From Octopus vulgaris (taxonomy: Eukaryota), in assembly GCA_951406725.2 (NCBI GenBank), contig OX597816.1, forward strand, positions 2,728,001 through 2,792,000: a stretch of DNA of 64,000 nucleotides. Direction: 5' to 3'. The notes under the pieces are model-generated. The model worked only from the letters and a program-made list of their open reading frames with translations, did no database searches and was not told the origin of the DNA. Shown in pieces: positions 1 to 64,000 of the stretch (position 1 is the first letter of the stretch; every line of letters begins with the position of its first letter). The translations under genes were made by a program, and so were the position numbers.

Positions 1-46
1 ATGGACTGAAACATGTTCTAAAATAAGTCGAAAAATAAGCTACTAT

Positions 47-78
47 AAATCGGCACGAACTTTCCGGACAACCCAATA
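47..78 (-). mobile_element. Mariner-type terminal inverted repeat of an element extending left of the window
   Basis: Minus strand reads TA-TTGGGTTGTCCGGAAAGTTCGTGCCGATTT; terminal TA, similar pattern to the TIR at 1039-1069. Confidence 0.55.
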
Positions 79-684
79 TTTCTATATTTTTATCATGCAA
101 CTCTTAACATAAATATGTGTATATTCGTATGGAATAATACCTCATGCGCTACATCTGAATTTTCTTGTCTGAATGTTTTAAGACAAATATCCGAAATTTT
201 TATCGTATACCACATTTTATTAATACTTAGCTCATATACGGAGACAAAAATTTTGTACTATATACTGCAGGTTATCTCCATTAAAATTCTCGTATATATA
301 TACACACTGGCGAAAATAAATTTAAGACCGATGATAAAAGTTCTATTTCTTACAAAATATTCTGTTACTAGTCCTTTGCCGATTTTTATATTGATCGGTC
401 TCCGAGTATAACTTCCACGCTTGCACGCAAGCCGGTTTACTGCACTTTAGTTGCTTGCTGATGTTCGAAAAGGAAACTTTTTGCTGTAATATACGATTTT
501 TGCTCTCGAGACTGGACTAAGGCTACGTTGTTTCCCATTATTAATAAATTGTATAATAACATTAAATTATAACTATATATGGTGCATTTAGGCTCGTTGT
601 GTGACCACCCATTTTGGTAAAAAAAATTGCATTCATATTACATGGTCTTAAACTAATTTTGTCGGTAAATTTGAAACGTTTATA

Positions 685-852
685 TTACGTTCTGAGTTAA
701 AATTCCGTCGAGGTCGACTTTGCCTTTCATCCTTTCGGAGTCGATAAATAAAGTACCAGTTACGCTCTGGGGTCGATGTAATCGACTTAATCCATTTGTC
801 TGTCCTTGTTTGTCCCCTCTATGTTTAGCCCCTTGTGGGCAGTAAAGAAATA
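685..852 (+). mobile_element. SINE family A (tRNA head, GCCTTTCATCCTTTCGGGGTCGATAAA core), 5'-truncated
   Basis: Near-identical to full copies at 16100, 35685, 60145; tail ...GCCCCTTGTGGGCAGTAAAGAAATA; core resembles the Meta/MESC SINE domain (from memory). Confidence 0.85.
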
Positions 853-1038
853 TATATTAATTTAGCATTAGAATTCTTCAAGTTGTATAAAAATTGTTTG
901 TATCATTCGAAAGAGAAATAAATTTTGCATAAGGTGTAAAAGATATAAATAATTTGTATGGTGTTAGTAACAACATATTTTGTAAGAAATAGAACTTTTA
1001 TCGTCGGTCCTAAATATATTTTCGCCGGTGTATATATC

Positions 1039-2111
1039 TCAGGTCATCCCATAAGTTCTGTCCGAATTTTGGATAAAGAATCCAAGTGATCAAATGTTAT
1101 ATTTAATTGAAGGTTAATCATCAATGTACTTTCCCTGATTATCTATGACTTACTTCCATCTATTTACAAGCTTTTTAATTCCATCAATGTAAAACTCTTT
1201 TGGTTTCAAAGCGAAGAACTCTGAAATGTCAGGTTCGACCTCCTCCTGGCTTGCGAAAGTTGTGTCCCCCTAATAATTCTGTAAACTATGGAACAAATGG
1301 TATCCTGAAGGAGTAAGGTCGGGAGAGTAAGTTGGATGAAGAAATTTTTCCAAACCGACCTCTTCGATCTTCTGTGATGTGATCTTTGCAGTGTGGGGTT
1401 GCGCATTGTCCTGATGAAACATCACTCGTTTTCGACTCACTAAAGCGGCTCTTTTTCCCTTCAAAGCTTGGTTCAAACACTCTAATTGCTGACAGTAGAT
1501 TTGAGCATTGATTGTTGCATTAGGTGGTAACAATATAAAGTGAATTACGCCTTTGCAATCGCACCAGATAGAGTAGAACCTTTTTCCCATGAAGTTCCTT
1601 TTTCGGTTGTGGTTGAGCATTTTCCCTTTTACCAAGCCACTGTTTACGACGTTTAACATTTCGATAGAAAATCCATTTTTCGTCACAAGTCTATCGAAAA
1701 AGGGTGAAATGGGTTTGCGAGAATGGAGAGAAGAGGAGATGTCAACTCGGGATTTGCGGTTGCTTTCGGACAATACATGAGGCACCTATTTTCCAAGTTT
1801 AGGAATCTTTCCAAGTTGTTGAAGATGACGATGAACTGTTGTATGGTTTGAAGTAAGCTTTATTGCCAATTCTTCAACTGATAATGACGGATTTTCTTCA
1901 AGTAATGCCTCAAGGAGCTTATCATCAAACTCAACTGGACATCCTATTCGATCTTCATCTTCAATTTTGCAAACGATCTCCTGCAAGTTCTTTCATTCAA
2001 GCACTTTCCCATAAAGTGAGTGTATGTTTCGAGTCACTTCGGCTGCAGAGTTACCTTTATTGTACACATAAAGAATTATATGTGCCTTAAATGCTCCTTG
2101 GATACTTCCAT
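1039..2111 (-). mobile_element. Degenerate mariner (DD34D) transposon; transposase pseudogene 2111-1114, 3' TIR 1039-1069
   Basis: MEVSKEHLRHI start, *VPHVL (WVPHEL), IWCDCKGVIH, FHQDNAQPH, YSPDLTPSGYHLF with 34 residues between D and the third catalytic site (D>G), GIKKLVNRW..NQGKYID; stops and frameshifts. Confidence 0.92.
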
Positions 2112-2488
2112 GTTGAAAGGGTTTTAATCAAAGCAATTTTAGGGTGTCCACGAAGTCTGGGTACATGGAATAAAATCATAACATAAACAAATATAAGAAA
2201 TAATAATTTCCGTAAAGACGGTGAAAATATTGTCAATTTCCCCAAACAGGGACACAATCCAATTTTTAAACAATAACCAAGGCCCCTTCTCCGAAAGGGG
2301 GAGGGTTATGGTTTACAATTATTTAACAAATGCAACACAACAACGTTTCCCTGACGACGAACCAACAAATGTAATTACAATAGTCAAACAGTAATAATAA
2401 TAACAACAAACCTTTTTAATTTATCCCCATTTATGTGAAACCACTTATTCAAGTTCAAGTCATTCATGCAATTTTATACGAATTGCTA

Positions 2489-2564
<76 letters not shown>

Positions 2565-2699
2565 ACACGCACACACACATAATAAGGGTGAAAATTGAAT
2601 ATTAATTTGATCAATATGAATTGAAAACCAGTGGTGTAGCATATAAGACCATAGCGGATCTTCTTCTAGCAAAATGGATGACCACTGTTAATGGTTCAT

Positions 2700-2959
2700 C
2701 CCTGTTATCTAATACTTTCACTTTAATAGTTTCAGTATTAAAGTGAATGTCTGCATTACAATAGAGAGATGTTTTTGTTTCACTTTTAACACGTAATACT
2801 GAAATAGTGGAGAAGATATGATATTGCTGTGGGGTCGCTCTAGGGAAAAACTTAAAATTTTTTTGCCGATGTCACTCCCAGGAGTAAGGCATGTGTAAAA
2901 TTTGAATGAAATTGGTTGTGTAGTTCTCAAGTTTTAGGGAAACACACAGACAGACAGGC

Positions 2960-3008
<49 letters not shown>

Positions 3009-3038
3009 CACATTCTCAGTTTTATATATATATAAAGA
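2700..3038 (-). mobile_element. Non-autonomous Helitron-like element, 5' part
   Basis: Minus strand starts A|TCTTTATATATATATAAAA, then (GTCT)n, then AACTACACAACCAATTTCATTCAAATTT, the layout of microsatellite-bearing invertebrate Helitron derivatives; 3' hairpin/CTAG not seen. Confidence 0.5.
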
Positions 3039-3692
3039 TATTGAAAAAAATGTGTTTTTATATTCCTGTAATTTCACACACACACACACGTGCATATGTA
3101 TCATACACGATGTCGCCGAATCCACCGAGCTGCAGCCTGCCGCCAAAGTGGCGCGAGCACCCGCTCATCATCCTGTCCGAAACAAGTGGGCCTAAAAATA
3201 AGGAAAATAACTTTGTCAGCATTCATAACACGTGACCCGCACTGGACATTACGAACCTAAACACTTGGAAGCCATCTTGAATTTCAAAACTTCTACTCCG
3301 TTGCTAGGTGGTTGCTACGCTCCACGAAACTTTAAGTCATGTGGTGTTGAATTGAACTGTTATTAAAAATAAACCTGTAACTCCTACCACATCTGTTCAC
3401 TGCTACTTTCGTTCGTTCGTTTACTCACTCACAGGTGCGCGCACGCACACACACACACACACACACACAACGACAAATAAACAACATGTAAAAAAAACAC
3501 CAACAAAAACATCACTAAAATAGGCTTGGAATTTGGCCTAGATAAGTGTGTTTAGAACCACATTCCAAAAATGGAAAATTGTTGGCGATACAAAAGAAGG
3601 AATGATTTTAATCAAAACACACACACACACAAACACACACACATATAAATTGTGTGTATGTGTGTGCATATGTATACATACACACATACATA

Positions 3693-3778
<86 letters not shown>

Positions 3779-4074
3779 CATACACACAGACGCAACAGTA
3801 GGGTATTGGGTGTAAAAGAGATGAAAACAAGATGTGAATACTCAAAGAATGAGAACCACGAAGAAATATTGAATGACGCGATGTGGCAGAAAGAATAATT
3901 CTGTATCTTAGTTCTGTTGTTGTAAATCACAGGTTCGAGTCTTATGTCATCTATGATTCCTCCGGGGGTTAATATGATTTTTTTTTATCTTTCTGAAGTT
4001 GATTAAATAACGATTTATTGATGATTGGAATTGCGAGCGTCGAGTATCGAAGGTTAAGCAAAACCAACGAGGAA

Positions 4075-4243
4075 CCGCTACGTGGCTGATCGACCTGCTA
4101 GACATAACCACCAAATCTCCCTTCACTGCCAACTTACCGTTTTTAATGGGAAATTAGACATCGAATTATGTAATCATAGATATTTCTAAAAAAAGCTGGA
4201 CGGTCATGGCTGGAACCCTTTTGGTCATAGACCTGTTTGACAT
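4075..4243 (+). mobile_element. Dispersed repeat family D (CGACCTGCTAGAAATAGCAGCCAAATCT...GGATGGTCATGGCTGG)
   Basis: Diverged copies at about 15400-15600(-), 27850-27990(+), 29400-29565(+), 33985-34115(+). Confidence 0.6.
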
Positions 4244-4682
4244 AAATGCAATTCACCACCATCCCCACTGCCGACACCATCGTCATCGTCGTCGTAGTAG
4301 TCATCGTCATAATTCAACAGGAAAAAAACTCCCAAAAGCGATGGGGATTAGTAACAATAATCCCCCGGATTAAATGTCTTTCACTATTAAGCTCTGCCCT
4401 TCTCCATTCCGGGTTCGAATCCCGCAAGGACTGCCTTTACTTTTCATGTTTCTTTTCTGAAACGTATTTTGCCTCTAACGCGCCATTTTCCCATTCAGAT
4501 AAGAATCGATTTATAAATATTTATAAAACCTAACAATAATGGAAGGGAAGATTGCAGGAGTGGAGTGTAGGACTTGACTGGGGAGGGGGGAATCTGGAGT
4601 GCAGGCTTGGAGTGCAGGACTAGAAAGTAGGACTGGAATATAGTGCTAGGGTGCTGAGTAGGACACCATTGCCTCTCATAAC

Positions 4683-4768
<86 letters not shown>

Positions 4769-4769
4769 A

Positions 4770-4860
<91 letters not shown>

Positions 4861-4914
4861 ATATATATATATATATATATAATTCGGGTAAGATTGCGTT
4901 TGATGATTTGGTGA

Positions 4915-5526
4915 TAAGGCGATGAGCGGGCGGAATCGTTAGCGCGCCGAGTAAAATGCTTAGCAGTGTGTTGGCCGCCGTCCTTACGTTATGAGTTCAA
5001 ATTCCACCGGGGTCGACTTTGCCTTTCATCCCTTTCGGGGGTCGATAAAATAAGTACCAGTTGAACATTGGATGTTTCTTTTATTTTCCTTTTATTCTTT
5101 TACTTGTTCCAGTCATTTGACTGCGGCCATGCTGGAGCACTGCCTTTAGTCGAACAAATCGACCCCCAGGACTTATTCTTTGTAAGCTTAGTAATTATTC
5201 TATCGGTCTCTTTTGCCGAACGGCCAAGTTACGGGGACGTAAACACACCAACATCGGTTGTCAAGCGATAGGAGTGGGACACACACACACGCACACACAC
5301 ACGCACACACACACGCACACACATACATACACACACACACATATATATACGACGGGCTTCTTTCAGTTTCCTTCTCCCAAGTCCACTCACAAGGCTTTGG
5401 TCGGCCTGGACCCGGAACCACGTGGTTGGGAAGCAAGCTTCGTACCACACAGCTACGCTTGTCGATGTAATCGACTTACCCTTCCCCCCCCCAAATTGCT
5501 GGCCTTGTATAAAAATTTGAAACCAC
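4915..5526 (+). mobile_element. SINE family A interrupted by an antisense family B SINE (about 5095-5455, minus)
   Basis: Family A head/core 4915-5070 resumes at 5461 (GTCGATGTAATCGAC...AAATTTGAAACCA); intervening sequence matches family B. Confidence 0.8.
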
Positions 5527-5724
5527 GATTGACGTCTGGTGACGTAAGACAAATGTCGTATGGCATTTATGATTCATGAAAAAAATTCTAAAATTCTCTC
5601 CGCCTCCAGTGGATGCGTCACAATTACCCAACGGCACTTGAGACCGGCTTCATGTAACAGGAGGGTGGGGGGATACACTTTTGAGTGTGTCAATGTTGCT
5701 CATAGACATGGCACTGGCCATATA

Positions 5725-6028
5725 TATGGTGGAGGTGGAGGAGGAGGAGGTGAAGAAGAAGAGGAAGAAAAAGAAGAAGAGGAAGAAAAAGAAGAAGAAG
5801 AAGAAGAAGAAGGAGAAGGAGGTGAAGAAGAAGAAGAGGAAAAAGAAGAAGAGGAAGAAAAAGAAGAAGAGGAAGAAAAAGAAGAAAAAGAAGAAAAAGA
5901 AGAAAAAGAAGAAGGAGGTGAAGAAGAAGAGGAAAAAGAAGAAGAAGGAGAAGGAGAAGGAGAAGGAGAAGAAGGAGGAGGTGAAGAAGAAGAAGAGGAA
6001 AAAGAAGAAAAAGAAGAAGAAGAAGAAA
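5725..6028. repeat. Polypurine (GAA/GGA)n tract
   Basis: Direct reading; similar tracts at 12360-12525 and 13730-14125 (pyrimidine strand). Confidence 0.95.
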
Positions 6029-6271
6029 TAGTTCACTGTTTACCGTTTATGATGAATCTTTAAATATATTTTACTGCCATTGTTATATACTTTTGTGTGG
6101 AAGGAACGGATTTATGCGGATTTATGCGGATTTATTCGGTATTTCGTTTGCTGAATAAACTGTAACTTGCTCAGCAAGATGACGTCGAAGATCATCCTTT
6201 TAACCCCAGCTCAGACCTGACCCAGCACTTACATCACCAGAGATGTCCAGTCTTGACCATCACCTCTTTTC

Positions 6272-6535
6272 AGACGTGGGAGGCTGAAAGAGGTGGAAAG
6301 GAGGCGACTAGATATGCTTGAGATGAGATGTCTGAGGGTTATGGTTGGTGTGACACGGATGGACAGGATGAGAAATGAGGATGTGCAAAGACGAGCAGGA
6401 AAGAGAGAAAAACTAACGGGCAAAATGGATAGATCAATGTTGAGGTAGTTTGGCCACATGGAGAGGAGCGGATGAGGAGCGGAGGGTAAGGAGAGTGATG
6501 AGGGCAGAAGTGGTAAGAAGCAGAACCAGAGGCAG
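6272..6535 (+). mobile_element. RTE-clade LINE C-terminal fragment
   Basis: Translates RRLDMLEMRCLRVMVGVTRMDRMRNEDV...LR*FGHMER...RTRGR. Confidence 0.75.
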
Positions 6536-7361
6536 AAATGTTGTCCACGAAGATATCAGATATAAGTCTTATATGAGGAGGAAAGGTCAATTTGTCAAAA
6601 AAAAAAAAGCAAAAGAAAGTCTCTACATCAGATCTAAAAGTCTCTTAAACAAACTGAAAAATCCAGCAGAAGAAGATTTGATTTGGTTTTTCTCAAACGA
6701 GAACAACTTCAACCAAGATCAAAAAGTTAACTGAAGAAATGACAGATGGTTATAAGCAGACCCCTGCAGAGGTTCCAACTGTTATGCATACAAAATTTCC
6801 TGCAACTCTCATGGTTTTAGGGGTTGTCAGCAATGAAGGACATGTGATGCCCCCTTACTTCTTTCCACAAGGCCTTCGCCTTGTTAAACCCTGGACAGAG
6901 CGTGTATGCAATGGGAGGCCATATATGTTTCAGTAAGACTCTGCACTATCACACATGGCTTTAGTAACACAGGAATGGATGGCTGAAAATTTTCATGATC
7001 GCATAACCCCTAAGCTTTGTCCTCCTAATTCCCCAGACCTCAATCCATTGGACTATTACATGTGGAGCGTTGTTGAGAGAGAGGTCAATGAACACGCCCA
7101 TAACACCAAAGATTCTTTGAAAGCTGCCATAGTCAGAGTAATGTCCAAAATGAACCAGGACCACTTGATTCGAACATGTAGATGATTTAGATCTCATACA
7201 GAAGCCGTTGTTGAAGCTGAAGGTGGATTTATTGAATAACATAAAAAAGAAGGTTCAATTTCATCCTCATAGGATTTTTTGATAAATAAAGTTTTTATCT
7301 GTTATTATATATCTGTGTTTTTATAAACATAAATCTGTCCTCAAATATCTTACGCACACTG
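6536..7361 (+). mobile_element. Degenerate DD37D (maT/mori-type) Tc1/mariner transposon, 3' two-thirds with TIR
   Basis: WFFSNENNF, MVLGVVSNEG, FQ*DSA...PPNSPDLNPLDY with 37 residues between D and D, EAEGGFIE*; terminus ...TACGCACACTG|TA at 7361. Confidence 0.88.
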
Positions 7362-7371
7362 TATACACACA

Positions 7372-7457
<86 letters not shown>

Positions 7458-7546
7458 CACACACAGACACAGACACAGACACACACACACAGACACACAC
7501 ACGCACACAGACACAGACACAGACACACACACACACACACACACAG

Positions 7547-7587
<41 letters not shown>

Positions 7588-7881
7588 AACACACGCACGC
7601 ACTCCCCCCCCACACACGTATCACAGATATGTGAGTTGATATCGGATCTAGTCCTATCTTCTTTCCTCGCCATTGAAGCCCCCCTCCCCTAACTCCTGTA
7701 GGTTAATCGCAGAGTTTATTTTCATAGCGAGACAAAATGTTTGTTTATTGAATATGTATTTTTAACTCTTCACTAATTTTATCTGTCTGTACTGGTGCTC
7801 CAGTTATTATATGTATTTGTGTGAATGTAAATGTGTATGCGTGCATGTGTACACAAACAGACGCGCGCGTACACACACACA

Positions 7882-7932
<51 letters not shown>

Positions 7933-8732
7933 TTGCAGTATCGCCCGGTGTTGCTCGGGTTTGTTTCGACCCTTTAGAATTGGAATTTTTGAAAAGTAAA
8001 AATTTTGCATTATGTAGCTTGTTATTCTCTTTAAGTTATCAATTTTCTGGTTGAAATACACCGAAAAATGGCAACACAGCAGTAAAAAAAATCGTAAAAA
8101 ATAAGGATTTTCATAGAAAAGAAGCACCTTTTTGATGTAAATAATTTTTGGTGTTAACATGGCCCGATTTGAATTTTATCTTCTACGGAACGAAGAGCAA
8201 GCCTTCTTCTATCATACTCTCAATTTTGGTCAACTTGCACAGCAGGGTCTCAGCGGAGATAGTGTTAGTTGAAGGCTACCAAACCTGCCATGCACACACA
8301 GACAACTTCAGCTTTATATATATATACATAAATACATAACAATTGATGGATAGGTGTAAGTTCTTTACAGCCGTTTCTAAGGAAGTTTACTGATCAATGA
8401 ATACATTTTATCATTACAAAAAAAACCGTTTTTATCAGTTGTATACATGAATTTTACACTCAAGGACATTTAAAAAAGAATTTTTAAATCCACGGTGCGT
8501 ATAATGTATATTTAATAGAATGTACTGTTGTATCTGGGGAGAATCATTTTCTTTTAGTGCCTTATAATGTAACACACTCACCGGTAAAATTTCCACTTAT
8601 TTCTTATTTTTATTTTCCTAAAATTTTCGTTGTCTTGCAACCTTTTCAGTTTTACCGGTGAATGTTTTTTTGTTTTGTTTTTTGTTTTTCCAGTTTCAGC
8701 TCTTGAGCTGTGGCCATGCTGGGGCACCGCCA

Positions 8733-8895
8733 TTGTGGTGAAAGAGTACAGCAGGGATCACCACCCCCTGCCGGAGCCTCGTAGAGCTTTTAGGTGTTTT
8801 CGCTCAATAAACACACACAACGCCCGGTCTGAGAATCGAAACCGCGATCCTGCGACCGCGAGTCCGCTGCCCTAACCACTAGGCCATTGCGCCTC
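8733..8895 (-). mobile_element. SINE family C, 5' half
   Basis: Reverse complement of 10556-10720 (GAGGCGCAATGGCCTAGTGGTTAGGGCAGCGGACTCGCGG...). Confidence 0.85.
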
Positions 8896-9234
8896 TGTTA
8901 CATTATAAGACACAAAAACAGAATATGCTTCAACACACGAACTCATATAAAGAATCTTGCAAACCAAATCCCAAAACGAAAAATAGTAGAATGTACATTT
9001 CTGAATAGATCAAGACCTGATTAGGTCCTCAGTTGGGTTCAAGGGATTGCATGCAGGACCCGAATATCATTCTGCCGCTGCTTCTCTATCGATGTTGCTA
9101 TTCGTCTATAATTGTTGTTTCTGCCTTTTATTTTGACCTAACCAGGTGGTTTACCTTTAAGCACCTTATTCAAATGAATCCTGATATATGTATATACATA
9201 TAAACATGAAAATGTTTGTATATATATATATATG

Positions 9235-9268
<34 letters not shown>

Positions 9269-9410
9269 TGTATGTATGTATGTATGTATGTATGTATGTA
9301 TGCATGTATATATATAGCAGCCACACCTACTTGGTACTTTTAAGATTGATTACCTTCCTAAACCGGATTTAAATATCTGATAAAGAAAATTTTCTCATTG
9401 CACACGCACA

Positions 9411-9468
<58 letters not shown>

Positions 9469-9578
9469 ATTAAATTCAGTATGTATTACGGAAATATCTA
9501 AATATTGAATTTTTAATGGCTGCCAATTATTTTGAAATTCTTTTTGCATGAAGTAAATATAGCCAGAGATTATGTGTG

Positions 9579-9906
9579 TATGTATTTATGTCATTATTCA
9601 GTTTTATTTCAAGATTTTTTGCCAATGGAGAAAGTGTCTGTTTCTAACCTTGATCCAAGGCTCCTTCATTGGAATTTCAACATCAACAACGCGGTATTTT
9701 ATATGTGTGTATGTATACGTGCAGATTCGTATATTTTGTTTTATGTATGTATTCTCATGCATATAGTTGCATATCTAGACATACTCATATAAACTTAAAT
9801 GATAAACTTCTGGAAAGTTTTACAGATTTTCACAGTTCCACTGATCGCTTGGATCTGTAGTCTTCGAATCAGCTGTCTCCTTTCTGGTTTTGAGAAGCCT
9901 AATTTC
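9579..9906 (-). mobile_element. 3' end of an R4/Dong-like (RLE-endonuclease) retrotransposon
   Basis: LGFSKPERRQLIRRLQIQAISGTVKICKTFQKF* homologous to 22340-22501; shared 3'UTR motifs; abuts (CATA)n. Confidence 0.65.
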
Positions 9907-10428
9907 TGTATGTATGTATGTATGTATGTATGTATGTATGTATGTATGTATGTATGTATGTATGTATGTATGTATGTATGTATGTATGTGTGTGCGTGTG
10001 TGTATGTGTGTGTATGTGTGTATGTATGTGTGTATGTATGTGTGTATGTATGTGTGTGTGTATGTATGTATGTATATATGTGTGTGTGTATGTGTGTGTA
10101 TGTGTGTATGTATGTGTGTATGTATGTATGTGTGTGTGTATGTATGTATGTGTGTGTGTGTGTATGTATGTATGTGTGTGTGTATGTATGTATGTGTGTG
10201 TATGTGTGTATGTATGTATGTATGTATGTATGTATGTGTGTGTGTATGTATGTATGTATGTGTGTGTGTGTGTATGTATGTATGTGTGTATGTATGTGTG
10301 TATGTATGTATGTATGTGTGTGTGTATGTATGTATGTATGTATGTATGTATGTGTGTATGTATGTATGCATGCATGCATGTATGTATGTATGTATGTGTG
10401 TATGTATGTATGTATGTATGTATGTATG
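9907..10428. repeat. (TATG)n/(TG)n compound microsatellite
   Basis: Direct reading. Confidence 0.95.
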
Positions 10429-10512
10429 TCAGTGTGGACACTACGTTGTGCTTCAAACTGTGCAATGAATTATTTTTCATCTCATATTCGGCAGGATATT
10501 AACTGTTTCAAT

Positions 10513-11207
10513 TTGTGGTTCTCGATCGGGGTTCATATCACCCTTAGAGATCCATGTGGAGGCGCAATGGCCCAGTGGTTAGGGCAGCGAACTCGCGGTC
10601 ATAGGATCGCGGTTTCGATTCCCAGACCGGGCGTTGTGAGTGTTTATTGAGCGAAAACACCTAAAGCTCCACGAGGCTCCGGCAGGGGATGGTGGTGATC
10701 CCTGCTGTACTCTTTCACCACAACTTTCTCTCACTCTTACTTCCTGTTTCTGTTGTACCTGTATTTCAAGGGGCCGGCCTTGTCACTCTCTGTGTCACGC
10801 TGAATATCCCCGAGAACTACGTTAAGGGTACACGTGTCTGTGGAGTGCTCAGCCACTTACACGTTGATTTCACGAGCAGGCTGTTCCGTTGATTCGGATC
10901 AACCGGAACCCTCATCGTCGTAACCGACGGAGTGCTTCCATCCAGAGATCCATAGAATCCCAGGGCTTTCATATGGCCTTTGGCGGGATCCATATAAGAT
11001 TTTGTTGTTAAAATTTATCAGCAATTAATTATACTCTAACAATACGTAAAATGTTTTAATTTTTTTATAGAATTCCTAACAATATTTAATTATAAAAATA
11101 CAGTACGATATTTTTTTTTTACATCGAATGGCTCTGGAGATCCAGAAGATTAAACTAGGAATCAAAGGGACCCATAGGCAAAAAAAATAAGGGGTTGAGA
11201 AGCACTG
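10513..11207. mobile_element. hAT (Charlie-like) MITE split by a SINE
   Basis: Degenerate left end TGTGGTTCTCGATCGGGG, right end GGGGTTGAGAAGCACTG. Confidence 0.5.
10556..10943 (+). mobile_element. Full-length tRNA-derived SINE family C with 10 bp target-site duplication
   Basis: A box TGGCCCAGTGG, B box GGTTTCGATTCC; AGAGATCCAT at 10546-10555 and 10944-10953. Confidence 0.9.
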
Positions 11208-11224
11208 GTTAATAACAACTAGTC

Positions 11225-11520
11225 ATGCCGCGAACACCAGAAGCAAAAGGGTTGTCTGGTTTTCAAAGAGGACATATAGGGGGCAATCTGAGGGTGGACT
11301 TAACCAGCATAAGATTGCACAAACCGTTGGGATTCCTCTTGCTACAATCAAATTGCGTGATTGTACAATTTACTAGCAAAAGAAAGGAATCAACAGCATT
11401 CCTCCCGGGTCGACCTGGGCCCTTTGACTGGTGTCTTTGCGCTATGAAGCGGATTGTTTTCAAACGGGTTGCGCTATCAAACGAACTGGAAAGAATCCCC
11501 GTTGCAATCTCTGATGTAAG
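11225..11520 (+). mobile_element. Highly decayed Tc1-like transposase N-terminus
   Basis: MPR...LSGFQRGHI and GRP motifs; no catalytic domain seen. Confidence 0.35.
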
Positions 11521-12292
11521 TTATGAGAAGTAATCTACAAGAAATTTAAGATTAAACTTATTTGAAAATTATTTCTAGAGAACTAAAGACCGTATTGATA
11601 CATGTCGTTCTAATATCTCGCGACCACATCAGAGCATATTGGACACCAATAACTGTTTTATTGCAAGAAACCTTTCCCGAAACAACAGAAATACTTAAAA
11701 GTATTTTACCTCTTTCGTTCTTGTCGGATTCTTGATAGCTTTTAGCATTTATATAGCAAAGCATTTCTCTTACCCGTTCTTTTTCTCTCCTTGATTCTGT
11801 GTTGTGTGAACTTGTCTCAACCATTTCTAGTCCTCGTTGGCACGAATCTCTTTCACACTGATAAATTACGAAATTTTCTGCTTCAATATCCATTTGTTTG
11901 TAGCCTAGCAACTTTAGGAAAATATAGCAAAAAACTGCTCTCGCCTCTACGCCTCATTTTCTTCCATCAAGACAACACTTTAGAATACAAACTTTTTCTT
12001 TTTCCCCTCTTGATTCTATTTTGGAGAGAAATATCAATTTTTTTTTCCAACTTTCAATATTTCTATTCTATTTAAACTATTTTTTTAAAAAATAATTATT
12101 TGAATCAGTTTTGCTTGTTTTTGGAATAAACTTGTGTTGTTATGTTTTCCCTATTTCCTTTACTCTTTCTTCTATTTCATCTTGTTTGCGTGTTTGTATA
12201 ACAAACCAGTTCGCTTTCTTTACTCATTATTCTCATCATCCCGTTTCTATTTTTTCTCACCATGTTAAAGGAAGAGCCAGACGTTTTCCTTA

Positions 12293-12353
<61 letters not shown>

Positions 12354-12539
12354 TATATAGAAGAGGAGATGGAGGAAGAGGAGGAGAGGAAGTGGAGGGG
12401 AAAGAGGAAGAGGAAGGGGAAGAGGAGGAGAGGAAGAGGAAGGGGAGGGGGAAGAGGAAGGGGAGGAAGAAGAAGAAGAAGAAGAAGAGGAGGAGGAGGG
12501 AGATGAAGAGGAAGGGGGAGGGGGGACGCCAAGAACATA

Positions 12540-12581
<42 letters not shown>

Positions 12582-12880
12582 GATGTATACACACACACAC
12601 ACATCGTACAAGGTCGTCGTATCAACATGTATTTTGCCTTCTTTTATTTTATCGATATGCCGAGTTTATTATTTGTTTCTTCCTCTGCTTATCGATTCAT
12701 TAAACATTCCAAGCCGTCCTTTTTCGTGTCTTGCAAATTTAATTAACTTCACTATTTTCTAATTACGAATGCGAAAAACAAATAACAAAAAAAAAAAAAG
12801 AAATAATTAATTCATAACACTTGAAATATCTATTGAGAAATTTGATTGAAAGCCGAATAAGTTTGGTATCAATAATAGTT

Positions 12881-12943
<63 letters not shown>

Positions 12944-13143
12944 GTTTGACAGAGTTAGCGGTGCGACAAATCAAATATCTGGCAGCATTTAGTCGTGTCA
13001 TTTACGATCTGAGTTCGAATTCTGCTGTGGTGAGACTTGCTTTCATTATTCGGGTTTGAACAAGTAGCAGTCAAGTACCCGGTTGCGAAGTGTTTGGTAG
13101 AATTGGCAGGTAATACCAAGAATAAATTGACAGGAATCACAAT

Positions 13144-13530
13144 GTGAACACTTCTACCATGATGCCAGGTCCAATGACTGGAGTCAAGAAGAAGCTTTCT
13201 CAGCCATGCCCATCCCTAATAGTAGCCTTGCAAGAAATCAGATGCCAACTCTGGATGAGAAAGCTCGAGGATGACCCTTCTCCAATTAACATGGGAATCG
13301 TTTCTCTGCTGAAGACATCCCTCTTGGTTCAGAAGCTCCATGGATTTAGGGGAAGACACTCAACTGCCTGACAATGAAAACAAATTGGTCAAAAGTTGCT
13401 TCGGTCAGTTGGAGCTAAAAGACCTGCCAAACAACTTATAGAGAAGCAGACCATATTATAGAGCATTGCCTTGTCTACCCTCTACTATCCAACACTTGCA
13501 GCTCAAAAGACCCTGCAGTGGTCAATAAAA
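13144..13530 (+). mobile_element. Possible decayed LINE C-terminus (Ingi/Vingi-like)
   Basis: Frame-hopping remnants IPLGSEAPW..KTLNCL and ADHIIEHC, followed by AATAAA. Confidence 0.3.
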
Positions 13531-15170
13531 ATGGAAAGAAATGTGTAAAGAAATGGGAAACTGTCTTTTATATAAACATAAATATTTCGAAGAATCGCAA
13601 GAAATTAAGCTCCAGAGTCAGCCTGTTTCCTTCTTTTGAAGTGTGAGACGTTCTGTCAATGTTAGAAACCAATATTGCTCCAGTGGGGTTTCCTTGCAGA
13701 CAGAACTAAGTTCTCTTCTATCTCATCACTTTTCTTCCTCCTCAACCCCTTCCTCCTCCTCCTCCTCCTCTTCTTCTTCTTCTTCTTCTTCTTCTTCTTC
13801 TTCTTCTTCTTCTTCTTCCACCTCCTCTTCATCTTCCCCTCTTCTTCTTCCTCCTCCTCCTCCTCCTCTTCTTCTTCTTCTTCTTCTTCTTCCACCTCCT
13901 CTTCATCTTCCCCTCTTCTTCTTCCTCCTCCTCCTCCTCTTCTTCTTCTTCTTCTTCCACCTCCTCTTCATCTTCCCCTCTTCTTCTTCTTCTTCCTCCT
14001 CCTCCTCCTCCTCCTCCTCCTCTTCTTCTTTTTCTTCTTCCACCTCCTCTTCCTCTTCCCCTCTTCTGCCTCCTCCGCCTCCTCTTCCTCCTCGTCCTCT
14101 TCCTCTACCCCCTCTTCTTCTTCCATAATTTTACAAGTAGTTGGAGGAAGAGAATAGAGGCTGACTGATGTGTGTATCTGTGTGTGTGTGTGTGTGTATG
14201 TGTGTGTGTGGGGGTTGCTTTGGTGTTGGTTTTAGAGAGGAAGATTCGCGAAACTTCCTTTTCGAGAATGGTAGTCTTCTTTAGTGTTTTAGATTTTGTT
14301 TTGGTTTGAACTGCTGCTGTTGTTGTTGCTGCTGCTGCTATCCTGGTTGCTATTGCTCGTTTTATTACTGCCGTTGATGTTGTGTTCTTGGCGTTCGCAA
14401 CAAAGTGTATTTTGCTCTCTTAACCAGTGACAGAAATCATTCTGCTGCTTGTTGCTGGCGCATGCGTAACACCCATGCCTCACATCACAATTCTTATCTT
14501 TCGTCCACTTCTAAATATCTGATGTCAGCAGTCTTTGACGTGTCGTCAGGGTGTGACCAATATCTTTACCTCTATTCTGAGCTTTAGTCTTTTCTGGTTG
14601 GGGAGTAATGATCTGAAGGTCTGGAATTCTGGTGATCTTGGGTCCCGCTCTGCAATAGATGGACTTTAGCCAGAATTTCTCTTTCGTTACAGGTGAACGT
14701 TCTTGCCACCACTTTGGCCAAATCCATTGGCCATAACATTGTCTGATTTAAGTTGGTGCCAGTGACGATGGCAAAATTATTGCTTTTGGTGGCGGCCGAA
14801 ACAAATACCGCCAGGTATTTATTTCCTCACACTAATCACTCTCACTTCGAATTTTGCCAAAATGAAAATATTCTTCAATTTTATTTTTTTACTTTAGTAT
14901 ATTTTAAAAATTCCGTTTTGACTTTTATGGTTTTTATATCTTTTGTTTACAAATTTTCTTTTTTTTTTTCCAAAATATTTCGTTTCGTGTTTATGTTGCT
15001 TTGATCTTTATTGTTACACACAAAACAGAGAAAAGTTTTGTTCTCTCCTGGTGTCGTTTTATTATACTAATCAGTTAACCTTTGATTACTTCAAAGCACT
15101 TTCTCTAAGACCGCTGTGGTTATTTCATAATAGTTGTCTATTTGTATCAGGTTTCTTTCTTCCTGTACAC

Positions 15171-15251
<81 letters not shown>

Positions 15252-15679
15252 TATATGTGTGTGTGTATAAATTTTAAAGTTTGAAAAGCAGTGAACTGTT
15301 TAATGTTTTTTTTCTTCTTGTCTCGGTTCTCCGGTTCACTTGACTTTAATTTTATTGAGCCTGTTTTAGTTTTTGATCTGTGGCTCAAAGTCAGCCGAGA
15401 TCAAGCCAACATATGATCAATTACTTTCCCCGCATGACCATCTCGTCTTTTATTCAGCCATACTCTTCTTCGGACTACCTTTTCTAATGTGCTTTTTTTA
15501 AAAGACGGTAGGATATGACTTGGAGTAGATTTAGTAGATTTGGCTGCTATTTCTCGCAAGAAGAGAGAGCAAGTAGGGGCCTTTCCGTTGGCTCGGTTGA
15601 ATTTGTAGTCTGGGATTACGATTAGTGTCGTTATTGTATTTAGAATCTTATTTCTGGATTTTGATTTTGGATTTTGATA

Positions 15680-15895
15680 TTGCTTTAAATTTTGGCACAA
15701 GGTAAACAATTCTAAGAGGAAGGAATTATTCCCTTGCATCGACCCGATACTTGACTCACACTTTATTGTATCAACTCCAAAAGGATGAAAGGCAAAGTCG
15801 ACCTCAGCAGTACTTGAACTCACATCATAAAGAACATGAAGCAATACTGCAAGGCATTAATGTCCGACGTTTTATCGATTCTTCCAGCTCGTCTC
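15680..15895 (-). mobile_element. SINE family A, diverged
   Basis: AAAGGATGAAAGGCAAAGTCGACCTC core on + strand (reverse orientation). Confidence 0.75.
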
Positions 15896-16099
15896 CCTGG
15901 ATACGGTTTATAGGGTTTCCTTAATATTTATTACCAAATGAGGTGCGATTCAGTAAATTCATTAACAACATCAGAGTTTGAGAGAAAAAAAAGAAGTCCT
16001 CCGGTTGGGAGAAGGGATTATAATTTCCTTTTTTTATAGGGGACCAGACGGATTTTTAATACTCTTCATCGTGCAGCATTATTGATGTCGTCCATTGAG

Positions 16100-16330
16100 T
16101 CGGTGAGCTGGCAGAACCGTTAGCGCGCCGGGCGAAATGCGTAGCCGTATTTCGTCTGCCGTTACGTTCTGAGTTAAAATTCCGCCGAGGTCGACTTTGC
16201 CTTTCATCCTTTCGAGGTCGATAAATTAAGTACCAGTTACGCACTGGGATCAATGTAATCAACTTAATCCGTTTGTCTGTCCTTGTTTGTCCCCTCTGTG
16301 TTTAGCCCCTTGTGGGTAGTAAAGAAATAT
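16100..16330 (+). mobile_element. SINE family A, full length
   Basis: GAGCTGGCAGAACCGTTAGC head, B-box-like GAGTTAAAATTCC, core and tail; ATTGATGTCGTCCATT repeated on both flanks (16081, 16331). Confidence 0.9.
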
Positions 16331-17176
16331 ATTGATGTCGTCCATTCTGACATGACGTTGCTCACACACACACATACACACGACTGCTTTCTTTCAGTTT
16401 CCGTCTGCGAAATCCACTCACAAGGATTTGGTCGACTCGAGGCTATAGTAGAAGACACCTGCCCAAGGTGCCACACAGTGGCACTGCACATGGAACCGCG
16501 TGGTTGGAAAGCAAGCTTCTTATCACACGGCCACGCCTGAAGACTTCTTTCTCAGGCCCCTGGTGTTTATTCCCCCGGCCCCCTACACCAACCTCTTAGA
16601 AACAGTCTGTTGCTGACTTTGGTCCTGCAAATAGTCGGATGCTGTAGTTCCATGCTCATGTGGATTTGTTATAAAGACGAACGAAACCTGTACAATGGAG
16701 CTGAGCATTTATTTCCAGGAAAACAAAATCTTTGATGAGAAACAGGTGCGCCAGAAAAAAATAGCGAAGCCAAACATTTGTCTTTAATATTCAACTTCGT
16801 AAAAAACACATATTTCACAAATATGTCTGCAATCATTTTGTTTACAGACATATTTCGTAGGTGTTCTTCTTGCTGCGCATTCTTCAAAATGTACGAAAAT
16901 ATTTATTATTAAATCCACATAGACCTACCACAAAAGTAGTACAAATGCTATACTAACAGAAGGAAACTACAAAGACGGCCCCAAGTGGAGGCTAAAGTCC
17001 ACACCCGAAGCGACAGAACAAACACGGCTGTGGCCATAAGCAACGCTGGTTCCAGCTAATATGGTGGCTCTGAACTGAGAAAGAAAAATGCGGTCTGTTA
17101 ATCTCAGCTACACACACACACGCACACACACACATACACGCACATACACACACACACACACACGCGCGCACGCACG

Positions 17177-17221
<45 letters not shown>

Positions 17222-17354
17222 GCACACACACAAAAAGCGCATATGCGTGTGAGCGTGCTTATGTTCGTGCATGTGTTCGTGCGTGCATTTGTATATGTGT
17301 GTGTGTATACATACACACATACAAACATATATATATATATATATATATATATCT

Positions 17355-17573
17355 TCTGCTTGTTTCAATCATTGGACTGCGGCCATGCTGGGGCACTGTC
17401 TTCAAGGACTTTAATCGAACAAATCGATTCCACTGCTTACGTTTTGTATTTAAAGTTTGGTCCATATTTAAAGATCGGTCTATGTTGTCGAACCGCTAAT
17501 TTACGGGGATGTAAACAAACCTACACTGGTTGTCAGACGGTGGAGGAAGATGACAAGCACACAAAGGCACACA

Positions 17574-17633
<60 letters not shown>

Positions 17634-17795
17634 AATGTTTCGTTTAATGTAGAACACATACTCATTATATTTTTACAAAAAGAATGGTGACAGTGACTTC
17701 AAAGTTTCGACCTGAACATTCTGAAGAAGAGGCTAGCTTCCATCTACCAAATTCACTTACAAGACATTGGTCGGCCCGGGGCTGTAGTAGAAGAC
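17355..17795 (-). mobile_element. SINE family B (CORE-like, internal microsatellite)
   Basis: Matches 55090-55502; other copies at about 8690, 16340, 19805, 25095, 49215, 52715, 57660, 60550. Confidence 0.75.
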
Positions 17796-17829
17796 ATGTT
17801 CTTTTTCAAATGGAACTTTAAAAAAGTCC

Positions 17830-18056
17830 ACGAAGTCTTGACTAACTTCTGTAAGTTATCCATGGTAGTTTCCAGGCCGAAAATCCTCTGAAACGGACCC
17901 GCTACTTTGTCGTAGTCGACGCCCAGAATTTCATTGAGAACCTCATCGCTCTGATCCACTTCTAGATCTCTATATGTTGTTATCGTAGGACTTCCAGCGA
18001 CTGCCTTGATCGGCTGGTAGAGGATGGTGGGCACCTGACGGTATTCCAGGTGCCGC
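17830..18056 (-). mobile_element. Tx1/L1-clade ORF2 fragment
   Basis: YRDLEVDQSDEVLNEILGVD..FQRIFGLETTMDNLQK aligns with YRGLVEGRYDDDLGANLGVD..FETTFGPGPMDNFQR of ORF 25305-26393. Confidence 0.7.
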
Positions 18057-18903
18057 ATAATAATATCTTTTATTTGTTAAAATGGCTTCGGATGAGGTGT
18101 TCATTACAAAGATAGGTTATAATTTCTACAAAAGGGTTAGTGAGTTAGGATTTGCATAAAACTGAGAGAAGGAAAAAATAGGGAGAAATAAAATGAAAAT
18201 CTTATATAGCATTCAGAATGTATGCAGAAAATATGTAGCTCTACGATTATTATGATTGTTACGTAATGCTGGGCTTCCTGAAACAGATGTCGAGTTAAGT
18301 ATTCAACATTTATGAATATATGGATGATACTGTCTTCCTCGATGTCGAACCAAGTAAGAATCAAAGTAGACCACAAGACCATGATCAATCTAACCATCCA
18401 GGGCACATGCTCTCTCTCAGCTGTTGTTCTCCGATTTACAGGGTCATGCTTGGAGGAGTTCCTCTTATTCGAACCCTTTTTGTCACATTCCCCGACCATT
18501 TGATAACTTCACTAATGGAGTGAATGTTCCTTCTCTCCATCACTTTCTTTTCCGAATGGAATCTGAAAAAGTCGGCCGAGGGGTGGGGCGGGGGTTCTGT
18601 TGAAGAAGTAAGTATATGCGTCCTCTCCTAACAATATGATTTCCTTCATTTACCACTAGATGTCGCTAGATGAAGTGAACCATTATATTTGTCAGTTATA
18701 TCAAGGATAGGGATTTGCATAGAAATCAAAGAAAAAGAAAAAAGAAAGAAGATAAAAGTACGCATAATAAAAGTAATGAAAGAGTCCTGCTGATGCAGGA
18801 GGGCTCCAGCTTGGGCCAACCAAGGAACCTCACAGATCTGAGATCACTCTGATCAGTAAGGCCAAGTGACTTCTTCTAAATTTCAATCTGTCCATAATAA
18901 TGA

Positions 18904-18904
<1 letters not shown>

Positions 18905-18969
<65 letters not shown>

Positions 18970-19065
18970 CACCACCACCACCACCGCCGCCGCCGCCGCC
19001 ACTACTACTACCACTACCGCCGCCACCACCACCACCACCACCACCACCACCACCACCAGCACCAG

Positions 19066-19102
<37 letters not shown>
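18905..19102. repeat. (TAC)n/(CAC)n/(CGC)n trinucleotide mosaic
   Basis: Direct reading. Confidence 0.95.
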
Positions 19103-19103
<1 letters not shown>

Positions 19104-19130
19104 GATAAAAGATCGGTGCAAGTGTGAAGG

Positions 19131-19285
19131 TAGAACACCAACAAAAATCAGCATTGCTTGGAACTGCAAGAATTCTTCACAGGGTTCTTGAAGCATGACC
19201 AGTAAACAAGTGTCACCTTGGTCTGCTGGGTATGATGAAAAGTGTCCCTTTTCATCATGCCCAGCAAAATAAGCTTAGAGTTTTC

Positions 19286-19336
<51 letters not shown>

Positions 19337-19345
19337 TAACAATAA
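19131..19345 (+). mobile_element. R4/Dong retrotransposon 3' end with (TAA)n tail
   Basis: EHQQKSALLGTARILHRVLEA*, short 3'UTR, (TAA)n; second copy at 57141-57300. Confidence 0.75.
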
Positions 19346-19741
19346 TCATGTGTATATGCGCCTGTGTTTGAAGTGTTTATTCATAAATAGCTATTTATAG
19401 GAGTTAATGTGTGATCTGAGGTGAAATTATAATGGCTCGCAGATAGAGAGGCAATTTAGTTTAAATATAGAGAAATAAAAATAGAAAAACAAAACAAAAC
19501 AAAAACAACAAAAACATTAAAACAACAACAAAGCAAAAAGCAACAACAAACAAATGGACTAAAATAATCCCAAGGAAAAGCAAACGAGTGGAGAACACAC
19601 ACACCCTCCCCCAGCCCCGCTCCTTCCATTGGACAAAGACATAATTGTTTTGTAGGAATATAAAGAGATCCCGGCGGGATATGGAATCACGTCTCTTTCT
19701 GAGCTCTGGGTGCGCGCCCACGCATATGAATATTGCTACTC

Positions 19742-19775
<34 letters not shown>

Positions 19776-20370
19776 TATTGACAGCATTTGAGGCTATCAC
19801 GATGTCTTTTACTTGTTTCAGTCATTCAGTCATTGGACTGCGGCCATTTCGGGGCACCGTCTTGCAGGGATTGTTACTCGACTGAATCGACCCTTTATAT
19901 TTTTAAAGCCTGGCACTTATTCTATGGGTCTGTTTTGCCGAAGCACTACGTTCGGGGTCATAAACAAACCAACACCGCTTGTCAAACTGTCCAGCGGGTG
20001 ACAAACACAGACACAAGGCACGCAAACACACACACACACACATTATCGATCGCGCACACCCATTGTATGTATTTTGCTCGTTCGCCGGGGTTCGCTGCTG
20101 CACAGCGTTTTGGGGACGACTCCCTCATAGCACTTGTGGGAAAACACTGGAAAGTCATATACAGGCGGATGTGGAGGCGATTGGTCCCGCCTGTCTATGA
20201 CTTCCAGATGTTTTAATACCCAGAATTACGAGAGAGTCGTCTCCAAAGCGCTACGAGGCAGCGAAGCGGCGAACAAGTAAAATACAAACATTGGATATGT
20301 GCGGTTGATAATGTTTACAATGCTAGCGCTGCTTTTAATTCGCAATTCAGTATGTGTGTGTGTGTGTGTA

Positions 20371-20692
20371 ATCATCACCATCACCATCATCATTACCATC
20401 ATCATCATCATCATCATCGTCATCATCATCGTCATCGTCATCATCATCATCATCATCATCGTCATCGTCATTGTCATCATCATCATCGTCATCGTCATCG
20501 TCATCGTCATCATCATCATCATCATCATCATCATCGTCATCGTCATCGTCATCATCATCATCATCGTCATCGTCATCATCATCATCATCATCATCGTCAT
20601 CATCATCATCATCGTCATCATCATCATCGTCATCGTCATCGTCATCATCATCATCGTCATCGTCATCGTCATCATCATCATCATCGTCGTCG

Positions 20693-20729
<37 letters not shown>

Positions 20730-20782
20730 TATCATCATCGTCGTCGTCATCATCATCATCATCATCATCGTCGTCATCATCA
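20371..20782. repeat. (CAT/CGT)n microsatellite
   Basis: Direct reading. Confidence 0.95.
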
Positions 20783-20878
20783 TTTTTCACTGTCTCCGCT
20801 TGCATCAGAATGCGCACCAGCATGAGATAGTTGCCTCTCCATAATATTCGATCTTTGGGCAAGAGCATAGAAGCAAAC

Positions 20879-20947
20879 TGTTGTGGCGAGAGTCACGACC
20901 CTCCCTGCAAGAACAGACTTAACAGAACGGCTATAAATAGTAGCAGT

Positions 20948-21020
<73 letters not shown>

Positions 21021-21227
21021 AGCGTTAATCGCAGGAAGTCGTCAGGTGTCGTTTTGGTAGTTTATCGGAATATCGTTTGTTGGTTCGATGTGTAGTCTGT
21101 GGAGAGTTTGTTGGATTATTACACTGTTGTCACCCAGCTTCGTTCTATGGTTATTGTTACTCCGCGGTTATAGTGTAAAAAAAGTATCGTCATAAACAGT
21201 GGCGATATTACAATAATTGGCGGCGAG
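20879..21227 (+). mobile_element. Possible LTR followed by a primer-binding site
   Basis: Starts TGTTGTG, TATA-like CTATAAATAG, ends TTACAATA then TGGCGGCGAG; no partner LTR found. Confidence 0.4.
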
Positions 21228-21254
21228 TAACTACGTTACGATACAAACTATGTC

Positions 21255-22150
21255 AAGACCTGTCCATGCGACGTTGTCTCTCCATCTCTTGAGTTGCCTG
21301 ACTCTGTTTCTCTTTCCATTAATCATACCGGCTGTAGTTGTAACTGGGCTTCATGTCGTTTAAGTCCTCCTGCCGAATTACACTCTCTTCCACAAGCCTG
21401 GCAGATATGATTAGTATGGTGTGTTACACCACCACCACCAGTGGCCAGGTTGTCACTCATCTGTGTCGCTTTATGACTACGAAGATGGCTCTTGAGTCCA
21501 GCTTTACTGAGGCAGGGTCTTGCACAGACACTGCATGTCAGCATCATAGGAAGACCCTTACCATCTGGAACTGCAACAACGATGCCCTTCCTGACATCCC
21601 TCCTTACTTTCTCATGCACAACTCAAGATTTCTCAAAAGTAGCTGTCCTCCCGTGCACAATCCTTCTCCACCTGCGACGATCAATAGCTATGCCCCCCCC
21701 CACCATGTGTCAGGAAAGATGCAAGCATCTCTTAAGGAAGCCTTCAGCAAGTCCTTATACCACTTATTTGGTTTATGTGGAGGTCGTTCTCCTTTAGCTA
21801 ACTTTCCATAAAAGAGTTGTTTTGGCATCCTTGAATCCTTCATCCTGACCAGATGGCCACTCCATCTGAGCCTTTGCTTTAACACAAGAGCTTCTATACT
21901 TTCACATCGAGAACCTTCCAATATTTCAAGATCACTGATGCGGTCCTCCTACTTAAGACCATAGATCCGTCTGAGGCACATCTGATGGAAACGTTCCAGT
22001 TGTTTAAGGTGGTATCGATATGTGACCCAGGTCTTGCAGGCATAGAGAAGAGAAGGGAGCACAAATGCCTTGTACACCTTTATCTTTGTCTTTCTGCATA
22101 TGTCTCGCCGACTCCAGAGGCGCTTTTCTAGCCTTCCGAAAGCATCACTT
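21255..22150 (-). mobile_element. RTE (BovB-like) LINE, 5'-truncated and decayed
   Basis: AFGRLEKRLW, TKIKVYKAFVLPSLLYACKTW, LERFHQMCLRRI, RLRWSGHLVRMKDSRMPKQLFYG, C2H2-like CSVC..GLKSHLRSH and CQAC..GLKRH. Confidence 0.92.
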
Positions 22151-22172
22151 TCTAAATTTCCTAAATTATACA

Positions 22173-22206
<34 letters not shown>

Positions 22207-22292
22207 CACATGCATATATACACATACATACACACATGCGTACGTACATACATACATACATACATACATACATACATACATACATACATACA

Positions 22293-22326
<34 letters not shown>

Positions 22327-22339
22327 CATACATACATAC

Positions 22340-22613
22340 ATACCAATAATAGTTGGAGCACTAAGTTTCATAAGTAAATGCTTAAAGGATAAACAGGGAT
22401 TTTCAGAAAGAGAAATCGACCGGCTGATTCGTACATTACAAGTGCAATCTGTGAGCGGAACAGTAAAAGTATGCAAGACTTTTCTCAAGTTCCAAATGTG
22501 AATTTGTCAGTGTTAACTACATCCCAAAGATGGAGCCTTGTACCTTTGTTGGAAACCGGTTCCCTCCTCAGTGGAAGATTTATAATAGTTAAAAAATAGA
22601 AGACATAAATACA
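22340..22613 (+). mobile_element. R4/Dong-like retrotransposon 3' end embedded in (CATA)n
   Basis: IPIIVGAL...LQVQSVSGTVKVCKTFLKF*, typical RLE-domain C-terminus; (CATA)n on both sides. Confidence 0.7.
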
Positions 22614-22672
22614 TATATACATACATACATGCCAGGCACGTGCCGTCAGGCTGTTGGTGACGTTTATGCAGT

Positions 22673-22732
<60 letters not shown>

Positions 22733-23015
22733 TACATACATACATACATACATACATACATAAATACATACATACATACATACATACATACACACATACA
22801 TACATACACATACATACATACACACACACACATACATACATACACATGCATATATACACATACATACACACATGCGTACGTACATACATACATACATACA
22901 TACATACATACATACATACATACATACATACATGCTTACATACACACACATATACATACATACATACATACATACATACACAAGCATACTTATATACATA
23001 CATACATACATACAC

Positions 23016-23570
23016 ATGGTGGCTTCCCCCTCGTTATCGAGTATGGCCATTGCACGAAGCTTAATCAATGTTGTTATCGTGCAATGCCTGTGCAAGAAGA
23101 TTTTTTTTAAGTGAGGAAAGGCTGTGCACTGAGTCAGTCCCACTCACTAAGCAACAGCAGCCATAATCCGAAAAGAAGAACCAGTCAACATCATCGGTAA
23201 CCACTGAGCTGCAGGTTTTATGTCGGAGTTGTCCCAGTTACCTGAGTTCCCTTCTCCTAGAAGGATGCCCTAACAAAGGCTAGGAGTCCTTCACTCCCAA
23301 TGGTTTAACCGCGCGATCGGGTATTCAGTCCGATTATTTCTATGTCCCTGCGCATGATACAGCCTTTAAGACATTTATTGGATGGCCGTTGATTCTCAAG
23401 AGTTCCTCCGCCCTTTGACGGGTTTTGTTTTTCATCCCGCAGGGTGTCCAATAAACACCCTCCTCACCAAGCAAGCTTGGTGGGGTTGCCGGTTTAGTCG
23501 CCGACGACCCAACCATGCAACAGGTTGTACTGGGTTACATGTTACCAGCAGCACTCGAAAGTGACCTGAC
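23016..23570 (-). mobile_element. Non-autonomous bipartite RTE-derived element
   Basis: RTE 5'UTR-type motif CTAGGAGAAGGGAACTC, no ORF, 3' end GCCATACTCGATAACGAGGGGGAAGCCACC(ATGT)n. Confidence 0.6.
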
Positions 23571-23645
23571 ATATACATACATACATACATACATACATAC
23601 ATACATACATACATACATACATACATACATACATACATACATACA

Positions 23646-23930
23646 TGGTGGAAATCAAGTCCTAACCGAATAAGACCACTTCCTAAACTCAGTAAGTCTG
23701 TGCAAACGTTCCAAGAGTCCAAGAAATTCCTGTCATTGAATTTGTTTTGAGTGGATAAAATGCTGCACAGCACAGAACCCACTTTTCAGGGGAACCAATT
23801 ATAAAACCAGAAACACGACCGGGAACCGACTGCCCTTGAGGTCTTTTATTTTTTTCTATATAAGAGTTTACCTTCCCCTAGAAGGAAGTTCTAACCGGAA
23901 CTAAGGGCCCTTCACTCCCAGTGGTTCACA
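23646..23930 (-). mobile_element. Second internally deleted RTE-derived element
   Basis: Shares GGGAGTGAAGG...CCTTCTAGG motif with the previous element, endonuclease-start remnant SWNVCT, ends CCACC(ATGT)n. Confidence 0.5.
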
Positions 23931-24509
23931 TGTTAATTAACCCTAAGCTGGGACCCTAACAGGGGCTGCTACTCCGGGTCAGAGTTGACCTGGGAACAAT
24001 GGTGGCCAAAATGTGGTTCCACATTCCTCCAACAACCGGACGCAGTTTAAAGACATACATACATACGTGCATGCACACACGCACACACATACACACACAC
24101 ACACGCATACGCACACACACACACATACACACACACACGTACACACACGTACATACACTAGTAAGTGAACAAACGAAAGACTAGGTATTCAACACATTTG
24201 GTTGGAGTTACATATATTATGTATTTAATAACAACTTCATTGTGTTCCAAGCAACTTAAGTCTGAAAGGAACCTACGAAGCTTAAGATGCATGGAACCGA
24301 ATCAAGCTCTTATTAAATTATATGTATAATAAAGATTCAGTTGAATTAGGAACTTAAATTGAGGCACCTTGCTAGTTCGGTATAATCTGCACACCCAACA
24401 ATATTATTTGAATATTGAATATCAAGACTCCGTTTAGGGGGTATTTATACTCAATATTCCTGTTGTGTGTGTAGACAATGCAACCCAGCTAAGTGAAGAT
24501 ATCCACTGT

Positions 24510-24758
24510 TGGTAATTCAAACATGAATGTTTCGTTCATCATCCTTAATCAACCCTTATTCAGGGACCTTTTGAGCGGGATGGGTTACTCGACCAGAAGA
24601 AAATTCTAACTGGGCCCCACCTGCAAAGTGATGTGTTGTTTATCTTGATATGTGATCACCATGTCGCACACATATGGTTGTGATGCATGTGCCTGGTGTA
24701 CCCTTATCAGACGGGTAGTCATGATGGGTATACTGGGCTTCGTATATTTTACCCCAGC
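24510..24758. mobile_element. Partial copy of the (TAA)n-flanked element at 45201-45746
   Basis: Near-identical to 45470-45710. Confidence 0.85.
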
Positions 24759-25008
24759 GTAATTATAATAACACTAATCCTTGGATAGAGTTTATAAACA
24801 TTTAATGCATCGCTACGCGCGTTTCCACAAATCACATATTTCTTAGGAACACAGTCCTGGCATGATTACGGTGTAGTTCTTAGTATCCGTGGTCATCGGG
24901 TTGATCATCTTCAAGGATTCATTTCTTCAGACAGTGTAACATTAATGGATGTTCAACAGAGGTATGCTTATCCCTTCTGACCTGTGTGAAGGCTGGGTTA
25001 TACACACG

Positions 25009-25091
<83 letters not shown>

Positions 25092-25236
25092 ATCGCTTAT
25101 TTGTTTCAGTCATTAGACTACGGCCATACTGGGGCACTGCCTTGAAGAATTTTTAGTCGAATGAATCAACACTCATACTTGTTTTTTTAAAAAGCCTGAT
25201 GCTTATTCTTTTGCCGAACCGCTAAGTCACAGTGAT

Positions 25237-27074
<1,838 letters not shown>

Positions 27075-27135
27075 ACACAAACAAGCTTTTTCTTATATAA
27101 TGCATGTATATGTCCATTGACATATATATATAAAG

Positions 27136-27205
<70 letters not shown>

Positions 27206-27695
27206 GTATAAATACATCTAATATAGTTACGGATAGGACTTGACATCCGATATGCTTTTATATGTGTGTGTAAAATAGAGTGATAGATTATCGATACATA
27301 GGCAAAATGAGAAGAGGCTGAGAAACGAAATAAAAAGAGAAAAAAACAAAAACAACACAACCCAAACAGGACGATTCTTTATTTCTCTCTTCATTTGTCC
27401 TACTAAAAGAAAGAATGTCAGAGAATGGAAGATAAGACGTAGCGATTGTCTTACGTAAAAGAGTCCCTTTCATCTATCTATCGTGGTTTTCAGATTTGCT
27501 GGAGGTGTTGTTGTTGTTGTTGTTGTTGTTATGTGTGTGTATGTGTGTTTGAAAGAAGGGAGTTCTTTTTTTTTCGATTAATCTCCTCTAACACTCACAC
27601 GCACAACAGTACTAGCTCGCTCCAGGCGCACACTTGAAATATAACCTCTTGATGTACCACCACCACCACCACCACTACCACCACTACTACTACTG

Positions 27696-27736
<41 letters not shown>

Positions 27737-28186
27737 GCTGCTAGTCCCTGCCGTTTCGGTGGCACCAGCTTCAACCGTTCACAAGAAAGAATCGCGTGAA
27801 AGAGGGAACACGCCTCTCTGTATTCGCTCGTCTGGCTATAAATAGTAGCTAAACCTCCCTCATATCGTCTCCTGAACCTCTTAGATATCAGATGATGCAA
27901 GACTACACATCCCTTAAAAAGACAGGGTGGTCATTGTTGGAGTACCGTTGATCACATGTCTGCCGCTCGGACGGGACTGGTCCGTGTGTTTAAACTGTAA
28001 CATTACCAACGTCACTAGTAAACAGTAGTAGGACTGTTGTTGCTATTAGTAAGTTAGTTCTGAGAGTGTGCGTTTCAAGTACCATCAGAAGCCGTCGCTG
28101 GCTTCCGTCGAAAGCGAGCGAGACCCGGTTTACGATTTCAACCTGCTGCTGGAAGGGAGAGATAAAATAAAACGGTTTTGAATAAA

Positions 28187-28224
<38 letters not shown>

Positions 28225-28536
28225 GAAAAAGGAAGAGAAAAAACAATCAGTCAGAAGGAAAGAAAAGAATAACGGGGAGAGAGAGAGAGAGAGAGAGAGG
28301 GAAACAAGCTTGAAGGAGGGGGTAAAAGGAGAGAGATAGAGAGAGAAAAGAAGCAGCGAGTGGTGGCAGGTCTATTATTTTCCATGTTACCACAGTAACT
28401 GTCAGCATCATCATCATCATCATCATCATCATCTCCCTCACTGCTCTAGTCTCGAAGAACGGTGAAGACTTTCTCTCTGTCTCTCTGTTCTTCTCTCTCT
28501 CTCTTTCTTGAAACTCTTCAATGTGGTGGCGTCAAT

Positions 28537-28672
28537 ATGGCAACGCAGGTGGAGCAACGCGCTTCGAATGGCGGCATTAGCAGCGTGTCTTTGGATATAG
28601 ACGATGATACCTTGATATCGAGGGCCGAAAGAAGACCTTTAACTCTTTCAAGATGCCGCAATTTGTACCAAG
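28537..28672 (+). CDS. Candidate first coding exon of an unidentified host gene (MATQVEQRASNGGISSVSLDIDDDTLISRAERRPLTLSRCRNLYQ, phase 1)
   Basis: Good Kozak context AATATGG, non-repetitive codon-like composition, ends at AAG|GTAATA donor with abrupt switch to AT-rich sequence; no downstream exon identified. Confidence 0.6.
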
Positions 28673-28816
28673 GTAATATACTATTTATTTATAAATTTAC
28701 AGTTTTTTTAAACTTATGTTCGGGGCCATGTTGGAACTGTTTGCCAAACTTGTTAGCATTCACTTTATTTCTTTTTTTCTTTCTACACACACATATGTAT
28801 ATATATATATATACAC

Positions 28817-28853
<37 letters not shown>

Positions 28854-29816
28854 TATATAGATAAACTATATATTTATATAAGCTATGTATGTAGATACGT
28901 TTGTCTGTCTGTACGTACACACACACACATACACACACACACATATATGTACACACACACACTGAGTATATATTATATATGTATACACATGCAGGTGTGC
29001 AAGTAGGTGTATGCCATAAATTAAATGTCTACATGTGTGTTTGTGCGTAGACATTGTATACATGTATGTAGCGTGTACAAATATCTTAACATGTATATAA
29101 AGATATACACATATATATAGACATATGTGCTCATATTGACACGCACACACGCACACACTATATATTCCTATATACATACACATACATACATACACACATA
29201 CACATATTGAAAGTTTGTCGGAGCCAGCTGCCCCAGTAGAAAGTGGATTTACCAAAAAAAAGTCTTAAACTTAAAACGAATACAAAAACACGAAACAACC
29301 GAACCAAATCTTTTATAAAAAAAAAGGGTCAACCATGCGAATCGCTTATATTTTCCATTCTTGTGACGCTACGCAAACATACTTTACTATTACATGCGGC
29401 CCAGCAGTGTTGGCCCTCTTCGCCACCGTTCGATATGCTAGTACTAACAGCTAAATATTCCTCAAATCAGAGCCTATTGACTAAACGGAAGGATACATTC
29501 AATAAATGTATTCCCAGGTAAACGATGTGTTTCACGAAAAAGACGGGATGGTCACAGCTGGCACGGATTATATAACAACAAAAATAACAACGATGGTTCC
29601 TAATTAAGAGAGAAAGAGAGCGATTTCGAGGGGAGGGGACTCGGCGATATTATCGACTCCAGAACTTCACAACAACAACAACAACAACAAATCTAATGTT
29701 AATGATGATGATTTCTTTTATTTGCCACCGGGGCCAAGGATGAAAGGGGACAGGACAAGGAGAGAAAAAGTATCGGGGTTATAAATATGAAATGATTACA
29801 TAGATTTGTAATAGGT

Positions 29817-31000
<1,184 letters not shown>

Positions 31001-31069
31001 ATAAAGAAAAAAAGGAAGATAGTGATTTGGTCCTCCTGTATGAAGGGGACCATATCACTTATTATCATT

Positions 31070-31960
<891 letters not shown>

Positions 31961-32026
31961 CTGCAAATCATAACGACAACAACAACAACAGTAATAGTAA
32001 TAATGATGATAATAATTATAATAATG

Positions 32027-32059
<33 letters not shown>

Positions 32060-32257
32060 GTTATAATAGTAATAATAATAATAATAATAATAATTATAGT
32101 AATTATGATGATAATAATAGTTATAATAGTAATAATTATAATAATAATAATAATAATAATATAATAGTAATAATAATATAACAGTAATGATAATACTAGT
32201 AATAATGATGATAATAATAATAGTAATAATGATAATAATAATAATATTATTTTTTAA

Positions 32258-32301
<44 letters not shown>

Positions 32302-32592
32302 GTAATAATGATAATTCTGATAGCGAAATTTGGTATGTAGATTTTAATGTGAAAGGAATGGTTTTTTTGAAGATGAATTCTTTTAAAGATTCCGAGTTAA
32401 TGAAAGGAGGAACTGGTCTCGTTGCGTTTGTGTAAAGGACGTCCTGGAATTATTGTTGTTACAATGTCACAGCCCCTCCGTCGGAATATTTAGTGCGCAG
32501 CAGCCGAGTTATTCCAACGAAGCATTGTTGGTAAAATGGGAGAAACGGAAGGAAGGAAGAATTGGGTGAAAAAAAGTCTGTGAGAATGGTTG

Positions 32593-32630
<38 letters not shown>

Positions 32631-32953
32631 CGCATGCGAATAATATCATAGAGCAGACGGTAGCAGAAAAAAAAACCCCTCCCATGTTCTTCTATACCGT
32701 CGTTAATGTGGCACAAATGAAGTTTGGCGGCGGTGGTGGTGGTGGTGGGGGGGGGGTAATGTTGTCCTCGTGGAGATAATGTTTTACTGTTTGGTTTTTG
32801 CTTCCCGTCCTGGTTTGAACTGGTGCACGTTGTGGGTCTGTTGCTGAGATGTTTGTCAGGAATGATGAAATGGAGCGAGTTTTGTTTTTGTCACACCATA
32901 TACAAACGTATATACAAACATCACACACAGATATGTATATATATATACACACG

Positions 32954-33008
<55 letters not shown>

Positions 33009-33195
33009 TTAACAATTAAGGATAAAATCTTTATAAGAAATCTTAACAAGAAATTATCAGGTAGTGAAAAACCTCATAAGAGAAAAAATCTGAAAATTTT
33101 TTCACTTGAAAATATTTATTTATATTATATAGAGGGCATTATTACACATAAATGCCACACGCTAGGAGGGACTTTCAAAGTCATTACTACCATGT

Positions 33196-33232
<37 letters not shown>

Positions 33233-33838
33233 GTATATGTATATGTAAAAAAACACAAACTGGGACAAGAACGCAAAACATTTAGAAGACGATACAAAAA
33301 AACGGACGGGACATTTGAAGCCTTCGATCTTAAGTCAAGATATATATATACACGTATGTATATATATATTTATATATATATATATATGTATGTATTTATG
33401 TGTGTATATGTATGTATATATGTATGTACACATACACTGTATTCACATGTGTAAACGTCTATTCTGTATTTATTCGTGTATAACGCGACGAATTGAAGGC
33501 CAGTAATTCCAGGCCCTAAACTTGGAGGCCCCATTAAACATCCAAAGTAAATGAATGTAAGACCAAGCATAAAATATTTCAAAGAATTATTTTTTTCGGT
33601 ACAGAATGTGAGCATTGCATCCTATTTGAGATCGTATGGTATTCGAAGATCTCCCCCTCTCTCTCTCTCTCTCTATCTGTCTGTGTGTGTATGTGTATAT
33701 ATGTATATATATATATTTTATATATATATATTTATATATATATATATGAAAATAGTAATGCAATACGAGAGTATTGCTTTCCAGTAAAGGGTAGCCCGTG
33801 AGGGTAAAATTATACATATAAAAGTAAATAAATGGCAC

Positions 33839-33924
<86 letters not shown>

Positions 33925-34239
33925 CACACTCAACACCACCACCACCACCACCACTTACATGAATAACAACAGGATCCAACGTGGGGCCCTCTACACGGAC
34001 ACTGGGCCTGCTAGAAATATCGACCAAATTCCCTCTCTTTATACATACGACAGACATTGTAGTCCTCGACATACATTGAGGCGGGTCGCTCATGAATGGA
34101 TTGTCTTTTGCCATACATGTGCAAAACACAATAACAAGAGAAGTCAAAGTGCGAAGTCCAATGACCCACAACAATTCACAATCAAAATATTTCTCTATTT
34201 TTGTCCTCAAAAATTAAACTGAAATAATAAATTTACACT

Positions 34240-35300
<1,061 letters not shown>

Positions 35301-35684
35301 GAGATCTCATTCATTAGTTTGATGGAGTGCCCGCTGCCGGCGGCCGTTGATCTAAGAGTCTAATAGGATATTGACCTGTCAGCTGTAACAGAGTAGAATC
35401 TAGACGCCACTTGTGTGGTCACTTCACACACATCGAACATGGTAGTAATGGCTCACTTCAACTAGCCGCAAATAGATACCACGGGGGAGCCGAGTCTTGG
35501 CGCAGGTTCTTCCTGTGGCGGTGGTGCGGAAGCAGTACGGTGAGTGATACGATTGAAGTGTAGTGGTGTTATCGTGAGTGGTATGAAAATGGTACGGGTT
35601 GGTGGTGGTGTTATTAAAGCTTGGTGGGGTTCTATTAATGATATTGCATTGGCCCATATGTGACATGGTGGTGGTATAATGGTA

Positions 35685-35912
35685 AGGCGGCGAGCTGGCA
35701 GAATCGTTAGCACGCCGGGCGAAATGCTTGACGGTATTTCATCTGCCGTTACGTTCTGAGTTCAAATTCCGCCGAGGTCGACTTTGCCTTTCATCCTTTC
35801 AGGGTCGATAAATTAAGCACCAGTTACGCACTGGGGTCGATGTAATCGACTTAATACCTATGTCTGTCCTTGTTTGTCCCCTCTGTGTTTAGCCCCTTGT
35901 GGGTAATGAAGA
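35685..35912 (+). mobile_element. SINE family A, full length
   Basis: GGCGGCGAGCTGGCAGAATCGTTAGC head, GAGTTCAAATTCC B box, core and tail. Confidence 0.9.
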
Positions 35913-36749
35913 TATGGGTATAATGGTGAGTGCCATAATTGGGACGGCAATGCGGTGTTATGGGTGTAATGGTTTATTGTTACGGTTTGGTGTTTTATAG
36001 TTGTGCTGCAGTGCTTTTATAGTAGCATTGTGGTGATGGTATGGTAGTATTATGTTGGTGCTGGTATGCTGGGAGTATGGTATTGGTATGGCTGCAGTAG
36101 TAGTAGTCGTAGTAGTAGCATGATGATAACGGTGGTGTGGTAAGGATAATTTGGTTGTATTTTAACAGTATGAAAGAGGTTTGTAGTGGTATGGTACGGT
36201 GATGTGGTAGTGGTACTAGTTTATAAAAGTGGTACTATATATGAGTATGTATATGCAGGTGCGGTGGTGGTGGTGCTGGTGGTGCTGGTGTTATAGATTG
36301 GGCCACAGTATAATTAAACAGTAAATTACAAGTCAAAATGCCTGATTAAGTTATTGCAATAATCATTTTAATTTTTTCGATTATTTCTGATTGTGTGTGT
36401 GTGTGCGTATATACGTGCGTATATATTTGTATGCATATGCGTGTTCATATATACATGTATTTCCACGCGTAAACCCAAGCACGTATATTTTAAAACATAT
36501 GTATATATATATACACACACGCAAGTACATACATACACACATACAGAAACACACAGGCACAAAGGCACAGACATGCTCACACATACACAAACACGTACAG
36601 ACGTATAAACATATAGACTCGCGCACGCACACATCTAGTCACAGCTTCAAAACGTATAAACATACAAGCAGAAAGACATGTTTACTGTCACACAAACACA
36701 CACACACACCAACACATGCAAGTGTTTTCGACGATGAATGTTTGAGTTT

Positions 36750-37096
36750 TATACCTGAACTCCTTGATCACTGAAGCGAACCCGCCATGAAGACTGATCT
36801 GTGACGAGTGTGGAGTGGCCACACCACACCAATCCAAACGCGATCCACAAGATCCCAGACCTGATTCTGGGAGGGAAAGAGCTACATGTTACAGTAGAGG
36901 GTGAGAGGCCTCGGGGGTTATCTATGTGAGGGGGCCGGCCAACTTGAATGCATTTTGCCCTCAACAGAAGACAAGGAATCACAGGACCTTCTTACGGCCG
37001 ACTCCAGTTCCCAAAATCCACAGCAACCAAACCAACAGCGATCAGCGACAAAAGCGACACCAATCCCGGCAACATCAGCAGCAAATGCTGGAAGAA

Positions 37097-37140
<44 letters not shown>

Positions 37141-40100
37141 CCACCACCACCACCACCACCACCACCATACCAGCATATACATATTTATATACATACACCA
37201 CTTTTACAAACTAGTACCACTACCACCATCGCATCACTGTCAGGGTACTACCATACCACTATAAACCTACTACCATACCACCAGCACCAGCACCACCACC
37301 TTCAATAGCAATTGCGGCAAATAGATTCCTCAATTCTTCCACAAGATTGGAAGAACTGAGGTATCTATTTGCCGCAATTGCAAAATGTGTGAAGAAACGG
37401 GAGAACACGTAATGTTGGAGTGCCCAGCTATCCATCCTTGGACCCGCGATCAGCTGACGGACCCCGAGGCGATTGCGAAGGAGCCCAGACTGGCACTCAA
37501 GGTGCGGGAGAGATGGCGGAGAAGCAGGTGGTGATTGAGGAGCAGCACTAACCAACTATCCAGCCGGTAGTTGTTAAACAACAACAACAACAACCTTCAA
37601 CAGCAGAAAGAATGATAACGGATACACACAACATTTAGCAGTTCTCCCACTGAAGCACTCCCTCTTCCCCTCTCTATTTGTCTCCTCCAAAGTCAAATAC
37701 AGCCATAGACTCTCACTCGGATTCCACGAATGCTGAAACATCTGCATCACCGAGTGAAAATGATGGAGAACCCCCCAAAAGCCAAAATGGCTGAAAACAA
37801 AACACAATAAACATCATGCCTCCCCCCCAACCCCCCAAAAAAACCAAACATAGATAACACACCTGCAACAAACACAGACACACCTCCAGCGAAACCAATC
37901 TCTCCAGCGCCACAATCGTCAACACATTCACCACTGTCACAACCAGCTCCGCCAACCCTACCACGACCGCAACATCGCTCTAAAAGGAAACACCCCCAAC
38001 AACAAAAAACCACCTAAACACAAAACTTCGTGCTTGTGAGGAGGGCCAACAAAGAATTGATGGTCCTCGTAGCCCGAAGGAAGGACATCGGAAAGAGAGG
38101 GTGAAATTTTCGGCACCAGCACCGTTCAAGTGCCAGAAACAGAGATGATGGTGAATATGCCGCTGGAAATATATAAAACATTGGGGAGAATTTCCCTCAC
38201 GACGTGGGAATCCCTAATATAAAAACCACAAGTAGACTTTTAAAGGTGTTTCCAAAGGAATCTCAGCAAGATATGGAGGTTAAACCACCTAACTTTCAGC
38301 AGTACCCGGTGGATAAGTAGCGGATTCAGAAGTATGTTGTATAAATGTTCGTCTGATCAAGCAAGGTCGTCTGATCAATGACCTCAGGTCACTAGCTACG
38401 AATGTGACGGCCGTCAGCGAGACCAACATTTCCGACACACAATCTAGCCCCTATTTTCTACGACTTTGAGATCTAAGAGCTTCTTGGTCGGTTTGAAATG
38501 GGAAGCGGGATGGCGCTGCTGTTTAGAAAAGGCCTGGATTGCGATGTACGGGCTATTTTCCTGGACTCGGATGGTTAAGTTGGTGGTTCTGGATGTAAGT
38601 AATGGGGAAGGTGGTGCTTTTAGACTAGTCACTGTGTACGATCCGACTAGGGCCGAGTAGCCAGATTTCTTCAGACATTTAGAGGTTTTTCTCGGGACGT
38701 TTCATTCTTTAGTACTAGTGGGTGATTTGAACGCCATATTGGACGCACATCTAGATAGGGTGGAACTAGACGATAGGAGAGGAGGTGTAAAAGTCCTACA
38801 AATCTTTCAGTCGGTTCCAGCTGGCTGACAGGTACCGACTGGATTTCTAAAATGCGCCAATGTGGACATGAGCAAACAGCATCGGGCCTTCCAGCTAGTT
38901 TCTGCATAGTCATTTGTAGGCTTGCAGATAGAAGCAGAAGTTGTTAACAATTCAAAGTCGTCGGCTGCACAGATCACAAATTTGCGATCTGTACGGTCGA
39001 CCTGGATAGGATTCATAGGCGGGGCCCGGATACTGGAAGCTAAACGCGTCTCTCCCGATGCATTAAGCTTTCAGAGACCGGGTTAGCAAGTTAGTCCATT
39101 GGATGTTTTCGGGTACAATCGTCAACAACTGATGGTGGATATCTCTGAAAAGGGCTATTGGAGTAGAAGCGTTAGGATGTTGTAAATGAATATCATTAGA
39201 GACCGAGTTGGGAAACTAGAAGTGGCACTCAGAAGAGGCACAGCGACTGATGTGCAGGCGGCGAGATTGACTCTTGATCAATTCTTCAATGTGAAGCACG
39301 AAGGTTGCGTTGGCAGAGCTAGTGCGCGTGTGCTAAGACATGAGGGAAGGAAGCCCGTTCGATGGGCTTGAGTGGCAGAGGTACAACGTGTCAACAAAGC
39401 CACAATTCGGTCTTTGACGGATCGGGCCGGGCGCACACTACTCGAATCAAAGCAGATGTTGTGCACGGAATTTCAGCGGTACTTTGCCGAACTGTACGGA
39501 GCGCACGGCGAATCGGAGAAGCGGGTGGATTTCACCTCCTACCTCGACGACGTGCCGCACCTTTCGGCCAGGGATACGAAGTCTGCAAAATGCCGATAGT
39601 AGCCGGAGATGTACGGGACGCAATGAATTGCTGCAGAAGGGAAAGTCTCCGGTCTGGATGGTTTGCCCTTCCAGCTTTATCTTCATATGTCAGACTTGGA
39701 TGATGTCTTCTGGCAGCAAAACGGGAGAATCCCTAGTGCTGTGAACCGTGGCGTGGTGGTGCTAATGAAAAAGGACTCGAACAAAGGGAACCTAAAAGAT
39801 AATTTTTGACCCGAAACTCTACTGAGCGCAGATTACAACATTTTGGCTAAGGTGCTAGCAAGGAGGTTGGCGCTTGCCGTCGATAAACTTGCCGGTGCGC
39901 AGACATGCGCTATCCCAAGGAGATCTATCCACGACAGCCTCCACTTCACGCGCTACATCATAGAGTTGGTAGGTAAGGAATCTGGCATGGGTGGAGCCCT
40001 GATCGATTTAGATTAACCAAAAGCTTTTAGTAGGGTCGACCACCAATACTTGGAGGCTATCCTCACGGCGGCTGGTTTCAGTCCTGCTTTTAGTAGCTGG

Positions 40101-41423
40101 GTCACTGCAATGTACAGCGACATCTGTTCGGTGATCAAAGTAAACGGCCACCTATCGGAATCGTTTCGTATCGCACGTTCGGTCCGTCAAGGATGTCCAT
40201 TTCGCTGCTTCTGTACATGTTGGATCTTGAGCTATTGCTACATTCGCTGGATGTTTTGAAGGGCGTCTTGTATGAATTGGGATGTGGAAGGGTCATGCCA
40301 GCTTATGCGAACGGCGTCACCGTGAAATTGTCGGATATCTCGGACATCGAGGTGATCGGTATTGCCCAAAGGGAGTACGAAACAGTGACAAGAAGTCAGT
40401 TGGCCTGCAGCTCGGCACCTGAAGAAGCAGGTCCATGTCGTCCGACAGTGTCGTAGGGCGCTGGACGGAAGGACCTGTTAGGTCCGGACCTCCAGATGGA
40501 CAAGAACTGAGGTGGGGTGACGAGCAGGGCAACTAGGTTCACCCAGACATGGGCAGAGAAGAAACTGTCCCCGAAGAAGGCTCGGGCGGAGGTAGCGGAT
40601 GCATCCTTCGCTTCTGTTATGTATTACCGCCTGACCGTCGTCCCTTGCCCTGCTTCGTGGCGGATCAAGCTGGAGTACTTGCTCTTCCACTTTCTGTGGA
40701 AGGGACTTGTTTCTCTCGTCAGACGGTCCATCTGCTTTCAGCAGCCGTTGAGTGGAGGACCGGGCATTCCGTGGTTAATGATGCATACTGTAACACGCGC
40801 TGAGGTTGCGACACCTGTAGCGTTTCCTTAACGGTAAGCAGGTGTAGTCGCCGTTTGTCAGACAGGATTTTCCGCAGCTCGTCTCCTTGACATAGATACA
40901 GTGTTGGATCAAGTCTAGACCCAGAAAGGGCGCTTAGTGCCGAGAGTGTCGGCAATCGCTCGCAGCTTTCTGCCAGTTGGGTAATGCGGTCGGCGGAAAT
41001 TCCACATTGGAGTTCTGTAAGGGATTAGTGACGATGTCTTCGGGGAAAATCTGGGCGTCGGGAGAGATCAATTAGCCAGTCTTTTCAGGAGTGCCATGAG
41101 AGGGATGGTGGTGGGGGACTTTTCCGGTTCGGGACAGGCTCTACAGGCAGGGACATGCTGCCAGATGGACCTATCCTAGATGTGTCCAGGACAACGAAAC
41201 CGTTTTGCATGCATTCGTCCAGTGACTGGGCATTGCTGACTATTGGAGCTTTGTCGAACAGCTGCTGACACGTGTAGGACGGATCTGGTTATCAGCCGAG
41301 TCCATCGTGAGGATTGCTCCGCTGCCTTCTTTTGACCGCGAAGAGCAGGAAGTTTTTCACTGTCAGGTGGCTATGACGAAAGAGGTAGTGTGGTGCATAA
41401 GGCTGAAAGGACTTTCAGCTAGC
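36750..41423 (+). mobile_element. Near full-length, heavily decayed Tx1/L1-clade LINE (ORF1 remnant, APE endonuclease, RT)
   Basis: ORF1 LHVTVEG..knuckle remnant; INV..AVSET, LVGDLNA, GYWKLNASL; LLSADYNILAKVLARRL, QTCAIP.RSIHD, KAFSRVDH, SVRQGCP, AYANGV (YADD); C-terminus homologous to 25237-26400. Confidence 0.92.
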
Positions 41424-41466
41424 ACCTTGCTCCGAAATTGCTGGCCTTGTGCCTATAATAGAAATG

Positions 41467-41498
<32 letters not shown>

Positions 41499-42354
41499 CA
41501 TTATGCAAAGTACCTTATATTACACACTTCAATAAATATTACCGTGGAAGCTTACCAACCGCAAACTTCTGGTAATGTCACCAGTGAGATTGTTTGACAT
41601 CATTCTTATAGGAAGAGTGAGATAATTTTCTCCTCCACTCAACAACATCAAACTCAAGACTTCAGAGTAAACTTTCCCGTTCATCTTTCAAGATATTCCC
41701 CACCACAACACCCAGGTGCGATGAAGCTGAATGTAATCTTTACAATGTAATCTTCCTTACATAGAACAAAGCAACGATCTTTCTAACGAGGCATACGGCC
41801 AATTGGAGTGATCTATACACGATTGAATATCGATACAAGGATTTTAATGTATTTATTCACCCATATACATTTCTAAACACGGACAAGTACTGCCTCGCGT
41901 GCACCCATTCACAGGTACACATCCACAAGCGCAGGTACAAATAAACGTTGGTATGGAGAGAAAAGCTGAAAATCCCAGAGACTCCTTCCTCCTAATTCAC
42001 ATCTATTTTCAATCCGTCAATCAATGAACGAATGAATCGATCAAACTATTTATGTACCTGTCAATACACACATAAATAAACTTAGACACACACACTGACC
42101 CCGTCTCTTTAAAAGTGTGTATCTATCTATTATTACTCTCTCTTTCTTCCTCCATTCCTCCCCCTCGCCTCTCCCCCTCCATCTCTTTATATTAATATAT
42201 GTATGTTTTATATGTGTATATGTATGATATTAATAAATCTGGATATATCCAACAACCATCATCACCAACAATGTGTGTGTACATTATACTATATCATATT
42301 ATACATACATACATATATATATATATATCTGTAACAATAAATATATATTTCTAT

Positions 42355-42402
<48 letters not shown>

Positions 42403-42506
42403 ACATAATAAGCATGTTTATATACACATACATATATACACCCATCGATACATACATATACACGCTTATATGTCTCCATGCTGAACACAAATTAAGCACT
42501 CTATCC

Positions 42507-42605
<99 letters not shown>

Positions 42606-42606
42606 C

Positions 42607-42651
<45 letters not shown>

Positions 42652-43009
42652 CTTATCTGTCTATCTCTCCCTCTCCCTTCCTTCTCTCCCTCCCTCCATT
42701 TATTTAGCCCACTAACTGCCTTTATATATATGTAGCTATATATAGACCTCAATCGATTTATTTGTAGTGTCTGTATAGTTAGGCATTCATCAATATTTGT
42801 GTATTCATTTTCTGTTGATTTTTCGCGGTGTTGTTTCGTTATTTATCATTTTAAGAGTCGGAAATGACAAGACGAAAATAGTGTTCCTTATTTTGGTTCC
42901 AAGCCAGAAAATTGGGCGATGCTAACTGCAATTTCAATAAAGCGCAGTCTGCTGTACTCGCCTCATCGAATGCACTGGTTGTATGCTGGCCTATTACCCT
43001 CCACTCTCA

Positions 43010-43395
43010 ATATCTCTGTCACTCTCTCTCTCTCTGTCACTGTCACTATCTCTCTGTCACTCTCTCTCTCTCTGTCACTCTCTCTCTCTCTCTGTCACTC
43101 TCTCTCTATCTCTGTCACTCTCTCTCTCTCTCTGTTACTCTCTCTCTGTCACTCTCTCTCTCTCTCTGTCACACACTCTCTCTCTGTCACTCTCTCTCTC
43201 TCTCTGTCACACTCTCTCTCTATCTCTGTCACTCTCTCTCTCCCTCTCTCTCTGTCACTCTCTCTCTCCCTGTCACACTCTCTCCCCTCTCTCTGTCAAT
43301 CACTCTCTCTCCCTCTCTCTGTCAATCTCTCTCTGTCTCTCTCTGTCTCTCTCTGTCACTCTCTATCTCCCCCCCCCCTCTCTCCCTCTCTCTCC
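43010..43395. repeat. (CT)nGTCA degenerate minisatellite
   Basis: Direct reading. Confidence 0.9.
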
Positions 43396-43600
43396 ATCAT
43401 ATAGGTTCCGTCATTAAACAGTCCACAGTATTTATTATGTATTAATGTCGGTTTTTGTTGTATCTAGGTGACTAAATGCCTTTAAATACACACCCACCCA
43501 CCCACACATTTTATATCACTTGGGTATAGTGATACTAATAACCGGTTGTTAGAACTCAATATTCATTCCTATTTACACACACACGCACACGTATATATAT

Positions 43601-43698
43601 GGCGGATGTAAAGAAAACGCACACCACCCATTTTCGGTGTAACCCTAACCCTAAACCCCAGCCCTAACCACCGGGTGTGCATATTCTTTACCTTCGCC
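43601..43698. mobile_element. ~100 bp MITE with 25 bp TIRs around telomere-like repeats
   Basis: GGCGGATGTAAAGAAAACGCACACC vs GGTGTGCATATTCTTTACCTTCGCC (21/25 complementary), internal TAACCCTAACCCTAA, (TA)n flanks. Confidence 0.7.
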
Positions 43699-43844
43699 CA
43701 TATATACACACACACACACACATGTACATATAGACATACGCATATATCTATCCACGTAATACTCGTGTCACACGCACCTGCATACAGACATAGGCAGAGA
43801 CACACAACGTGCACACACACACACGCTCACGAATAGAGATGCAT

Positions 43845-44309
43845 GGCTTCTGTGCCGGTGGCACATAAAAAGCACCATCCGAACGTGGCCGATGCCAGCG
43901 CCGCCTCGACTGGCTTCCGTGCCGGTGGCACATAAAAAGCACCATTCGAACGTGGCCGATGCCAGCGCCGCCTTGGATGGCTTCCGTGCCGGTGGCACAT
44001 AAAAAGCACCATCCGAACGTGGCCGATGCCAGCGCCGCCTTGGCTGGCTTCCGTGCCGGTGGCACATAAAAAGCACCAACTGATCGTGGCCGATGCCAGA
44101 CTCCTCTGGCATCTGTGCAGGTGGCACGTAAAAAGCATCCACTACACTCTCGGAGTGGCTGGCGTTAGGAAGGGCATCCAGCTGTAGAAACACTGCCAGA
44201 TCAGACTGGAGCCTGGTGCAGCCTCCTGGCTTCCCAGACCCCGGTCGAACCGTCCAACCCGTGCTAGCATGGAAAGCGGACGCTAAACGATGATGATGAT
44301 GATGATGAT
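43845..44309 (+). mobile_element. SINE-like element with 67 bp internal tandem array and RTE-type tail
   Basis: Units start 43845, 43912, 43979, 44046; then GGCGTTAGGAAGGGCATCCAGCTGTAGAAAC and (GAT)n tail. Confidence 0.8.
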
Positions 44310-44717
44310 ATGCCTACAAAGAGACGACGTGCGCTTCCCTATCTCTCCCTATCTCTCCCCATCTCTCTCCATCTCTTCCGCGGTGTTCCTAATGTAAGTG
44401 TAAAGTGAATCCACTTCGTAAGTCCCCCCCCCCACACGTGTAAGATTCCATCCAACTTGTCTTATCTTGACCGACGGTACCCATCAACGAAGATGGGAAG
44501 TTAATTTCATTGGGAACCTCTTTCGATTCTTCTCATTTGCTATCAACGTCAGCTTCCGTCACTAAAGGTCATCTAGGAAAAGCTTCGTTGAAATATCCAA
44601 TGAAAATTTTATAACCGTTTAACTACATACAGTTCTATAGTTAAGAGACGAGCAATTATGGACATTATTTACATTATTTATATTCGACAGATATTTGCCC
44701 TCATCTTGTTTGTTGTT

Positions 44718-44763
44718 AACACAACATTTCGGCTGATATATCCTCCAGCCTTCATCAGGTGTC
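44718..44763 (-). ncRNA. Minimal type I hammerhead motif (left arm)
   Basis: GACAC-CTGATGA-A-GGCTG(loop)CAGCC-GAAATGTT-GTGTT; C>T in stem III. Confidence 0.7.
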
Positions 44764-45006
44764 TTGGGGAAATTTTGAACCTGGGGTTTCATTCCTAAGG
44801 CATTTTCGATGTTATCATCATCATCATTATTATTCAGGTCACTGCCTGGAATCGAACTCGGAATCTTAGTGTTAGTAGGCCACTTAACTACACCATATGC
44901 TGTGGGCCACTTAACTCTTAACCACTACGCCATACGGGCATATGGTGTAGGGGTTAAGAGCGCAGGCTACTAACCTCAAGATTTTGAGTTCGATTCCAGG
45001 CAGTGA

Positions 45007-45092
<86 letters not shown>

Positions 45093-45200
45093 TTAATAAT
45101 AATATTAATAATAATATAATAATAATATTAATAATATTAATAATGATAATAATAATATTAATAATATAATAATAATATTAATAATAATAATAATAATAAT

Positions 45201-45746
45201 AAGTACCAGGCAGAGGCTCTCATGGCTTCTGATCTTAACTGATTGGAAGTGTTATCATGTACATTGTTTTGTCTTGGTATAAAAGATCGGCTACAGCAAA
45301 TATTCTGCTCAATACCACAGATTTGCTTGTCAGTTGTTTGACCGTAACCTGTTGAGCATGTCCCTTAGTGGCTGACGATATGTGCATCTCTGATCACGAA
45401 CAGAAGTAGTGGGGGAGCATCATAGCCGTATGTTGAGAGGGATTCTTTGGGGTTTGAATAATTCACCTCTGGAAACATGGGTGTTTCGTTCAACATCCTT
45501 AAACAACCCTTACTCAGGGACCTTTTGAGCAGGATGGGTTACTCGACCAGAAGAAAATTCTAACTGGGCCCCACCTGCAAGGTCATGTGCTGTTTATCTT
45601 GATATGAGATCATCATGTCGCGCACATATGGTTGTGATGCATGTGCCTGGTGTACCCTTATCAGACGGGTAGTCATGATGGGTATACTGGGCTTCGTATA
45701 TTTTACCCCAATGTTACTTTGATGGCATGCACTGCTCTCTCACTCA
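45201..45746. mobile_element. Non-coding element inserted in the (TAA)n of the palindrome's right arm
   Basis: (TAA)n on both sides, absent from the left arm, second copy at 24510-24758. Confidence 0.8.
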
Positions 45747-45812
45747 ATAATAATAATAATAATAATAACATACCTTAGGAATGAGAACCCATGTTCGAAA
45801 TTTCCCCAAGAA

Positions 45813-45858
45813 GACACCTAATGAAGGCTGGAGGTTATATCAGCCGAAACGTTGTGTT
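45813..45858 (+). ncRNA. Minimal type I hammerhead motif (right arm)
   Basis: GACAC-CTAATGA-A-GGCTG(loop)CAGCC-GAAACGTT-GTGTT; G>A in CUGAUGA. Confidence 0.7.
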
Positions 45859-46311
45859 AAGAACAAACAAGATGAGGACAAATATCCGTCGAATGTAAAT
45901 AATGTAAATAATGTACTTTTAACTACATTGGACGTTTCTTTTCTTTAGAGAATTGGTACCAATTCTAGCAATCAATTTTGAATTTCAACATTAATGTTGT
46001 TGGTCATGCTAAGACAAAACTGTAATCTCAATAAACAGATGCAAATGTATTCTTAAAATTAATTCACTCACGCAAAAAAAAAAAAAAAAAAAAAAAACTT
46101 ATAGAAGAAATTTAGAAAAGTTTCTGTTCGGAGATCATGCTATTTTTTCTATATAAGATCGAAGAACGCTCTGTGGTTAACATGTAACTTAGGGGCTTGA
46201 AAAAGGGTTAAAGTACACTGATCCGAAGTGACGACAGTGACATCCCATAGTTCTATGAAGAGAACTGGTGAAATCCCCAAATTCTGTTTAGCGAACTCCT
46301 TCATTATGTAT

Positions 46312-46440
46312 ATTTCTTTACTACCCACAAGGGGCTAAACACAGAGGGGACAAACAAGGACAGACAAAGGGATTAAGTCAATTACATCGACCCCAGTGCG
46401 TAACTGGTACTTAATTTATCGACCCCGAAAGGATGAAAAG
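46312..46440 (-). mobile_element. SINE family A, 3' half
   Basis: Reverse complement of the tail and core. Confidence 0.85.
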
Positions 46441-46450
46441 CGACCATAAG

Positions 46451-46603
46451 CACAAGTGTAGCTAGAGTGCGTGCCGCTCGGGGCAGCCCTTCCGTTTGCC
46501 GCCCCCCCAAACATATTGTATGCAGCTGACCCATAATTGGTATCCCTTTAAAAGTGCCGCCGGGGCGGACCGCCACTACTGCCTCCCACTAGCTGCACTA
46601 GTG
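46451..46603. mobile_element. GC-rich ~150 bp MITE (PIF/Harbinger-like ends)
   Basis: CACAAGTGTAGCTAG / CTAGCTGCACTAGTG inverted ends (13/15); no clean TSD. Confidence 0.5.
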
Positions 46604-46829
46604 ACCATGGGTACCTATGGGTGCCGTACCTTCCACTGATATTTGAAATATTTCAAAAGTAGCAGCTGAGCGACACCATCCTAACGTATGAATGAAAGCA
46701 TTGAGAAAGCAATTTGGTGGCTTCCATGGCGACGAGGCATGACGGCCACCACAGCTACATGCAAGCAATGTAATATTCCTACACGGCTCCTGTATTGTAC
46801 AGAAAGAACTGACAGGAAGTGGTGGCGTC

Positions 46830-47730
46830 ATTCGTGTCGCTTCACATTCTATACATTGGTTATGTTTCCCAGATTTTGTATCGAACCCCGATATCTCAGC
46901 AATTGGATGCCATATTGTAAATCTCAACAAAAAAACTAACCGCCACCTTAAGGCATCTTTAAGAACTTTTGCTGCTCCTGATGCACGTTTCCGATATATT
47001 TACGTGGATATTGTTGATCCTTTGTCTCCTGTCTTGGACAAAACGTATTTCTTAACTTGCATAGACCATTTTTCAAGATGACCTGAAACTACCTCTTATT
47101 AAGGATATTTCATCTCTAACGGTTGCAAAGGCTTTGGTTGCCGAGTGGTTTTCACGTTCTCTTACCCAAACTCCGATCACAACCGACAGCGATCGACATT
47201 TTGAATCTAGTCAATTCACTGAGCAAGCTATTCTATTAAGAACGAATTTGTACTACAGCCTATCATCTTCCTTGCAACGGGACAACTGAACGCTTTGGTC
47301 ATCAACTCAAGACAGCTTTACGGGCGTACGTCGACTCGGGGAGAGTTAGAATAGCTTCCTGCTGTATTATTCGGTTTACGTACAACAGTTAAAGAAGACC
47401 ATGGCTACTCTCCAGCAGAACTACTGTACGGCATTGTACTCAATCTGCCGGGCCAGGTGGCAGCTGGAACAAATGACCAGCGGCACAGCCCTAACTGGCT
47501 GTGTTCAAAGATTGCGACGCTTCATGGTGGACTCATTTCCCATGATTGTGAGAGCTCAGTCGATTAAAACGTATGGTCCATCTGATGTGAAGGCCTGGAC
47601 TTGTGTTTTCGTCCGTAATGATGTAGTAAAGCATCCTTTGATCTCGTCCATATTCTCGTCCATTCTGTGTTCTTCAGACGACACTCAAACACATTCAAGG
47701 AAAACGAGACGCAGTCAACATTGATCAGCT
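46830..47730 (+). mobile_element. Gypsy LTR-retrotransposon integrase relic
   Basis: PDARFRYIYVDIVDPL, FLTCIDHFSR*PE, ITTDSDRHFES, TTAYHLPCNGTTERF.HQLK, LFGLRTTVKED.GYSPAELLYG, VFVRND; many disruptions. Confidence 0.9.
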
Positions 47731-47787
47731 TAGGAAAGCTTTTGCGGAACCCTTACCCGCTCAAAAACAGTTTTCTTCATCATGCAC

Positions 47788-47839
<52 letters not shown>

Positions 47840-49619
47840 CTCTCCCTCTCTCTTATGTACATAAGACGATTATTGTATATAACTAGTTCCTTTCTCTCTT
47901 TGCACGTGCTTATCGTGTTATAATTTTGCATTCATGAACTCTAAATATGGACAATTCGTTTTATTCGCATCAATCTTCTCAGAGATTTGGGCGCCTGTGT
48001 TTGACTTTACCCTCCAACTGCGCCTCCGTTGGGCAAAAATTAAATAGTTGTTTACACGGTTCCTCAAGAGTAACAATCGCAGGCAAACTAATGGACCGAA
48101 TCGGCTGCATCTTTTTCTACGTGTATTCTTCATTACCGCTTTAGCAGGAATCCGGCAGAGATGAGGTTTAACCTATTCCCGCTCTTGCGAGATTACAGCG
48201 TGACAGGGTTAGTTTAAAGCTGCACGCCTTTTGCTTTTCTATTTTGCATTTTAATCCTTTGCCTTCTTTGCTGTGTCGCCAGTTAGCATTTTAGAATTTA
48301 GACTTTACTCTAGTTTTCATGTAATTTTCTCTATCTTGTGACCGTTCTTTCTACTACACTTTATCTGCGTGCTATATTCATATCAGCAACACTTTGACCC
48401 TGCAGTTTTTCGCAGATAACTTTCCGCATGGCACCTCAGTCTAGGCACGAATTCCATTTCTATGCGCTTATTCTATGATGTTTTTTCTTTGCTAGTTTTC
48501 TCCCCCCCCCCCCACAATATTGGGTATGTGTCACACATTGCTTTTTTTTGCCTTATAATGGTTTTTCGCTACACTTTTATTATTTTCATTCGTGCTCATG
48601 TCGCGACAAACACACTGAATGCGTGTAGTTTGAAATCCTGATATCTCAGTAACAAGAAAAAGACCACGAAATGTCAGACGATTTTGCCCTGTATTCCGAC
48701 AGGTGGATTCATGTGATCACATGGTTTAAATGGAAATTTCTATGCAAATTCTCACTAAAATATGGTCATAGATTGACATGCACGGGAAAGACTAGTTAGA
48801 GAAGAGAGAAGCTTAGCAGAGTTCGTTATATTCTTGGTTTACTGGCAGCCATGTTAAAAGAGCTTCTCATCAGAAATGACATTTTGTTATCTCTTTCAAC
48901 ACACGGACACACTCCGCTCATTTAGCTTAACATTCTTACTAGTCTCTGTAATGTCTTTATGTAAATAAGTGTGACACGTTGAGAACTTTTTATGGTGATT
49001 TGGTTTTTAAATGAGAATAACACGCAGCCTAACCGAATATCCATCACCCATCTAATCAAACCACAGTTTACACGAAATTATCGGATTTTACTGTCGCCAC
49101 TTCCGGTCAGCTTACTTTCATCTTGAATTCAGCGGATATACTTTTATAGTGCTTAAGCACAATACACACACACACACACACAAAACTGATGCATACATAC
49201 ACACGTACATTCATAAATATAAGCTTCTTGAAAAAATTTTCCTTCTACCAAATTTAATCCGCAAAGTATTGTTCTTCCGGAGATTTTGATAGAAGGCATT
49301 CCAGCCAGGTACCGCGCAGTGAGATTGAACTTGGAATCAAGCGGTTGTGAAGCGAATTTCTCATCCCAACAGTACTGCTTGCTTCTTGTCATTCCCCCGT
49401 CACCAAATACTAAACATCACCATACCACTGTTAATCAGATACCAGTAATACATTGGAAACATCAATAGAGTTCTCCTTCCCGCTAAACCTTGTTTGTATA
49501 AACTCTCACTCAATGCTTTTAGTTTTAAGATGTCCTCCAATCTGTAATGGACGCCATTGCAAATCACGTGATTCTTTTACTTTTCTAATGAGCTTTAGGA
49601 GTTGATTTCAGTGTAAACT

Positions 49620-50225
49620 TGTCTGTCTGTCTGTCTGTCTGTCTGTATGTATGAAGATGCGTATGTGTCCGTACTTAGGTATATATGTACATATGTTTTG
49701 TGTGTTTTATGTGTGTGTATATATATATATATATATATGTATGTGTATGTATGTATATGTATGTGTATGTATGTATATGTATGTGTATGTATGTATATGT
49801 ATGTGTATGTATGTATGTGTATGTATGTATATGTATGTATGTATGTATGTGTATGTATGTATGTATGTATGTGTATGTATATATGTATGTATGTGTATGT
49901 ATTTATCTCTATCTGAATTCGTGTATGTATGTATGTGTATGTATTTATCTCTATATGAATTCGTGTATGTATGTATGTATGTGTATGTATTTATCTCTAT
50001 ATGAATTCGTGTATGTATGTATGTATATGTATATGTATGTATTTGTGTTATAAGTGTGTAGTGTGTGTGTATATATGTGTGTAATTATGAGTGCAAATAT
50101 GTGTAAATATGTATATGTATCTGTTTGTGTGTGCGTATATGTGTGTATTTGTATATATACATGTATGTAAGCATGTGTTTATGTACTTATGTGTATATGG
50201 GTATATATATGTGAGTATGTATGTA
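49620..50225. repeat. (TATG)n tract with three GTATTTATCTCTATATGAATTCGT units
   Basis: Direct reading. Confidence 0.9.
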
Positions 50226-50637
50226 TTTGCATGCGTTTATTTATCAATGTCTGAGTAAACAGGCGCGAAACGATAAAATGTCGTTTATGTCTTTCGTTTC
50301 AAATCCTCTTTGCTTTAAAACGCCATCAAGTGGGGAGGCCAGAGAGAAAGAATGGAAGGAAGAAAGAAAGAATGTGAAGAAAATAAAAACGAAAAACTCA
50401 ACCAACCAACAAACAAAGAAACAAGCATAAAAACGGAATATTAAGTGGTTTGATAGAGATTTGAAACCAATTAACTCATTATCAAAACTGTCAGCTGTGA
50501 GTAACAAACAAAACTAGTTTTGCACAGAAAGAGGTGACAAGTGCGAGATTAGAGATAAATTTATGAAAAAAGGAAAAAGAGAAAAAAAAGAGGTGGCTAA
50601 TAAACAGTAATGGTATTGTTTAGTAGTAGCGTTTGTT

Positions 50638-50669
<32 letters not shown>

Positions 50670-50892
50670 ACATTATACAACCATATAAATCCATTCATAC
50701 ACACACATACATGTGTATGTGTGTTTGAGTGTGTGTGTGTATACATACATACATACATATATATAGATATGTATATATAATCCTTTCTACTGGAAGCCTC
50801 AAGGTCTCAAATTTTGGGGAAGGCATTAAGTCATTTACTTCGACCCCAGTGCATAACTGGTACTAATTTTAGGTAAAGTCGACTTCGGCGAA

Positions 50893-50958
<66 letters not shown>

Positions 50959-52187
50959 CAATCTTCAGTTGCAGGATTCCTTAGACCGTCGGTATTTGAA
51001 CATGTATGAAGCTGGGAAAAATTGGATCCTGGGCTTTCAATACTCAGGAACTGATCGTTACTTATGTTACTCAATGTCGAATGAATGAAAAAGGAGAACT
51101 CAATACATGTTGCAGAGAATATATATGTGGCTCGAATGAAGCTCGAATTATTGCGGGACATCGACTCTAGTGCTTAGAGATTACCTACTTTATTGACCTC
51201 ACATGAATGATAGGCAAAGTCAACCTCGGCGGAATTTGAACTCAGAACATAGCAACGGGCGAAATACCGCTCAGCATTTCTTCCACCGTGCCAACCATTC
51301 TGCTAGCTCGCTGCCTTAGTAGTAGTAGCAGTAGTAGTGGTGGTGGTGGTTGTGGTGGCGGTAGTGGTAGTAGTAGTAGTAGTAATGGTTTCAAATTTTT
51401 AGCACGAAGCTAGCAGGTTCGAGGAAATAATATCTATCTATATATACATGCGCAAGTAGGCGAGCACACACACACACGCACACACGCACACGCACACACA
51501 CAAACACACGCACACACACATACACACACACACGCACACACATATACACGCACAAACACAGACACACAAACACACGCACAAACACACACACACAAACACA
51601 CGCACACGCACACACACACACACACGTACATGAATGTCAATGGCCAACTGGTGTTGTGTGTACGATTTTTTATGTATTCCTTTGACTTTGTTTAGACGTG
51701 TCATGTTTCTTTATCATAAACACAACTCAATTCCGATGTTCTTCAGACACACTCACACCCCTACCATGTACCTCAAACTTCACACAAACCCTCCACCCTA
51801 CTAACCCTCCCCCCCCCTACACAATCCTAATCTTCCACACAAACTCTTCAACACAAAACTTTTTCCCAATACGTAAGAGTTCGATAAATTCAATCACTCT
51901 GATGGCAATTGAACTCATTGATCTGTCATATTGATTGGCTGTTTCCAACGTCTACCATCACATGTTCCCCCTGCTTCGCTATTTTACCCATGTCATTTTC
52001 TCTCCTCCAAAAGAAGAAATTAGTGATGGTCAGATGTGGAGAGGGATGGGCTCTTCAAAGTGTAAAATGGTCGAGACAAGCGGTGTGTCATGGAAACACT
52101 CATAAGCCCATGGATTACATTGGCCGAGTTATCCATCCATCTGTCTGCCTGCCTGCCTGTCTGTCTGCTTGTCTGTCTGTCTGCCTG

Positions 52188-52254
<67 letters not shown>

Positions 52255-52660
52255 CTCTATCTCTATCTGTCTGTCTGTCTGTCTGTCTCTCTCCTCTCTC
52301 TCTCAACCCCCTCCATTCTGCATCTCTTTCTATACCGATTTAAAGGCACCAAGCGTTAGATGCCAAGCAGCAGGAATGCAAGACAACAGCAATCACCTCA
52401 GAGCAAACTATGCAGAAATATTCCGGAAAAGAAGAGCCATCTTGTGTCAATAAACTTACGAACAAAATGTGATTAAAAACGAAAATAGTTAACCATAATG
52501 AGCTTCAGCCAACAGCATACTTATACTCGTGTACTCTTGCATTGCTGTACTCTTGCACTGCCGTACTCTTGGTTGTTGACACCTCAAGGTTGAAATGCCT
52601 AAGTTTAGGCGAAGGAAAATTACGTGTTAGTATATGATTGTATAAGTGCGATGTTGCTTA

Positions 52661-52697
<37 letters not shown>

Positions 52698-52935
52698 TCA
52701 TTTATTTTTATTCTTTTCCACGTTTCAGTCATTTGATTGCGGCCATGCTAGAGCACCGCCTTAAAGGGTTTTAGTCGAAGAAATCAACCCCAGGACTTAT
52801 TCTTTGTAAGCCTAGTACTTATTCTATCAGGCTCTTTTGCCGAACCGCTAATGTTACTGGGATGTAAACACACCAACATCGGTTGTCAAGTGATGATAGG
52901 GGTACAGACACAAAGACATACTCATATATATATAT

Positions 52936-53135
52936 ATCGCCATGATAGATCGTTAGCCACTATACACATTTTTTCTCTCCTTGTTTCTCTCCTTGTTTTT
53001 TTCTGTGTCCCTTTCTGTAGAAGAGCGTAGGCTCGAAACGTAAAAGACTTTTTCTATTCCTGAGCGTTATACTAATACATCTGTTTGTTTTCTACACTAC
53101 CTGTCTTCGTCCTTTGTTTTTTTTTCGTAAACTCT

Positions 53136-53139
<4 letters not shown>
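52936..53139 (+). mobile_element. (TA)n-flanked ~200 bp element with hammerhead-like motif at 53011-53046
   Basis: CTTT-CTGTAGA-A-GAGC(GTAG)GCTC-GAAACGTA-AAAG; close relative at 63673-63842. Confidence 0.65.
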
Positions 53140-53188
<49 letters not shown>

Positions 53189-54400
53189 CTTATACTGTCT
53201 CCTTCATAAGCTCGTCTTCCTAGCGTTCATAATAATTTTTCTATCGTCTTGGCTCAACAGCCCTCACCGTTTGTTTTTACTGTTTTGTTCTCACTGTCCT
53301 GTTCTTGTTACCACTTTCACCCTTCGTAAAAAATCCCAAATTTGATTTAATTTGCTTTGCGGGAAGGATTGTTTCAATGAAGTCGCGTCTTGTCCTTGCC
53401 TTCGAAAACGCGGAGTAGTTGAATCAGGGACAACTGAAGGAGGGGAATATTCTTTATGTTGTATGTCTCGTTTCTCTGTTTTTTTTTTCGTTGTTCGAAA
53501 AAAGTTCGTTTCTATGGTTTTGTTTTTATGTTTTCGTTTCTCGTGTTCAACGTTTTTTTGATATCGTGTACCCATATATGCATGTATATATACATATATA
53601 TGTAGGTATCTGCATATATGTATGCACCACACACACACACATATCGCCACGCTGGGATTTCAGTTATTTGTTTTTGAAAAAATTGCGCTTACTGAACAGA
53701 ATTATAACTTTGTAAACAAGTCCCAAGTAGACGTATACATACACATATGTTCCCGCCAGAAGATCACGCTGGCATGAAACTCAAGTCGCGAGATAAGCAT
53801 CGAGATGCAATATAGTATGTATGTAATGTACATCACGATGTTCAAGTCCCTCTTTTGTTCAGATGGGAATGTTGGCCTGCTCGCCTAAAACTAAAACTGT
53901 ACAGAAGCGCACTGTGATGAGCGAGATATAACAACATCTGACAGTCCGATAGTCATATAGTTATTTATTTATATGAGTGAATGTGACAACAATATGCCCG
54001 GTATCAGTTGGTGTGTACATAGGTTTGTATAACTATATATTTTTGTATGTGTATGCATATATGTAAATATGTACGCATGCTCACTAGTAATTATGTAATT
54101 ATTCAGGTCGCTTTTTCCCTATAGGTATTCTTTTTCAAAAGCCTGAGCGTTCGTTTTTGTTTATGTAAATTTGTAGGCGCGCTGATGAGTACGTAACCCC
54201 GTATGCGTGTTACTGTGCACTTACTCGTCTGTACGTCTGCAAGCACTCGACTTTGGTTTAACATATGCAATATTCACCAATTTGGTTCCGGTGCATACAC
54301 GAATCTGAAGAGGAAGTCATAGAACAAGTACACATATGTTCATGCCAAAATGGTTGTGTGCAAATACATTAGCGACTCTATGTATATACGTGTATATATA

Positions 54401-54437
<37 letters not shown>

Positions 54438-54669
54438 TGTTTATCAAAATGTATTTCTGTATCAAACAGGACATGGGGGCACCATAGATATCCTACTTTC
54501 CTCCTCCACCACCTCATATTCTTATTTACTCTATTCGCATTCTATTCAGTGTTCCTCTTCCCCCCGTGCTTCTCAGTCTTTTTATAAGTTCGCCCCCTTT
54601 CTTTAACTAACAATTTCCATCCCCCACCGTTGCTACGATTCAGCGAAATTAAAGACACCTCACGTGCGG

Positions 54670-54945
54670 CGTATGCTTCAGGCTAGGATGTTGCGCTCAC
54701 GACGGTAAGGTCTTGAGCTCGACTCCCGGACCTGGTGGTGTGTTGTGTTCTTGAGCAAAACTCTTCATCATTTCACGTTGCTCCGTGATCACTTCGAAAT
54801 TTGACGTGCGACACACTGTACGGGCAATGTTGATTGGAAGGAGGGAGCGAGATCGTGTACAGTACAGGCATTTGATCACTATAAGCAAATCATTTGTGCG
54901 GGTTGATTGGCAAGAAGTTACGCAGCCCTCGTCTGCCATTTACGA
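54670..54945 (+). mobile_element. Diverged tRNA-derived SINE related to family C
   Basis: B-box-like GAGCTCGACTCCCGGACC, then TGTTGTGTTCTTGAGCAAAAC. Confidence 0.55.
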
Positions 54946-55089
54946 CTGCTGAGTCCATTATATATCTATATCTCTATATTTGCACAGACAAGGCAAAATG
55001 TTAAGCGACAGGTGCAGTGGATGTCTTTATTGCGTGTAGAGTAATATTCGCATATTTCAACAAGATCTTAGATTTTGGTTTATTAGTCA

Positions 55090-55284
55090 TTTTACTTGTT
55101 TCAGCCATGCTGGAGCACCGCCTTTAGTCGAGCAAATCGATCCCGGGACCTATTCTTTGTAAGCCCAGTACTTTTTCTATCGGTCTCTTTTGCCGAACCG
55201 CTAAGTGACGGGGACGTAAACACACCAGCATCGGTTGTCAAGCAATGCTAGAGGGACAAACACAGACACACAAACATATACATA

Positions 55285-55347
<63 letters not shown>

Positions 55348-55502
55348 GACAGGCTTCTTTCAGTTTCCGTCTACCAAATCCACTCACAAGGCTTTGGTCG
55401 GCCCGAGGCTATAGCAGAAGACACTTGCCCAAGATGCCACGCAGTGGGACTGAACCCGGAACCATGTTGTTGGTTAGCAAGCTACTTACCACACAACCAC
55501 TC
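55090..55502 (-). mobile_element. SINE family B, essentially full length
   Basis: Minus strand: GAGTGGTTGTGTGGTAAG..GGGTTCAGTCCC (A/B boxes), CTTGGGCAAGTGTCTTCT core, (TA)n, conserved tail. Confidence 0.9.
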
Positions 55503-55689
55503 CAATTATTGTTTATAATTTACATGAATATATTTGGTTTTATCTACTTATTCACATTTCGCGATCTAATATTATTGCTGATATCGTCGTCGTTGTTGTT
55601 GTTGCTGCTGTTGTTGTTCAAATCTACAAACTTGACTAACATTCCAATGCACTCATTTACCAACGCATTCATTTTTGCTTTCGTGCGCT

Positions 55690-56080
55690 TGGTGGCATTT
55701 CGCCCATCTTTACGTTCTGAGTTCAAATTCCGCCGAGGGCGACTTTGCCTTTCATCCTTTCGGGGTCAATTAAATGTAAGTATCAGCAGAACACCTGGGT
55801 CTATCACATCGACTATCCCCTTCCCTTCAGTTTTCAGACCTTGTGCTTAGAGTAGAAATGATTCTTGTTGTTGTTGGTTTGAAAATCATGGAAAAAAAAA
55901 CCCCTTCCATTCATTGTAAAAAAAAAAAAAATAAAAAAATAAATAAATTGTCTCATCCATCTGAGTCTGAATAAGTTTCAACAGTGTCTGTTGCTGACTT
56001 CACTATGAAGTCACATCACTGCTTAGGTAAAAATAATTAACTCAGAACTGAGTTAATTACACACACACACACACACGCAC

Positions 56081-56143
<63 letters not shown>

Positions 56144-56469
56144 AATATATAATAAAAAATATGACAGGACATACACAGTAACAGGAAAAAATGCTCATAA
56201 TAGACGCGGACAAGCTTAAACCCCTCATCAGTTATCAACCAAATATCACCAGAATTTCCACACACACACATTGACAGACAGACAGACAGACAGCTTGATA
56301 GATAAACAAATAAATAAATATATATATATATAGAGAGAGAGGGGGGAGAGAGAGAGTTGAAGAGAAAGAGAGGGAAGGCATTGTGTCATTAAGTTTTCAT
56401 GAACGAGAGAAACATTCTAAAATGTTCAATTGCATTTCTCTGCGCTGATGTTCGGCAAATTGTTAATTA

Positions 56470-56500
<31 letters not shown>

Positions 56501-57079
56501 AAGTAATAAACCTGGTTGTTGGCAACCAGACAAAGAGACCTCGCTTCACTACGATGTCCGTTGGTAGAGAACAGCAAAGAGGTCGTGTATCTGTAAACGT
56601 GTTTGCATTCAGGTAGCGAGCTTTCTCATATTCAATGGACATTAGCTGTACTACAATCCCAAACCCTCACCAGACGAACATTATTGATTAAAATAAGCCA
56701 AAATGGAAACAGAAAAACAGAAACAAAATTCCAGGACATTCACTTCAGTTCCAACACAGTAACCCATTGCGAGCTTATACACAGGCACGCACTCCAAAAT
56801 AAAAACGAAACAAAAACAAAACAACAACAATAATAACATTAGTTTAAAATTTTGGCTCAGGGCCAGAAGTTTTTGAGGGGAGGGATTAAATCGATTACAT
56901 CGACCCGAGTATTTGACTGGTACTTATTTTACCGACCCGACCCCAAAAAAATGAAAGGCAAAGTCAACCTCGGTGGAATTTGAACCCAGAACGTAAAGGC
57001 TGACGAAATGTCGCGAAGCATTTTGCTCGCCATGCTGATGCTTCTGCTAGCTCGCCCCTTGATAATGATGATGATAATG

Positions 57080-57110
<31 letters not shown>

Positions 57111-57450
57111 TGATGATGATGATGGTATCAATGTAAAGACAGAACACCTACAAAAATTATCATTGCTTGGAACTGGAAGTATGCTTCGCAGGGTTCTTGA
57201 AGCATGACCAGTAAAACAAGTTCTGCTGGCTGTGGACAGCTGATCCCCTTTCCATCATACCCAGCAAACTAAGCTAAGAGGTTTCATATAATAATAATAA
57301 CAACAACAACAACAATAATGGTTTCAAAATTTGACATAAGACCCTTATTTTCGGGGGAGGTGGCCAGTCGATTTACATTGATTGACCCCCAGTGCTCAAC
57401 TGGTACTCATTTTACCGACTCTGAAAGGATGAAAGGCAAAGTTGACCTCG
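55690..57450. mobile_element. Family A SINE copies: 55690-55860(+), 56840-57060(-), 57318-57450(-)
   Basis: Core motif present in each. Confidence 0.75.
57141..57300 (+). mobile_element. R4/Dong 3' end, second copy
   Basis: EHLQKLSLLGTGSMLRRVLEA*, 3'UTR like 19198-19290, (TAA)n tail. Confidence 0.75.
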
Positions 57451-57820
57451 GTGATTTTGTTATTAACTGGAGCTTGTAGACTAAGTGTGGCGCCATTTTT
57501 GGAACCAGTACTCGAAGTAATTCCCAAAATAGGTTTTATTTCAAAGATAACCACAGCTAAAGTACATTTAGAGTCATTCAGAGTATTTTCACAGACACAC
57601 GTAATTCCCACGCAGAATCGGTGTGACACAACGTGACAAAGGGGTACCTTTTGAATTACGGGTAGAATCCACCCGCCGCACTGCCCTACAGTTTCTGTCT
57701 CCGTAGTTTCCTTACAAGGTATGAATCGATCCAAAAATGATATTTACTCAAGATGCGGTGCCGTCGGATCAGATCCTGTATCTCTTCATTGCGAAACGAT
57801 TCATACAATATACATAGACC

Positions 57821-58137
<317 letters not shown>

Positions 58138-59381
58138 TATATATACATATACATATATCGACAAACGACGGTGATCCACCAACGCCATGTCGTTTCTCCC
58201 GCCATTCATTATCCTAAAGAGCACTATATATTTTACAAGTGTTTTGTCGATTTGTAAAACTGAAGAGCAGAAACTCTGAAGTCACCGAAGGCCCAGAGCG
58301 GTGGAGGTCGCTTTCTGAAAAAACTAAGAGGTGCGCATGATTCGTTGACTGTTGTTGCAGTTGATTCGGGAATACCAGCCAATCGACTTCCTTTTATCCC
58401 CGAGATAAATAAACAGCAATTGATTTGGCGAAGCAATATAATAATAATAATGATAATAGCAGAAGTTATTTTATAGATTGTTTCAGTGAATTGTTGTAGA
58501 GAACAGACTTTTGTGATTGGACATTTTCTAGATCAAGTTTACGAACGTTTAGATTTAGGTTCTCGGCTTTGATCTTAGTAATATAATAGCTGGAGGTTAG
58601 CCGTAACATCATCTTGCTGCTGCTGCTGTAGTTCAGAACTGAGAATTGTTAAGTAATTATTAATCGAATAATGCTTTCTAACAAGTGTTTCACTCCCATA
58701 ACAATGCTGTTGGTGGCGACGTATTTCAAATTACTTCCTTCGCGTATATATTTATTACCCCAGATGACTTTTGGTCGAAACCCTTTCCTCCTCACCAATA
58801 GGAAACAACTAAAAACAGCAAGATTTCTCTGTTAACAGTATCGACTTTACAGATAAGCATCAATGTTTATGTAAATGCACCAGTCTTATGGGATAATCTT
58901 CTTTCTTCCTTTCCTTTTCCCCGTTTTCCTCTTTTTCCTTTCCCCCTTTCATTCTTGTCTATTACGCAACACCATTAAAACTAACAACATCCACCACACA
59001 TACGCATGCGCTCAGGCCTGTATGCTTGTGTATGCGTAATATATGCGTGCGTCAGTGTATATGTATGAATTTTTAATAGAAAAAAAAACTATAGTAGTTA
59101 CTCTGGCGCTCAAGTTGCGTGTACAACACGTCAAAAGCCACCATGTACACCAGGTGCATGTGGACATTTTCCGGCTGATTCCTCCTGTAATTGTTTTCTT
59201 TCTTTTTTCTTAGTTTTCCCTCTTTCTCTGTACGCTCAACATCTCATTCTGAAGAAGGGACACCATCCAAAACGTCATCACAATTAACTTTTTTCTGTGA
59301 GCATCAAAAGCGTCAAACTAATAATTTCAATTGTGAATTGATCTCGTCGAGTTCTTTTTGGTTGTTTTTTCTTCTTCGTCA

Positions 59382-59428
<47 letters not shown>

Positions 59429-59451
59429 GTATCTATTTATCTATCTATCTA

Positions 59452-59523
<72 letters not shown>

Positions 59524-60144
59524 CCCACCTACCTACCTACCTACCCGTCCAAGGGCGAAATGCTTAGCGGTATTTCGTCTGTCTTTACGTTCTGAGTTCA
59601 AATTCCACCAAGGTCGACTTTGCCTGTGATCCTTTCGGGGTCGATTAAATAAGTACCAGTTACGCACTGGGGATCAATGTAAGTTCGTCTTGTAGTGGCG
59701 GAAGAAAAGGCAAAGATAGAGATACAAGATTTGTGTGGACTAGAGGTTGAAGTCTGTCGCTGATAGGGATTTCGTGCCAATAAGCCGGGTGACTTGTTTT
59801 GATGCGATCTAAGATGTCCATGTGATGGCAGCACCGTTCCAAATGTGTACGAAACATTACGGCAGAGGGCGCCCTTTTTGCATTTCATTAATTGTTTTAT
59901 CTTCTGACAAGTAACGTGTTGGTCTTTCACCTGTGAGTAAAATGTAAACTAGTCGTTACCATATTAAGAAACACAACTAGCCAAATGTCCGGACACAATA
60001 TCGACCGATCATCCGAAAGATCGATATATATTCTGTGCCAATAGTATTTATTTCAAGCAACTTTCTGGAGCTCGGAACAAGTCCTACATCGTTGCAAAAA
60101 ATGTGTGCCCTGATTAATTATTCTTTTATTATTTTACTTGGGTT

Positions 60145-60545
60145 AAGGCGGCGAGGAGCTGGCAGAAACGTTAGCACACCGGACGAAATGCTTAGCGGTA
60201 TTTCGTCTGCTGCTACGTTCTGAGTTCAAATTCCGCCGAGGTCGACTTTGCCTTTCATCCTTTCGGGGTCGATTAAATAAGTACCAGTTACGCACTGGGG
60301 TCGATATAGTCGACTTAATCCGTTTGTCTGTCTTTGTTTGTCCCCTCTGTGTTTAGCCCCTTGTGGGTAGTAAAGAAACATGTATTTTGTCTGTCTTTAC
60401 GCTCTGAGTTCAAATTCCGCCGAGGTCGACTTTGCCTTTCATCCTTTCAGATTCGATAAATTAAGTACCAGTTGCGTACTGGGGTCGATCGAATCGACTG
60501 ACCCTCTTCTCCAAAATCTCGGGCCTTGTGCCTAGAGTAGAAAAT
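60145..60545 (+). mobile_element. Two tandem family A SINEs with different 3' tails
   Basis: 60145-60380 ends GTAAAGAAACA; 60383-60545 ends GGCCTTGTGCCTAGAGTAGAAAA. Confidence 0.88.
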
Positions 60546-60611
60546 AATATTTTACTTGGCTCAGTCATTGGACTGTGGCCATGCTGAAGCACCGCCTTGT
60601 ATGGTTTAGTT

Positions 60612-60887
60612 CAGTGGTTTCCAAAGTGAGCGGTATTGCCCCTCTGGAGGCAGTGGAAAGTTCCAAGGGGGCGTTGAAGAAAAGTGGGGCGATAAAGGAG
60701 TGGCGATTCATGTAAAAGCAAACAAAATATTGGGTTCATTAGGTTAAGTTTTATTTGTGAAATACAACTGGTTTGGATTTGCTTCAGAAAGAGGTTTATG
60801 CTTGTGATGGTTAATTGGGGGGTGGGGCATGTCAATGTGGCCCGGGTGTCGAGGGGGCGGCAGCCCGAAAAAGTTTGGGAACCACTA
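60612..60887. mobile_element. hAT (Charlie-like) MITE inside a family B SINE
   Basis: CAGTGGTTTCCAAA...TTTGGGAACCACTA; 8 bp TSD GTTTAGTT/GTTTAGTC. Confidence 0.8.
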
Positions 60888-61078
60888 GTTTAGTCGAACA
60901 AATAGATCGCAGAGTTTAGTTTAAGATCGGTAATTATTCCTTCGGTCACTTTTTGCCGAACCGCTGCGTTACGGGGCTGTAAACAACCGATGCCGGTTGT
61001 CAAGATGTGATGGGTAAAACCGAAACACGCACGCGCGCGCACACAATCTCGTGTATGTGTGTGTGAACGTATCTATCC

Positions 61079-61217
<139 letters not shown>

Positions 61218-61218
61218 C

Positions 61219-61839
61219 ACAATCAACTAATAAGGGTGAGAAAATTGGATACTAATTTAATAGTACCATCAATTTAACACCAAGTGTCTTAGTGCATAAA
61301 AACCAGGAATACAATAAATTTTATACGTAAATATAAGAGAGTGACTACTATGTGGTCGACTCGAGCACTAAAAATAGATCCGCTACGGTTTAGCCACGAA
61401 GAATTGTTTCCGATGAAAGTTAGCACAACTATTAGCGTAAACGAGTAGGGCAAATAAAAAACAACAAAAATGCAGATTAATTCAGGACAATTGTTTCGCT
61501 ATTAATAAATTATGTAATTTTACTCACATAACATATCTGTAGCTCCTCGGCTGAATTTGTCTAGAATACAATTTACTCAACTGCATGCCAGATTTTACCA
61601 TAACGATAAACACACATGCGGTTCAGTCGATTGCATTCACCGTTATAATTCAAGTGTCCCCGCCAAAGCCCGCCAAAATTCACGGAAACAGATACTACAT
61701 CAAAAATTAAATGCAGTATAATTACAATCAACTAATAAGGGTGAGAAAATTGAATACTAATTTAATAGTACCATCAATTTAACACCAAGTGGCTTAGTGC
61801 ATAAAAGCCGGGAATCCAAAAAATTTTATACGTAAATAT
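61219..61839 (-). mobile_element. Direct-repeat element (~506 bp period, ~115 bp terminal redundancy) carrying a hammerhead
   Basis: 61219-61333 repeated at 61725-61839; related fragment at 2581-2650. Confidence 0.8.
61479..61557 (-). ncRNA. Type I hammerhead ribozyme motif
   Basis: AATTCAG-CCGAGGA-GCTA...TAGC-GAA-AC(AATT)GT-C|CTGAATT: 7 bp stem I, GUC triplet; U4>C in core. Confidence 0.75.
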
Positions 61840-62229
61840 GGCGGGCTTCTTCCAGTTCCTGCCGACTAAATCCCCTCACTTGGCACTGATCGGCCTTGGG
61901 CTGCAGACGACACTTGTTCAAAGTACCCTGCTGTAGGACTGATCTCCAAAATACAGGATTGTGAAGGCAAGCCTGTTAGCCACTCGGCCATTCGACCTGC
62001 CTACTTTTGACAAATATTTTATCAGGTTTATTGGGGTAAACTCGACTTTTGTCCAGCGTAAAGAAATGATTCGGTGATGTTTGTGTGAGAAGAAAGAGAA
62101 GGAAAGAGAGAATGAGAGAGAGGGAAGGAAAGACTGGGAGGGAAAGATGGAGAGAGAGTGAAAGAGAGAGAAATGGCGGGAGAACTAAAGAACTTAAGTG
62201 AGTGAGAGAGGGAGCGAGAAAGAGAGGGC

Positions 62230-62479
62230 TTTTTGGGGGGTACTCATCCCTCTGAATACCCGCTCCCCCATTTGCTGCTATGGCAGACCCAAGTGAGAGG
62301 AAAGCGTCAGAAACCCGAGTCTGCTCAATCCGGAGTTACCCTAACATTTCGCCTTGACCTTAACCGCCACCGCCCGCCGCCTCCACCACCACCCGCCGCC
62401 TCCACCACCACCAAATATCTCAGACATTTCCGATCGCATCTCTGCGTTGATTGATCTCAAATATTCGTCTCTTTGATAG
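62230..62479 (+). other. Possible non-coding (alternative 5') exon
   Basis: Unique GC-richer block after a GA-rich tract, ending at consensus donor AG|GTGAGT; start uncertain. Confidence 0.3.
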
Positions 62480-62929
62480 GTGAGTGATTGAATTTTTATG
62501 CTTTCCAAAGTACTTTTCATACAGTGAACAACGTTTATTTTCGTTGCTTTTAAAATTTCCTAAACTTAATATACGGCACGTCAGTAGTTCAGAAAATTCT
62601 TATCGATTTTTGTTTGGTTCCTGGAATCTATTGCGTCACTCTACTTTAAATATCGATTATTTTTGCTTACATTTTATGTCCTCTATGCAACAGTGTCATA
62701 GTATATAGTGCAGTCGATTGCTTTGATCCTTGTGTATAACTGGTATAGCAATGAAATAACCCAGTGGTGTGTAAGTTCAAATTCACTGTAGGTATGTCAT
62801 TGTGCTTCTTTAGGAAGTATTTTATGTAGGGATCTGTCTGCCTGCTTGCCTGCCTGCTTGTCTCACTGTCTGTCTATGTATGTATGCAAGCATCTATCCT
62901 TCTCTCTATATATGCAAGTACCTACCTAC

Positions 62930-63353
<424 letters not shown>

Positions 63354-63406
63354 TAAGACAACAAAAGAATGAAAGAGGACCTCGATATTATGTAAATAGA
63401 GGAATT

Positions 63407-63639
63407 TATCTGTAAATGTAATATGTAACAATTATTTGGTAGCCATGATAAAACTCCGAGTTTCGTATGTCGGGGTGGAAGTCCACGCCGCCATCTATTC
63501 AGTTATCCGGCCAGATTTTTCATAGCATTTTTCCCGATGGCCGGTTAATTGAAGAGATGGCGGCGTGAATTTCCACTCCGACATCCAAAACTCGGAGTTT
63601 TATCATGGCTACCGAATAATTGTCACATATTACATTTAC

Positions 63640-63644
<5 letters not shown>
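63407..63644. mobile_element. Fold-back element, ~107 bp arms, each with a decayed hammerhead
   Basis: 63407-63513 is the reverse complement of 63538-63644; 24 nt spacer. Confidence 0.85.
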
Positions 63645-63672
<28 letters not shown>

Positions 63673-63675
<3 letters not shown>

Positions 63676-63842
63676 CTAGCCACTACACATTCTTTATTTT
63701 CTCTCCTGTGTTCCTTGCTTTGGAAGAGCATAGGCTCGAAACGTTAAAGACTTTTCACTTCCTGAGTGTTATACTAATACATCTGTTTGTTGTCTACACC
63801 ACCTGTCTTCGTCTTTTGTTTTTTTTTTGTGAATTCTCCCCT
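63673..63842 (+). mobile_element. Relative of 52936-53139 with hammerhead core partly deleted
   Basis: GAAGAGCATAGGCTCGAAACGTTAAAG plus matching downstream sequence. Confidence 0.65.
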
Positions 63843-63940
63843 ATACATATTCATATATGTCTGTCTGTCTGTCTGTCTAATGTTACTTTTTTTATTTTGA
63901 GAAAGGATGTGGAGGAAAAGTACCTTTTGTTACAAATTCA

Positions 63941-63989
<49 letters not shown>

Positions 63990-64000
63990 AACAAGTGTAT

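Follow-up and report, generated by a model that had tools for sequence, protein, structure and literature searches.

What kind of element forms the palindrome in this stretch of octopus DNA, and which machinery placed it there? The window, meaning the whole stretch of 64,000 nucleotides that was analysed, carries two arms whose tRNA-like heads meet in the middle and whose hammerhead-bearing tails point outward. An earlier note had read this arrangement as a self-cleaving SINE, with RNA polymerase III (Pol III) as its transcribing enzyme, in which a tRNA-derived head was fused to the tail of a Penelope-like element (PLE) and which a PLE reverse transcriptase (RT) mobilised. It is near certain that the feature belongs to the PLE class rather than being a chimeric SINE; the palindrome is a short, decayed copy of a PLE end repeat. 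The likely origin of the palindrome is that an autonomous PLE inserted a short inverted pair of its terminal repeat here; RNA of this element likely begins at the tRNA-like head, with Pol III as the likely polymerase.

Both head-to-head arms do exist, with 93% complementarity between segments 44662-44765 and 45811-45914 and 87% between the heads. The B boxes, the A-box-like motifs (from 44943, and from 44922 in reverse) and the (AAT)n linkers were found in both arms, as first described, and each arm can fold into hammerhead stems I and II, with the GUU ending at 45853. The insertion extends from 44629 to 45917 and carries an 11-bp target duplication, TTTAACTACAT, on both sides; the palindrome originally placed at 44661-45916 stands, but its bounds do not, since 33 bp more belong to it on the left. 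A 545-bp repeat inside the right linker had also gone unmentioned. The hammerhead quoted in the earlier note proved to be a composite of the two arms: its motifs all occur, but not in a single intact copy, because CTGATGA is confined to the left arm, paired there with GAAATGTT, and GAAACGTT to the right arm, paired there with CTAATGA, a broken core. The duplication seen at the centre is present, with GGCCACTTAACT occurring twice in the left head (44878 and 44905); it is a rearrangement of the left head of this copy, and the exact duplication was not seen among the other family junctions inspected. The window copy is decayed. The peptide of its right arm matches the N-terminus of a full-length relative, P0003 (10/17, E=7e-4). 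The features are collected in Table 1.

Table 1. Features of the palindromic insertion and its flanks, in window coordinates.
Feature	Position	Strand	Basis
Left target-site duplication, TTTAACTACAT	44618-44628	+	Flank comparison
One-sided extension of 33 nt, termed "tail" for PLEs, which is coding sequence from the PLE ORF	44629-44661	-	
Left arm, PLE ORF 5' end with the hammerhead; ATG at 44792	44662-44811	-	
Minimal type I hammerhead of the left arm; CUGAUGA and GAAA are intact, AUGU replaces ACGU in the stem III palindrome	44718-44763	-	
Left (AAT/GAT)n linker	44812-44834	-	
Left tRNA-like head, rearranged by internal duplication; A box 44922-44932, B box 44848-44859	44833-44938	-	
Right tRNA-like head; A-box-like motif 44943-44953, B box 44986-44997; likely RNA 5' end	44936-45012	+	
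Right-arm (AAT)n linker, expanded	45011-45202	+	
Unrelated 545-bp non-coding repeat within the right (AAT)n linker, foreign to the element	45203-45748	+	
Right arm, PLE ORF 5' end; ATG at 45781, 45 open codons, without extension	45765-45917	+	
Right minimal hammerhead, broken core CUAAUGA; predicted cut after 45853	45813-45858	+	
Right target-site duplication, TTTAACTACAT	45918-45928	+	

The repeat within the right linker belongs to an abundant non-coding family of ~560 bp, whose copies are ~95% identical and which was encountered in 19 of 120 random stretches. It sits in (AAT)n tracts, often the linker of the PLE, and a part copy lies at 24519-24756 of the window. Neither a long ORF nor a partner was found for it; it may be the non-autonomous element of a LINE that targets microsatellites. 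At two further loci a LINE fragment, with what we take to be restriction-like endonuclease-type sequence, is inserted in the (AAT)n linker (L060 after 1640 and L142 after 2300, oriented), and these fragments suggest that the genome contains an autonomous AAT-targeting LINE. Just upstream of the palindrome, a 67-bp tandem repeat (43840-44143; 3.8 copies, 94% matches) begins another interspersed repeat. Elsewhere in the window, a 372-codon open frame (25275-26393, forward strand) resembles in its motifs the C-terminal half of an L1/Tx1-type LINE ORF2, and a 171-codon frame (1270-1785, reverse strand) a fragment of a mariner transposase.

To place this copy within its family, the genome (2.8 Gb in 227 contigs) was searched with the tail, the head and the left arm, each of which returned about 2,000-3,400 first-look candidates. 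Of 120 ten-kb stretches, sampled at fixed, round coordinates, 21 contained parts of the family, and the feature is therefore not a product of chance; extrapolation from this proportion gives ~49,000 insertions in the genome as a whole (Poisson range about 30,000-75,000). Tails diverge by ~5-7% from the family majority. The expectation that head and tail are co-linear throughout the genome was borne out, a co-linear tail accompanying 22 of 29 head-seeded loci and a co-linear head 43 of 58 tail-seeded loci. Among 88 loci, most of them chosen by similarity and with arm counts that are not independent, 49 inverted tail-out pairs were identified, and adjacent tails were inverted in this orientation in 47 of 50 cases. 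A ~33-nt extension was present on exactly one arm in 48 of the 49 pairs; 29 of the 88 loci had been seeded with an extension-containing query, which forces at least one extended arm but not exactly one. Target duplications, which vary in length between insertions, flanked 33 of the 49 pairs, as against 1 of 300 mismatched flank pairs, and the two arms of an insertion have diagnostic variants in common (p=9e-4 and 3e-7). Junctions differ among insertions, and the longer arm can be either one (17 and 15 cases, with 16 equal). A model of fold-back junctions with fixed orientation was rejected, as the AC/GT spacer is found in either orientation with respect to the extension and neither arm is consistently the longer. 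Reported PLE traits include inverted pLTRs and one-sided extensions (Craig 2021; Goubert 2022), Craig 2021 describing an inverted, 5'-truncated copy with 30-40 bp of extension at one end.

The partner of these short copies is the element itself, whose ORF was traced from the sequence upstream of the heads. Four heads have common upstream sequence, which at one locus (L129) encodes an RT thumb and an endonuclease, and the unit reads as head, (AAT)n, ORF, stop, ~30 nt and next head, the ORF comprising an ATG, an in-frame minimal hammerhead, an N-terminal domain, the RT and a putative GIY-YIG-type endonuclease. A head follows the ORF stop by ~30 nt in 29 of 30 ORF-end loci, eight of which represent one duplicated segment, and in 21 of 22 once the seed is removed and that segment collapsed. 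A 5' walk reached a PLE RT and, at two loci (L175 and L177), the tail running directly into the ORF; these and two others (L364 and L367) show a partial tandem pLTR layout, and in the tandem copies head and linker precede the ATG. In the PLE ORF, the tail makes up the opening ~160 nt, with the ATG at tail position 21 (45781 in the window), and the hammerhead lies in frame within the coding sequence. The majority reading from this ATG is open over 287 of 287 codons. Length variants of 3 and 9 bases, common in the family at tail positions 87-90 and 128-137, keep the frame, in agreement with a tail that is coding in source copies.

The whole ORF spans ~835 aa and is 56% identical to P0003 over residues 11-831. 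Its RT domain matches RVT_1 in Pfam (E=2.7e-6), and the motifs DKG, YGLPK, RYVDD and CVYxIPC/YxGET occur in this order, the last of which we take to mark a GIY-YIG-type endonuclease. That assignment draws on motifs and on homologues and is best regarded as probable: the Pfam GIY-YIG model gave no score on a copy examined (L198), and of 2744 homologues at E<=1e-30, PF01541 is annotated on three among the 120 listed. Not one of 59 long loci holds an intact copy, the longest open stretch being 569 aa. Eight metagenome relatives are short and 34-42% identical, and no A/B-box head was seen by eye in four of their 3' ends. We consider the structural reading, namely the unit order and the PLE identity, near certain. 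An RT and GIY-YIG-type ORF, a pLTR tandem, an inverted copy with a one-sided extension and a minimal hammerhead in the pLTR, the features that define EN+ PLEs, are all found here.

Other PLE families were considered as the partner and rejected. A Pfam GIY-YIG search of the genome gave 150 matches, and the 50 loci examined were other PLE families or host nuclease, none ending in the tail. L198 lacks a visible CxxC linker between RT and endonuclease, unlike another PLE family of the same genome; a Zn-finger linker at this place is absent from the Penelope/Poseidon clade. A young family (L067, L072 and many others) has a 781-codon frame that is open in many copies of identical score; its endonuclease is preceded by a CxxC linker, and its long 3' region is repetitive, a pattern search finding no hammerhead there. 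Several further PLE families are also present. Two further observations concern copies of the element itself. In L032 (1501-1800), an internal deletion joins the ORF start straight to the downstream head, a possible non-autonomous derivative. At least eight places on one contig (C31: L150, L152, L154, L159, L160, L161, L168 and L169) carry a single PLE insertion with identical flanks, which is a segmental duplication or a large tandem repeat.

These results change the earlier interpretation in part. Mobilisation by a PLE RT was correctly proposed. The tail does match a PLE, although not as a sequence joined to a foreign head: it is the ORF start of a PLE that bears the head itself. A separate SINE formed by fusion of a tRNA head and a PLE tail is accordingly not upheld, and assignment to the class of tRNA-derived SINEs was rejected; A/B boxes are present, but the head lies within an autonomous PLE, the tail is coding and no variant sets the short copies apart as a lineage. 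A separate head-only SINE family is likewise not supported, with 3 of 29 head-seeded loci lacking a tail within 1 kb, one of them with another element in the linker. A non-LTR retrozyme of the Sm-alpha type does not agree with the predominantly inverted tails or with a hammerhead that is minimal and coding.

The majority hammerhead corresponds to the minimal type that Cervera and de la Pena describe for PLEs; the tail was correctly identified as PLE sequence with such a motif. Its core is intact in the family majority and in 78 of 130 individual copies, the sole common non-CpG change affecting the free N7 position (T in 98 and A in 32 of 133). As in metazoan PLE minimal hammerheads, stem I has 5 bp, stem II is long, a single unpaired base follows A9, a G10.1-C11.1 pair is present and positions 15.2-16.2 are palindromic (PMC4209133). 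Rfam gave no hammerhead match in the window region or in near-majority tail copies. Self-cleavage is predicted from the sequence, and the hammerhead would probably stay uncut during insertion; for an anole PLE in vitro, cleavage is reported to be protein-assisted and dispensable for insertion (PMC11167929).

That anole element, Poseidon of Anolis carolinensis (PAc, Penelope/Poseidon clade), is similar to the octopus PLE in its single RT and GIY-YIG ORF, its tandem pLTRs and its one-sided extension of 30-40 nt (PMC11167929). The PAc ORF is described as beginning at the hammerhead, both target strands being nicked and extended and two internal RT starts within the early ORF bounding the extension (PMC11167929). 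Unlike in PAc, where the start codon lies at stem II, the ATG here is ~30 nt upstream of the hammerhead, and, unlike PAc as described, the octopus element carries a tRNA-like head with an (AAT)n linker between head and ATG (PMC11167929). Opposite-strand hammerhead pairs 100-700 bp apart are reported from Schistosoma (PMC4209133).

The head lies ~100 nt upstream of the start codon. Its majority contains TGGCGTAGTGG and GAGTTCGATTCC about 32 nt apart as putative A and B boxes; both agree with the Pol III consensus quoted in PMC8969392 and their spacing is as expected, so that the Pol III-type boxes first noted for the head hold in motif and spacing. ARAGORN predicted 0 genes in the window, and a relaxed run on one head returned an unrelated fold; Rfam detected no tRNA in the head at E<=10, nor in the window region or near-majority head copies. 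The best match among genomic tRNAs from 30 loci was Arg-TCG, with 48 of 71 aligned positions, only slightly ahead of other isotypes. Octopus tRNA-derived SINEs were reportedly described by Ohshima and Okada in 1994 under the names OK, OR1 and OR2; like the head here they are tRNA-related repeats, from probably the same group of animals. The proposed identities of head and tail draw on motifs, on alignment to genomic tRNAs and on the published description of the minimal hammerhead.

Arms that reach the head start usually stop there (44 of 46 arms in tail-seeded loci, 32 of 34 in head-seeded loci and 6 of 8 in random ones), and the end rate per base at this point is ~12 times that within the head. 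The inverted arms of long copies stop at the head start in only 3 of 11 cases (Fisher p=1.3e-5; nine duplicate loci were left out of this comparison, and arms are not independent); the hairpin at that position is therefore no intrinsic block. Seeding with the ORF start, for which 13 of 40 matches were retrieved with 500 bases each, yielded two loci with a full sense head upstream (L364 and L367), both starting at the head and preceded by unrelated flank with no ORF-side leader, and a third joined at the hairpin. Short and long copies showed no diagnostic differences in 137 short versus 52 long tails, a small sample relative to the family, which gives the view of the short copies as a lineage of their own no support. 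Summed depth from the ORF end to the head rises only 1.6- to 3.3-fold, a measure that does not represent copy number, and the depth step at the head is smaller than locus counts suggest.

A further question is which polymerase produces the ORF RNA. The run TTTT is absent from the 2,505 nt of the majority ORF, compared with 28 AAAA runs, and 1-12 TTTT runs occur in each of nine control PLE ORFs; at any one site, TTTT was seen in at most 4 of 37 copies in the 3' part and in at most one copy in the 5' part. The probability of such absence is 0.026 with the codon usage of PLEs from the same genome, and none of 3000 simulations with the relatives' codon usage reproduced it; a strict shuffle of the element's own codons gave 0.33 and 0.11 for the two ORF parts, and low Phe content is common to the element and its relatives. 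The element was also compared with sequencing runs of three organism labels. RNA-seq reads under a related species label run about equally in both directions, 77-82% of them continuing into unlike sequence, and form no start or end pile-ups, which such libraries cannot reveal; reads over the element are mostly passengers. Pol III RNAs are uncapped, and translation of such an RNA would therefore need another route. Pol III has been argued to be too weakly processive for autonomous elements (PMC10886601), and the Drosophila Penelope promoter is described as TATA-less and LINE-like (PMC2377424). Judged from sequence features, the chances that Pol III transcribes the ORF RNA appear about evenly balanced.

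Under the preferred explanation, the PLE protein would nick both target strands ~10-14 bp apart and prime one cDNA per nick, using two sites within the RNA that lie ~33 nt from each other, as in the anole PLE. The two cDNAs would then join head-to-head, often at the self-complementary GCCC-AC-GGGC of the RNA 5' end. Priming near the RNA 5' end would give palindromes of SINE size ending at the head, the window copy among them, and priming at the downstream repeat would give long, 5'-truncated ORF copies. Sharp ends at the head and variants common to short and long copies would both follow if one transcript starts at the head and RT is primed at either repeat. In its fullest form, which we hold only tentatively and judge to fall a little short of an even chance, the explanation states that the whole 2.5-kb ORF is transcribed by Pol III from a tRNA promoter captured in the pLTR, with terminators purged and translation independent of a cap, and that the tens of thousands of SINE-like palindromes are by-products of internal RT starts.

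The main competitor, which we consider unlikely, is an ordinary PLE transcribed by Pol II that once captured a tRNA-derived SINE in its 3' UTR, so that the boxes are passengers and the short copies are 5' truncations at a hotspot formed by the GCCC-AC-GGGC hairpin. Such a hairpin is indeed predicted at the head start, copy depth declines smoothly toward the ORF 5' end as in ordinary truncation, no variant separates short from long copies, and the bidirectional RNA-seq reads without end pile-ups agree with it, although the libraries cannot reveal such ends. Yet long-copy inverted arms pass the hairpin in 8 of 11 cases, as against 4 of 54 tail-seeded and random arms together; the ORF-start copies with a full head also begin at the head (2 of 2), and the lack of TTTT in the ORF argues in the same direction.

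Dual use of the element, which we regard as rather improbable, would combine an ORF mRNA made by Pol II with a short RNA that the head drives through Pol III, on the terminal repeat or on solo short copies, and that is mobilised in trans, in effect a SINE born inside its own PLE. The sharp 5' boundary at the head suits this arrangement, as do the ORF 3' end lying beside the head in only 2 of 21 random insertions and extended solo arms that correspond to ORF nt 1-163, near the 172 nt reported to be needed for activity of the anole PLE (PMC11167929). It is, however, opposed by the lack of a short-copy lineage or diagnostic variants (p=0.69 at tail 59 and p=0.44 at tail 128), seeding confounding the only difference between short and long copies in the head, and it leaves the TTTT-free ORF unexplained. 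Dual use is compatible with the best explanation and is the reading closest to the idea of the earlier note. A palindromic, MITE-like DNA transposon moving as a whole would account for terminal inverted arms and target duplications, but varying junctions, ends asymmetric by 33 nt, target duplications of varying length and, decisively, arms continuous with an RT ORF leave it virtually no chance.

With inverted-pair insertion of an autonomous PLE repeat as the preferred reading, the element can be set against known systems that link Pol III promoters to mobile repeats. Schistosoma already offers the combination of a Pol III promoter and a hammerhead in the SINE-like repeats Sm-alpha and Sj-alpha, in which a tRNA-related promoter precedes the hammerhead, as it does here (PMC6765202, PMC2770079). 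Those repeats differ in being non-coding and often tandem, in having canonical hammerheads and in having no partner named in the text available (PMC6765202, PMC2770079), whereas the octopus unit consists of an autonomous PLE's terminal repeat and ORF start and occurs as inverted pairs. Metazoan PLE hammerheads, as far as described in PMC4209133, are not linked to a Pol III promoter, unlike the one here. The TRIMp3 elements Cassandra, Helenus and Ajax similarly carry a small-RNA-derived Pol III promoter in the terminal repeat (PMC10886601). They are, however, non-autonomous LTR elements of <1.3 kb, in contrast to a 2.5-kb protein-coding PLE, and their autonomous partners are argued to require Pol II (PMC10886601; Kojima 2024). 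Within the literature searched, a scope outside which Repbase and Dfam lie, we found neither a PLE with a tRNA-type promoter nor a PLE-mobilised SINE.

Autonomous retrotransposons are taken to be transcribed by Pol II, with Pol III promoters confined to short, non-autonomous elements (PMC10886601). If the proposed explanation is true, a terminator-free, protein-coding PLE with a tRNA-type promoter would break this Pol II-only rule and prompt one to ask how translation proceeds on an uncapped RNA. SINE-like elements may then arise inside their partner rather than by fusion. Standard annotation pipelines would probably split this family of ~50,000 insertions into a "tRNA SINE" and a "Penelope" entry. 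How inverted pLTRs and one-sided tails form is still regarded as unexplained (Craig 2021), and the many short copies of the octopus family, with a defined RNA 5' end, would offer a clean record of that process.

Follow-up and report, generated by a model that had tools for sequence, protein, structure and literature searches.

The question raised by this locus is whether a short AT-rich stretch of octopus DNA, repeated in part at its two ends, is what remains of a self-cleaving RNA element, and by which route such an element would have come to lie in a microsatellite. The stretch (61219-61839) belongs to a window of 64,000 nucleotides, by which we mean the whole piece of Octopus vulgaris contig OX597816.1 that was analysed. 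A first-pass annotation made from the letters alone had proposed a remnant of a ~500-nt retrozyme or pLTR-like element, possibly circular as RNA and carrying a well-formed type I hammerhead.

The repeated unit and its hammerhead motif

The two ends of the stretch form a direct repeat (61219-61334 and 61724-61839) of 116 bp that is identical at 110 of 116 positions and has a spacing of 505 bp. The layout described at first pass, a ~506-bp unit plus a ~115-bp repeat, therefore stands with slightly corrected lengths, 505 bp for the unit and 116 bp for the repeat. That the 621-base element holds no ORF was also correct: over six frames no stop-free stretch exceeds 69 codons and no ATG frame exceeds 41. 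At 505 bp, non-coding, AT-rich and without LTR-type coding capacity, the unit fits the description of a retrozyme; the locus itself contains 1.23 units and one hammerhead, and is not an array of two or more units. The features on the hammerhead-sense strand are as follows.

61219..61723, minus strand: full 505-nt non-coding unit (repeat comparison and ORF check; family contigs cover it end to end)
61219, minus strand: left end of the element, adjoining the microsatellite; 3' terminus on the hammerhead-sense strand
61724..61839, minus strand: second unit, 5'-truncated, 116 nt, forming a pLTR-like terminal redundancy (repeat comparison)
61692..61719, minus strand: 10-bp hairpin adjoining the unit junction (folding; a homologous variant occurs in loose ends at 61708)
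61479..61557, minus strand: type I hammerhead motif (descriptor scan and fold)
61549, minus strand: core position 4, which is C in this copy (contig variant table)

All parts of the minus-strand motif named at first pass (stem I, core, stem II, GAA and palindrome) were located. Helix I consists of 7 bp (AATTCAG at 61557-61551 with CTGAATT at 61485-61479), the core reads CCGAGGA (61550-61544), and the helix II region (61543-61498) folds into 4 bp, a 2x2 loop, 4 bp, a 1x1 mismatch, 9 bp and a hexaloop. GAA (61497-61495) and the palindromic ACAATTGT (61494-61487) follow on the same strand, with GAAA at 61497-61494 and a helix III of 2 bp closed by a palindromic AATT loop. Because C17 is position 61486, the cut is predicted between 61486 and 61485. 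The topology of a type I hammerhead, that is three helices around CUGANGA, GAAA and NUH with helix I open, is thus present in this copy; an intact invariant core is not, since position 4 is C. Moreover, this copy is predicted to misfold: in its minimum-energy structure, 3.0 kcal/mol below the catalytic fold, C4-G5-A6 pairs with the strand of helix III.

A strict type I descriptor, which was built with the motif already known and accepts C4, finds one match in the 64 kb on both strands and none in 60 block-wise dinucleotide shuffles. With a relaxed descriptor the window gives four matches against a mean of 0.23 per shuffled window (100 shuffles), and no shuffled match has a helix I of at least 7 bp. 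Folding z-scores are -4.0 for the motif, -4.4 for the linear unit and -5.7 for the unit closed into a circle, a value equalled by none of 60 shuffles, and the circular fold of the hammerhead-sense strand is predicted at -133 kcal/mol compared with -90 kcal/mol for its complement. The comparison with hammerhead models proposed at first pass, carried out through Rfam, failed to return any hammerhead family for the element at E up to 1 or up to 10; the long helix II may be the reason.

Family copies and core position 4

Copies of the element were taken from the public contigs of four of 24 sequencing runs, three of DNA type and one presumed to be RNA. The three DNA-type runs contain 520, 849 and 711 matching contigs, most of them 80-95% alike. 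They cover every bin of the unit; their depth is no measure of copy number. Judged from these contigs the family is a large, abundant and diverged repeat, and the 520-849 diverged contigs per DNA-type run agree with the many genomic copies expected of a retrozyme. In these contigs, which are short, no tandem array of the family was seen. One contig bridges this junction (61680-61806) and, in two runs, well-supported contigs cross it as far as 61708 and then continue in similar sequence; as read from such contigs, the unit junction is a feature of the family. Three joints in the DNA-type runs that appear to go back within the unit were considered as proof of arrays and rejected, as their reads fit either repeat. 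An opposite-strand joint, 61261/61605, occurs in two runs with one contig each and is of the kind expected of Penelope-type inverted arms.

The family contigs also settle the choice between C and U at core position 4 that the first-pass annotation had left for a cleavage assay. U4 accounts for 2101 of 2101, 4845 of 4845 and 6923 of 7006 depth units at 61549 in the three DNA-type runs (98.8-100%), which makes U canonical and C essentially private to this copy, and rules out C4 as a conserved natural variant of the family. The family has the canonical core CUGANGA, whose free position N7 (61546) shows variation in 54-64% of depth. At the other core positions (61550, 61548, 61547, 61545, 61544 and 61497-61486), where depth reaches tens of thousands, no variant is found among the best-supported 40 of 86 variant rows. 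The earlier description of a well-formed hammerhead consequently holds for the topology and not in the functional sense, C4 being essentially private. In the viroid literature, U4C "considerably decreases activity in vitro" and a viroid with the same variant stayed infectious (PMC3088659). From its sequence, the ribozyme of this copy is likely crippled by the U4-to-C change; we say crippled and not dead because that viroid variant remained infectious.

Divergence of this copy is not confined to position 4. Among the best 40 of 86 variant rows there are nine, position 4 included, at which this copy differs from at least 95% of the depth in all three DNA-type runs. The two repeats differ at six of 116 sites, and at the decidable ones, 61287 and 61753, the odd letter falls once in each repeat. 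Such sequence comparisons favour reading C4 as a lesion that this copy acquired by decay once it had inserted.

Conservation of the stems is a separate matter, since the first-pass annotation had held that stems without conservation or covariation in other copies would speak against it. The core appears conserved; covariation is not significant. In 36 unphased variants from the best 40 of 86 rows, placed on the circular fold, 13 keep a pair, two close a 1x1 mismatch, 14 are unpaired and seven break a pair; the pair broken at 61616 is compensated by 61586 (A-U versus G-C) in the flanking rod. Over the unit, six broken pairs compare with 9.6 expected by random placement (P = 0.058), and within the hammerhead one compares with 1.7 (P = 0.42), neither being significant. 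At paired positions of helices I and II, four of the five listed changes keep a standard or wobble pair, and none is two-sided within the motif. At 61480 lies the commonest change in helix I (87-89% of depth); in the context of this copy it disrupts pair 2.6-1.6, and it sits in very deep contigs whose partner strand is probably too diverged to match.

Several further observations concern relatives and look-alikes. Loose ends at 61292 and 61797 show relatives in three runs that share only the 3'-terminal ~75 nt (61219-61292) and then diverge; the mobilising enzyme may recognise the element by this shared segment. At 61531, loose ends share the distal helix II hairpin and then continue into sequence in which the base of helix II, the core and helix I all differ; in one run the consensus core is canonical and has an additional base following A9, in another it reads C4, each consensus comprising two or three contigs with an agreement of 0.71-0.75. 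This suggests, at the level of these short consensuses, sister families with reshuffled hammerheads. An exact-motif scan of viral contigs gave no matches. Metagenome contigs gave 26 loci, which were set aside as unrelated, the longest alignment being 27 bp with none reaching into the unit and no hammerhead at the motif. Three sets of these loci share only an 18-base pattern with the element, with no hammerhead at that place:

Metagenome locus set 1: L002, L005, L008, L009, L011, L025
Metagenome locus set 2: L003, L012, L018, L024
Metagenome locus set 3: L007, L014, L016, L017, L019, L021

In the run presumed to be RNA, contigs identical to this copy, C4 included, cover 61406-61510 and 61481-61576 at a depth of 4-7 with no differences, contigs of diverged relatives reach a depth of 1636-2893, and the short right flank (61883-61960) has a depth of zero. 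Contigs show neither strand nor ends nor circularity and DNA is possibly present in this run, so these data are only a lead to transcription and are not used as evidence of expression. A joint from 61770 to 61447 in the same run was discarded as a sign of a circle, its pieces being colinear with one unit on the first repeat. RNA editing was likewise dropped, the excess of A-to-G on the sense strand (17-20 places versus 10-12 per DNA-type run) being too weak.

Insertion footprint and origin of the copy

The surroundings of the element record how it arrived.

61070..61218, no strand: (TATC)n(TC)n(TA)n microsatellite, inferred insertion target (sequence inspection)
60889..61045, plus strand: left portion of an older interspersed repeat that the insertion divides (homologues at 5145-5309 and 55123-55242)
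61840..61942, plus strand: right portion of that older repeat (homologues at 5347-5407 and 55344-55453)

At both other copies of the older repeat in the window the two halves are separated by a microsatellite only. Because the flanks of the element are consecutive halves of this one repeat, the element was inserted into the (TA)n tract. Read in the sense of the hammerhead, the 116-nt 5'-truncated unit comes first and is followed by the full unit ending at 61219. The last four bases of the second unit, ATAT, resemble the target microsatellite and give the far junction a microhomology with it. No target-site duplication, inverted arm or tail is recognisable at the locus. A relic elsewhere in the window (2571-2647, 77 bp, 76% identity over 75 bp) lies directly after (CA)n and has the same 3' terminus, so that both window copies share their 3' end and the reading of a fixed end is based on these two. 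An inverted arm beside the relic (2644-2669) was not significant, 37 of 1000 shuffles being as good.

Taken together, the partial tandem, the microsatellite target, the microhomology and the lack of a recognisable target-site duplication give a footprint that looks Penelope-like. A bias towards microsatellites has been described for Penelope-like elements (10.1101/2021.04.23.441226), as have partial tandems with microhomology and without target-site duplication (PMC3846280) and inverted arms (10.1101/2021.04.23.441226; PMC3846280). When the unit is read as a circle, the hairpin at 61692-61719 lies just past the 3' start point and is, in the folding model, a candidate for a Penelope-type "tail".

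These observations are best explained, with a probability that we put at roughly 0.75, by a dead-end insertion of an animal non-LTR retrozyme, in which a Penelope-type reverse transcriptase would have copied a unit-length RNA circle into (TA)n and after which the ribozyme was likely crippled. The earlier proposal of a retrozyme or pLTR-like remnant is in this respect supported by the high copy number of the family, its spared core, the restoration of U4 and the Penelope-type footprint. Of the idea that the RNA is possibly circular, the retrozyme remnant is retained and a monomer circle from this locus is not: because there is only one hammerhead, no unit-length circle can form from the locus by double self-cleavage. 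By analogy with the class, multimeric source copies elsewhere would be transcribed, and their hammerheads would cut as dimers through the palindromic helix III, ligation then yielding ~505-nt circles. A Penelope endonuclease would nick the TA microsatellite, and reverse transcription would start at the fixed position 61219, run once round the circle and 116 nt further, and be joined through the ATAT microhomology. Such an event would split the older repeat at its microsatellite and leave a product without an inverted arm, the arrangement now found, and would be followed by divergence of the kind seen at six of 116 repeat sites and at position 4 among the nine private differences. The action of hammerheads as dimers via helix III has been described (PMC4209133), the definition of retrozymes and a proposed circle-templated copying are given in PMC7229834, and phylogenetic backing for the retrozyme cycle, an origin from PLEs and the occurrence of monomer derivatives in 10.64898/2026.07.22.740005. 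By the criterion of the latter work the locus is a non-active monomer derivative; eight of nine predicted retrozyme dimers remained uncleaved in vitro in the same study.

The competing origin that holds up best is the 3' end of an autonomous PLE. On this view a template jump along a linear mRNA would have produced the locus as a doubly 5'-truncated partial tandem (505 + 116 nt), and neither a circle nor a non-coding family of its own would be involved. Such an origin would leave an identical footprint, most Penelope insertions are indeed 5'-truncated with hammerheads in their pLTRs (PMC4209133; 10.64898/2026.07.22.740005), and in the related families at the loose ends the similarity is limited to the 3'-terminal ~75 nt or to the distal helix II hairpin, the latter with a different sequence flanking the core. 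However, a template-jump junction should be unique to its locus, whereas contigs of diverged relatives cross 61723/61724 and no loose end falls at 61723 among the 24 listed of 328. The 7-bp helix I and the lack of an extra base after A9 also differ from the minimal PLE type (PMC4209133), and the unit is predicted to fold as a closed rod-like circle. The element, without an ORF, has none of the RT and GIY-YIG coding capacity of an autonomous PLE, and a Pfam search of eight selected of the 136 window ORFs gave no Penelope-type domain. On balance we regard this origin as unlikely.

An origin without a circle, from a linear multimeric transcript of a retrozyme-type unit or from an array trimmed by DNA recombination, appears improbable. 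A truncated copy of a linear concatemer would give a 1.23-mer equally well, and tandem growth by unequal crossover has been proposed (10.64898/2026.07.22.740005), but the clean insertion into a microsatellite and the microhomology at the far end point to a single retrotransposition event, and a start at 61219, away from 61486, would not be expected of a linear RNA cut by the hammerhead. That the motif is a chance fold of AT-rich sequence, or a copy co-opted as a cis-acting ribozyme for a neighbouring transcript, is scarcely credible despite the missing Rfam match, the low-depth contigs identical to this copy (C4 included) in the run presumed to be RNA and a possible exon ~400 bp away on the other strand, since the shuffles yielded no comparable hammerhead, the family restores U4 and varies at N7, and the loss of U4 with a predicted misfold is the opposite of selection for function.

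Other features of the window were recorded in passing. The possible exon is a GC-richer segment (62236-62490, plus strand) that ends in a canonical splice donor at 62480 and is possibly a first or untranslated exon. An inverted pair at 44662-44837 and 45743-45914, 85% alike over 179 bp, has a minimal Penelope-type hammerhead in each arm, one with an intact CTGATGA core at 44758 (minus strand) and the other with a changed core; from its sequence, the pair is a two-armed Penelope-style insertion of another family. At 58006-58042 (plus strand) a minimal hammerhead-like motif with C at core position 4 lies in a repeat that has three other partial copies in the window. The window is rich in microsatellites and contains a MITE-like inverted repeat (63389-63662, arms of 125 nt, 86% complementary, 24 nt apart), as well as mariner-type transposase (PF01359) and LINE (zf-RVT, PF13966) fragments at 1270-1785 (minus strand), 25275-26393 (plus strand) and 40393-41383, the LINE fragment with zf-RVT having a diverged second copy in the window.

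Relation to retrozymes, Penelope-like elements and viroid hammerheads

Among the listed publications on hammerhead ribozymes and octopus, none deals with such elements by title or abstract. A 2026 repeat annotation of Octopus vulgaris reports 31 recently active Penelope-like families, and its main text makes no mention of hammerheads, retrozymes or ribozymes (PMC13282606). The class of retrozymes is already known and the locus is an ordinary aged member of it; as an old and probably inactive copy it carries little weight on its own, and the family members with U4, rather than this copy, are suited to experiments.

A more far-reaching joint reading can be formulated, which we consider tentative and, as a whole, rather doubtful. 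It holds that in the long helix II the place of terminal loop 2 is taken by the 2x2 CA/AA loop located 4 bp from the core, which docks on a matching CA/AA loop 7 bp along helix I, that relatives of the element belong to the abundant RNAs of the animal (contig depth of 1636-2893 in the run presumed to be RNA), and that the 1.23-unit copy directly records how a Penelope reverse transcriptase, starting at a fixed point next to a hairpin, made one turn of a 505-nt circle. Such an architecture does not appear in the retrozyme descriptions consulted, and the supplementary mussel hammerheads of PMC7229834 may bear on whether a long helix II is rare.

With regard to single features, the change at core position 4 is the same as in the U4C viroid hammerhead cited in PMC3088659. 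There it is a tolerated natural variant; in the present family it occurs almost solely in a single genomic copy.

The closest likeness is to the animal non-LTR retrozymes described in mussel (350-390 bp), coral and axolotl (PMC7229834) and in 10.64898/2026.07.22.740005, which are likewise non-coding, a few hundred bases long, low in GC and high in copy number. Each of their units also has a single type I hammerhead whose 2-bp helix III is palindromic, their circular fold is strongly self-paired and leaves the ribozyme arms exposed, and solo monomers have been described among them. The 505 nt found here exceed the 170-400 nt of invertebrate retrozymes (PMC7229834) and lie within the range of 51-972 bp given in 10.64898/2026.07.22.740005. 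The family departs from canonical retrozyme motifs in its interrupted helix II of 46 nt, with an internal loop where terminal loop 2 usually sits, and this copy departs from active retrozymes in its C4, its single hammerhead and its lack of a recognisable target-site duplication. In all, the animal retrozymes gain from this family another unit size and a hammerhead with a long helix II.

With endonuclease-positive PLEs (PMC4209133; PMC3846280; 10.1101/2021.04.23.441226) the element shares the partial tandem with a 5'-truncated upstream copy, the microsatellite target, the microhomology junction without target-site duplication, the hammerhead in a repeat and, in a relative, the inverted junction. 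Unlike PLEs it has no ORF between or beside the repeats, and unlike in PLE pLTRs its hammerhead is placed outside the 116-bp redundancy and belongs to the canonical type rather than the minimal one. The locus provides a further footprint that fits the proposal, as yet unproven, that Penelope-type enzymes mobilise retrozyme circles.
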